Source: Ginglymostoma cirratum (taxonomy: Eukaryota). From it: a DNA stretch of 64,000 nt. Numbering within the stretch: position 1 is the first letter of the stretch; each line of letters begins with the position of its first letter. The stretch lies in assembly GCA_024137785.1 (NCBI GenBank), contig JAHRHZ010000271.1, forward strand, positions 21,431,130-21,495,129. The letters are read 5' to 3'. The position numbers and the translations under genes are program-made. Shown here piece by piece: positions 1 to 64,000 of the stretch. A model generated the notes under the pieces. That model saw only the letters and a program-made list of their open reading frames with translations. It was not told where the DNA came from and made no database searches.

Positions 1-514
1 TGAATTGTTTTCTGATTGAAAGATGATTGAAAATATGATTTATTTTCTGCCTTAACATTATGAATTTTAGTCCTTTAGTTTCATTCTATCTAAAGCAGCA
101 TATGTTACTGCTGATTGTTCTAGAGCAATGGGACTACAGGGGACATAGGCTGTTATTTTTGGTAATCCACACCTTCAGGATTCAACTGCCATTTTCTTGG
201 TACTTTCCTAGGTCACCGTTATCACTCTCTTTTCAAATTTCCACGCCTCCATCTTCCACTCCTATTCCACTGAAATTCTCCCTCGGAGCCAACTTTTACT
301 TCGGTACTCATTTCATTTTGACTTACCCCATCATTGTCTAACCAACATAGAAAACTTAATCTTGGAAATTAAGGTACTGGTTGCACTAGAATCCAATTTC
401 AGGTAAACAGGATGAGTGGGACGAGTATGCATCACTTCCAAGTTTTACTGTTTTTATTCCTTTTTGCTTAGCTCTGCACTTAGGTAAATAAGAATAACTC
501 TTATAACATGTTCC

Positions 515-635
515 AGTTCTGATAAATTGGGTATTAAGTTGAAAGGGTCACTTTGTTCCCTGTCAATAGATGCAGCCTGACTCTGTTGATTGTTTCCAAA
601 ATGTACTGTTTATAATTCAGATTTCTAGCAGCAAT
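515..635 (+). mobile_element. Degenerate Penelope pLTR-derived short element
   Basis: ttctgat...gaaag followed by 'agatgcagcctgact...tttccaaaatgtactgtttataattcagatttctagcagca', a decayed form of the agatgctgcctgacctgctg...tccagca motif found many times in this window. Confidence 0.5.
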
Positions 636-1904
636 ATATTTGTTAAAATATGATTTGGTTAATAAGTACATTTAAATAATTCATTAACAAAGCAAAATTG
701 CATCATAATTATTTTGTATGCCTCCATATTGTGTGGTTAGAGCTTGGTTGCTCCAAGAGCATTTTTTTTTAAAGACCACACTTCAGAAATATAACATCTT
801 GTATTTGTGCACATAAATAATGAAGCAGTTAAAGTATTGAAGGATGTGTTTAATATTATGTCAAAATAATATGTTTAAGAAAATATTTGTTCTAGAGAAG
901 ACATTCCTTTTTTGAATTACGCTTCATTAATGTGCACTTTAAAGTTGGTATCTCTATGCATGCGTTTACGGCTAATGGGCTTTGTAAATAATCAAAAACC
1001 AAGGCCCTCCAGTGGGACACAGAATAATTATTTTTAATTGCTGCATTTCCCTTAATTTAGATGAAACAGCCACAAAAGTATCTTTTGACTGTTTCCCATA
1101 ACCATCTCAAAGTAAAACTACTCCTGATCGGCATGATAATTAGGATTACAACACAGAAATGTGACCTTTTCAGATTTCACAGACTTTCAAATACAAAAGA
1201 ATGTTAATATCATTTTAAAAGTTAGACCACCCAGCCCCAACTTTGTGCCCTTCCATCAATTTTAATTTCAATAGATATTCTTATTTGATTGACGATATTT
1301 ATCCACAGATCACTCTCCGATATGAATTGAGGAATGTGGAGTTTAATATGATAAACTTAAGTATTGTATTTGTTTAGTAGTTACATTAAGAGCACATAAT
1401 GAATTGCAAAAAGGAAGGGAATAACATAATACCGTAATCTCTTCAAATTGGTAGCTGCCTGCTGGGAAATGATTTGGCAGATATAGATATGTATTTAAAT
1501 CTGCAGTTAGTTATTTAAAATATTTTTATTAATGATTGCTGTCATTGTAATAATGCATAAAATCTTAAAACATTTTGTTGTTAGTAGACTATTGATTTTT
1601 CACAAGGACAAGGCTAAAATATAAATAGTACATATTTTATTTATATCTGTTTTGACTATATGCTTTCAGTCTGCTAAATTTATGAAAGGTGAACGTTAAA
1701 GTTTGCATTAGCATTGTAATGAAACATCCAATGGTTTCTCATAAAGGAACAAGAACTTGCAATATTACATTACCTTTCATGATGTCAGGATATCGAAAAG
1801 TCTCCCAAATGTTTCACTTTGATACAGTTGTTATTGGATCAGGTCCAATGACAGATCCTTGACTTGTATCATTAGCTCTATATTTCTCAGTTCACTCCGG
1901 TGAG

Positions 1905-2180
1905 TGAGCAGTGACAGGCCTCATTGAACATTAAATAAACAAAATCTGGAATTAAGAATCTAATGATGGCCATAAAACCATTGCTGATTGTCTGGGAAAC
2001 TCATTTAGTTCACTAACATCCTAAGGAAATGGCCATCCTTACCTGGTTTGGCCTACATGTGATTCCAGATCCACAGCAATGTGGTTGACTATTAACTGCC
2101 CTCTGGACAATTAGGGATAGGCAATAAATGCTGGCCTAACTAGCGGCGCCTACATCCTGTGAATTAATTTTTTAAAAAAT
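1905..2180 (+). mobile_element. Shark SINE (5'-truncated) whose tail is shared with the RTE-X/CR1-like LINE
   Basis: Matches the reverse complement of 17930-18275. Ends in 'ggcaataaatgctggcctaactagcggcgcctacatcctgtgaattaatttttaaaaaa'. Confidence 0.75.
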
Positions 2181-2699
2181 GATATAAAGGAGTTAGTCGG
2201 AGAGGACACCTTACGTGGAGCTCAATAGATCCAGTCTCCACTTCCATGTGATCTGATGTATAACCCCTTTTGCATATGCTCAATATCTATCCATAAAGAG
2301 AAAAATATAAGTCCCTTCACTCTACAAAGATCAAATGTATTTTCAGTTGGAGAAAAAGTCAGGATACTTAGTTTTAGGTGACTGTTAATTCATCAGAGAG
2401 AAAGGTGAGTGAGCATTTAGAAATGCCATGTATCATTTCAGATTAAATTAAATAATTACGTTTTAAAGCCACACTATATTGGCAAGAAAACAAAATAATT
2501 ACTGCCACTGCAGTGTCTGAATGATTCACAGGAGATTCACTTTATAGTACTAAAGTGTGCTTTAGAAACCTATTGCACTTCTTTAAAGAGAAATTAAACA
2601 GATCCTTCTAATAATCTGTATTGCAAAATATTTTTCCAATTATGCAAGTCTTGAGCCCTATCATATTGCACCTGGTACATTTGAGAATTTAATTGCTAT

Positions 2700-3305
2700 A
2701 CAGAGCAGAGTTTTCCTGGCCTTGGGTGTCTAAAAATGGAGGGTGTGGTGCGGAGAGGGAGTTTTATGTTGGGATGGCTCCCCAGTGTGTTCCTGTCACT
2801 AGGAATGATTCCCTGGGCAGGCAATGGATGTGTATTGTCCATCCATTGCAAAGGTTCAGGAAGACAACTAGGGTGATTTCTGGGCCACACTTTTTGCTAG
2901 TGGTGGAGCAGTTATGCCTGCATGAGGAGGTTACTAGCTCAGCAGAGGTGGTCTTCTTGAGGCACTTTTGGGGCCATCAGAACCAGAGCCCTAATCCCCA
3001 AACAAAGGGCTGCCATGAGCACACATTGCCCATAAGCTGCTGTTGGAAGGGTTTCTCTTCGGAGTGGAGGGACCCGCCCCCACGGCCCTACTGAAAAAAT
3101 TATATCATTCACCCTTTGAGGGGGCTTCCATTTTGAGATGTCCTCACCATCTTCAGTGATTGTTCCAGCAGCACTAGCATCCCCACTCTATCCTTGTTTG
3201 AACAGTGAGCTCAATGGTATCAAATTAGGAGGTGGTCTCTGGGTTAATAGTTCCCAATCTGCCTCCCAACTGAATGATGTTTGGGCTACCCATCTGGTTA
3301 TGTTC
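2700..3305. repeat. Old GC-richer interspersed repeat, possibly a Harbinger-related non-autonomous relic
   Basis: Composition shift and motifs resembling 21620-21850, 30270-30650 and 54325-54960. No credible protein. Confidence 0.3.
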
Positions 3306-3309
3306 TTTT

Positions 3310-3775
3310 TATTCATTCATTGGACATGTGCACCACTGGCTAGGGCAGCATTTATTGTCCACCTCTAGTGGTTTTGAGAAGGTGATGGTGAGCTGCTTTC
3401 TCGATCCCCTGCAGTCCATTTGATGCAAGTACATCCACAATGCTATTTGGCAGAGATTTCCAGGAATTTGACACAGAGGCACTGAAGGAAGAGAGACATA
3501 ATTCCAAGTCAGGTTGGTGAATGGCTTGAAGAGGAACTTGCAGGTGGTGATGTTCCCTTGCAACTGCTACCCTTGTCCATTTTGCTGGTCGTGATTGTGG
3601 GCTTGGAAAGGCACTGCTTAAGGAGCTTTGGTGATCATGTAGATAATACACACAGCTGCTACTGGCTGCTGCTGGTGGAGGGAGTGAATATTTGAGGATG
3701 TGGTGACATCAAACAGGCTGCTTTGTTTCTTAGATGGTATCAACCTGCTTGAGTGTTTTTGGGGCTGGATTCATA
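3310..3775 (-). mobile_element. 3' end of a non-LTR retrotransposon (RTE-X/CR1-like LINE)
   Basis: ORF 3352-3651 ends 'EHHHLQVPLQAIHQPDLELCLSSFSASVSNSWKSLPNSIV...KAAHHHLLK', a typical LINE ORF2 C-terminus, followed by the shared aataaatgctg tail. Confidence 0.8.
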
Positions 3776-3869
3776 CAATTTGAGGCCCTGAAGCCTTTAG
3801 AAAATACTGCCAAAATCTGACTGGAGTCACGATTCAGTAGTTTCTTCAAGTTTGTCGTCCAGTTTATAA

Positions 3870-4185
3870 GAAAGCATGACTTGCATTTACATAGCATCTT
3901 CCACAATTTTATAATGTCCTAATGCATTATGTAGCCAATTTTGTACTTTTAAGTATAATTACAATTGCATTGTAGGAAATGAAGCAGCCAACTTGGGCAC
4001 AGCAACACCCCCAAAAACTTTGATATAATAATAATCAGACAATCTGTTTTGTGGTGTTGGTTAAGTGATAAATATTGACCAGGTCAGCACTAAATTCCCT
4101 TTTGCTTCTTTGAGAAAGTATCATGAGTTTCATTCACCAGACAGCAGTCAAAGCCTCAATTCTAGCAATACTCCTGCACTCTCAG
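3870..4185 (-). mobile_element. DeuSINE (SacSINE1-like), degenerate
   Basis: 'gacttgcatttacatagcatcttccac...gtaggaaatgaagcagccaacttgggcacagcaacaccccc' is homologous to the copies at 8200, 43165 and 49850. Confidence 0.65.
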
Positions 4186-6639
4186 TTAACCCTCAGGCTT
4201 AGCTCCAAAAACTTAATGAAATTTTCTAAATGTAAGTGTAAGTACTGATAAGGAGTAGCCGATCATATTCCCTGACTTTTACAATTATTCTTTGATATTC
4301 AGAACTGACACTGATCCCAACAATTCTAATGCAACAAACATAAAGAGAAAGTCAAGGTACTTTTTTGAACTGAGAAAAAGACCAAACAGCAGTAATCATG
4401 GAGAGAATTTACACTTGCAGAAATAAGTTGGATTGAGGGCAGGCAAGGTTAAATGTACTGAAATTTATAGGCACATGAAACACCAGTTGTAACCCATTGA
4501 CTTCCACATGTAATAACAGTACACTTGGCTGTAAATGAGAAACTCCCTCTGGAGAGGCCTGTTATTAATGTGGGTTTATTAAAAGTTCATTATACATGAT
4601 GTTAGCACAGGTTTTGGGATTCAACTGTGGCTGCATGAATTTCCTGGACTTTCTGGGACTCACACGTGAAAGCAAGGCAAGAAGACAATGAAACTAGCAG
4701 GGAATGTACGAATTGATATGGAAACTTTCCACAGACATTGACATCTCACAAATTCCTTTCTTGCCCAATTGCGTGAAAGAGTTTTGCTCACAGTCTTTGT
4801 CCTAAGCGTCTATTTTAAATAGGTTTGTACATGTAATTTCTATTCCACAATTGTGATTTCTCAGATGTGTAATGTGGGTGCTGCTCAGGCTGTTTTCATT
4901 TGGATGTCATGTGAGAACAGGTTAGACAACACAGAGAGGAGTGTATCCAAGCTGAGGGGTGTCAATGCAGCAAAAAACATTAGGCAAACTCATCAAAGGC
5001 TAAGAATGCGTAATACTTGGTTGCTGTGGTCTTGGTACCATGGTGAAGACAGAAGGCAGGCTGAAGTCTGCATGATCAAAAACTACATTTTAGTCCTGTT
5101 ACCAAGACTGACACTCAGTTCACTGTGGTGAGTAAACATTTTTAAACCCCTGAAAAAAATATTTCACTGAAATAATTAACATTTCAAATTTGGCCAAAGT
5201 AGGGACTAAAAAGATAACAGTTCGATAGGAGAAACTCTCTACCTAAACCTCATGTTAAAAATACTAAAAATCTTATTGATAAATATGCGATTGTTGTGTT
5301 ATACTTAGCATGAAGTTTTAGCTTCCATGGCGTAGCAAGTCTATGTTGCTGGTTCAAGCCACAGCAGCATAGGGATGGAAACTCAAAAAAAATCTTTGAA
5401 GTTGAGTTAAGCAACATTTTAAAGAATGACAGTAACTGAAGGTATGCTTTAATCTAGAGATCAGATTTCATCATCAAAGTCACAAAATTCCTGAGGCACC
5501 ATTACCTGCATATATCTCTGAGCTCAGTTACAAGGATAAATCATTTCTGCTGCAAAGCATTTTTCTGACATTCATTACTCAAATCAATATTAATGGATAC
5601 AAACAGAAACAAAACAAGCTCAAAGCAGAAAACAAATAGAAAATAAAAACTAGGCGGTCAGACAAATGGAAATTTAATGAAACTGGTAGAAAGTATGATC
5701 TGGCATTCATTCATTTTAAATTAGAATAGGTATTCTTGCTCTGTTCCCTCTATTTGATATTCCATCATAATTTTTTTGTTTTGTCTTTTAAATGGAACTA
5801 ATTGGATAGTTTTTTTTAAAAGAAGCTCAATATGCATAATGTGTTGAATTAGTAGTCGTGCCTTATTCTGTAATCTTGTTAAACATCATTAACTTCTCGT
5901 GACAATCAAATATCTAAATCTATTCTGTAAAGCTTTAAAGATAGTTCTATTCAAAATGTGGGAAAGAAGAGACAAAAATGGATAAGGGGATGAAATAGTG
6001 CAATATTGAATTTCACGACATCAGAACATCAACAGACACATCAGGAACCTAGGTGCAAAGATCAGGGATGGATATCTTCTGAATTGTTATTTCAAAGTCT
6101 TGTTTAAGAGCACAATGGTAAAATGCATCCAAACATCAGTGGCTTTCTATTTTAACGCAATATACTGTCCAGAAACTTGGAAAGTTTTGAGATTGGACAT
6201 AAAGAATTCTTTCAGCTTGTTTTTAATCTGACCAATGCAGGATGGTCCTGTCTGTTAGCATCCCTGCTGTCCTGATGAAATATCAAAGCCTTGCCACACT
6301 CAGAGCCCAGCAGCCCCCAACAGTGAGTTAGTCAACCATGTAATCTGCAATTGATCCATCTTTACAAAAGGAAAACTGAACAGATATCAGGAAGAAAAGG
6401 CTGACTGAACTGTACCTTGCTGGTGAAGTGTCAGTATAAAAGTACCACGTCCTTTTCTCTAATAAGTTAACAACATGAAAAAGGTTATGATCTCACTGCA
6501 AACCAGTATGTTGGGATATTATTCCCTTTCCCTATACTTATAAAAATACCCACTTCTACTGACAACGTCAACAGTGCTGAATTCCAGAATTGTTTATGAT
6601 GTGTCTATGATGATACTATGGCTTTGGGAGATGTAGCTT

Positions 6640-7260
6640 GTCCTGCTTATTTCATGAAGAGATGCTGTGACAGAGGTACTGAGCGGTCTGTTCCAAGCCA
6701 ACAAAGTAGACAACTTGTGAAGCCTTGGGGTATCATTTCTTTTATCTCCTAATGCTTCCCAGATACCTCCTCTGATAGTAATGCAAAAATCTCACTAGCT
6801 GTACCTACCAATTTTGTTTGGATCAAAAATATCGACATGGTCACTGGCCATTTCATTTGTTTAACCACTTTCTCAAATGATACAAAAAAAGACTTTTATA
6901 CGCTTCTCGAACTTAGGCAATGCTTAGGCACTTTTAAACAGATCCCCATTTGGCCTTTGGCTATGACGGGATTACTTTCCATCATTGTCTTCATCGCTAT
7001 TCTTACCTTTCACTTCTACCTCTGCCATTTTAAGTCAACTTTGAGTTTTCAGTTCTAAACTCCAAAGTTCAAAAACTATCACTTTCTCCCTTTCTTCTGT
7101 TTTTAATCATAATTCAAACTATTTCATTTCCTTTTCATGTTCAAGCTGCTTCATTTCCAATTGAATTTTAGCTATTTCCAAGGATTCTGATACCCTCCTG
7201 GCAATTGTAAATGATGTGTGATTGCCACGATTATCTCCCCTTTTTGCATGGACAAAGGCA
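6640..7260. mobile_element. Highly decayed CR1-type LINE fragments
   Basis: Weak similarity to CR1 ORF2 segments (gatgctgtgacagaggtactgagcggtctgttccaag, tttgcatggacaaagg). Confidence 0.3.
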
Positions 7261-7508
7261 ATCCCAATTCTGGCTTGTCCATCGGTCTCAAAATCCTTGC
7301 CTTGTTCAGATTTTTATAAAACTCATGAACTGACTTCTTCCACCCCTTAGGAAATTCTGATTGACTGAAACTACAGAAGGCACAGTCTACTTACACCAGC
7401 CAAATGCATTATCTGAAAAGAGAACACTAACACTCACCATCTTTGACTTCAAGAATCCTAAACCCAACATGGAATTACAGATTTTGATCCCAATAAGAGT
7501 CCCCAGTT

Positions 7509-8141
7509 TGTTACGGACCAGACTAAATCCCCTTAAAATATATTAAGAAGACAGCATAGACCCCAACTTTTTCTTATTTTTAACGACAGGTGTAAGTTGT
7601 TGTGTTCCAGGTGCAATTTGATTGGTGAAACTACCAGGCTTGAAGCAAAACACACTTTATTCTCACATTATAGTTAAAATAAAAACAAAAGAAAGAATTG
7701 GAATAACTTAACTCCATTGGAAAACATAACAGAATAATAGATGTTACAGCAACTGCTCCAATTTAGTAACATCGCAAATTACACCTTCGACAAAAGCAAA
7801 TTCAGTAAAATAGCTTGTCTCACATGCAATTCTCCAGTCCAGGAGGAAAGAACATCAAGGGAAAACTCACCGAAAGAGAGAAATCAAGCATTATGCTGTA
7901 GCACGAAGAGCTGTATAGCAGCTTCCAAACCCCAACAGCTATTGAAAGTTAAATTAAAATCCTGATTCTGTGAGAGCTTGACCCCTTCATGCTGCTTCTA
8001 TTGTTCCAGCTGAGAAAAAACCCCAAGGTCTCACAAGTTGTTTACTTTACCCGCTTGGAACAGATCGTTCGATACCTCTGTCTCAACCTCACCTTATAAA
8101 AATAAGGGCAAAACACACCTCTTAAAGCCATAGTATTATCA
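7509..8141 (-). mobile_element. Probable solo LTR
   Basis: Starts TGTTAC and ends TATCA. Flanks agtt/agtg form a near 4-bp TSD. Minus-strand AATAAAGTGTGTTTTG poly(A)-type signal near 7640-7661. Confidence 0.55.
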
Positions 8142-8199
8142 AGTGACAGCTCTGCTAGTTTTTGTTTCAGCTGGCAACAGCATAGACAAAAAAGATAGG

Positions 8200-8610
8200 A
8201 AGAATTTACATCTGGAGCATCTTCCAGTTAGTTCCAAAGTGATCAGCCAATGATCTATCTTTTTATATAGTCACTGTTTGTGGGCAATACAGCAACCAAG
8301 TTGCACAAAGAAAGATGTCAAAGCAACCACAAAATAAGGGATGAGTTAACTTAGTGTTGTTGTGTGGGGTTTAAATTTTGATCAGTTCACAGGGAGAACT
8401 CTCTGCTTTCCTCTGAAAAGTGTCATGGGATTTCTTATAACCAAATAATCATTTGTAAGTGGTTCGAATTCATGTCTCTTCAAAAATATGGCATCTCCAA
8501 TGATCCAGCAGTCCTTCGTTGAAGTGTTAGTCCAGATTAAGTACTATAACACTAGAATTTGGACACTGAGCCTTCTAACTATGAAAGAAAACTTCTACAA
8601 CTCAGCTAAA
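8200..8610 (-). mobile_element. DeuSINE (SacSINE1-like), degenerate
   Basis: 'gtcactgtttgtgggcaatacagcaaccaagttgcaca...ggagaactctctgctttcctctgaaaagtgtcatgggat' is shared with the other copies. Confidence 0.6.
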
Positions 8611-10369
8611 CGTCTGAAGATGCTGTTAGTGGAATATTATTGTATTTCAACACTGAGGCATTACAACTGCATGTTGCTCAAACTGCCTTTCTATCTAATG
8701 AGTTTTGACTTGTGATTCTACAGATGCATAATCGATCTTAATCCCTGTAGTTTCCAGAAATGTTTTGAAAACCGACATGATTCTAAAGCCACATTTATCA
8801 TTCTAATTCTGGAATGAATCCAGGTTGAATTCCAAAACAATATAATTAAATAAATGCAGCCACCCAATAAGCAACATAAAAATATATGAATCAGTGATAT
8901 GTATCTGAAGTTTAAGATGCTGAAATTGAAATTATAAATATAATACAATTGAGTGATAATGAAATATTGCTTTGACTTGCAAGAAGTACATTTGAATTTC
9001 AGTTATACACTTTGGTGATATGAAAGGATTTCACTGTCCTCCACCATAGTTAAATTCAATGATTAAACATACTCAGTGATGAAAATACTACTTAGCTCAG
9101 ATTTTAGCTGAATGCTAACTAACCTATTGAAAAACTATTTCTGTCCACAAGGAAACAATCATCAATACCTTTTGCCCTGTGTTCAGTCAAAGACAAAAAA
9201 ATGTTCTCCTTCTCTCACTCCCCACGGACAGTTCACCACTTATACATAAAAAAGTGTTGCCCTTTCAAAATGCCTGATAGTGATTATTCCACTCTGACTT
9301 CTGATGGACATAGTATGGTCGGGACAACAAACAAGACACTGTCAATCATCTATTCATGTTATTTAATAAGACAGTACTTGAATAAACATTGATACTGAGT
9401 CACAGAAATGCTGTCACAACAATACCGAGGTAAATCCACCTTTCTTTATTCATATTTTCAAACATTTTTGTCAAAAAACCAGGACCTCATTTTTCATTCT
9501 GCATCAAACATGAGGCACGGAGTAGCTTTGACTGTTTTCTCTTTCCACTGCTGAGGACACATACCTAAACTAGAATAGTGCCTAAATCTCTATACACACC
9601 TAAACACAACTGGCAAATTTGTTTTATAGGATTGAATGAATGATTTTGTGCGTATTTACACTGCTTTCTGCTATTATGCTGCACCTCAAGGCATGCTATG
9701 CTGATTTTAGCAATTCTCGATAATGCTGGAGATATTTTGTTTAATTTTGTCCTTATGTGGAAGAAAATAACTGGAATAGAAAAGAAATTAAATGGTGTTA
9801 TAGTTTAGAAACTGAAAAATCCATTGAGAGTAGGATTTGAGTTTTACTCAACTGAATATGTTTGACAAATAATTCCCCAAGTGAAGTTTGAATTCATAAG
9901 TACTTAAATAATTGAATAAATGTGCAAAAAATTATATACAAGTACACATGTCCTAGTTACGGTTCGCTAAGGAATAGGTGAGCACTGAAATATTTAAGAG
10001 CATATATAATCCTAGAGATGACTACTAGCTGCAGATTCAAGACCATTGCTTTAGTGTTAGTCAAATCAGAATGAGACCAAGAAGGTGCACTGATTCCAAA
10101 GTATAATCACAAACACTTTCTGAGCACATCTTGAATTTGGAGATGAAGAAGTATATTTACTACTCTGGAAACTCATCTGATAGGTGAACAAAAGTAATAA
10201 AGACCCAGATATGCCTTTGATCTACTCAAACATGTTGTGAGGAAAGGAACAATATTTTTTGTATCCTGGTTGCATTAGAGAAATGAACATAGCTAAAAAT
10301 GAAAATTGATTTTTTTTTAAAAAGTTTATAAACATTTTACTGTCAACATTACACAACTAATCAGCTAAC

Positions 10370-10560
10370 TTTAAGTGCAGTTATTATGGTTATGCAGGGA
10401 ACCTTAGCAACCAACTTTCACACAGCAAACTCCCAAAAACAGTAAATAAAAGATAATCCACCTGTTAATCTATATTTTGTGGCACTGGTTGATGGCTCAG
10501 GTGCCTAGAAAATTGTCATTTCTGATTCAGCATCTCATAAGGAACTACTCACAACAGCAA
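10370..10560 (-). mobile_element. DeuSINE fragment
   Basis: 'gcaaccaactttcacacagcaaactccca' core motif. Confidence 0.45.
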
Positions 10561-11644
10561 ATCCTTAGGATCATCATTCATTTAATTACATTCTGTGAAA
10601 TACAGTATTTGTAAGTGCATAATACAGGTCAAAGGCATATGTTAGTAAATTAATATCCCTTTTACAAGCACCAAACAGTTGTGCTTCAAAATTAAACAGT
10701 AGGAAATGAATTTTAATCATCCAACTCTTGGTTTTTATAAAGAAATTATATTCCAACTTTCTGAAATGCAAGATTTATTTCCCTACAGAACTGGAAGTCA
10801 ATGCTTTAATCCAGAAATTTGCAAACATTGCAGTTAAAGTGATAAAAGATTAAATACGGTATCATCGCCATATTTCTATTGAAGTTTGTTTTTTGATATA
10901 AAGAATGCCTGATGCATTCACAAATGTCAGAAATAAGCTTTCCAATTTTTTTTAAATTCTAAGAATTGCCACTGAAAGTTTGTTGTCACAAAGTGAATAA
11001 CACATAACAATGTCTTGCCTTCCAGTTGCAAATAATTGCCTATCACAATAAACACATAAATAAATGAAGCCTAAAACAAAGTAATGAATTAAGTGGATAC
11101 AGGTGCGATCAACAAAGTACAATGCCATTTTCTCCTAGCTTCTTTTTCCCAAAATCTCAGTATTGTAAATGTCTGAACTAATTCTTGTATCTTTTGATTT
11201 TATTTCAATGAAGAGAGAACATCCTTTTGACATGTTCATTATCTGTTAGAAAGCTCTTTCCTGAATATCAGAAGTAGTTTCCTACCTTAGGTCAACATCA
11301 TTGTTTTAATGAGATGTATTCATATTTTGTCTTTTTAGTTCTATAGGTTTAATGTGAAGTTTTTTTATTCATTCTAATTCTGGTGAAGCAGAGCTAAAAT
11401 TATTCAATGTGATTATAAAGCCTGCTCAATCATTCCCAAGCCTACCTATCTGTAGCTGGTCATCCTAGATTATTCACAATGATTTATATCATTTTCACTG
11501 TTTAATGGTTTAAAAATACTTGCTTATTGTTTACTGAACTGTGAGATAAATGAGACAGGGAGAATGGCAATAAAACTGGATAGATTCACAATTAATAACA
11601 ACAACAAAGTAAAATGAGTAATGAGAACAGGAACATTAAATATG

Positions 11645-12075
11645 AAGAAACATAGATTTCCTGAACCCCAGAGCACAAAAGGATACCAGTTGGCTCATTG
11701 TGATTGTACGGGTTTTTTTGAAGAGCTTTCAATTATTGCTACCCCATTTTTTTCTTTCCCCCATATCCCTGCATTTTGTTCTTTGCCAAGTATTTAATTC
11801 TGTTCAGAAAGTTAATATCAAATCTATTTCCACTGCCCTTTGATGTACATTCAAGATTATGACAAGTAGCTGCTTAAAAAAAGTCCAATTTCCCCCGACA
11901 TTTTCTGCGAATTATCTTGAATCTGAGTTAGTTGCCAAACCACCTGCCAATGCAAGCAGCTTCTTCCTGTTGACTCCATCAAAACCCTACATCAATTTTG
12001 AATACTTTTAAAATCTCCTCTTAACGTTCTTTGCTTCGAGGAGAATATTCCCAATTTATCCAATCTTCTCACATA
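11645..12075 (-). mobile_element. Old CR1 LINE 3' fragment
   Basis: 'ccccatatccctgcatttt...tttccactgccctt...aatctcctcttaacgttctttgcttcgaggagaa' resembles the reverse complement of a CR1 3' end. Confidence 0.55.
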
Positions 12076-12102
12076 ATTCAATCTCAATTCAACTACGGTA
12101 TG

Positions 12103-12339
12103 TGAAATAGCTCCACAGAAGCCAGTATCCCATCACCAGGTCCCCCTTTGTTTACACAAGGAGAGTCCTTGACACTGATCGAGCTCCCTCAGAGCCAGCT
12201 CTCAGAGTGAACAGAACCTCTGACACTACTGTTTATATCCTGTCAGCCAAGGCTCCCTGATTGGACCAGGTTAACAGCCTCAGTCAGGGAATTTATATTC
12301 TATGAGGTCAATTTGGCTGACCTCATTACAATCACTACA
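12103..12339 (-). mobile_element. Solo LTR (237 bp) with 5-bp TSD gtatg
   Basis: TG...CA termini, with gtatg at 12098-12102 and 12340-12344. On the minus strand a CCAAT (~12260) precedes GATATAAA (~12233-12240). Confidence 0.8.
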
Positions 12340-13886
12340 GTATGGAATTGAAAAATTGCAAATAGTTGTGCCTTGTGTTTCACTGTGCGTGGGAAAAATC
12401 TCACATTAGGTTAATGCTGACTTTATTATTAAATTTCTAAATCCTCATTCTGTGCCTTCTGCCTTATTTGAATTGGGACGTACTCAAATCAAATCATTTA
12501 AAATCAATTTCATACATTGGTATAAATTGTTAAAATCTACTCTCACATTATGTAGTTGTCACTGCTTAAGCCAGCATTTATTGCCCATCGCTTTTTGACC
12601 TTGTGAAAGTGGGTGAATTGCATTCTGGAACACTTGCATTGTGAGTGATGAAGGTACACCTGCACTGCTGATAGGAAAAGAGATCCAAGATTTTAAGTCT
12701 GGGACAGTGAAGGAACAGTGATAAAGTTCCAAGAGTGATGGTGACTGACTTAGAGGGAACTCACAAAATGGTGGTGCTCCCATGCAACTGCTGTTTTTCT
12801 TTCCTTCTATGAGTAGAGGTCATGGGTTTGGAAGATGCTATCAAAGGAGCACTGGTGAGTTGCTGTAGTGCATCTTGTAGCTGACGCACGCTGCTGAGCT
12901 GTGTGCTGGCAGTAGAGAGGGGTATCAACTGAGCAGACCCCTTTGTACTGTATGGTGTTGAGTTTGTTAAGTGCTGCTGATGCCACACTTATCCATGCAC
13001 GTTAACAGTATTCATCACACTCCTGACTTGTGTCTTGTAGAAGCTGGACAGGATCTAGGGAAACAGAAGGTGGTTTACTCACCATAGGGTTCCCAATCTC
13101 CGACCCGCTCTTGTAGTGAGCATGGACAATTAAATAGCTGGTCCAGTTTGTTTATTTTCTGATCAATGGCAACTCCAGCATGTTTGATAGTGGGAGATTC
13201 AGTGATTGTAAAGCCATTGAACATCAAAGGGAGATGGTGGGATTATCTCTTTATCTCCAGGTAGGCATTTCCTGGACTTGGGTGGTGTGAATTGTACTTG
13301 CATGGACCAAGGCTACATTGAGATCAGGAACTGAGTAGACCTGGCACTCATTTGAGTCTCAACAAGTAGATTATTGATGAGTTTAATTTGATAGCACTGT
13401 CGATGACACCTTCCATCACTTTATGAATAACTGACAGTAAGAAGATTGGATTTGTCTATTTTTGTGTGTACAGGACATATCTGACCAATTTGTATGAGCA
13501 ACATTTCCAATGTTGTAGCTGTACTGGAACAGCTTGGCTAGGCATATGGCTAGTTCTGGAAGATAAATCTTCAGTATTATTAGTAGACTGAGGGACATGA
13601 TGTGACATGTGGTCCCAGATCCTGGCTGATGATAATTGTGCTGCTGGTAATGGTCTACAGTGCCCCAGAATGTCTATCTTGGAGTTGCTACATCTATTTT
13701 AAATCTATCCCATTTGGCATGGGATGGTTTAATCACAAAACAAAATGGAGAGTATCCTCTGTGTGAAAACAGGACTTTGTTCACACAAGCAAGGTACAGT
13801 TGTCACTTCTAGCAATGCTGCCATGGACAGATACATCCGAAATAGAAAGGTTAGTGGGGATGAAGTCAGTCAGCAATTTCCCTCTG

Positions 13887-14105
13887 ATAAAAACAGAAAG
13901 AACTGCGGCTGCTGTAAGGAATTAAAACAGAAATTGCTGGAAAAGCTCAGCAGGTCTGGCAGCATCTGTGAAGAAAATAATCAGAGGTAACATTGGGTCT
14001 AGTGACCCTTCCTCAGAACCTGACCTGAAACATTAACTCTGATTTTTTCTTCACAGATGCTGCTAGACCTGCTGAGATTTTCCAGCAAATTCTGTTTTTG
14101 TTCAG
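13887..14105. mobile_element. Palindromic Penelope pLTR-derived element
   Basis: Inverted arms at about 13917-13994 and 14029-14103. The centre holds split hammerhead-like halves (reverse-complement CTGAGGAAGGGTC, and GACCTGAAAC). Confidence 0.8.
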
Positions 14106-14195
14106 GATTTTCCCCCCAGTTTGATTTCTCATCACCACCTCCACCCCCATAGTTAAATAGCTATGTCCTTTAAGATTCAGCCAGCTTGGTCAGTA

Positions 14196-14550
14196 TCATA
14201 GAATCCCTACAGCGTGGAAGCAGGCCATTTGGCTCATTGAGGCCCCACCGACCCGCCAAAGGGCATCCCATCCAGACCCACCTCCCAACCTTATCCCTGT
14301 AACCCTGCTTTTCCCATGGTTGGTCCACCTAGCCTGCACATCCTTGGACACGATGGGCAATTTAACATGGCCAATCCACCTAACCTGCACAATCTTTGGG
14401 TGGTGGGAGAAAATCACTGCACCAGCCAGAAACACACACAGACTTGGGCAGAATGTGTAAACTCCACATAGACAGTCACCTAAGGCTAGAATCGAACCCG
14501 GGTTCCTGGTGCTGTGAGGCAGCAGTGCAAACCACTGAGCCACCATGCCA
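14196..14550 (-). mobile_element. HE1-type tRNA-derived V-SINE, full length
   Basis: Minus strand has A box TGGCTCAGTGG, B box GGTTCGATTC, V-domain 'gactgtctatgtggagtttacacattct' and a CR1-like tail 'gtagggattctatga'. Flanked by tcagta on both sides. Confidence 0.92.
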
Positions 14551-14749
14551 CTCAGTAGTTGTGCTACTGAGCCACTGTTGATGATGGATATTGAAGTCCT
14601 CACTAAAATTATATTTTGTGTTCTTGCCACCCTCAATACATTCTCCAAAGTGCTATTCAACATGGAGGAGTACTGATTCATCAGCTGGGGGAGGATAGTG
14701 AAAGTTAAATCAACAGGATTTTTCCTTGCCCATGATTGATATCATGACA

Positions 14750-14940
14750 GATTGGAATGGAAATCTCGTCAGAGAGAGAAACAGAACTTCTTCAAGGTGA
14801 ACAGTTCTGAGGAAGGGTCACTGGACACAAAACATTAACTCTGTCTTTTCCTCCACAGATGTTGCCAGACTTGCTGAGCTTTTCCAGCAACTTTATTTTT
14901 GTTCCTGATTCACAGCATCCACAGTTCTTCTGGTTTTTAT
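14750..14940 (+). mobile_element. Penelope pLTR-derived short element with mutated hammerhead core
   Basis: CTGAGGAAGGGTCACTGGACACAAAAC followed by 'cacagatgttgccagacttgctgagcttttccagca'. Confidence 0.75.
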
Positions 14941-15244
14941 TGACATGATGACATGGTGACATTGGACTTCAACATGTCTGGAGCCAATATTAAGGGCACC
15001 CAAGGCAACTTCATCTCTACTGTATATCACTTTTCAACAACCTTTGGTGGAATATCAGTGAGACAAGATGTACCCTAGGATGGTGACAGTGCAATCTGGG
15101 ACATTGCGAGAAATGATTCTGTAAATATTGCTATTTCGGGCTGTTGCTTGACCAGTCCATGGTACAGCTCTGCTAATTTTGGTACTAGTCTCCAGATGCA
15201 ATGTCAACAGGGCTGGACTGGCTGTTTCATTCCTCTTAAACATT

Positions 15245-15540
15245 ATAGCAATTTGATACAGGCGACAGGCTTGCTAGGCCATTTCAAAGTGCAGTAAAGA
15301 ATTAACCGCATTGCTGTGGGTCTGAAGTCACAAGTAGGCCAGAGCAAGTGAGGTCAGCAGATTTCCTTCCACAAAGAATATTTGCAAACCAACTGGATTT
15401 TTATGACAATCAACAATGGCCACCATTACTGACACTAGCTTCCATATTTCTTAATTGAACTTTAGTTCCACCTACTGCCATGGTGGTATTTAAACCTGTG
15501 TTCCCAGAGGATTAGCATGGGCCGCTGGATTATCACTATG
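15245..15540 (-). mobile_element. Shark tRNA-headed SINE (same family as 17930-18275)
   Basis: 'cattgctgtgggtctgaagtcacaagtaggccagagcaagtgaggtcagcagatttccttcc' is shared with 17930-18275. Confidence 0.7.
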
Positions 15541-15674
15541 TGAAAACCTCTTGATAACATTAGTTGTCTCTAAAACTTACAATTTTGTCATACATAAAAT
15601 TACAAACAAATGGCCCATTTTGACATTATAGAAGTTATCAGTGTAAGTAAATGATATTGAAAACTGATTAAAGA

Positions 15675-15982
15675 GAATCATTAGAATCCCTACAGTGTGG
15701 AAACAGGCCCTTTGGCCTGACAAGTCCACACTGACCCTTGGAACATCCCACCCAGACCCATCCCCCCATAACCCACACACCCCTGAACACTGGGCAATTT
15801 AGCATAGCCAATCCACCTAGACTGCACATCTTTGGACTGTGGGAGGAAACCAGAGCACCTGGAGGAAACCCACGCAGACATGAGGAGAATGTGCAAACTC
15901 CACACAGACAGTCACCTGGGGTTGGAATCGAACCTGGGTCCCTGGTGCTGTGAGGCTGCAGTACTAACCACTGAGCCACGCT
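15675..15982 (-). mobile_element. HE1-type V-SINE, full length
   Basis: Minus strand 'gtggctcagtggttagtactgcagcctcacagcaccagggacccaggttcgattcc' with intact A and B boxes, V domain and tail. Confidence 0.93.
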
Positions 15983-16274
15983 GTTTAAGAATGTAGAATA
16001 GTTACTCACATCACAGAAATAATCAAACAATCTTCTTTGATAATTTAATAAAGCTGAAATGGTACTGCATAATACATAAATATATTTGTTACTAATATAT
16101 ACTGATACTATATATGGACTGTACATTTTCAGGGAAACAATTTGAACTTAAAGGTCATCCAAATTTACAATAAGACTATAAGTCTAAACTTATAAAGACT
16201 TTGGAAATAAGCAAGCTAAACATCTAAAAAACAAATTCTATATTGTGTTGCAGTATTTCAGAGACTTTTGTCAA

Positions 16275-16530
16275 AACTGCTGGAGATCTGAGATAAAACC
16301 AGAAAATGATGGATGTGAGTAACAGACCAATCAACAGCTAAAATTAAAGCATAGGCTTGGACTATGGAGGTTTGGAATCTCACTTGATACACAGCTCTCT
16401 CCTCAGTATAAATGGCTAAGTGGATTAGCAATGATTTGTCTCACCCATGAAGCAAATCTCTATCCTCCTGTATTTAGATGCTTGCCAATGTACAAAACAT
16501 TGTCAGTGATTTCTATTTATGTTTCAGGCT
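16275..16530. mobile_element. Old palindromic Penelope-derived element with a duplicated 65-bp centre
   Basis: Left arm 'ctgctggagatctgagataaaaccagaaaatg' and right arm 'agatgcttgcc...tttctatttatgtttcag'. The centre 16370-16434 duplicates 17381-17442. Confidence 0.45.
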
Positions 16531-17380
16531 GTATTTGAAAAAACTTGTATTCAATTTACCTACAAAGACTGAGTGAGTTCAGCACAACTTGGTGGAATAA
16601 CACTCACAGTATCTATTGCAACAGTGATGCTACACCACAACTAATACACGTAGCTTATTAAGAAAAGTATTTTTTTTTGATAAAAATGGTTATTGGGGCT
16701 TAGAGATTGAATTTAATAATGACTAGTCAAATATAACTCTATTATTTTTCGATGTGTATGTGGCAAGGGATATTAAAGGACCAGGCTGATCAGTGTTTTA
16801 ATCTTTGTTGTTTATTGTATGATATCAAGGAGCATATGGTCACCTATTCCTATTAGAATGTGAAGATGAAGTCAATAAATACCATAATTATAAGTTGATT
16901 TGGGAAATGGGGGAAAATTTGAATACAAAATGTTTTTCTGAATTGCACTATTGTAATCTTTCAATTTATCAAATATGTTATTCAAAGGAGGGGATTAAAA
17001 CTGACTTATTTGAACGTCTGTGTACGAATGTATTAATTATTGTTGTTTGTTGGCTGTATAAACAAACTATATTAGAAGCCTACCTTCAAATTTCAACCAT
17101 CGTGTTTGCAAACTCAGATCATTTCTGTCTCTGCACCTGGCACTGCCTAGGGAGTGATCAATTACATTTGTACTCCCTTGATGAATCCAATCCACACTAG
17201 GAGGTACTCAAAACAGATGGTATCTTATTTCTCTTTAATTATTGCTTATCTTTAAAGCTGACAGATTCACTTGATCCACTTTTCTGGAAGTGGAGATTTC
17301 GGTAGGGATTAAGGACCATAGTTCACTATCTTCAGTAACCTTATTACCTTCTAGCAGTTAACCTTACAAATTGCTAGCAA

Positions 17381-17442
17381 GTTTGGAATCTCACTTGATA
17401 CACAGCTCTCTCAGTATAAATAGCTAAGTGGATTAGCAATGA
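17381..17442 (+). repeat. Direct repeat partner of 16370-16434
   Basis: gtttggaatctcacttgatacacagctctc...agtataaat(g/a)gctaagtggattagcaatga is near-identical in both places. Confidence 0.9.
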
Positions 17443-17929
17443 GAAGGATAGGTTTTGTACTCGTTAATACAAGGACCTTTTTTTTTATAACCTCAAGTAT
17501 TCTCCCAACAGCCTACAATGCCAATTGGACTTTAGACTGTTTATCCTCACCAATTCTTGGTTGGTACTTAAAACATCCAAAAACAAATACATAGGCTTTT
17601 AACAGCCTTTTGGTATGAAAGGAACTTTCCAATTATAGATACGGGTTTAAAAAAGGAGCCTTCTTCCTAGCTCTCCCTCATCTTCTGATGGTTTACATTA
17701 CCTTTAACAATCCTTGTATGTAAATATTTAATTGGTTACATGGGTGATTTGCTGGTGGTGGTTTGTAATTAAAAAAAACATCCTTGGTGATTTGGGATGG
17801 GGAAAAAGTTGTGTGCACTTCTGGATATAAAAAATAAACAAAAGGAAAAAAATTAAAAAGAAGCAGTAGTTTCTCAAAATGTAAAAATGACAATTTTAAG
17901 GATTTTATTGGATGAGTGGATCCATGTTT

Positions 17930-18275
17930 TTTTTTTCTTATTCATTCACAGAATGAGGGTGTCACTGGCTAGGCAGCATTTGTTGCCCAAACCTAACTGC
18001 CCAGAGGGCAGTCAAGAGTCAAACACATTGTTGTGGGTCTGGAGTCACATGTAGGCTAGACCAGGTAAGGATGGCAGTTTTCTTCTGTAAAGGACATTAC
18101 TGATACAGATGGGTTTTCCCCCACAGACATCATTAGATTCTTAATTCCAGATATTTACTGAATTCAAATTCTACCATCTGCTATGGCAGGATTTGAACAC
18201 GAGTGCCCAGAATGTTACCTGGGTCACGGGATTAATAGTCCAGGGATAATAGCACTAGGCTATTGCCTCCCCTGC
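17930..18275 (-). mobile_element. Full-length shark tRNA-headed SINE with LINE-derived tail
   Basis: Minus-strand head 'ggggaggcaatagcctagtgctatt...gtgttcaaatcc' (A/B-box-like), then tail '...gccagtgacaccctcattctgtgaatgaataagaaaaaaa'. Confidence 0.8.
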
Positions 18276-19456
18276 TTGACTTTCTGATAGTGAAGTAGTT
18301 CACACCATGTCAGCAATATATCAAACTGCACGCTTAAATTGATCTGAGACAGTGACACACCTGGCAAATGATAATAAAGTCATTGGCCATACCAATACAG
18401 ACAACTGTTGACCTTGTGTGAATTTTCTGCTTAGTTACTGTCCCGTAACCAATACTTTTGACCATGATATAGCTCCTCTGTGACTAAAGAAGACTTTAAT
18501 ATAAGCCAGAAAGAGATAAAAGAAAAGAAGAAAAGCAAAATACTAACCATGAAGCTGAACATCACATGCCCACCTAATATTTTTCTTTTGGGTAGACACT
18601 GTCCAGTGTCTGTCTGAGTCTTTCAGCCCAAAAAGCTCTAAGGTAATTCACAGGTTTTGTGCAGAGATATGTAGAAGCAGGTGGAGATGTCAAGAAGGAC
18701 TCCTGCTCATGGGTTACACATGTTATCCCACATGGTTACTTTCTTCTCAACTTATTCATGAGCAGGCAAACTGCTAAATTGTAGTGGTAGACAAGCAGGA
18801 AGTTCTGTCCTCTGCCAAGACCTTAAAAGTCCCAGCTTCCTGATGCCATAGTGAAAATACACCCAGACAGCACTTCACTCTCTGCAAGCCAAAAACATCA
18901 CTCAGCCCCTGCTCACCGATCACATTCACCTCCAGAGAACTCAAGGATTAGGCAAAATGCAACACCACTATATTGTTCAGGACAAGGTCATATAGCTTGC
19001 CACAATCAACATTATCTGGTCCCTTTAGAATCCTAAAAACAACAATCATGTCATCTCACAACATTCTCTTTTCCTGTGAGAACATCTCCATTTACATAAC
19101 CAGTTCTAACTTCACCTATGATTACCCTCCATTATTTACTTTTGTTTAAAACCATGACCTCTCCATGAATAGCAAACTGTGAGTGGGATTCAGTTTGATT
19201 TTTACTAGCCACTTTCTTCAGTTACGCATTAGTGGAACAAAACAGCCCTCAAGGTACTCCATCTCTATCATCTATCCCTTTGATTAAGGGGTAACAAAAG
19301 CAAATTGTATAGTCTGCTGTTAGTAAATCTAGCCAATTCCAACGCTGTACATTCAAAATGCACTATTCCAAGCCAAACTTTGACAGGCATCATGAAGAAT
19401 AATTACTGTATTTACTTTAACATTTTGTTTCCGAAAGTAATAGCCAAATTCTTATC

Positions 19457-19593
19457 AGAGATAAAAGGTACTGCAGATGCTGGAGAATCCGAGATAACAA
19501 GGCGTGGGGCTGGATGAATACAGCAGGCCAAGCAGCATCATAGGAGCAGGAAAACTTGATGTTTCGGGCCTAGACCCTTCATCAGAAAATCAA
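19457..19593 (-). mobile_element. Short Penelope-derived retroelement with hammerhead ribozyme core and 15-bp TSD
   Basis: agccaaattcttatc at 19442-19456 and 19594-19608. Minus strand reads CTGATGA-A-GGGT-CTAG-GCCC-GAAAC-ATC at 19558-19585. Confidence 0.88.
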
Positions 19594-20129
19594 AGCCAAA
19601 TTCTTATCCTTGTTTCAAAGTCCTCACATCTAATCTCTCAATATATTGCCTAATACCTATTTAGTCTGTTAGTAATATCAATAGAAAATATCTCTGTCTG
19701 CAAATAAGTTAGAATGAGGAATTCTTAGCAAACAAAAACTAGTTGTTTTGTTGTGGACGTTGATCATTTTTCAATCTTTTGGCAAAGTTAAACCTTCTAT
19801 GCATGCAGAATTATGTTTTCAAAGAATCAAAGTAATAGAGTTTCTGTACAGTTGCATTATGTAATTTGCCCAAAATTGCCAAACCATATGTTAAAGATCT
19901 CAGAATTTCAGGTGTTATTTACATTCAGTGCAAATTGTGTCTCTATCTTCTGTTTCACAGTTTTAAAATAAATAACGTTGGAAGACAATCTTGCCCTACA
20001 AAACTGACCACAGCTCTCAACTGAATTGGTCACCTTGGCACCTTTCTGCAGAATTCATCAATAGGCATGTTTTATAAACTTATAATATATTAAATAAACC
20101 AACTGGTAGACCAGCTGTGACAGTCACTC

Positions 20130-21490
20130 GTTAACATGTATGAAATATCCACCTCAGAAATTCCATGTTACTGGTCATGGGTTCTATGGGTCCTTGCGTG
20201 GGTGACAGATCTGATCCTACAGCCACATCTCTGCTCATACCTTTGGTGGGTGTTTCTGGGAGATGGAACTGGTCTTGGTCTTGAAGTCACTGGCATTCCT
20301 TTCTCCGGTTCCTTTTCCGTACATCGTCTTGCCTAAGGGTGTTCTCAAAGAATTATGTCCCTTCATGCAGGAGTTTCCTCCAAATTGGTTTCTTCTCAAT
20401 GAAAGTCTCACACATGAATATCTATGTTGCATGTCTTACAGGAAGTCTTTGAAATGCTTCCTTTGTCCTCTTCTTATTTGATTGCCTTCCTTGGCTGGGT
20501 GAAGTAGATTTGCTTTGGCAATTAGAACTCAGGCATCCTAAGCATGTAGCCTGCCTATTGGTATTGGTTTCAGATGATCATGGCCTCGATGCTGGTGTTG
20601 TTGGCTTTTTCCAAGGAGGCTGATCCTAGTTCGCCTGTCTTCCCAGTTGATGCGGAGAAGTCATCTCAAACAGCATTGATGTACTTCTCAAAGGCCTTGA
20701 GGCAGTGTCTGTGTGTATTTCAAGTTTTGGAGCCATATAGAAGAGTCAGAAGGATGGCTGCCTTATTCATAAGGATTTTGGTATCAGCACAGGTGTCACA
20801 GTTGTCAAAGACTCTCATCCTTAGGTATCTGAAGGTGAAGCATGCAGATTGCATACAATGTTGAATCTCCACATCAGGTAGGGGAAATGTTCCACATTTG
20901 GGAGGATTTCTCTGTTGAACTTAATGGAGGGTGATGAATCACAACTTGGCCTGGGATGAGTTGCTAAAAGACTTGAGTCTCCCTGATGTTGAAGCTGAGC
21001 ACACTCCTCTGATATGTTTGCAGTAAGGAGTTAAACAAGGTTTGAAGATTCTTTCTGAGAACACAGTTTAACATTGCCATCCACATACTAAAGTTCCACA
21101 AGCAAGATTGGTACTGTTTTCTTCTTGGATTTCAACCAGTTGAAGGAAGAGTTTTCAATCCATCCTGTAGACAATGTCCATACCACTGGGAAGCTCGTTC
21201 TTGACAAGATGAAGAATGGAGGTGATGAAGAAGGAGAAAAGAGTGGGACAATGGCTTAGCCCTGCTTCATGCCTGTCTTAACCTCATAGGATTCTGAATA
21301 TTACTGTCAGTGATGACTATCACCTCATATCTTGTCGTGGAAGAGGCAGAGGATATTGATGAATTTCCCTGGGTAGCCGGCCTTTGACAGGGTCATCACA
21401 GCACTTCCAATTGACTGAATCAAAAGCCTTAGTCAGATTAATGAAGGCCATTTGGAGCAGTTGGTGTTGTCCTGGCATTCCTTTTGGAAT
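20130..21490 (-). mobile_element. RTE/BovB-like LINE, decayed RT and C-terminal region
   Basis: Minus-strand 'MAFINLTKAFDSVN' (RT motif) and a remnant of the 'LRMP...LPKQI' motif near 20500-20550. Confidence 0.8.
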
Positions 21491-21899
21491 TACCGAGCAC
21501 TGTCCATAACCCCACAGTTTGGTTGAAAGCACACTAGCTTTTAGGAGGGACTTTTCAGGAAGAAACTGGTAGACTGATGGAATGGTGAATGGTCTTGTTT
21601 AGAATTTAAAATCATTTTCAGTTATTTAAAGCTGGGGTAGAATCTTGTGGAAGAGGCTGCTGTTCTGGCTATCATCTGGATAGCTGGTATTTATTGCCCA
21701 CTTAAAAGATTCAATTGGTGGAAGGGCTGGAAGACCATCCATGAAACTTCTGACCACAGACTTATGGAGGTGCAGGCAGGATGTGGGCTGGGATCCCACC
21801 CACCACTTTTCTGCCATATCTAATGCTCCCTATCACCAAATTCTTCCTTCGATTCTTCTCTTGATTCTACATTCTTCCCTCAGTTACTCATGGGTGGTG

Positions 21900-22190
21900 G
21901 GATAGAAACATCGAAACTAGAAGCAGAAGGAAGGTATTTTGCCCATTCATTATGATCTTGGCTGATCATCCAACTCAATATCTTGTTCCTGCTTTTCCTC
22001 CATATCCTTTAATCTATAGCCCCAAGTGCTATCTTAACTCCTTCTTGAAATTGTACAATATTTTCACCTCATTCTTGTTGTAGCAATTTCCAGAGGCTCA
22101 CTATTCTCTTTGTTTAGAAATTTTTCCTCATCTCAGTCTCACATGATTTACACTGTATTCTTACACTATTATGTCTGGTTCTAGACACCC
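21900..22190 (-). mobile_element. CR1 LINE 3' end
   Basis: 'atagaaacatcgaaactagaagcagaagg...gatcttggctgatc...ttttcctcatctcagtc' matches the reverse-complement CR1 3'UTR seen at 37690 and 58325. Confidence 0.7.
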
Positions 22191-23324
22191 CTGTTAATTT
22201 TTTTTTATTACGAACCCAGATGTGTTGCTGAAACTACATTAGGTTACCACTCTTAAGTACATCAAGAGAATTTTGTTAATGCAAATAAACAATGTTCTGA
22301 TTTTACATTTGTGATTATGTAAATATGTTTGCGTATAACCGCGAACCACAAATTCAATCAAGAAAGTTACAATCCTGAGCACAATTTGTGCCTGGATTGG
22401 TACCTGTGCCCAAAGCAGAAATTCTACCACATGCCATGAGTGTATTCATTTCAATGTTGTTAAAGCAAAAATACGAATGTTGAGTAATTAAACTCTTCCT
22501 ATATGTCCACATGCATGCTGAAGTCAGTTCTCATATAGATCTTTATGTTGCTCCCAAAAAGCCTATAGAGGAAGTCTATTCATTCAAAACTCAGATTCAA
22601 AAGAACTAAGATTGCTATATTTGGATAAACATGTCCCATTGTTAATATCCAATGGCTCAAAATTAAGAATGTCAGAATTTTCTGATTTATGACAATTAGC
22701 AACGTTTAATGAAAGATAACCATCCTATGACATCTTTAGTTTGGATTTTGGTTGACTTTGATCTTTCTTTACATGAGTAAATCATTGGAATCATTTCAAA
22801 GGAAACATTATAAAATGTAATTAACTTCCCTTGAAGGAGTACACTTGTACGTAGTGACTGGATATCGCACCAGTGAATGAATAATCATACAAATTCATTG
22901 ACCTGGATTTTGCAGTCAGCAGCGACTGAACCCACTTTCATTACAGTCACAGCTGTCTGCAGACTTTTTGCGTGCTTTTGTGCAGTAGTTTATTATCTTT
23001 CTGAGTCAGATATACTGTGTCATCTTCAGCAAGTGATCTAGGAACTGTATGAACAGATCAAGCAGCAGCATGTCCCTTCAACTAATCAGATCAACGTATC
23101 CTTCCTGAAGAATCCTCCTAAACCAGGAAGTTTGGGTCGAAACAATGAATGCGACATACTAAGTAAAGAAAGCAAAGTAAAAACAAACATAAAGCAAACA
23201 TTTTCTTTTCACATTTCCAATAATGATTAAAACTATAGGAATAAAACTTCACACTCGGAATGATCAATGTTCAGTCTTAGGTTAAATCTCTGAAACTAAG
23301 AATTCTTGTGAAAAATATGAGGAA

Positions 23325-23485
23325 GTCACTTGCAAGGCCAGCATTTGATTTACACCTCTAAGTGCCCTTGAACAGAATGGCTTGCTTGGCTACTTCAGAG
23401 GATAGTTAAGAGCGAATCACATTGCTGTGGATCTGGAGTCCCATATTGGCAATACTGAGCAAGGATGGCAGATTTCTTTCCCTCG
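23325..23485 (-). mobile_element. Fragment of the shark tRNA-headed SINE
   Basis: 'cacattgctgtggatctggagtccca...aaggatggcagatttctttccct'. Confidence 0.65.
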
Positions 23486-25287
23486 ATCCTCCTGATCACC
23501 AATTCACACTATTATCACACCATTAAGAATTCACACACAATTGAATGCACTAGCTCTTACCTTTTCTAGTGTGATTATTGTGAGTAAATAGTATAATTTC
23601 ATTGCCTTTGTTTGGGTGATTGCCAACTCTTCCAGTGATGTACCGTTGTAGTGAAGTTTGTGAAAGAGCTGAGCAATTTAGAGGCAGCAACTTCCTGACT
23701 TCAGGATTTACTTGCTCATGTGTGGATGCTGAAAGTTGGTGTCCAAAATACTCCTAAATAGTGATTAAAATGATTACTCCTAAATAAATGAGTGCTGATA
23801 CCCTTACAGTGATTCCTATCACAAATACTGCATCATTATATGCACCTTAACACTAATATATGGTGAGTTCTTACTACAATGATGAGTCATTCATCTTTCC
23901 CATTGATCAGCATTTCAAGATGAAGGGGACAAATGCACCACTGTGACCGGATTAAACTGAAAATATACCACAATATGTTATTGCTTCTGTCAAATCACAT
24001 TAATAATATAACTATTAACATAAAAGCCATCACTGGCACAGCCATTAACTCTATGTTACCATAATTCCTCCCAAATATATTTAAAACTAATTATAATAAC
24101 CAACTAAAATATGGATAACTAGTCTAATTTATTGATGATAGGTGAGAATATACTGCTCCAGGAATAAATGTTTTGATAAATTGTTTTGGATATGAGAAGT
24201 TGGTTTGCCAATCCAACTTATGCAGGCAAATTCATTGTTCCAAATAATATTTCAGTGCATTGTAGGATTCAGGTGTAAAACTCAAATAGTAGTAAGTGTG
24301 CTTTGAAACATCTGTCATGCATTCGTAATACACAGTAATGCTCCAGGAAGTTGATTTCTTGAACCTTCAACCTGTGGTGAAACCGTTTCAAAGCATGCAT
24401 ATTGTTTTATGCAAACAGTCAGTCATTCTTATTATTAAGAAATTATATAAAAATAAAACGAAATCCAACAAGTAACTAAATTCCAAGTAATTGGCTTACT
24501 TCCAAAACTGTAGCTTTTGCACCTTTTATACAATAAAGTTCACTGTGGTGTAAAGGTGTGAAATATTTTCGTGTAAAAGTATCATACTGGTAACATGTAC
24601 TTCGAAACATTTACTGCTTTGTCTGCAATTTCAGAACTGATAACATTAGTGCCTGTGGAGGAAAGATGCATTCCACATTAGCTTCAGCATTTACCTTCAC
24701 CTCTGCTTGTCATTTTGACTCGATAGGAGTTTGCTAATGTGACAATACATGTAATTGCACCACACCCCCCCATCTACACTGTCTCATCCAGATTTTAAGA
24801 TCAGAATCTTCATCAATGCAAACATGCAGACCTTGGGCTATACCTTAGAAGTTTCTTTAGGAAGCCGCCCAATGTAATTTACATTACAGCTCTCAAGCTT
24901 CAGTAAAACTCTGCAAGTGCACTGACAGTTTTATTTGTTCATCCTAACACATTTTGGTCAATAATATCTTATTGTTAATCATTACTGTTATTCTAATATC
25001 AAATTAAATACTGACCAATATGTTCAGACTTAAGAAATATTAACTTCAAATATTCAGACAATATGATATCATGAAATATCATTTAGGCCCTGTTTGATCT
25101 ACTCTATAGTGAAAAAATATGTTCAAAAATGTTAACTGCTAAATGGTGATCATTTATCAAATAAAATTTAAACTTTCTCCGCCAAACGTATTCAAGCCAC
25201 GAACTGCTGCACAATGCCTACTGGTTCACTCCAGCAAGCAGGAGAGGATTAGCTCATCCCTCAGCTTCAAAACAATGGACCTTGTAC

Positions 25288-25334
25288 CTATAGCAGACAG
25301 TACAGCAATTGTTCTTCAGTGCAACCCTTTTGTT
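25288..25334 (-). other. Candidate 47-nt exon (unverified)
   Basis: Minus-strand acceptor gtcttgtttttcAG and donor AG|GTacaa. Only one open frame: NKRVALKNNCCTVCY. Confidence 0.2.
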
Positions 25335-26280
25335 CTGAAAAACAAGACCAGTGTCAGATGTATTGATATTTCCCACGCCCAGTCTGGAATCAGTTCCCTG
25401 CAAATGGTTGTCTCCTGACAGGACAAATCAAACAGATACTGCTGCCAAGGACAACACCATTCACATACTGGCCAGTTTTCACAACACTGACACTTTCCAA
25501 AAAGATTTGGGAATATTTTGATATTCTCTTGAGCCCAACTGATGTTCTCAGACGAGCCTTTACCATTTGAGTTCTGTTTTTGACACGGACTTAAAATAAA
25601 ATAAAATGCAGTAATTTAACTATATATGCCCCAGAAGCTTTAAAATTCTGGCAAGGTATATGTGGTATGATTCTTTATACTTACTTCAATTTTTGTTGTA
25701 TGCACTAGGTGCAGAACATTTTAAATTATAGAGTGACCTGAAGCATAATACAGTGTCCATTATTCTAAATGCAGAGTTATCTAATTGTTGTAAGTAGTTT
25801 TTGCTCAGCATTCTTGCAAACTATCTCTATACAAAAAGTTCATGTTAATCAAAGTATACATGTTGTACATGCAGGGGAGTGTACCAAAGAGTCCTTTCTC
25901 TGTCCTTGTATAAACATAGAATTACTATATTGTATCAAAGTATGATACATACCATATGTCTGTGATAATTTTCCAACATGGCTTTATAATATTTATACTT
26001 TAAGTTTCAAGATTGTAAATATTTATATTACTCCAAATTCTAATATGTTTTGTATACAAAAGTGTATTTAGACACAAGTAAGATATCTTATTTAGGATAT
26101 GCAACACATTGAACCTAATAAATTAACAATATCCAAAATACATTGAATTGTAATGTTACACTTAGTAACATTAGGTGTCAAGAGTAAAACAGTTTTTCTC
26201 TTTTGCCACTCCTTGTTTGACCATAACAGTTTTTTTTGTCAAAAATACGTTTACCGACTCAATCAGTGTTTAACATAACA

Positions 26281-26343
26281 GAGTGTGTGTGTGTGTGAGA
26301 GAGAGAATGTGTGTGTGACTGTGTATGCGAGAGAGTGAGTGTG
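26281..26343 (+). repeat. Compound (GT)n/(GA)n microsatellite
   Basis: gagtgtgtgtgtgtgtgagagagagaatgtgtgtgtg... Confidence 0.9.
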
Positions 26344-27188
26344 TTGATGTGGTTCTAATGTAAAAAAAAATCACACAAAGACTTGGAGTTTTTAGCAAAG
26401 AGAATAGAATTTATTGTAGTTAATCTGTTCTAAGTAAAATAATTGTGACTTTACGCACAGGCCTAAATAAATTATAGAATAAGAAGATAGCTTAAACAAT
26501 TTAAAGTGAAGAAAGAAAATTTAAAGGACTACATAAATCTTGAGATTTGCTGATTTGGCTGGCTTCTTGCTGATCAGTAAATCCTCTAGGCTTGGCGTCA
26601 AGATGGTGCTGATGCTGAGAGTTGACTTATCTTTTCTTCTGCAGAAAGCAGCTACCAGGTTGATTCTTTACTCTGTGCCTTTGGTTCATAGACAATCAAA
26701 TACAAAGCTGAAAATTTGCAAATTGTATAGAAAAAGAAAGAAAGGAGAACCTGTGCAGTGTCTTGCATCTTTAGCATCCCATTTGCTTATGCCATGATTT
26801 GCAGATAAAAGGTGTGCTAAAAGAAAGGAGGAATTAGTTAGTTTGCCATAAGGTCCTTTCTCTATTTCAATTCAATGATCCAAATATGGTCATGACTAGT
26901 GGACTCTAGTTTCCTGTCTTAAATGGGTAGCTAACATCTGAGTTTATTCTTTTCATAGCCAGAGTTCCATTGCCCAAGTCTTGGATTTAATGATTTGTCC
27001 CTCCCACTTGAGTATCCAGCTAACTGTTGAAATGCTTCACTAAGGGGATATAAGATTGTCCCATTCACATTTCAAGATAATTGCTCTTGGTGGGCCTTTG
27101 CAAATTGGCTGTCTCTATTTCAACAGGCTAAAATATAAAAAGCACAGTGATACAAACATTCAGCCATTTTTGAGACTGTGATTTCAAC
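26342..27188 (-). mobile_element. Possible solo LTR
   Basis: Ends tgttga...tcaac form short inverted termini. Minus-strand AATAAA near 26410. Confidence 0.3.
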
Positions 27189-27419
27189 TCAGTGAAAGAA
27201 GCTCAATCCATGGTGTCCAGACAGTAAATTCATTAAATCGTTTCTTATAAAGCTTCACACTAGAATAAAACAACTGAATATATGTGCTCTTAAGTAATTT
27301 TTAATCCAAATTGAATACAATAAGTTAAAAATGAATCATGTACAAAATTATTTTGGAAGAATGAAGGAATCAATGGGCACAGAATAAAATGAGTATAGGG
27401 CAGAAAAATGCTAATTCGG

Positions 27420-27560
27420 GTGGCAAGCCTGGTTCAGTGGTAGAGCTCTTACACTTGAGGCAGAAAGTTGAGGATTTATTCTTCACCCAGAACACTTCAA
27501 CATGTAATTGCGGTTGACATTTCAGTGTAGTACTGAGGGTAGGCAGTAATGCCAAAGATG
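27420..27560 (+). mobile_element. DeuSINE tRNA-like head fragment
   Basis: 'cctggttcagtggtagagctcttacacttgaggcagaaagttg...cagtgtagtactgagggt'. Confidence 0.55.
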
Positions 27561-27562
27561 CT

Positions 27563-27745
27563 TCATAGAATCCTTAAAGTATGGGAGCAAGCAATTTGGC
27601 CCATCAAATCCACACTGACCCACCGAAGAGCATCCCACTCACCTACACTAATATCCTATGGCTAATCCACTTCATCTATACATCCTTGGACACTATGGGC
27701 AATTCAATATGGCCAGTCTACCTAACCTGCACATCTCTGGACATG
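27563..27745 (-). mobile_element. HE1 SINE 3' half
   Basis: 'catagaatcc...ggacactatgggcaattcaatatggccagtctacctaacctgcacatct' matches 14196-14400. Confidence 0.8.
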
Positions 27746-28679
27746 GAGGAGACATGATCATAACAATAGTCGTAAGGTAGAGAAGGTACTGTAAAGGCAA
27801 GAAAAAATATCAGCGTTTAATAAAATGTTGGAATTTTGTTGCCTCATGTTACATTGCATGGCACTTTTTTTTGTATACCAGTTATACATCAAGCAAGACA
27901 AAAGCGATTTGTTCACCATTACAGAACGGAATCAAACCATAATAGATAGATTGTATGTGGCAAGTATTGCTGATATTCAGCAAGTATTCTTTGGCTTAGT
28001 TCTTTCAAATACCAGAAATTCACTTATTATCTGTACTTTACTTTTTTTTTGCTATAAGCATCTACTTGTTCTTTGCTCCAGGTATGAAAAAAAAAAGCTC
28101 AATTCAGGCAGAAGCTCTAACTAAACAAGTTAAATATTACAGTTTACAAAATTATTTTTACTGGAAAGAATTGAATGAACTAATTAAGTAATTTGAATGA
28201 AGAGAAATAAAACATACTGTAACATTTGAAATGTGCACACTATTATTGAAATTTGCCACCCAAGTGGTCGGTGCATTGCTAATATTGAGAACTGCAATTT
28301 ACATAGTGGCTTCAAAAGCATGATATGATTAGTAAAACTGGTTGTATATTGAAATGCAGTGGTCCACAATATCTGTAACAAAACATCTCAAGGATAATCA
28401 TTATTACCTATTTTTTCATTTAAAACCCTGCTATTCCATGATGATGTTACTATTTTCATTCACACATTAAGAAGTTGTATCCAGCACTGGTAATCTCTGT
28501 TGGATTATCACTCTATAAAGTCTTGCAGATTCTGCAACAAGGCTTTTTTGCTTCACTGAATGCATTTTTTACATATAAATGAAATAATTTTTCAAAAGTC
28601 AACATCTCTGAAAGACTGCAAAATTGACGATACCTTTTGATTACCAGGTAGACACTTTGGTACAAAAATGAGTTTGACT

Positions 28680-29035
28680 CTGTTGCACTCTTGTCTAAAT
28701 CAGAAAATTACAGTTTCAAGGCTCACAAAGTCTCGAACACACAGTCTGGAGGGTTCCAGTGCAGCACGGAGGGAGGGGTGCAAATTGTCGATGAATCTGC
28801 TTTTCGAATGTTGGTTTGAGCTAAGGCTCTAACTGCTCTCAGATGATCTTTATGGCACCAGCTTAAAAAAAATGCCAACCAACAACACTCAACATAAAGC
28901 TATCTGATCATTACTACATTGCTATTTGGAGGACTTCGCTGTTTCAGATGGCCATTGTGTTTCCTCACATTGCAACCATCCTTCAAAAGTAATTGTCTGT
29001 AAGATATTGTAAGATCCTGAAATGCAATATATACA
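28680..29035 (+). mobile_element. DeuSINE (SacSINE1-like), degenerate
   Basis: Head 'gcactcttgtctaaatcagaaaattacagtttcaag...cagtgcagcacggaggga' and tail 'atctgatcattactacattgctatttggaggacttcgctgt...cctgaaatgcaatatata'. Confidence 0.6.
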
Positions 29036-30269
29036 TTCTTGATATTGTAGTGAAAATGTAATATTTCTTTTTGTATTTTTTTAAGCTTGAATCATTCCAG
29101 TATTTACTTAGTCTTGACTGATCTCACTGCTGTACTGAGTATACAAGAACAGCTCCTGTAAACCAAATTAGGCATAATGTAGAACACATTCATTCTCCCT
29201 TCATTTACAATATTGTAAATACCTGAATAACTTAGGCTTTGTGCAAATGATATTGAACATCAGTGGATTGACAAATAAACACATGTCCTTGTTCTTCCTG
29301 CATTACTAGGGAAGATTATTTCTTTAATGTTCTATGCACTGTTCCCATTTCATCAGCCTGATGTTACTGAGTCTTGCTTCTTTCTTTCAACAGACAGATA
29401 TTCAAAGTAATCAACATAATTTCTAAGGTTCACAGTGTACTTATGCATCAGCCACTGTTTCATCTTCTTTAATCAGTGAGTTTTGTAAATCTGTCAAATC
29501 CTGTCACAGGAAATAATAACTTAGTTTTTGTGAGGATTATTGCTGTGAATGTATTACATGGCAATGTTAGTTTGAGCACATATTTCACATAGTCAATGAA
29601 TTACTGAGGAGAAGTTGATCCTTAATTAGTTTAGTTCTTGCAAAGAAGCTGTAATTTAACACTTAACCTTTACTCTTTTGTTGTCATTTAGGTATTTGGC
29701 AATTGGTACTGAAGCCTCAATCCATGAGGAAACTAAAAAGATGTAATCTAACAATTATTTTAATGTACAGTAATGTCAACAATAAGTTGAATCCTTTTCA
29801 CCTGCTGATACCTTAGATGTCTGTCAGCTAAAGCACATTAATTATCTCAGACTGCATATCGGAAGTGCAATTGCTGAAGCAAATTGATTACACACCAGAG
29901 AGTCCTATTTATTTCTCAAACAGAATGTCTGCTGACATCCCAATAAAACTCAGTACGCACATGAAAAATGTTCCTGCACAGTACCCATGCCAGTAATCAG
30001 TGACATCATCCATCTCGTTAGTTGTTTTATATTGTGCTTATTTGGGCATTGCCATGTCTTTTACTGGCAGGCCATGTAACATAGCGTGTATTTCCAAAGT
30101 GAACCCTTCAGCGGGGTCAGGAGACATAGCCTTTCTTAAAAGTGTACTGTTTTTATAAAAATATGTTTGTGATTGTTTTCCTTAATTCCTTTGCAAGCAT
30201 ATTGAAAAATGATGGAAGGAACATCAATTCATTTCTGTCTCATTGCATCACTTTCATTGTCAGAGGAGG

Positions 30270-32130
30270 GTAGGATTTGCACCAAGGCTAGGGAGGCAGA
30301 TTACATCTGGGCTGAGCAAAGGGGAGACAGGTTAATAAGGAGGTTGCCAGGTTCAGAGCAGAAGAAGAGGGTCAGGCTCGGAGGATGGAGTGGGTCTGAA
30401 ACTGGGAAGGGGTTTTTTCAGGTCCGGATTGGGAACGGGCATTTGGCAGCCTGTTAATAGCACAACTCGTCTCACTAATATCCAGCCTCCCATCTTAGCA
30501 AACTTGCCAGAACAGTTTGATGCCAGGAAAACTCGACAAAGAAAGTTGAGCGGGTACCTAAATGATTCAGCTTGTGGCTTGCATGATACGATTTCTGGGA
30601 AACCAGGTACCAATTTCTCAGGGCACCAGCCACATCCATATCAAGTCCACAAACATTGGCATCCGACATATGCCAGCCTTTAAGGACAATCACTAATGTC
30701 TCTGATTCACCTAGAGGACACTTCTGCACTTTAGTATTCCACCTCAGGCTGCACTGACAACCACCATTGTAAAATTGCAGCAAGGACACCATGCACTCAG
30801 GGACACATGCTCAGCTCATGGGCTGTTCATTCTCTGTCATTGTGCTCACTCTCTCTAAGCTTACAACATCTCCTCCTTGTCTTTCCTTATTGCACTTTGT
30901 CCCCTCAGCAGAGATACCAGGCTCATCCTACTGCTGTTTTGCTTTGCAGTTTAGAGCAACACCTAAACCTGGCACAAAGCCAGGAAGCTTGTCATAGCAG
31001 GCCTCAGCCAAGTCAAGGGGAATAGTCTTGACTCAGGGAATCCCAACATGGTAAGTCAAAAGCAGCTTCTGATAGCAGACCAGGCTCTGCTTGGGGCGAT
31101 CAGAGTCTGGATCCTCTCCTCATAAGGGATAAGGAGCTGGATGATGGGCAGCTCAACATACACCCTGAATCTTGCTGCATTACTGAGGGCTGTTTTCCTT
31201 GTGGAATGAGAATGAGGGCAGGCATTATGGAAGAAAAAAATGAGTGACACAGCTATTACTGTCGGTGCAGGTGGGGTGGTGACATGAGTGAGTGAGTAGG
31301 CAGCATAGAAGAGATGTAAGGTTAGTGGGATTGGGGTCTTCAATCAGTGTGGAAGATGTTGGAGACAATAGTGAGAGTGGTAAGTATGAGACTTGGTGGG
31401 ACTTGAGTTTAGTAGCAGTGGATACAGTGTGTCTGAGAGATTGGAGTGATGATGGTGGCACATACGTTGATAGAGTAAAGAAGGACATTGAGCTTTTCTT
31501 ACAGTGCTGAGCATTCCTCCACATGACTGAAACTGCTTTAATCTGGGTGCAAACCTCAGACCAGGTTGATATGGTCTGGTCCTGAGTTTTCCACTGGCAG
31601 TCCTGGGGGAAGTGGAGGATTTGCCTGTGCACCACCCTGTCCAGCAGAAACTCCAGGACGCTGCCTACAAAACTATGCACCAGACGTCCTGTCTGCTATA
31701 GCAGGGACAAGTTCAGCAATCGTGTAGACTTCTCCAGACTTAAAACTTTACTGATGCATGATGGCCTTTCAAGGTAGCGTGGTTGCAAAGGATGGTAGTG
31801 AATTCAGGGATTTCCATGCAGTGGTGAGCTGTTCTGGGAATGGCACATAATAAAATGGTTCAGAAATCAAACATGAGAGGCACCATAGGAAAGGGGTAGG
31901 TAATGAATGGGATATATTTAGTAAGGCATGGCAAGAAAACTCATTCGGCCTTACAGTGAGAAACCCTCCAAAAATCTTGACGCAACTTGGACATAGCCAA
32001 AAAAAAATGTAACCTTCAGCTCTGTGTACGTGATAGTCTGACTTTCCCAAAGTAATTATTTACCTAATTCCAATGGAACCCTCCAAATTCTCCAATTTAA
32101 ACTGAGGCTTTTGGAGGGTTTCAAGGATAG
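30270..32130 (-). mobile_element. Harbinger/PIF-type transposon relic with Myb/SANT-like gene
   Basis: ORF 31225-31680 'FVGSVLEFLLDRVVHRQILHFPQD...TWSEVCTQIKAVSVMWRNAQHCKK' resembles a Myb/SANT trihelix domain (NAIF1/MSANTD-like). A second segment 'RKTALSNAARFR...LPIIQLLIPYEER' lies at about 31060-31200. Confidence 0.7.
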
Positions 32131-32410
32131 AGAAATTGCCTAGCAGAATCTTCGAATTCCCAAGCAATTACTTCAGAACCTGTTATAATTTTTTTTTTTG
32201 CAGGGGCCCCATGCAAAGCTCCTATCCATTCTGGAAAAAAGAATACCTGGCCATTGGAAAATCCAAACCATTTTTGTTAACCAACACCAAGCTTTTTATC
32301 TTCGGTCAAAGATACAAATAATGATGCATATGTTCAATTAAAACAAGTGCATTTATTTTCAAATAAAGTTCATCAAATAGTCAGCCTAAATCTGGATCAG
32401 AATACGTCAC

Positions 32411-32444
32411 TTGTGGCTCATTTCCTTTTGTGAAGTAAAACAGC
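32411..32444 (-). other. Candidate 34-nt exon (unverified)
   Basis: Strong acceptor ttgttttgctttacAG and weaker donor GTgacg. Reads (R)LFYFTKGNEPQ. Confidence 0.25.
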
Positions 32445-32659
32445 CTGTAAAGCAAAACAATGCAAAGTATGATTAAAATACAAAGTTCTTACTCCTTTCT
32501 AATGATATCCTGCTGGGAATAGCTAGATCAAGAAAAACAGGTCAATGTCACTCCTTCCAAATCCTACACAACTACATTATTATACTTCACCGTCGTATTT
32601 GAATTCGGTCTTTCTTACTCGTGCCTTCATCTGACCCTAACTTGACAAAGTGTTCTAAC

Positions 32660-33720
32660 CTGTACTGAAAACAACAGGTGCTGGAGATCACAGAGGGTCA
32701 GGCTGCATCCATGGAGAGACAGCAAGCTAACGTTTCGAGTCGAGATGACTCTTCATCAGGGCTGAAGTGAAGTGTGGAGGGGGCAGCATTTATGCTATAG
32801 TTGGGAGGTGTGTGGTTGGATTGTAGATTGCTGGGGGAGAAGGGATGTTGATCGTTCAGGTTAAGTGATTGGAATGTGAGAATGCCAGAACAATGGTGTG
32901 TCTAATTGCCAGACTTAGAACATACAGTCCAACTGGGGTGCAGGCAGGGGAGAGAGGACATGGTGGTAGAGAGTGTAACAAGCTAAAAGAAAAGGAAGGA
33001 ATGGAAGTTGGTTCACAATTTGAAGGTGTTGAACACGATATTAAGTCCAGAAGGTTGTAAGTGCCCAGTTTGAAGATGAGATGTTGTTCCTCCAGTTTGC
33101 CCTGTGATTCACTGGAACACTGCAGTATGCCGAGGACAGACACTTGGGTATGCGAGCAGGATGCTGTGTTAAAATGACAAACTACGGGAAGTTCGGGGTC
33201 CTGCTTGCGTGCGGACTGGAGGTGTTGTACAAAGTGGTCACCAGTCCGTGTTTGGTTTCTCCAATGTAGAGTAGGCCACATTGGGTGCAGTGAATGCAAA
33301 ACACAAGATTGCAGTAGGTACAGATGAAATGCTGCTTCACCTGGAAAGACTGTTTAGGCCCTTGGCTGGAGAGAAGGGAGGAGGTGAAGGGTCAGATGTT
33401 GCAACTTCTGCGGTTAAATGGGAGGGTGCCGTGGGAAAGTGGAATGGTGTTATTGGTCGATGAATGGAGTAGAGTGTCCTGAAGGGATCTCTCCCAGCAC
33501 TCTACATTCCAACACCTCTCCATCCACCTGCACAACTACAGCATAAATGCTGCCTTCTCCACACTTCAGTTCAGCTGTAATGAAAAGTTATCTATACTCA
33601 AAACATTAGCTTGCTCTCTCTCAGTAGATGCTGCCTGACCCACTGTGATCTCCAGCATTTGTTTTCTTCAGTACAGATTCTGGCAACTACAGTAATTTGC
33701 TCCTATCTTCTTAACTGTGG
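32660..33720 (-). mobile_element. 5'-truncated Penelope-like element with GIY-YIG endonuclease remnant and inverted pLTRs
   Basis: 33050-33310 translates to the frameshifted pattern C..C.LLYIGET...GDHF..HL....KQDPELPVVCHFN...KLEEQHLIFKLGT. 32660-32850 and 33490-33705 are inverted copies of each other. Confidence 0.9.
32724..32764 (-). ncRNA. Minimal type I hammerhead ribozyme motif in the Penelope pLTR
   Basis: CAGCC-CTGATGA-A-GAGTC-ATCTC-GACTC-GAAAC-GTT-AGCTT: intact core, perfect 5-bp stem II, palindromic ACGT stem III. Confidence 0.75.
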
Positions 33721-34779
33721 TCATTATTGGAATAACATACACTTATTGTGATTTACTTTTTCAAGAACTTAAAAGCTGGTATATAAAGCTGTCCACAACT
33801 CTATTAGAGATCATAATTCAGAATTAGGACTCAAATCTAACAATACACACCAAAGATTTAATAATATTTTGTCTATCAGATACTTTGCTGCTTTCAATAA
33901 ATTCCCATAGCTATAGATGTTCAATTTTATTAGGTATTTATTCATTCTTTTCCAGCTAGTTGATGTAAAAATGTTATATAGATTTTGACTGTCAGAGATT
34001 TGCAGAAACAAACAGCATGAAGACTGTCACTTCGAAGAAACAGTGGCATTTGTTTGTTATTGACAAAAAATTTAAAAGATACTCTTAAAAGAATTAATTG
34101 AACTTTGTCTGCATGCTCAGCAATGCACATTTATATCAGACAATGTTAGATCAGCATATGTAAACTTTGGCTTATAGCTTTCATGTTTAAACTAAAAATA
34201 TAACAAAAGTATTGATGGAAGACTATTTTCTAACAACCACTTCTTAATAGCTCAAAGTGAAATGCTTTGCTACTTCTCTAAGACAGATAAAATTCCTCAT
34301 TCACATTGCAAATATCTACTCCTCTTAAATAACATTAGCCAATGTGAAAAGGTGTCATGCGATAAAAAGTTCATTTTGAATCATCAAAGCAATCTGTCTT
34401 CAGTTTAAACAGTTTAAGAACTGAAAACAGAAGTTGCACAGTTTTTTTTCAGTCATATACAAAGAATACAAGTAGATATAAGATATTCTTGGTTCCACAG
34501 TATTGGTTATAATTGGCATGTGACACACTTTATTTCTCTCTTTTAACCGACCCATTTTGTAAAATAAGAATCAATATAATAATAATCTAACCAGATATAC
34601 AAACACGTCACCTACATTAAGTCTAGTCCTACAAACTGAACAGTATCAGTTTTGTAAAATTGCCCCAGGAAAGTAGGGACAATTAAATGACTGACTAATG
34701 ACAGATTGATGACAGATTAATACAAAATCAAACAATCATTTCCACCATTACCAATGCACAAAAAGAGCAGAATGCATGA

Positions 34780-34920
34780 TCTCCAAAATGCACAGCACCA
34801 ACTGTACATGCTTCCTTTGACTGCATCTTCAAAGGCCTATGAACTTTATTACCTAAAAAGTACAAGGATGGCAGGCAGTTGGGAATATGAAAATTTGCAC
34901 GTTCTCCTTCAAGTCACACA
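34780..34920 (+). mobile_element. RTE-X/CR1-like LINE 3' fragment
   Basis: 'aaaatgcacagcaccaact...gtacaaggatggcaggcagttgggaa...ctccttcaagtcacac' is homologous to the reverse complement of 3530-3650. Confidence 0.5.
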
Positions 34921-35164
34921 TTAGGGGTTTCATCACACATCAGTCTGGTTTGTCATTTCAGGATGGCCTTCCTCCCAGTATGTAGACTGTGAAGGGCTAT
35001 TCTTTGCATTTGATGTGGGGCAAAACTGGACTTTAAACATGGCAATGATGGAGCGAATCCTGGGCTGTCCTGGCATTAGTATGTACTTCTACTGATAATG
35101 TGCACATGATAGTGTGAGGGCCTCACTGTGCATACTTAATGAAGAAAAATGTGGCAAATCCTAT

Positions 35165-35201
35165 GATAACAAGGTGTAGAGCTGGATGAACACAGCAGGC
35201 C
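35165..35201 (-). mobile_element. Start of another copy of the 19457-19593 family, cut by the gap
   Basis: 'gataacaaggtgtagagctggatgaacacagcaggcc' matches 19493-19529. Confidence 0.8.
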
Positions 35202-35601
35202 NNNNNNNNNNNNNNNNNNNNNNNNNNNNNNNNNNNNNNNNNNNNNNNNNNNNNNNNNNNNNNNNNNNNNNNNNNNNNNNNNNNNNNNNNNNNNNNNNNN
35301 NNNNNNNNNNNNNNNNNNNNNNNNNNNNNNNNNNNNNNNNNNNNNNNNNNNNNNNNNNNNNNNNNNNNNNNNNNNNNNNNNNNNNNNNNNNNNNNNNNNN
35401 NNNNNNNNNNNNNNNNNNNNNNNNNNNNNNNNNNNNNNNNNNNNNNNNNNNNNNNNNNNNNNNNNNNNNNNNNNNNNNNNNNNNNNNNNNNNNNNNNNNN
35501 NNNNNNNNNNNNNNNNNNNNNNNNNNNNNNNNNNNNNNNNNNNNNNNNNNNNNNNNNNNNNNNNNNNNNNNNNNNNNNNNNNNNNNNNNNNNNNNNNNNN
35601 N
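35202..35601. other. Assembly gap (400 N)
   Basis: Run of N. Confidence 1.
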
Positions 35602-36449
35602 GGTAAATATAATGAATGTGTTGCAGATCAGTCACCTCAAAGATTTCACTTGGTTTTTAGGCAGAATTTGTTAAATGTTCAATTTTCCTTAGATTAAAGA
35701 TGATCAAAATTATAGAGAAACTAGACTTCACCAAACATGCAATTCATGCACTGCCATTGGTGAGATTTAGATTGCAAGCCAAGAATTCAAATAGTAACAA
35801 AGAACTTGGCTCATTTCATGCAACTGAGGATGAATTGTCTGTTCTGATTTTTAAAAATATACACATTTTTATTATTATATCAGTCATTAAAGTGAGGCAT
35901 TGATGTGAATGTCATTGTGGCTCTCCAATTATAATTAATTTTGGTTTCTTAAACTAAATTCCTAACAAGATAGCATTCTTCTGCAAATCTGACCAAAAAC
36001 AGATACTAATTATTATTAAATCTACAACTTCAACAGCGTTGTTCTTCTATGAATCAATGACATTCGCATAGGTTAATAACATATCAGTGATTCTGACATT
36101 GCCAAAGAGAATAGCCCTACTGGAACAAAGCTCACAATAAAGCTGGAGGAACCAGAGAATGAATTCTAAAGCCCTGAATATTATAATATTAGTATACAAT
36201 TCATTATTTCAAGAATGTTTATATTGTTACTGAATTTTAACTTTCAATTAAATGGTTCAAAAAAGCAGCATTGTTGTAAAGACATCTTTATTGAGAGGTG
36301 TTTACCAAGTCTCTTTTGTTTATTTGCCAAATACTGCACAGCGATGACACAATTTGCATTAAAGTGCTTCTACACATCGTAAAAACAATCACCAAGTCAC
36401 TTAACTGAGACACCATTGCCATAAGAGTGCCACATGACTGCTCTCAGGG

Positions 36450-36480
36450 CTCTCTCTCTCTCTCTCTTTCTCTCTCCCTT
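36450..36480 (+). repeat. (CT)n microsatellite
   Basis: ctctctctctctctctctttctctctccc. Confidence 0.9.
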
Positions 36481-36589
36481 TCCTCCGACTCCACCACAAC
36501 CCCCTCCCCAAGCCCATCTCTGCAAACTTCCATGGAGCAAAATGTGGAAGCACTTTTATTCCCACAAGGATAGGTGATATTTAAAGCAT

Positions 36590-36770
36590 TCTCTTCCAAG
36601 AGGATGCAAACGTTGGGATGAAGCTGAGATTGCTTGATTTTATTACATAAGGGTATCAAAGGACATGGATCTAAGGCATGAAGTTCAAACACAGATCAGA
36701 TGTAATTTGATGGAATGACACAGCAGCCATAAAGGATTGAATGGCTTACTCCTCTTCATATATTCCTTAG
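36590..36770 (+). mobile_element. CR1 3' tail fragment
   Basis: 'aagggtatcaaaggacatgga...cagatcag...aaaggattgaatggcttactcctcttc'. Confidence 0.6.
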
Positions 36771-36964
36771 ACATATGTTAGAAACAATTATTTAATATTA
36801 ATTAACAAACAGTTACTTAACTGATTAGTTAGACTTATTATCTACTTATTAGCAATGCTAAGTACGATCGAGTTAAATAATCTGAAAGGAATATATAATA
36901 AAAGCTGTTTGAAGAAATCATAATATAAGTATATGAATTTCTATAATCATATTATTTATAAAAT

Positions 36965-37350
36965 GTGGTTTAGCTCAGTTGGGGTTGGACAGCTGGTTGG
37001 TGATGCAGAATGCTACCAGCAGTGTGGTTTCAAGTCCTGCACAGGCTGAGGTTACCATGAAGGATTTATCTTCTCCTCAGGTTAAGCCACTACCATTCAC
37101 CTCTGGAAGGACACAGCAAGCCAGGCTGCAGCTGGGGGAAAGTCCTTCAGGACTGAAGAAAGGTAATACCTGAAAGGTTGACTGTTCCTTTCCTCCAGAT
37201 GCTGCCTGGCTTGCTGTGTTCTTCCAGCCTTCTGTTTGCCCACCTTGGATTCCAGCATCTGCAGTTTCTTTGTCTCTAACCATTTATCTCTCTCTCTCTT
37301 ATAAGCGAGCAGCCCTTTGGTCTAATAAGTCACTATGGTGAATTCCTTTA
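36965..37350 (+). mobile_element. tRNA-derived SINE interrupted by a Penelope-derived element
   Basis: Head 'gtggtttagctcagttgg...ggtttcaagtcc'. The body resumes after 37280 with 'tctctctc...gagcagccctttggtc...ctatggtga'. Confidence 0.6.
37098..37280 (+). mobile_element. Partly palindromic Penelope-derived element with hammerhead-like core
   Basis: CTGAAGA-A-AGGT-AAT-ACCT-GAAAG-GTT near 37153-37180. Left arm 'ctggaaggacacagcaagccaggctgcagctgg' is inverted relative to the right arm. accatt occurs on both flanks. Confidence 0.75.
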
Positions 37351-37687
37351 TCTTTATTTTGCAACTAGGAGAGAAAGGCTTACCTTTGTTCAATAGTGGG
37401 AGCTGAGTGAAGATGACAGCCAAATGCTGACAATAGTTGAGCCTGTTGACCAAATCATGATGACTAAAACAAAAGGAGTCAGAACATATAGCTTTAATGC
37501 CATAGATGAAAGGCAGTTTATGTGGAGTTCTGCACATCCTAAGCTACAAAATTAATTGATTGGAAAAGACAACATCACAATAAGACAAGTTGTAGACAAC
37601 GCCAGAACACCGGAAACCAAAAGTAGACAGATGAAGGCTCTGACTATCTAAATGGCTAGCTTTCAGTCAAGAGAAATGCAGGAGGAC

Positions 37688-39197
37688 AGAACATAAGAAC
37701 GTAAGAACATAAGAACTAGGAGCAGGAGTAGGCCATCTGGCCCCTCGAGCCTGCCCCGCCATTTAATAAGATCATGGCTGATCTTTTTGAGACTTACCTC
37801 CACTTACCTGTCCACTCACCATAACTTTTAATTCCTTTACTGTTCAAAAATTTATCTAGCCTTGCCTTAAACACATTCAGCGAGGTAGCTTCAACCACTT
37901 CACTGGGCAGGGAATTCCACAGATTCACAACACTTTAGGCGAAAAAGTTCCTCCTGACCTCAATACTACATCTGCTTCCCTTTATTTTGAGGCGATGCCC
38001 TCTAGTCCTAGTTCCACCTGCAAGTGGAAACAACCTCCCTGCCTCCACTTTATCTATTCCCTTCATAATCTTATATGTTTCTATAAGATCTCCCCTCATT
38101 CTTCTGAATTCCAATGAGTATAATCCCAGTCTACTCAGTCTCTCCTCATAATCCAACCCTCTCAACTCTGGAATCAACCGAGTGAATCTCCTCTGCACCC
38201 CCTCCAGTGCTAGTATATCTCTTCTCAAATAAGGAGACCAAAACTGCACACAGTACTCCAGATGTGGCCTCACCAGGACCCTATACAGCTGCAGCATAGC
38301 CTCCCTATTTTTAAACTCCATCCCTCGAGCAATGGCAGACAAAATTCCATTTACCTTTTTAATTACCTGCTGCACCTGCAACCTTACCTTCAGCGATTCA
38401 TGCACAAGGACAGCCAAGTCCCTCTGCACAGCAGCGTGCTGCAATTTTTTTTACCATTTAAAACACAGTCCATTTTGCTGTTATTCCTAGCAAAATGGAT
38501 GACCTCACACTTATGAACATTGTACTCCATCTGCCAGACCTTTGCCCACTCACTTAGACTATCTATATCCCTCTGCAGACTTTCAGTGTCTTCTGCACAC
38601 TTTGCTCTACCACTCACCTCAGTGTCATCTGCAAATTTTGACACACCACACTTAGTCCCCAACTCCAAATCATCTGTGTAAATTGTAAACAATTTAGGTC
38701 CCAACACTGATCCCTGAGGCACACCACTAGCCACTGACCGCCAACCAGAAAAACACCCATTTACCCCTACTCTTTGCTTTCTACTGGTCAACCAACCCTC
38801 TATCCATGCCAATACATTATCTGTAATACCGTGCAACTTTATCTTAGGTAGCAGCCTGTGGTGTGGCACCTTGTCAAATGTCTTCTGGAAATCCAGATAC
38901 ACCACATCCACAGGTTCCCCATTGTCCACCATGCAAGTAATGTCCTCAAAGAATTCCACCAAATTAGTTAAATATGACCTACTCTTCATGAACCCATGCT
39001 GGGTGTTCCCAATGGGACAATTTATATCCAGATGTCTTGCTATTTCTTCCTTAATGATAGATTCAAGCATTTTCCCCACTTCCAAAGTTAAGCTAACTGG
39101 CCTATAGTTACCTGCCTTTTGTCTACTTCCTTTTTTAAACTGTGGCATCACATTGGCTGTTTTCCAATCTGCAGGAACCACCCCAGAGTCCAGTGAA
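37688..39197 (-). mobile_element. Young 5'-truncated CR1 (HER1-type) LINE, RT domain to 3'UTR
   Basis: ORFs 38390-39418 and 37935-38444 carry NYRPVSLT, YLDFQKTFDKVPH, GVPQGSVLGP, KFADD and VRPHLEYCVQFWSP. One frameshift in the T-run at 38445-38452. 8-bp tandem tail (aacataag)n at 37688-37716. Confidence 0.96.
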
Positions 39198-39409
39198 AAG
39201 GAACGGTGGAACAACACCAAAAGACTGCACAGACAGTGTAAGGATGTCAGAGTGAAGGTATACAGGAGCTGTGGATGACATCGAGACTTCTCAGACAGAA
39301 GGAAATGTCTCGCATACAGATCAAACTGCAAAGCTTGTAGAAAGAAATAAAAATAAACAAACAACCATACCCATGAATATGACAATGTGTTTGAAGACAC
39401 AATAAACTT

Positions 39410-39675
39410 AGGAACCATAAGGGATAGCAGCAGACGTAGGCTATTTGGGCCCTAGTGAATACGTGCCACCATTTAAGGAGGTCATGGCTGAATCTGATAA
39501 TCCTCAACTCCACTCTTCTTCTGTTTTCCCATAAGCTTTGATTCTTTAATGTTTAAAAATCTGTCTATTGCAGCCTTGCTTGTACTTAATTACTCAGCAT
39601 TGACAGTCCTCCTGCAATAAAGAACTCCACAGATTTGCTGTCCTCTGAGAAAAGACATTCCACTTCATCTCTTGT
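39410..39675 (-). mobile_element. CR1 3' end fragment
   Basis: 'accataagggatagcagcagacgtaggctatttgggccc...catggctgaatctgataatcctcaactccact...ttccacttcatctc'. Confidence 0.75.
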
Positions 39676-42600
39676 TCTGATTGACATTCATATAACTATA
39701 TGACATTGCTGTATGCTTCATTTTGCAGAAAAGGCATTTGCAGAACTATTTTATTCAGAGAAGGGGTAAGAAATAAGACCACAACCATTAATATGATGAT
39801 AGGTACTGGAGATCAGATTAACATCATTCTGGAGAGATCACATGAGAAGGTTGTTTATGAAGATTTGAAAGACATGATACCCAGGGAAAGGTGCTCTGAA
39901 ACTGTGCAGTATCATGGTCACAATACGTTGGAACATTGATATTGGATGGCTAGAAAGACGTCAAACAGAGAGGGAAGCAAAGGAAAAGATGCTAGCTGTA
40001 TATTCTATGTCATAGAAACACACGGTGCTGTTCCGTCTGTGGACTGACTGGTCATAAAGAGCTTCAGCTTATTTTAGTAAAGCACCAGATAAAAAAAACT
40101 ACGTATAATGATACATTACTTAGTGAATGTAACACCTCCAAAAATCGGTGTAAATGAAAGATGTGACCAGCAACAGGTGCTCTTTCAGTAAGTTATCAAG
40201 GGTTGGCCTGATAATATGCAGCTTGTAAGTCTTTCAAAGATAAAATTTCAACAAAAAAATGGTTATGCAGAAAATCGTACCAGAACAATCATGCCCAAAA
40301 TGACACAGGAAGAACTTTTCCAAAATTGCATGATGGGCAAGTGGGGATAAAGAAAAGTAAACCTGGAGCCAAATTAACTGTTTATAGTGGAGGAATCTGC
40401 AAAATCATCAGGAGAATGGTGTCTACTTGCAATGTTTGCTGGAAGTGGAGATAGATAGACCGGAATGAAAAGCTGATAGCTATTGATCTACCAACTATAC
40501 TCGAGCATAACATGGAAGTTGACTTACTCATACACTCCAGAATGGTATCTCACAACTGCAGACTACGACTCAAATTCACTTTTAACTGAGAGGTGGAAAA
40601 TTTGACAGCTACAACAATCATTTCATCAGTATAAGCTCTATTCATTGAATAAAAGATTCCTGAAGGAGTAACCTGTGACAATGAATCATAATTCACATCC
40701 AGGAAATTTAAGATACGGGTTCACAATCATCACCTCATAGCCACATTACCCAAGTTATCAAAAGACATGTCCACATTGTGACATGGACCAAAGAGGCAAA
40801 GGAAGACCCAAACCTTTCTTTACTGTCACTCCAATCTCCAACTCTTAGGACTGGCATTAAAGTTCCTACACAACAATTGCATGGAAGAAAATATAAGCAC
40901 AAGGATTTATCAAGAATGATTCTTCCTCCAGGTGAACAGGAGAAAATAAGAAAACAATTGACTGATGCACATGTAAAAGGAGGTCAACACTTTAATAAAG
41001 ATACTAATTCCTTACTCGAGCTGTTAAAATGCCAAACTATAAATAATGCAGTTATGAAAACTTGGAAACCAATAAAAGCTGTTCATAAAATTGGGACTCA
41101 TCGATTGGGTCACACAGTATTCAGAATAAAATCAGTCAGCAAATGAGGAGAAACAGAACCCATGTATGACCTACACTTGAGCTGGAAAAGCAGAAAAGAT
41201 CAACAACACCAGCAACATCAGTGACTGGTGAGACGACGTGGATAGCACCACTAACAAATGATAAAACACCAACAATGCCAGAAACAAGCGATATAACGTC
41301 AGCAGCACCAAGCATGACTGCTACTACACTAGGAGTGATGCACATTACATCGTTTGTGCGGCAAGAAGCCTGCCTGCACCACCGAATGCCAAATCCACAA
41401 GGTGGTGGCATAACATCCTACTACTTAAACAATACTGCTCATAATAGTTTACTAAAAAAAGACCTCTTAAGGTGTTTAGTTTATTTATAAAAGTCAATTG
41501 TTAATGTTAAATTTAGAAAAAAAAATGCTAATGACTGAAACAGTTATATTGATTTCAAGGAACTTTTATTTAAAGAAAGTAGGGTGTTCTATTTATTGTT
41601 AAATTATTTGCAAATAGGTAGAAACTAAAACAGTATGTGAATATATATCCTAAGATGTTGCATTCCTCTCACGCAGCAGCCATGTACTGCGTAACAAGGT
41701 TTACTAGCTACGTAGAGAGCTGAACGAAACCCTCCTGAGGAAGCTTCAGCACTTTGAGTCTAAACTAGGATCACTTATAACTTATAGGAAGGAGAAGGCT
41801 TAATAGCTCCACTTTAAGGGTAAGCTTGGATGTTTAGCGTCATAGAATTTGAGGAGGAAGGGAGTGTGGTGAGGCAGAAGAACAGGCCAGCTGTGGGCCA
41901 GATGATTTACAGAGTCTGGAGAAATACTGATCTTGTTGGCTTCACAAAAATCCACTGTTTTAAGGAAGAACCCAGTGATCTGGATAAGGTAGACTAAATT
42001 TTCTTGTAAAGTTGAGGACTGGCAGCGCACGATTGGCTGCCCATTCCACGCCTTACTCTACCATCCTTTTCATTGACTTTGTGGATAAACAAATGAGGCA
42101 GGATGCGTGTGAGGTGGCTGATCCATTATAACCTGCATTTCACTCATCAATGAAAGTCAGAAGCTACCCTAGTGATCCTAACCCACCAATATTCCATCAG
42201 TCTCTGGGTAAACCTTGCAGTTGGAGATATACTCCAGGCACGGGACACCAATTTGTCCATTTAACAGGTTTCTGGGTGGGAAAGCTAGGTGCGCATTTAA
42301 AGATTTGTTTGAAAATTGATTCATGCACATGGTGCACCGTGCCAGCACTGGATTTTCCTCTGGTGCTCAAACATTTACAGAAACAGATTATCACCTCGTT
42401 GTTTTCTTTGTTTTCACAATTTTCGCAAGCCATGGGTTTTCTGTTGTTAGAAAGTCAGGATTTTGTTCCTAACTGCTTGGAATTTCAAACCAAACAAAAT
42501 GCAAGAGTCAAGGGTGAATGTTTATGCTGTAGTCATTGGGTGTTCCCTGTTTAATTTTTCTTAGGAAGGTACATTGTAACCACACAGCTCAGTGAAGTAC

Positions 42601-43164
42601 ATGATGTAGGTTCAGATTATGTTGTTATGTTTTTTGTTATTTTGTTATGTCAAAACTTAAAATAACAAAATTTGTCCATCTTTAAATTAATCTGTTCACT
42701 TTTTTAAAAAATGCACATATTTATTAATAGATTTATATACATTAGTCTTTATAATATAATAGTGATTTATAAAGAAATGAAGATAAAATTACTGGAAAGT
42801 TAATCTTCTGAGTGCGAGGTTTCTAGCATTGTAAAAAATTCTCAGCTCATTTTCAACTGATCAACTCCTAACTCTGAAGATCAACTGGAGTTATTTTTAG
42901 ATTAATACCAGTGATGATTCAGTTTTAAAACTGTGCGTATATAAAATGCTTTAAACACATGTAATTGGTCAATGCCGCATTTCTTTATGATTTTTTTTTA
43001 ACAATTCCTGAAGTGCCCCTTCTGAACAAAAGCATCTTATGAATTTCTGAGCCTACAACATTCCCTTTCTAATGAAATGGACAAAATTATTTCCTTCAAA
43101 ATGGTCAGTATTCCTCAATATAATTGCATTAATAAAATAGGCAAAACCATTCAACATTTAACTT

Positions 43165-43510
43165 ATAAAGGAATAATTGCATTTATGTAGCACCTTTCAC
43201 AACTTCAAGAGATCCCAAAACACTTTGCAGTCAAGTTAGTACATTTATTCTACCAAGTGCAGTCACTGCCATGACACAGGAAACACTGTAGCCATATTGC
43301 ACATTGCTCGCTCTCATAAACAACTACCTGATGAAAACTAGATCATCTATTTTATTGGTGTTGACTGAGAGGCAAATATTGGCTAGGACACCAGTTCACC
43401 TGCTCTTTTATGAAAAAGCCATGTGGGATCTTCACCACCCCTTACAGAGTAGATCGATTTACTTGGTTTCCTGTCTTTTCTGGAAGACTGTAAGCAATAC
43501 TCTGCTCAAG
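43165..43510 (-). mobile_element. DeuSINE (SacSINE1-like)
   Basis: 'ttgcatttatgtagcacctttcacaacttcaagagatcccaaaacactttgcag...tattggctaggacacc...gccatgtgggatctt'. Confidence 0.7.
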
Positions 43511-43829
43511 TCTGCAATGTGTTTGTGCAACAAATCTTCCTCTGTTCTTTAACATAACATCATCCAAACTGGCTAAGCAGATTAAATGTTCCACTAAAAT
43601 AACAGACAGAAGAAAATTACCCACTGAAAATTTTCATCGAATATGAACAATAAGATCCAAATGCATATTCTTGCAACAATAAATGATTCGTTATAAACTG
43701 TGGCATTTTGGATTTTACTGTTGATGCAATCTTCAGTGGGTTATTAGGAGGATAGAACTCCATACCTTAAGCAGGTGATGCTTTCTTCTGTTAGTTTCCC
43801 CCTATAATCTTTTCCTAAACCCTTTCTCT

Positions 43830-44170
43830 TGAAGTTAATGATTCATGCTGGCGTATGGCTCCATGTGTACTAGTCATTGTCTATACCTCACCCAGGTGGC
43901 ATACTTCAGGCATGATTCTAGACAGTGAGTGCTGACAGGTTATTTTAACATGAGGGCATCAAACCTCAGTGCAATCTGTCCTCACAAAGACGTTGCAAGC
44001 CTCTTACTTTGCAGCAAATTGTGGTTAAGAGTAGAAAGATGGTCAATTTATTTTCACTCTGTTTAGCTCAGGACAACAGGCACCAACTATCTTTCTAGCT
44101 GGAATCAGCTAGGCCAGCACAGCAACTACAATTTAAATTGTTTTTCAATTGGTCAGATGTAACACTGAGC
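43830..44170 (-). mobile_element. LF-SINE-like ancient SINE
   Basis: Minus strand 'gaggacagattgcactgaggtttgatgccctcatgttaaaataacctgtcagcactcactgtctag...gaagtatgccac' is homologous to 51560-51830. Confidence 0.45.
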
Positions 44171-44769
44171 ATTGAAGTCATATCAATCAAACATGTTTTG
44201 ATCACGGTTTCCAAGTTACATTCATCAACTTTTCATGGCATATAATAAGACTTTTCAACAGTGGTTCAGGAACAGACCTCATTCAATAAAAAAGAAATCA
44301 CATCTGAAACATATTAGTGTTTTATTGTTTTGTAGAAATAGTGTGCTTTCAATAGCGTACTCAATGTAAGTTATTACTCTGTGTCATCTGCTCAGAGGCC
44401 AGATTTAATTTAATAACCTGTGCTTGGACAGTTCATTTTTCAGAAGTTTTGAAAAACAGTCTGGAGAATTGAAGAAGGACAGTGTCACTTTTCTAAAAAT
44501 GTAAATGAACTGTTCACATTAAGCTTATCCACTTAAAAAGACAACCTTTCTGAAGCTCTTTTATGCAAAACTAGACATTCATTGAAACAATAGCCATTCC
44601 AGAATTAATATATGACTAAAGTAAAGCAAAAGTTCTTGAAATGCATCTTGAAATGAAAGTAGCTGGTTTCAGAACCTATGTTCCGCCCAAAAGAGAATCT
44701 CCAAATTGATTTCTCTTAATGGGGCAGACCAAATTATTGATTATATTTTTAAAAAACTTACTGAGTATT

Positions 44770-45330
44770 GCTGAAAAATGACACATTTTGTTGAAACTTT
44801 TCATCTAGCATGCATCAATTTACAAAAAAATGTGGAAAGAGCAAACAACATTTATACTGCATGAACGCAAAGTGCTGATTTGTGGGCAAGTGCACTCTGA
44901 CATGCAGAGGTGTTGCCATGGCTAATGCACCAGTTCAACTATCACTGACAATTAACTGCCAAGGTTTGGCTAAATTTAAACCAGCAAGGTTGACTCTAAT
45001 TAGTCAAGGTATTGTCGTAATGATTGTCTGGTTCATTTGTTATCGCTAATTCTATTGAATTAAACCAGGTGCTCTGAGTGTTCATGTTCTTTTTGCCTGC
45101 AAATACCAAAGTCCTGTATATTAGTATATATAATTTCCAGTACCTGTAAGTATGGCATACTGTGAGCACAACTGATGATCCAAAATTGGTTGTCAGTGTA
45201 ATTCTTTGCCCGCTCAGGATTATTTTGCAAATGTTGTCTAATTGCAAAAACACATGCATGGGTGGACATCTGTTTTGAGTTTTGCAAGCACAGGCTGATT
45301 GGAGAGATGTCAATACTATAGTGCAAACAG
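44770..45330 (-). mobile_element. Second Penelope-like family: GIY-YIG C-terminal remnant plus pLTR
   Basis: ORF 45060-45326 'AIRQHLQNNPERAKNYTDNQFWII...LQVLEIIYTNIQDFGICRQKEH'. Decayed hammerhead-like segment near 44790-44820. Confidence 0.75.
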
Positions 45331-45634
45331 GTTTAGGAATATGTTGTTTATGGCTGGCAGTTTTTGAAATGTATAGCACAAAATTCATTTCGTCTCATTT
45401 GAATCAAAGCATTGAGCAGCCAATAAACTTTCTGGGGAACATTTTTGGACTGAGATTTGGTGTGAGAATTAGAGGAAATGCTTCTTCTTCTGCTCCAAAA
45501 TATAATTTGAAGCTTCCAGACTTCCCTCAAAGCAGAAACTTCAAGTATAATAGCATGAATTTTGCATTGTGGTTCCATAATAAGCGTCAAGATCTGATTT
45601 ATAGAACAAAATAGCCTAATACATATTTCAAATA

Positions 45635-46990
45635 GACAGACTGGATGTCAGTGGTTGGTAAGTTGTTGCAGGGGATTCTGAAGACAGGATCTACATGCAT
45701 TTGGAAAGGCAAGGACTGATTCGGGACAGTTAGCATGGTTTTGAGTGTGGGAAATCGTGTCTCATAAATTTGATTGAGTTTTTTGAAGGGATGACCAAGT
45801 AGATGAAGGCAGAATGGTTGTTTACGGACTTTCACAAAGCCTTCAACAAGGTTCTGCGTGGTAGACTGGTTAGTAAGGTTAGGTCTCATGGGATCCAGGG
45901 ACACCTGGCCAAATGGATACAAATTTGGCTTGATGGTAGTAGACACAGGATGGTGGTACAGTGCTGTTGTTCAGACTGGAGGTCTGTGACCAGCGATGTG
46001 CCACAAGGCTTGTTGCCGGGTCCACTTTGGTCATCATTTATATACGAGATTTGGATGAGAGTATAGGAGGCATGCTTAGTAAACTTGCAGATTACACCAA
46101 AATTGCTGGTGTAGTAGATGGAGAAGAAGATTATCTAACAGTATAATGGGATCTTGATCAAATGGGCCAGTGGAAAGCGGAATGGCAGATGGAGTTTAAT
46201 TTAGATAAGTGTGAGGTGTTGCATCTCGGTAAGTCAAACCAGGGCAGGACTTACACAGTTAACGGTAGGGCCCTGGGGAGTGTTGTCGAACAGGGAGACC
46301 TAGGGATGCAAGTACATAGTTCCTTGAAAGTGGCGTCAAATGTAGACAGGGTGGTGAAGAAAGTGTTTGGTACTCTTGCCTTCCTCAGTCGGTGTGTTGA
46401 GTACAGGATTTGGGACGTCATATTACAGCTGGAAGGTGACATTAGTAAGGCCACATTTGGAGTACTGTGTACAAATCTGTTATGGGAAAGATGTTGTTAA
46501 ACTGGAAAAGGAGCAAAAAAGATTTACAAGGACATTACTGAGACTGGAAGGTTTGAGTTATAAGGAGAGGGTGGATAGGCTGGGACTTTTCCCTGAAGCG
46601 TAGGAGGCTGAGGGCTGACTTTATATAGCTTTATAAATTCATGAGTTGCTTAGATAATGTGCATAGCCAAGATCTTTTCTCCATCATAGGGGAGTGCAAA
46701 ACTAGAGGCATAGATTTATGGTGAGAGGGAAAAGATTTAAAATGGGCCTGAGGAACAACTTTTTCACTTAGAGTGTGGTGCATGTATGGAATGAGCTGCC
46801 AGAGGGAATAGTCAAGGCAGATATAATTACAACATTTAAAAGACAGTTGGATAAGCTCATGGAAAGCAAAGGTTTAGAGGGATATGGACCAAATGCAGGA
46901 AAATGGGAATAATTCCGTTTAGGAAACCTGGTCAGCATCAACGAGTTGGGCTGAAGGGCCTATCTCCATGCTGTATAACTCTACAATTCT
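45635..46990 (+). mobile_element. 5'-truncated CR1 LINE (RT and 3'UTR)
   Basis: DFHKAFNKV, 'SKLADYTKI', WQMEFNLDKCEVLH and VRPHLEYCVQ across several frameshifts. Tail 'ggctgaagggcctatctccatgctgtataactcta'. Confidence 0.93.
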
Positions 46991-47214
46991 CTGTCTACTC
47001 ATCCATTTTCAGGTCCACTTGAATATGGCATCTGGGAACCTTAGACCTCAGCGGGCCATACCCATTAATGCTCAACGCCTGCTTGCTTGTTTCTCAGCCA
47101 CTATTTCAGTAAGCTTTCTCTGTAAACTAATGTCAGAAGTTGATGTCTGGCCCTTTTTAAGGAAAAGAAAAAGGACTTCTGTACATGAAAATTAAGCACC
47201 TCATTGCAAGAAAA

Positions 47215-47445
47215 TCCAAAAGGGAATTCAGGAGAACTTTCATTACTAAGTTGATGGGCAGAAAGAGGATCTGACTATTGTGTAATTTAAGGAAAACCTA
47301 CATGAACATGTGGTGGAAACTGGAATAGAAAGTTATGTTGGTATGGTTCAGTAATGAGAGATGAAGAAAAGGCTCATGTGAAATATAAAAGCTGGCATAG
47401 ATTATTTGGGACGAATGGCCTGTTTTCATGCTTTATGTAATTCTA
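47215..47445 (+). mobile_element. Old CR1 3' tail
   Basis: 'gggaattcaggagaactttc...gggacgaatggcctgttttcatgct'. Confidence 0.55.
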
Positions 47446-49329
47446 CACATCCACATATCTCTTGGCACAAACAATTAGACTTTTTATTCAGAAATATAAA
47501 CGGGTATGAACTGCAGAAAGGGTCAAGGGGATAATATCAAACCACAATCACCGCATAAAATGCCTCAATTAAGTAAGTTAGGTGTTAGGCGATATATCCA
47601 GTAACACTCAAAGGCTGCAAGGAAAGAAATAGAAGAATGATACATTTTAAGTTGTGCGAAAGAAATGCTCAGAATATTTGAGAATTTTTTGAAAAAAATT
47701 GAGCAGGTCTTATGCAATTACATATTTTCTTTTGTGCACGTCTGAGCTCATCAAGCTGAGCAAACAGCCACACAGTTGTTTGATCCTGACTGTTGTAACA
47801 GCTGTGAAGTTTAGACAAGCTGACTTAATAAGACACTGAGTCAAAGACACAAAAGCAATCTGAAACAATGACATCTTTCCATAACATATGGAAATGTTTG
47901 TGAAACAGTCCCTTTATGCATCTTGCTTCCTGTACGCTTCAGTGAGGATATTAAAAGTAATTTATTGGAAGCCCTACAGTAGAAACCTCTAATTTTTCAA
48001 AGGGTTCATGAAACCCCTCAGGGTCAGGATGGTTCATAACACACCTATGGGCGATTCCAAATCAGTTTGGGCTCAGACAAAGCTGCATTTCTTTAAAGCT
48101 TCCCCTTGTATAACTGGCTTTGAAGGCAATTTTCAACCATTCATGCTTTTATTGTAGCATTGCTATACAATATTCATTTCCTTCTGATGACATTTCTATT
48201 TTTCTGCTAACACAAATGAAAGCCTAAAAGGATTAGACGAAGTTTGAAATGTAAAGCTATGCACTGCAAAAAACATTGCTTTGAGCTATTCAAGGTGTTT
48301 AACCCTTTGAGCTTGCACCTCTCAAAATAAAACACGGCAGTAAAACTGCTGATATATCAATGACCACCACTTCAAGTTTCACAGTCTACTGTAAACCATT
48401 CAGTTACAAATACCCTTTGTTGCAGCAAGTGACTAAACACTGACATTAAATAGCGTAGGTGTAAATGTCCATCTGAGCCAAAAGTGATATCATTAGCAAT
48501 TTTAAGGGACAAACGGAAAGGTGATGTGAATGGTACAAAAATAAATAAATTACCACATAGTACTTGTTTAAAAGTCAAAAGTATGCCCTAGAAATTCTAA
48601 TGAAATACTTTCTAAAGTAAAACTATTGAGCTAAATTTCCTCAATCACAATTTGCATTGGCTAAGTTTTGATATCTGTAAAAGTTACAAACTATTCTGCA
48701 AGTTCTGCAGATTATGGAAGGGATGTGCTTGGAGGGAAAGGATACATTACTAAGTTGCTTCCTGACAGACAAACAGGTGGGGACAGCAAACTTTAAAAAA
48801 AAATCCATGTAATCCATATACACGTATATGAGCCCTTTAATTCCCTTTTTGCTCTTCATGTATCTGTTTTGTTATCTTTAGTCTCTTCTTTCATCCTTTT
48901 TGTTTCCCTGGTTTCTTCTTTCATTGTACTGTCTCTTCTTTCTTTCATTCATTTTATCAGTCTACTATTCTTTATTTACTCTACCTCAGGATGTCTAGAG
49001 ATTTGGTTACTCAATCTGGAGAATGAGAGAATGGGCTCAGTATCTGAAGACTCTGGCTAAGAACTGGAGACTTGACACATAGAAAGGTTTACAATGAATT
49101 GTGCCTTTTACATTTATACATGTAAAAAGGAAATCGTCTGCATCAGAAAGCTTTTGACATTTGGTTAAGAGGATAAATGCATGATTTTCAACAAACTTTA
49201 GAGACAAAATGTTCAAAAAGAACCCAACATATAAAATATATCTGAAGTTGCATAATTGAAAGTTAGGGACAAATAAATTCAAGCAGAAATAAAATTTGTT
49301 AAACATAGATAAGCAATGTCAAAATAAAC

Positions 49330-49480
49330 TGTTAATATTCAGCAGCATCTGAGGAGAAACAAACAGAATTAACACCTTAGGTCAACTCCGATTCACTCTC
49401 TACAGCTGCTGCCTGACCTACAAGTATTTTCAGCACTACCTACTTTAATTTTTGATTTCCAGCATCTGTTGTTTTGTTTT
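49330..49480. mobile_element. Old palindromic Penelope-derived element
   Basis: 'gcagcatctgaggaga' is inverted to 'tctctacagctgctgcctgacc...ttccagcatctg'. Confidence 0.6.
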
Positions 49481-49849
49481 TGTGAAAGTTAATTGAATTC
49501 TAAAAAAAAAATGCATCAATGATTTTTCAGGAGCAGTTACATGGTGGCTACCATAGTGTTAGCATGAATATCATAATACAATAGACATAAATGGGAAAGC
49601 TACCACTGAAGTTTATATGTGGGTCACACGTGTATTTATCCAAATTTCAGAATATCAATAACCACAAATTAAGTGTCATACACATAACTGATTTTAAAGA
49701 AGGGTAGTCTTGTTAATCAATACACTTACAAGATTCATACCAATATGTCTGTTGCTCCAGCATATTGTCAGATTGTTTACTGTGTTATACTGAATTGTTC
49801 CCATAAAGGGATATTGTAGCCTAAACAATGTCGAAATAAGTCAAAGGTA

Positions 49850-50240
49850 AGTAATGCCTTTCAAAACTTAAGGAATCTCTAAGGCACTTTACAACCAATA
49901 AAAGAAATGACAGCCAATTTACACAAGGTAGAGTCTCATGAATGGCGAAGAGTTAATAACCACGTTGATTGAGATTTTTGTTGGGAGATTTGGGTTAATC
50001 ACAACAATCAAGAACACCCCTCCACCCCAGCTCCTCCTTTAGAGTTTCCAATGAACTTTTTGCATCCTTCTGAAATGAAAAATGAGGCACAAATTTAACA
50101 TTACAGCAAAAAGAGGCACCTCCATCAATGCATTACTGTCTCAGTATAAGACTGTTAGCCTGAGTATGTGCCCAAATCACTGGAATGGAATTTGAACCCA
50201 CAGCTTTCTGACACAGAGGTGAAACTGCTACCATTCGATT
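49850..50240 (-). mobile_element. DeuSINE (SacSINE1-like)
   Basis: 'gacagccaatttacacaa...aaaagaggcacctccatcaatgcattactgtctcagta...tttgaacccacagctttctgacacagagg'. Confidence 0.7.
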
Positions 50241-50693
50241 GCAGTTAACAGTTTGAACTTCTTCAATCTCACAATTTTATCATACTTGATATACAATGGT
50301 TAATCAGTTAATAAAACAAGAACTAAATCAAATTTATTGTAATATGCCTTAAAATATGGAGAATATAAACACAATGGAGTATATCTCAACGCTTAGATTT
50401 AAATATAATGAAATAGCATAATTATTACAGCACAGAAAGTGGACATTCAGCCCATTGTGCCTGTTACCTGACTTGCATAACTGAGAATTCAGTCAAGGAA
50501 TACAAGTATGAAGAGGTCACTGAGCCACACCTAGCATGTCACTTTGTGTAGCTGGCAGTACAGTGCTGTTTCTTGTTATGGTTTTCACTATCTATTATGA
50601 ATTAAGTGGAGAATTATAAATGACAAACAAGGACCATAGCATAATCAATTCTGTGCATGATATAAAAATGGACAATTTCAAGATATTGATGAT

Positions 50694-50774
50694 ACCTAGG
50701 TGTACAGCTGGATGAACACAGCAGGCCAAGCAGCATCAGAGGAGCAGGAAAGCTGGACCCTTCTTCAGAAAAAC
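50694..50774 (-). mobile_element. Internally deleted copy of the 19457-19593 family with 17-bp TSD
   Basis: ttcaagatattgatgat at 50677-50693 and 50775-50791. Retains CTGAAGAAGGGTC but lacks the GAAAC half. Confidence 0.85.
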
Positions 50775-51559
50775 TTCAAGATATTGATGATGTTTTAGGA
50801 AACAAGTAAGAGTCGTTTTGTCCAACAATCTGATCAATGATGGATTATGAATAAAAATCAATTTGAAATGAGTTATTCCAGATGGATTACACAACCTTTG
50901 CGATCTTTGTCTACCTTAGATCTGTACTATTAAAAAAAGTTAAATGTGACATAAATTACACAATTCTTTTGCAATATTTTATCAGTTCAGTAAATGCACA
51001 CACTGCAGATTTTGGCATAAATTCAAAGACATCTCAACGTGTTTATACCTTATAGGATTCTGCCATTGATAATTGAAAAGCAACAAGTAGGAGGCATTAT
51101 CAAAATAAAAGGCTCAACGTTGGGAACTATGTCAGTGTTGTGTTTGACTCTACGTCAAGTTAATTGCAATGATAATTCAATGGTAAATGTATTTGCAGGA
51201 CTTATTCTGACTGCAGTTAATTACAAGGATTGTGCATGTATATATTTCTATTCTCCTGGTGGTCTTGTTATTAACCTCTCAGAAACCCTACATGTATTCT
51301 CCAAACTTTGGGTTCAAACTTATTTTAATTGTCAAAACATCGCAGCTAAATTAAACCTTAATTCCACCCAGATATTAGCTACCTTTTAAAATAAAAAGGG
51401 ACTTCAAAATTGAAACTAATTTAAAGTGGAAGTGAAGATGCTTTCGCTTCATTATAAATTGCAATAAAATTATCAGGAAATTCTGAAACAAAAGTTTAGC
51501 TCGGTATTTATTTTTCATGGACAGATTGAATCAAAATTGATGATACAAAATGTAAAACT

Positions 51560-51830
51560 TGGAAAAGATGGTTCAAAGGTTGAGTCACTGAGTCTAAGCC
51601 ATGCAGACTAAACGTTACTGCTGATACAGGTTATCTCAGCAAGAGAGTGGTAGGGGCGAGATCTGCTAGTCATGTAAGTACATTGATGCTTGATGAGAGC
51701 ATGACTCAGATTTGGCAGAGATAGCCCATGTGGTTGTATAGGACACTGACACTCATCACCAAGAGTTACAAGTGAAAATGGCCATGAAGGGTAATGTACT
51801 CGAGGACAAGTGCCTCAAAAGGAAGTATAA
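51560..51830 (+). mobile_element. LF-SINE-like ancient SINE
   Basis: 'gactcagatttggcagagatagcccatgtggttgtataggacactgacactcatc...gaaaatggccat' is homologous to the reverse complement of 43900-43990. Confidence 0.4.
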
Positions 51831-52279
51831 CTCAGTAAAAGGAATCACGAATTTCTGAAAAGCACATATTTTTCTATACTATATCTAACGGTCTAATCTA
51901 AAGTTATATCCCCTCCGTGTTCCCTCAACATGACAATATTTAACAACATGTAAATATTAATACATGTATTGTGAAACCTAAAGGGTCACCAAACAACATA
52001 GCACTACACTATATTTGACAGTTTAAAAACTTCTTAGAAGAATAGAGACAAGATTGCCTTCCTATCTTTGAACAACTGCAGAAAGATGAGGATAGATGAT
52101 CTCATCTGGCTGCAGGCTGTCTGCCAGTGCATGTTCACAGATTCCTCTCTGGAGTCAGTCTGCCTCGCCACTCCAATTGTCCCCTGGTGCTTCATCTATT
52201 AAAAAATACGTTGTTCACATTTTGCTTTTGTGTTCTCTTTTGTCTGCACTGCCCCTGTAGTCACAGTGCAGGCACTTAC

Positions 52280-52366
52280 CTGTCCATCGACTAAATGCAA
52301 ACAATACTTCATGACAGCAGTCCCCGTATGAGTCTGATCAGTGCTGCAGTTACAGCTTTCTGTTTC
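52280..52366 (-). other. Candidate 87-nt exon of an unidentified gene
   Basis: Acceptor ctctctttgctccctaatgtAG and consensus donor CAG|GTAAGT. Frame 0 is open: ETESCNCSTDQTHTGTAVMKYCLHLVDGQ. It also ends in ATG GAC AG. Confidence 0.5.
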
Positions 52367-52445
52367 CTACATTAGGGAGCAAAGAGAGCTTTACAACTGA
52401 GAAACCCTGTGTGAGCTCCATCATTTTGAGCGATTAGAAACTTAC

Positions 52446-52700
52446 CCGATAAAACTCTTATCTTTTAAGTGGAGTCAGTAAGAAGTTCCCAGAAGATGTA
52501 GAGTGCAACATAGCTTAGAATTACCGTTTTACATATCAGATGCAACACTGGTGCAACTAGAGACAAGTCAGTCTTTTCTGCAAAGCAGATTGTTCTGAAA
52601 ATCTTTAGGGAAGTAATTGGTTTGCATGGTGCTATTTCTATCATAGGAGAAATCCAAAAGTAGTAGTCTATGATGCAGTCTGCACTCAAGGAAGCTGTGG
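52446..52700 (-). other. Candidate upstream exon (255 nt, or 176 nt using an alternative donor at 52525)
   Basis: Acceptor cttttaattttctttgacAG and donor CGG|GTAAGT, leaving a 79-nt intron to the next candidate. The alternative donor ACG|GTAATT keeps the frame open into the 87-nt exon. Confidence 0.4.
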
Positions 52701-53914
52701 CTGTCAAAGAAAATTAAAAGCCATTTATAGTTTTAAGTGTTGAACTTTATTTTTAAAGTACATTTTAAAGTACATGCTTCAGTTTTGTTTAATGTTACAT
52801 TATTTAATGAACAATTATTCCCCAGGTACCAGTTGATATCCATACCTTTCTGTAGGAAGATTAGGCTCATCAACTCTCATAGTCTGTTAGTGCGACATAT
52901 CACTTTAGTCAGATATAACAGGTCAGTTAAATATGCCGCTGGCAAAGACATGGTGGAACAATTTGCCTTGTAAATACAAATGTTACAAATATTCTAGGTA
53001 TGGAGTTTGTGCAAAGTTGAGACAGTTTGAGTTACTTCAAAGCTGCATTTCACTTGTTTAAATTTGATATTAGTAACTACTTATGTAGATTATACCACAT
53101 AGTCTGCTGTAGTGGAATTGTTCTACTGAAATCCAGGTTTAAAAAAATACTTGAAGTGAATCAACATGGTTAATGGAAAGATTTGTGCAATTGTACAAAC
53201 TAGGTGATCATAAATCAGTAGTATGATTTGGATCTCTCCCAGTTTTATCTTCTCTCAGGGAAAGATATAAAGTGTCCATTTTACACTACCACGCAAAATC
53301 AAAACTGTCTATTTCTTTGCAACTCATCCAGTTGGAAAATGCGGCAAATTCATGTTCCTATTTTGTACTTGATATCACTGGGGCGGGCACTTTGCTTTTC
53401 AGGAGATTTGCCTCCTTTCAAAAAAAAAAGTTCCTCATCAGTGACTTTTTGAAAATCAAATACAAAATCAATTTTAACATCATTTTGATTTTTCTGTTTC
53501 TAAGTTTCAATAAAATGTTTCTTTTTAAGTAGTGAATGTTTATGATATGCAGCAATATTAGTTCAGAGAGTGATTGCATGAAAGAATTAAACTAATATTC
53601 GCAGTTATTACATCATTAGCTAGTATACTTCAGCAATCGTATTTTTTCACCTGTGCCAATTAATTCAGCTCAGGCTCAATAATTCCTCCAAGCCAAATCA
53701 AACAATGATGTCAAGATGCCAATGATTTCCTGAAATGAGAAAACACTACTTATTCCATTAGTCTTTGCCCATACACAGCCTGCTAGCTAATTTAAATTTG
53801 CCATCTAAGTAGCAATTTGGTGGAATCAATTCTGCAGCCATGAGAGATCTTGTCTGATTTCTATTTAATTGAAACCTATGTAATTGGAATTAAGGTGGTT
53901 CTATATGGGCAGGA

Positions 53915-54020
53915 GGAGGGCTGTTGTGATGCAGTGATAGTTTTGCTACCTGTGGGCCAGAAGGTCCAGTTTCAAGATTCATCTGCTCCAGATGAGTAGA
54001 ATAGGTTGATTTAAAAATCA
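53915..54020 (+). mobile_element. Short tRNA-derived SINE fragment
   Basis: 'tgtgatgcagtgatagttttgctacctgtgggccagaaggtccagtttcaag' has A/B-box-like spacing. Confidence 0.4.
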
Positions 54021-54324
54021 CTCTCATGGAGAGGTGACCCACTTCACCAGGTTATCATGCATGCTGAGAGGATGAAAATCACCACTATTTTCATCTGTCA
54101 CCCAACTTAAGTCCATTATGTTTTTAGTCCATTACCCTCACAATATATAATCCATTCCATCATTGATTCTATTATATCTTCAAGTTCCAAAATCCATTGA
54201 AAAAAAATTAAAGTATTTTATTCTTGTATCAAATCCACTTAACAGTAGCTTGCTTTACTCCACAAAGAGTCACTCCAACATCATTTTTTTCTGAACAAAA
54301 GCACAGACTACGAATGGGGGAAAA

Positions 54325-56170
54325 CACTAGCCTGGAATTTTGTTGATTATTGCAGGTCCTGCCTACCTGCAAGAGAACTAGCAAGGAACTCCCATCATTT
54401 CCATCCAAACAATCTCATTCAACCAGTCTATTTTCAGGCACTTAGGTGGCCACTGGCAGGTCTTCCAATCAATGAGGTCTCAATGATGGAAGTGCTTCCC
54501 TGCAAGAGCTGCCAGCTAATCAGATCCTGGCAACTCCTCAAGCTTCAATGATAATGGAAGCAGCAGCTGGTGTCACAATACACCTACTTTAAACCCAGGA
54601 TCACCGTCAGACCTCATGACCAAGATGACAGCGGTGGAATGGGGATTGTTAGGGAAGACGGTCACAGTAGGGGGTTTGTGGCAGGCTTAGATGCAAAGGC
54701 AGGGGCACTTCCACCTTCCAAATGTGAAGTCCCTCAATTAGGCAAAAAGTGCCTCACTACGAGGGGCACCCCAGTTGCCCCACTCCAGGAAGCTGCTGAC
54801 CAATATTCAATGAGTGCAGGAAAGCATTGCAATATAATCTCTGAGTCACCACTAAATTGCTGGGGGTGGGATGGTGAACTGGTGTTGGGCTCTTGGATTT
54901 TATTTAGCAAGTATAACTCCCCAGAGTCAAGCAATCTCTTCCTCGTTTGCTGAGTTTGTGGTGATTAGTTCGCTAGTTACGCTGTAGAGGGCACATTTCT
55001 CAATAACATGCAGCACTGTCTGTGTCTCTGCAGAAGGGTTTTGTACTGAGGCCCCAGTGCTGCAGATTGGCTGAGCATGAGACCTGATTTCTCCTGAACG
55101 TTTTTAGTAGGGAGCACTCACTCTGTGGAAGTTCAAAGCCTGACAGATGGGATTTGTCACAAGAAACTTGTTAATGTCTTCCCTAGTATCTCGTTGCTTG
55201 ATCCATAGGAATTGAGCTGGTGGATCTTGCTCTGAAAATCTGCAAAATCTGAGGTGCTAAGGAGGTGGATTGAACATGCCATTTTGGAGTAGGTAAGTGA
55301 GGTGTGGTCCAGATGGTTTCACACACTTGTGGTTTTCGTCAGTTGGCAGATGCATAGGGGAGTGATGTTTACAAGGGTTGGAAGCCAGGAAAGTGGGTTG
55401 AATGGTAGGGTTTCAGTCCATTCAACTGAATGTTATATTTAATTCAGTGTCAACAAGATGAGCTATAGGGAGAGGCTGAATGGCTAAGTTATTTTCCCTG
55501 GATTGTCAGAGGCTAAAGGGTGACTTTATAGAGGTTTATAAAATCATGAGCAGCATGGATAGGGTAAGTAGCCAGTGTCTTTTTTTCCCAGGGTCAGAGG
55601 TCCGAAACTAGAGGGCATAGGTTTAAGGTGAGAGGGGAAAGATTTAAAAGGGACTCAGGGGCAACTTTTTCACATAGAAGGTAATGTGTATGGAATGAGC
55701 TGCCAAAGGAAATGGTGGAGGCTGGTAAAATTACAACATTTAAAAGGCATCTGGATGGATACATGAACAGCAAGGGTTTAGATGGGCATGGTCAAAATGT
55801 TGGCAAATGGCTCTAGATTTAGTTTTCTGGTCAGCATGGATGAGTTGGACTGAAGGGTCTGTTTCCATGCTGTACAGCTCTATGACTGTGTGCTTGTGTG
55901 TGCGTATGGTGCACACCTGCTGGCTCAAGAATAATGGGCGTCCAAGGGGACATTATTGAGCCTTACTGACATCCTGACATCCTGTTGCTGGAAGCCAGGA
56001 ATCACATGAATTGTCTTCCTATTGAAATGGGAGAGATTTTACAGTTGCTAGGAGATTGACATGGAGCCTCTCTGCAATCAAGTTGGCCCAGGAACCATTG
56101 CTCCCAAAGCAATTAGCTGCATCAAACACACCTATTACCTCTGACCACCTCCAGTGGCTGACAAGAAAAG
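54325..56170 (+). mobile_element. Degenerate Harbinger-related relic interrupted by CR1
   Basis: Terminal 'cctggaattttg' motif and a weak transposase-like remnant (GFQSIQLNV...VC) on either side of the CR1 insert. Confidence 0.35.
55455..55888 (+). mobile_element. CR1 LINE 3' end
   Basis: Closely similar to 46555-46985 ('aaactagagggcataggtttaaggtgagaggggaaagattt...ggactgaagggtctgtttccatgctgtacagctctatgact'). Confidence 0.9.
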
Positions 56171-56589
56171 CACGGTAATCAGAAGGGTCAGTCTTTAAAC
56201 ATAAGGGTGGATAGACAACACAATAATAACTACTTCATCAGATTATGGAAATTCAATTTTAACATTTTTCTTACCTCTATAGGATTTCACCTGTCCCATT
56301 AAAGGCTTTTTTAAACTGCCATTATAAACAGTATTTTTAAAAAGTTATTATTTACACATGTTACAAATTGGCAAAAGCACTGAGCTGATATTTGATATTT
56401 TGTAATGTTTTCCCTTGCTGTGATTATTATAACCACATAAATAAGATTTTCACCGCATAATTCAATCTTTGAGAGATGAAGTTTGCAGCTGGGGCCAGGA
56501 ACTCCATCTACTCATTGACGAAATGTAAGAAGCTCTTCATTTTCTGGAGACAGATGGAGAAATTTCCCAGAGAAGGGGAGGTGGTTTGT

Positions 56590-58260
56590 GTCTGTTTGTA
56601 TGTAAGTGCATGTGGGAAGTTATGCAACCCACCCCTGAAATTCACATTGGGCTGGGTTCAGAACATTGTTCCACCCATTTCCAGATTGCACCAGGGTGGG
56701 ATTCTAAGGCCAGAGTGGAACCATCCTGGTTTTGGTGGTAAACTAATGAGGTTGATCAAAAGTTTCTTTTTAAACCCTGGATTCTGCCTTTCCCAGTCAG
56801 GGCACTTGTTTCCCAAACTGTTAGTCACTCCCTGGGTTCAAAGAGGCATATGCACAGCTGGAAATGAAATTACCAAGCTAGGAGATGATTCTGACAAGCT
56901 ACAGTGTTAGCCATGAAGAGACTGCTCTTCCATGAATTTCTTCTCTTAGACACTGCTGTCACTGCTTAATAGGTGACAGCCAACACATCACCCATCATCT
57001 CTAGCTGCACTTCACTGCTGTCAGCCCTTGCCACCAGGAGTAGCTAATGATGCTTCATCTTACACCTTTGCTGAAGGGAAAGCACTGAAGTCATATCATT
57101 GGCAAATGCAGCGGAAGCAATGCTAGCACCATCTGGCCTCTCCTCAACCAGATACTCCTCCCGATGGCACAGGAGACGAAGACCAAAATCCAGCTAGAAA
57201 AAAGCAAAATTTCTGTCTTTGAGTATAAACGCCGAGGAATAGGTTTCTCAACATGTCTGAGCACAAGCGCCCCAGGAAGGTCAAGGTCTTATAGTAGGTC
57301 ACTGCTGACACCTGCAGCCTCCTGGAATGAGAGCTTTCTCCCAATAGAGTGGGTGGCTTGCATCACATAGCCAACAAAGGTAGCTATCACCACCATCACC
57401 CTCCTGTGTTGCTCCCCACTCACCTCCCCAAGTTTTTGCCTCTTGTCAAGTTGTGTGCCTATTTTCTGCAAGGAGACAAAAACAAATCAGGTGTCTATGT
57501 TTATGTAATGAAATGAACAACACTTCTGAATGGGAATTGTAAAATGTGGATGCAAGAGCACAAATGAAGGTGAATTCAAGTGTGACTGTTCAATTGGGCC
57601 TCGAAAGGGCCTGCAGGTGGAGGATTAAGTGGAGCTGCAAGGTGTGCTGAACTAAGGATTTGGTGTGCAGGAAAATTTGGTGTGCACTTGCTGGGCAAGT
57701 GAGAGTGTGAGACTTTTGGAAGTCTTATGCTCCTAGCTAAAATCTGCTCTTCTGACATTCTGGATCATTTTGGAGCTCACAGTCTCCAGGTTGGAGAAAC
57801 CTTGCTTCTGCTATTCACTTCCTTGACCTAATCCATCCAGACATGCCTGGTTAGATAGACTGTCCTCTTCATCCCATCCAAGAGCAAATTAATTTTATTG
57901 CAACCCCTCAGATTCTACAGCAAGACTTTCAGCAAGAATGAGAGACCAGGGAAGGAGCCTTCACTGTGGATGTTGCAGCCCTAAAAAAATCCAAATGCTA
58001 CCTTATTTTACTTTGTAAAAGTGCTATTTTACTTGGAAATTATCCTGCCTGCTGTTCCTGATCGACCAGGGAATCTACAGGCAGAAGGCTGACACTGTGG
58101 CTCTGGGAAAAAGCCTTGGATAAGCTTGTGAGTTACTTAATTGGCTTCCCAGTCCTCAAATAGTCCTACTGATCTGGCAGCACCTAACTGCAGACAATTC
58201 TGCCCAGAAGTACTGATTGATAAAATTCACCACAACTTCAAACCTTTCCCATTTTCTGCT
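56590..58260 (+). mobile_element. Internally deleted Harbinger relic: transposase N-terminus (+) abutting Myb/SANT exon 2 (-)
   Basis: 57220-57390 (+) gives a frameshifted 'VYKRR..FLNMSEH...VTADTCSLLE.EL.P', like a HARBI1 N-terminus. 57400-57490 (-) has acceptor tgtctccttgcAG and an 'AHN.TRGKN'-like segment similar to 31170-31205. Confidence 0.6.
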
Positions 58261-58324
58261 TAAAAAACATAATTAAAAACAATGCTTAAGCATTTTTCAT
58301 GCACATATTAATTTTGTGAATGCT

Positions 58325-59515
58325 ATAAACATAGAAACACAAAAAAACAGGAGCAGGTGTAGACCACTTCGCCCTTCAAACTTCTGCTATTCAATATGAT
58401 CATGACTGATCATCCACACACTGTATCCTGTTCCCCTTTGCTCCCCATATTCTTTGATCTCTTCAGCCGTAAGAATTATATCAACTTCCTTCTTGAATAT
58501 TTTCAATGTTTTGGCCTCAAGTGTTTTCTGTGGCGGAGAATCCCACAGACTTACCACTCCCTGGATGAAGAAACTCTTCCTCATCTCCTAAATGGCTTAC
58601 CCTGTATCCTTAGACTGTGGCTCCTGATTCTGGACTCCCCATTCGTCAAACATCCTTCCTCAAATAAGGAGACCGAAACTACACATAATACTCCAGGTGT
58701 GGTCTCAAGGTCCTGCACAATTTCAGCAAGACACCCTGCTCCTGTATTCAAATCCACGTGCTATGGAGGCCGACTTACCACTTGCCTTTTTCAGTGCCTG
58801 CTGCACCTACATGCTTACTTTCAGTGATTGGTATAGAAGGACACCAGGTCTCATCGCACCTCCCCTTTTCCCAATCTACCATCATTCAGATAATAATCTG
58901 CCTTCATGTTTTTAAATACCAGAGTCAATAACCTCACATTTATCCTACTAATACTTCATCTGGTATGCATTTGCCCATTCACGCAACTTGTCCAAGTCAC
59001 ACTGAAGCATCTCTGTTTCCTCCTTTCAGCTCACCCTTCCACCCAACCTTTGGGTCATTTGCAAAATTGGATATATTTGATTTAGATCCATCAACTAAAT
59101 CATTGAAATATATTGTGAATAGCTGGGATCAACACACTGATCACTGTGGTAAATCCCTAGTCACTGCCTCCCACTTAGTAAAAAGATCTGTTCATTCTTA
59201 CTCTGATTCCTGTCTGTCAATAAATTCTTCAACCATGTCAGTAAACTATCCTCAATCCTTTGCACTTTAATTTTACATGCTAAAACCTTTGTGGGACCTG
59301 ATCAAAAATGTTCTTAAATTCAAAGTAAACCACATTCACTGGCACTCCCTTATCAACTCTACTAGGGGCATACTTGAAAAATTACAGTGGATTTGTCAAG
59401 CATGATATCCCTTTTGTAAATCCAAGCTGACTCTATCGAATCCTGTCACTATTTTCCAAGCTCTCTGCTTTTATAATGGACTCTAGCATATTCTCCACAA
59501 CTGATGTCAGGCTAC
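58325..59515 (-). mobile_element. CR1 LINE fragment with internal deletion
   Basis: ORF 58387-58584 'RKSFFIQGVVSLWDSPP'. RT remnants at 59000-59500 parallel 38500-39100. Tail 'aacatagaaacac'. Confidence 0.88.
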
Positions 59516-59992
59516 CAATAAAGGAACATAAATCCAGCAATGCCAGGGTTATAGTAATATCTGAAAGTTTACTATGCCCGTACGTTCAAGGGCTCAGAGG
59601 GAAAAAGCATTTAAAAGGTGCTTAGAAATGAATGTACCGGTCACACAGGAGCACTGTTCTGAAGTACACAAAACAAGTCGGAACAGTGTGCGTCATTCAT
59701 AAGTATTACTGGTTTTTCTTTACCCTACTTTGTTATCACCATTGTAAACAGTGTTAGTAAACTTTTATTTTGAGTTGAGAAGCACACAACATAATAACAG
59801 AAAATCAGATAATATTGTTCACTGTGCACAATTACTCAGGGAATGTTTCTCCAGCACTTTTTCATATAGACGGTCTCCATTTATCATGGCTGAAGGAATG
59901 ACACGAGAGAGTAAGGCATGTGCCGAACTGATACATTGTGGATAGAATGGCAGTCAGTTTCTCTGTTTCCTGGGGCTGTTGGAGTGAAGCTT

Positions 59993-60278
59993 TCTTGAAT
60001 TCTTACAGTGCAGAAGCAGGACTTTTGGCCCATTGAGTCCACACCAGCCCTCTGAAGAGAATCCCACCTCATATTTCTGTAGTCTGCATATCCCCTGAAC
60101 ACTAAGGGTAGTTTAGCTTGTCCAATCCATGTAGTCTCCACATCTTTAGACTGTGGGAGGAAACTCACACTGACACAGACAGAATGTTTGACAGAACACA
60201 GACAGTTACCCAAGAGTGGAATCAAACCCACGACACTAGCATTGTGAGGCAGCAGTGCTAACCACCGAGCCACCCTGC
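59993..60278 (-). mobile_element. HE1-type V-SINE
   Basis: Minus-strand head 'ggtggctcggtggttagcactgctgcctcacaatgc...gggtttgattcc', followed by V domain and tail. Confidence 0.88.
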
Positions 60279-61584
60279 TGGCTGAAAACTTGTAGGGAAA
60301 CTCAGGAACCGTTCTATTTCGTAGCTTGCTTTCAACATATTGAAGCCACTATAAGCTAATGTATGAAGGGGAATCAGAAAAGATTTTAACATATTTGAAA
60401 ATAAATGTGTGAGATGTCACACTCTCGGCCTGTAATAAAACTGAAATCAGAAATGTGAACCATGCCATTGGAAAACCTTTATTTTCAGATCTGAACAAAT
60501 ATCAAAAAGATTTGTAGAATTTGTTCACAGGATGTGGGTTTTGCTGGCTAAAGCAATTTTTTTTTTGTCCATCCCTAAAGCAATAAAATTAGACAAATAA
60601 TTAACCGATGCTTAAAACAGCCAACTATGTTACCGGAAATAATACTAAATTAATCTCTCTTGACATATGAAATTTGATCAGCAAAAATCTGAAATGATAC
60701 CAATCCCTATTCAAAAAAAATGCTTCTGGTGTTCAGTAAGAACCTATTCTCCTTTACATAACTTAAACCCAAATACCCCCTCCCCCACTTCCATGTTTTG
60801 CAGAAGGGTGGGGCACTAACGGTTGTTTCTTTACAGCTGCTGTCACTGCCTCTGGGGAATGCAAAATAAGAGAAATAAAGATGGAAAGTGCTACTTCCCC
60901 TGTACTGGAATACTACACCTCTGAGAAGCACCTCCACAAGTGGTTCAGCTGAGAACAAATCGGAATCAAGCCTGGAGGCACACAAGGTTCAAGTATCAGG
61001 CTGAATCAAGACTTGAACTCACAACATCCTGAGCAAGGAGTCAAGTACTCAACTGTCCGAGGTGCCAGGCCGTATCACAGGAGATTTCATTTCCTTTGTT
61101 CTTGGAATTAACTGAAAAACACAAGTTCTGCAATATGTTTTCAATACAACTTGCATATGGTTGTCTTTTAAATTGTACATTGTGTACAGAACATGAACTC
61201 TAATAAAGAAGGCACCAGAATCACCATATTTGTCAACATCGTTCAGAAATACAAATTGCAGATGATTTTTCTTAAAAGCGTTAGTGATGCGGAGACTGCA
61301 ATTCATGCTTATGGATTTCGGTATTTCTTGACTTACACAATGTCTGCATGTAGTTTCTATACCAACAGGCAAAGTATTTAATACCCAAATAAGTAGAGAC
61401 CTGCTTGAGGTGGCCTAAAACGAAATGCCTGAACTATATTCCTGGTTTGGAATTAGTCTCTTGTTCAGGAAATTGGACCCATTTTGTGCCAATTTGTGTC
61501 TATATTTTAATACTCCAGATAGTTGAGTCTATTGCCATTAAAATAATTAAATGTAACATTTTAAAAGTTCTCAGATCACACACT

Positions 61585-61730
61585 AGAGTCATACAGTCAT
61601 ATAGCACAGAAATAGTGCAACCAGTCCATGCCAAACATAATCCCAAACTAAACTAGTCCCAACTCCCTGCTCCTGGCCCATATCCCTCCAAACCTTTCCT
61701 ATTCATATACTTGTCCAAATGTCTTTTTAA
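61585..61730 (-). mobile_element. CR1 3' tail
   Basis: 'gagtcatacagtcatatagcacagaaa...ccatatccctccaaacctttcctattcatatacttgtccaaatgtctttt'. Confidence 0.75.
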
Positions 61731-61989
61731 CTAGCATTTTAAAGTATAAGTGCAGTATAGTAATGGATTGTATTTTCCTCATGGTATAACAGGATGGTCT
61801 TGATGGAATATCAGAAGTATGAAATGAAAATACCAAGATATCTAATCCATACTGCTTGCTGCCCTTCAGTTGCAGATGGCTAATCACTTGTTTTCCAAGT
61901 GCTATCATTTGTTACAGATGCTAAGTTACAACCATCACTACTGCACCCACTTTCTTGTATGGCATAAGCTACCAACAACATAAGGTACT

Positions 61990-62240
61990 TAAAGGAATTT
62001 TTGAAAAGTGCTGGGGAAACCCAGGAGACCTGGTAGATTCTGAGGAGACAGAAACCCTTAATGTTTCAATTCTGATATGACTTTTCTTCAGAAGAGGCTT
62101 CTGAAGAAGTCACATTGGACTCAAAATATTAACGATGTTTCTCCCTCCACAGATGCTGCCAAACCTGCTGAGTTTCCCCAGCATTTTCTCTTTTTATTTC
62201 AGGTTTCCAGCAGCCACAGTTTTTTTTTTTTGCTTTTATT
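61990..62240. mobile_element. Palindromic Penelope pLTR-derived element
   Basis: Left arm 'gaaaagtgctggggaaaccc...' is inverted to 'cacagatgctgccaaacctgctgagtttccccagcattttc'. Centre has back-to-back tcttcagaa and ttctgaaga. Confidence 0.75.
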
Positions 62241-62621
62241 TGTGTAGTTGCAGAAGCTTGCTGTAGTAATGCAATGATCATGAGCACAATAGGAGAACTA
62301 TGTTTGGTGCTTTTCTGTGTTGTTAAACAATTAATTCACCAACAGTACTATTAAACAATACTATTAGACAGATGAATTACATAATTTATTTGCAAACTTT
62401 AATTTGGTGCTTTTCTGTTTCACTCATGTACTGGATATATCTAAAAAGAGAGAAAGAATGAGTGAGTAAATGATATATAGTAAGAAATATAAATCTCCCA
62501 TGGTCTGGTGGACCACAACATGTGCAGGTTTATCAGGCAGCAATGGACTGGATAGGCTTAGTTCCTTGAGAAATTACGTGCGTGTGCGACTGAATGCAAT
62601 GCAATAGGAAAGATGAATAAT

Positions 62622-62730
62622 GCTGAAAAGACAGGCATGTTACTGAAGTTTGTCTTTTTGCACTCATCAGGACAAACACAAGATAGCCACATTTCAACTG
62701 ATCACAGCAATGTATACAAGAGAAAAGATT
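62622..62730 (-). mobile_element. pLTR fragment of the second Penelope family with CTGATGA core
   Basis: Homologous to 44770-44880. Minus strand reads CTGATGAGTGCAAAAAGACAAACTTC (core at 62664-62670, GAAA mutated). Confidence 0.6.
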
Positions 62731-64000
62731 GCCGTTAGAATGATGACGCCGAATAGCAGGGTGAAATGGCTGTGATTATTCAGTTACATGCATACGATTA
62801 AAAGCGGGAGTAATCTGTTTAATCCCTTGAGTCTACTCACTATTCAATACGATCATGATTGCCTTGACTCCACCTTCCTGCCTAGTCCTGATGCATTTTG
62901 AGCTCTTATTAGTCCCTTATCGTTCGGATTTTAAATATATTTTACCTTGTAATAAAAAGTAGACTGGGCACTTTTCAGGTCTGAAATTGGTGGCATTTAA
63001 TTCATTTGTGAATTTTCACAAATACATGATGAGCAATAATCTGATCATTGCAAGTCTTTGTCTCACACTGTACCTTTGATCTGCTCTATTTTTGCCTTGA
63101 GCTTACAAGATGAACAAATCTAAGATGAACAAATGACTGTTACTTGAAATCCAAGGATGTTGTTAAGGCCAATTTTACAGCACATAAACATTTTAGTTTC
63201 ACTCTACCTCTGTGGAACGACAAACCAGTCAGGAAAAGTACAAATTATAATTGAGAGATGAGAGTGACAGTATATGTCTTGTTTTAGTTTTCTAAGAGGT
63301 TTACACCTCTAATTAAAAACTTTGACAAAACTATGTTATTTGGGATGAGATGCTTTTTTCTCTGTGTTGCTGTGAGGGACTGATATTTAAACCGGAGTCA
63401 GAGGAGGATGTTTATGATGTGCTTTAGTGGCGACCTTGGATATTGCGGCTGGCGTCAATCAGCCAAACCCAGACCATAGGGAATAAATAAATAAAGTGCT
63501 TTCATCTTAAACAAGTCGTGCCATGAAATGTAGAGGGAAAACAATCTTATATGGTATGAACTGAGAACTTGAGGTTTCAGAAAATAACAAATGCAATTTG
63601 CTTCTTAAACAGATTTCATATATTGTTAGGTAAATAGCATTGCTATCATTATATCTGCAATGCCTCTTTATCTTTCTGTATCAGATAGTCATGCAATAGT
63701 TTTGCTTTGAATTAATCACCCAGTGTATAGTCTTAGTAAAATTGTTGTATGACGCCTGAGCTATGAGACTGCAGGAGATATAGACAAAAACTGTACTCCC
63801 AAGTCTAGTCTACCTCAGAGAAACATCATGTGAGATCTACTCATGTATTAATATTTTTCTTAAAAATCTATATAATATATTCTGTTTAATAATGGTAACT
63901 ATATTGTTTGAACGACTATAGCATGTAAATGTGAGATATAATCAATTTATTAATGCATTCGGTCTGATATTTCAAGTCAAGCCTGAAATGTTTAAATAGT

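Follow-up and report, generated by a model that had tools for sequence, protein, structure and literature searches.

The 137-bp insert described here is, as judged from its sequence, the pseudo-LTR (pLTR) of an abundant Neptune-type Penelope-like element (PLE), that is, a known kind of element and no separate SINE or retrozyme. We consider it likely that it arose as a run-off solo pLTR, which would have been made by an internal start of reverse transcriptase (RT) on the 5′ repeat of an uncleaved mRNA. The window is the 64,000-nucleotide stretch of Ginglymostoma cirratum DNA that was analyzed. The insert itself is ordinary, being one of well over 100,000 relics. Taken as a whole, the family offers a very extensive record of how PLEs are reverse transcribed, and it suggests the position of the RNA start, a mostly uncleaved hammerhead in the copied RNA and a reason for partial tandems. 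Window coordinates are collected in Table 1; positions within the element are counted from C3 of CUGAUGA (= 0), with the predicted cut between +27 and +28 and the end of the window insert at +128.

Table 1. The insert, its parts and its two relatives in the window
Feature	Position	Strand	Remarks
Target-site duplication, left copy	19442..19456	+	15 bp
Solo pLTR insert, Neptune-type PLE	19457..19593	-	
Optional PLE tail, about 35 nt	19457..19491	-	Tail end = putative second RT start site; cf. PMC11167929
pLTR segment from predicted cleavage site to tail-less 3′ end	19492..19554	-	3′ end = putative upstream RT start site
Minimal type-I hammerhead	19555..19588	-	CUGAUGA 19585-19579, bulged A, stem II 19577-19566, GAAA, C-A-U-C
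Details of the window hammerhead			A at 19560 through decay of G16.2; cleavage predicted after 19558; stem I UUU/AAG
5′ junction, T + TG + ATTTT	19586..19593	-	A (19590) = putative RNA +1
Target-site duplication, right copy	19594..19608	+	15 bp
Related tail-less arm	35157..35201	-	Runs into assembly gap (35202-35601)
Older tail-less solo pLTR	50694..50774	-	Internal deletion in hammerhead; same 5′ boundary

The insert and its parent element

The insert lay between exact 15-bp direct repeats at the coordinates reported in the preliminary description, and any exact repeat of such kind 50-300 bp apart appeared in 2 of 50 Markov-simulated windows versus three in the real window. Neither a poly(A) nor a tRNA-like head was visible on inspection by eye, again as described before. 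Of the two related copies previously noted at 35165 and 50694, the kinship held in a weaker form than described: in the first, the 400-N gap begins before the hammerhead, so that no hammerhead is visible, and the second, flanked by a 17-bp duplication (50677-50693 / 50775-50791), has no tail, and both GAAAC and the 3′ half of its stem II are missing. Gaps of 400 N were often located between the two arms of inverted insertions (L023, L027, L050/L051, L099/L100 and window 35202-35601), indicating that the assembly under-resolves such palindromes. The window also contained a distant pLTR-like relic with 74% identity to the insert (37198-37271, +) and a third exact 15-bp direct repeat, with 100 bp separating its copies (62303-62417).

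A 31-mer from the middle of the insert was matched exactly at 156,717 places of the 4.36-Gb genome, and the best 40 scored matches to the insert showed 96-100% identity. Eight of the 30 best fetched matches extended upstream into a common C-rich UTR, at least two of them reaching a GIY-YIG frame. Coding information came from locus L121, where an inverted arm of about 2.1 kb with the tail and a direct arm of about 2.1 kb without it lie between 14-bp duplications; here a YIDD RT frame is located upstream of GIY-YIG, with a C-x4-C-x2-C linker before the endonuclease (EN) and a CCHH set (CxxC and two His) inside it. The GIY-YIG match of L121 to Pfam was weak (E 9.3e-4, 19.9 bits, under the 22.6 cut-off), and the RT piece gave no Pfam match and no relevant PDB match. 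An intact full-length master was found neither in the three regions fetched for the search nor at L121 and L122, and all copies seen were broken.

A linker of the form CX2-5CxxC is given as a mark of Neptune or Nematis (PMC8557442; this and the other sources are cited for the portions available), and vertebrates are reported to carry Neptune and Poseidon (bioRxiv 10.64898/2026.07.22.740005). The linker and this vertebrate distribution together point to a parent element of the Neptune clade. Direct and inverted pLTRs, the optional tail and variable duplications were all present in the parent element, which works like other EN+ PLEs and shows the Neptune features that were tested: the same RT, CX2-5CxxC linker and C-terminal GIY-YIG, and likewise pLTRs in direct or inverted order, a tail of 30-40 nt that may be absent, and duplications of variable length (PMC8557442, PMC3846280). 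Duplications of 9-19 bp surrounded the insertions, and those inspected were, by eye, of mixed sequence and not microsatellite. From the tail, 1,003 exact copies continued into the 5′ body, in which the first in-frame ATG was seen after the tail, at about +166.

Over 129 nt, the only difference of the insert from L002 and from the body-linked L004 was a G to A change at +25, and the insert is therefore the pLTR of the same element. A Penelope origin, as previously proposed, is thus borne out by matches to body-linked copies with GIY-YIG and RT that are one CpG change away; mobilization by the Penelope RT/GIY-YIG protein is likewise supported, and the insert sequence could be recognized as the terminus of an autonomous Penelope, since body-linked arms reach the GIY-YIG and RT frames. 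The second option of the preliminary description, ultra-short Penelope insertions, came close to the answer. The other option, a distinct non-autonomous, retrozyme-like family, was not supported, as neither diagnostic changes versus body-linked copies nor tandem arrays were found.

The exact 5′ form of the insert occurred in 48 copies versus 15,923 body-linked ones. We considered TTGATTTT as the head of a subfamily and rejected it, because it had these 48 copies only, with unrelated flanks and frequent overlap with the duplication; the share of TTGATTTT among the best matches (10 of 30) reflects query bias.

The hammerhead

The minus-strand order of CUGAUGA (from 19585), A, GGGU(CUAG)GCCC, GAAAC and AUC was confirmed as claimed, and the features of the minimal hammerhead were present (CUGANGA, GAAA and UH boxes, a bulge before stem II, G10.1-C11.1). 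In a set of 14 hand-picked copies of related sequence from three families, helices I and II covaried, with 92% of 112 cells paired and two-sided changes in 5 of 8 pairs, a covariation score that was reached by none of 500 shuffles; the expected covariation of the core stems was accordingly seen. The supposed decay of GUC to AUC at a CpG was also corroborated, 95 aligned arms having G in 73, A in 21 and C in 1 at this position. As a consequence of the G to A change, the palindromic 15.2-16.2 (dimer helix III) is absent in the window copy, and it is present in the family majority (73/95). An Rfam search of the insert gave no match at E<=1. Folding of the whole insert was no better than that of shuffles (z -0.68), and neither this nor dimer co-folding gave hammerhead-specific support.

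The minimal hammerheads of metazoan PLEs (PMC4209133) share with the present one the lack of helix III, the bulged base before stem II, G10.1-C11.1, the palindromic 15.2-16.2 and the occurrence mostly as single motifs from truncated copies. Compared to them, stem II here is only 4 bp, helix I starts at the putative +1, and the window copy lacks G16.2. Helix I begins at A(-4) in all three families. L010, L198 and L323 showed a different family that also bears a hammerhead, in which stem II is long and the TATA-like box lies at about -47; L010 is an insertion of the insert's family (family A) adjoining a member of this other family.

Ribozyme cleavage as the main setter of ends was rejected, because few 5′ ends lay at the cleavage site: 4 of 167 arms ended at +26..30, one of which was the deleted copy of the window, mis-scored. 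These few ends indicate that most copied templates were uncleaved, and the insert, which keeps the whole hammerhead, was copied from uncleaved RNA. A smaller excess of 5′ ends was observed at +31..35 (13/167 arms), joints from -3/-4 to +32/33 were prominent in RNA-seq reads, and some templates, a minority, may have been cleaved. Among the go-back joints shown for the reads, none was at the cleavage site. The hammerhead in the stub is regarded as a passenger on this model, and the CpG change of the window also breaks the predicted dimer helix III palindrome.

Ends of the copies and the candidate RNA start

The ends were profiled on 200 arms anchored at +46..76 (202 were found in 648 kb, and two outside the family were left out); they came mostly from one contig, and inverted pairs counted twice, the arms being not fully independent. 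The 3′ ends fell on two sites 35 nt apart (88/199 at +89..98, 85/199 at +124 or beyond), and the interval between them is the known tail, which has been tied to two internal RT start sites (PMC11167929). The 5′ ends piled up at -8..0, where 54 of 167 uncensored arms ended (7.55%/nt; elsewhere 0.60 and 0.00%/nt at -9..-40 and 0.13-0.35%/nt at -41..-780). Of these 54 arms, 29 were joined to an inverted second arm, 22 to host DNA and 3 to a different part of the element; the 22 flank-joined ones had no upstream sequence in common. Genome-wide, the body-linked 8-mer was found on 15,923 of 33,451 exact cores, and with decay allowed for, the share of cores stopping at the boundary was estimated at 40-45%. 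The boundary was spread over -7..0 and sharpest at -5/-4/-3; as C(-5), retained in 27 of 48 A-terminated arms, was the commonest neighbour when C was allowed, we placed it at -5/-4. For want of an AG before the boundary, we rejected a splice junction there, and comparison of the 5′ junctions of the arms led us to reject divergence of the upstream sequence as an explanation of the pile-up. The preliminary description had taken non-random ends as the mark of a separate family; the ends are indeed non-random, with two 3′ sites and the 5′ pile-up, whereas the separate family does not follow, and the ends seem to reflect where RT starts and where the RNA of the autonomous element has its 5′ boundary.

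Solo pLTRs have also been noted in Adineta, without duplications, and ascribed to recombination or deletion (PMC3846280), whereas those observed here have duplications and a fixed 5′ end. Terminated arms made up roughly 40-50% of the arms reaching the core, and no microsatellite targeting was evident by eye. In the Poseidon element PAc of Anolis, the same two internal RT start sites bound the tail and cleavage is not needed for insertion (PMC11167929); there the first in-frame ATG is in the hammerhead, unlike here, and run-off stubs and junction repeats are not described in the available text.

In 420 nt of UTR, the single TATWWA match was located at -35, and the boundary base A(-4) lies within CCATTTC, which we take to be an initiator-like motif. 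In the divergent families B and C of the same genome, TATAAA or CATAAAT was located at -33 to -35, and position -4 was again A; most family B arms also stopped at CAGTT (43 arms, by eye). Both families are represented in the window: a family B stub with a decayed hammerhead (14803-14920, +, core at 14807) also begins with CAGTT just before the core, and an inverted pair of family C (about 32620-33750, cores at 32759 (-) and 33577 (+)) has the TATA-like CATAAAT at -35 in each arm and an endonuclease-like stretch (33016-33446, tblastx 45-56%) between the arms. Among junctions with two non-C letters (2,283), 65 of the first 100 listed had G before A(-4), with about 29% expected, an excess as expected from a copied cap or a partial repeat; the TG in the 5′ junction of the window insert is probably such a partial repeat or cap copy. 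From the TATA-like box about 30 nt upstream of the boundary and the initiator-like A, we infer a Pol II start at -5/-4.

Poly(A) RNA-seq, taken from two raw runs under the same species label, of which X18, with 27 reads, carried no information, showed a depth that stepped up about 2.5-fold at -3 and collapsed after the tail, with no pile-up of molecule starts and with equal reads in both directions. This depth mirrors passively transcribed copies and says nothing on the start site. Over the UTR at L128:1232-1600, the reads of run X17 showed A>G differences at 28 places, which may stem from variation among subfamilies or from the editing of inverted copies.

A pLTR with TATA and initiator is known from Adineta (PMC3846280). 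The Penelope of D. virilis has an internal TATA-less promoter, and the UTR of an upstream copy serves the downstream copy, so that, as with the tandem promoters of HeT-A, the start is supplied by the upstream copy's 3′ UTR as proposed here, whereas here the TATA-like box lies outside the copied region (PMC2377424). By analogy with D. virilis, an internal promoter may also exist within the stub.

These observations can be assembled into the following sequence of events. Pol II would start at A(-4) from a TATA/initiator promoter that lies in an upstream copy's 3′ UTR, so that the first four RNA bases would form helix I of the hammerhead. The GIY-YIG domain would nick both target strands about 15 nt apart, and RT would prime internally at +93 or +128; priming on the 3′ repeat would copy into the body and yield body-linked arms, and priming on the 5′ repeat would yield a run-off cDNA of 97 or 132 nt. 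Through microhomology, the cDNA end would then be joined to the target, which gives a solo insert as in the window; a join to a second cDNA would give an inverted pair, and one to the 5′ body a partial tandem. The 2.45-kb insert L243, in which both pLTRs begin at -5, would fit two such run-off rounds. Since the TATA-like box is not copied, stubs are likely inactive, or dead on arrival, and only partial tandems would regain the box and would therefore be needed.

On a longer RNA, an RT roadblock at -4 (the end of helix I, a U-run or the C-rich tract) would also give a PLE stub with this end, and we regard it as an unlikely origin of the boundary. In its favour, the end of helix I coincides exactly with -4 in three families, and read-through was seen in about half of the arms. 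Templates crossing the boundary also exist, as indicated by 5 of 30 read-through copies having the 3′ UTR, pLTR and 5′ body in one piece, so some of the pile-up could be due to a pause. However, a roadblock leaves unexplained both a TATA-like box at a fixed spacing of about 30 nt in three families with differing UTRs and the excess of G before A, and families B and C are without the U-run of family A, yet B stops at the same place.

Still less probable is a self-propagating, non-autonomous SINE-like or retrozyme family with a length of about 135 nt, for which the stubs would themselves be transcribed and then mobilized in trans. It would account for the fixed ends with duplications of 9-19 bp, for the 48 exact copies of the window 5′ form and for internally deleted pLTR-X-pLTR units, and secondary masters could pass on the four-T form described below. 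Nevertheless, the insert is a PLE pLTR over its whole length, one CpG difference from the body-linked L004, with no Rfam match and no promoter head of its own, and the 5′ letters of the stubs change from one copy to the next, frequently overlapping with the target duplication; in addition, RNA reaching well past the tail was required by the Anolis protein (PMC11167929), and the stub has no such RNA. Non-LTR retrozymes resemble the insert in being short and non-coding, with a type-I hammerhead, kinship to PLE pLTRs and long duplications, and are defined by tandem units of 150-450 bp giving circular RNA (PMC7229834, bioRxiv 10.64898/2026.07.22.740005), whereas the insert consists of one unit only, with ends that the cleavage site does not determine, and 200 arms included 9 close same-strand neighbour pairs with unequal spacers (9-323 nt) and no arrays. 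Ordinary random 5′ truncation is very improbable, because although ends upstream of -40 are sparse and evenly spread, their frequency at -8..0 exceeds this level 20- to 50-fold and the pile-up is also seen genome-wide and in family B.

Junction repeats

Repeats of the first 7-8 nt, ATTT(T)CTG, preceded the core at 307 junctions, with up to four extra units, compared to a rough chance expectation of about 9 (hexamer frequency 0.00072, 12,000 terminated arms assumed). Two or more extra units were present at 24 places, about 22 of them independent, and L308 had up to four full units; 23 of the 24 multi-unit arrays kept one T-run length in the matched units. The four-T form was found in 20 of 89 terminated arms versus 0 of 56 body-linked arms. 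The body-linked form of the repeat had no match genome-wide, and none of 30 fetched repeats was body-linked; later replication slippage was rejected as the source of the repeats on these 0 body-linked cases. The window junction, T-TG-ATTTT, is a two-letter case that alone proves nothing.

Pol theta-type templated insertion is an activity of host polymerases, and as an explanation of the junction repeats only, such a polymerase, or slipping second-strand priming on the cDNA end, falls just short of being probable. Some junctions (L047, L210) are patchworks of short pieces of the hammerhead 5′ side in both orientations, and a DNA template would explain one T-run length in 23 of 24 arrays without two RNA forms. 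On the other hand, the template reads AU-UU(U)CUG-AU, an A-B-A′ layout, every unit begins at the same boundary, and an RT at an exhausted template has cause to realign, a primer internal to the cDNA less so. RT working on RNA as the writer of the repeats is possible, and we advance it tentatively. With equal reserve, the sequences suggest that Penelope RT, telomerase's closest relative among eukaryotes, may add telomerase-style repeats in vivo by realigning at the mRNA 5′ end for at most four extra units, and that the same junctions may map an external TATA promoter.

Telomerase and DRT10 share the A-B-A′ template and the fixed 5′ boundary, and PLE RTs are described as the most TERT-like there (PMC12632851). 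Unlike in those systems, the repeats here are rare (1-4 extra units), have a 2-nt alignment region and occur at integration junctions, the writer enzyme being putative. If the repeats come from RT, a retrotransposon enzyme would have the realign-and-repeat step of telomerase; the repeats would then bear on telomerase origin, in a form testable in the existing in vitro PLE system, and the external TATA promoter would explain the need for partial tandems. No title or abstract on run-off pLTR stubs, or on a TATA box or junction repeat addition in PLEs, was found in literature coverage that leaves out most subscription journals.

At L124-L149, internally deleted pLTR-X-pLTR units had 5′-body breakpoints that clustered at +232..+285 in about 14 of 30 loci, which suggests a preferred template-jump landing zone or an RNA end.
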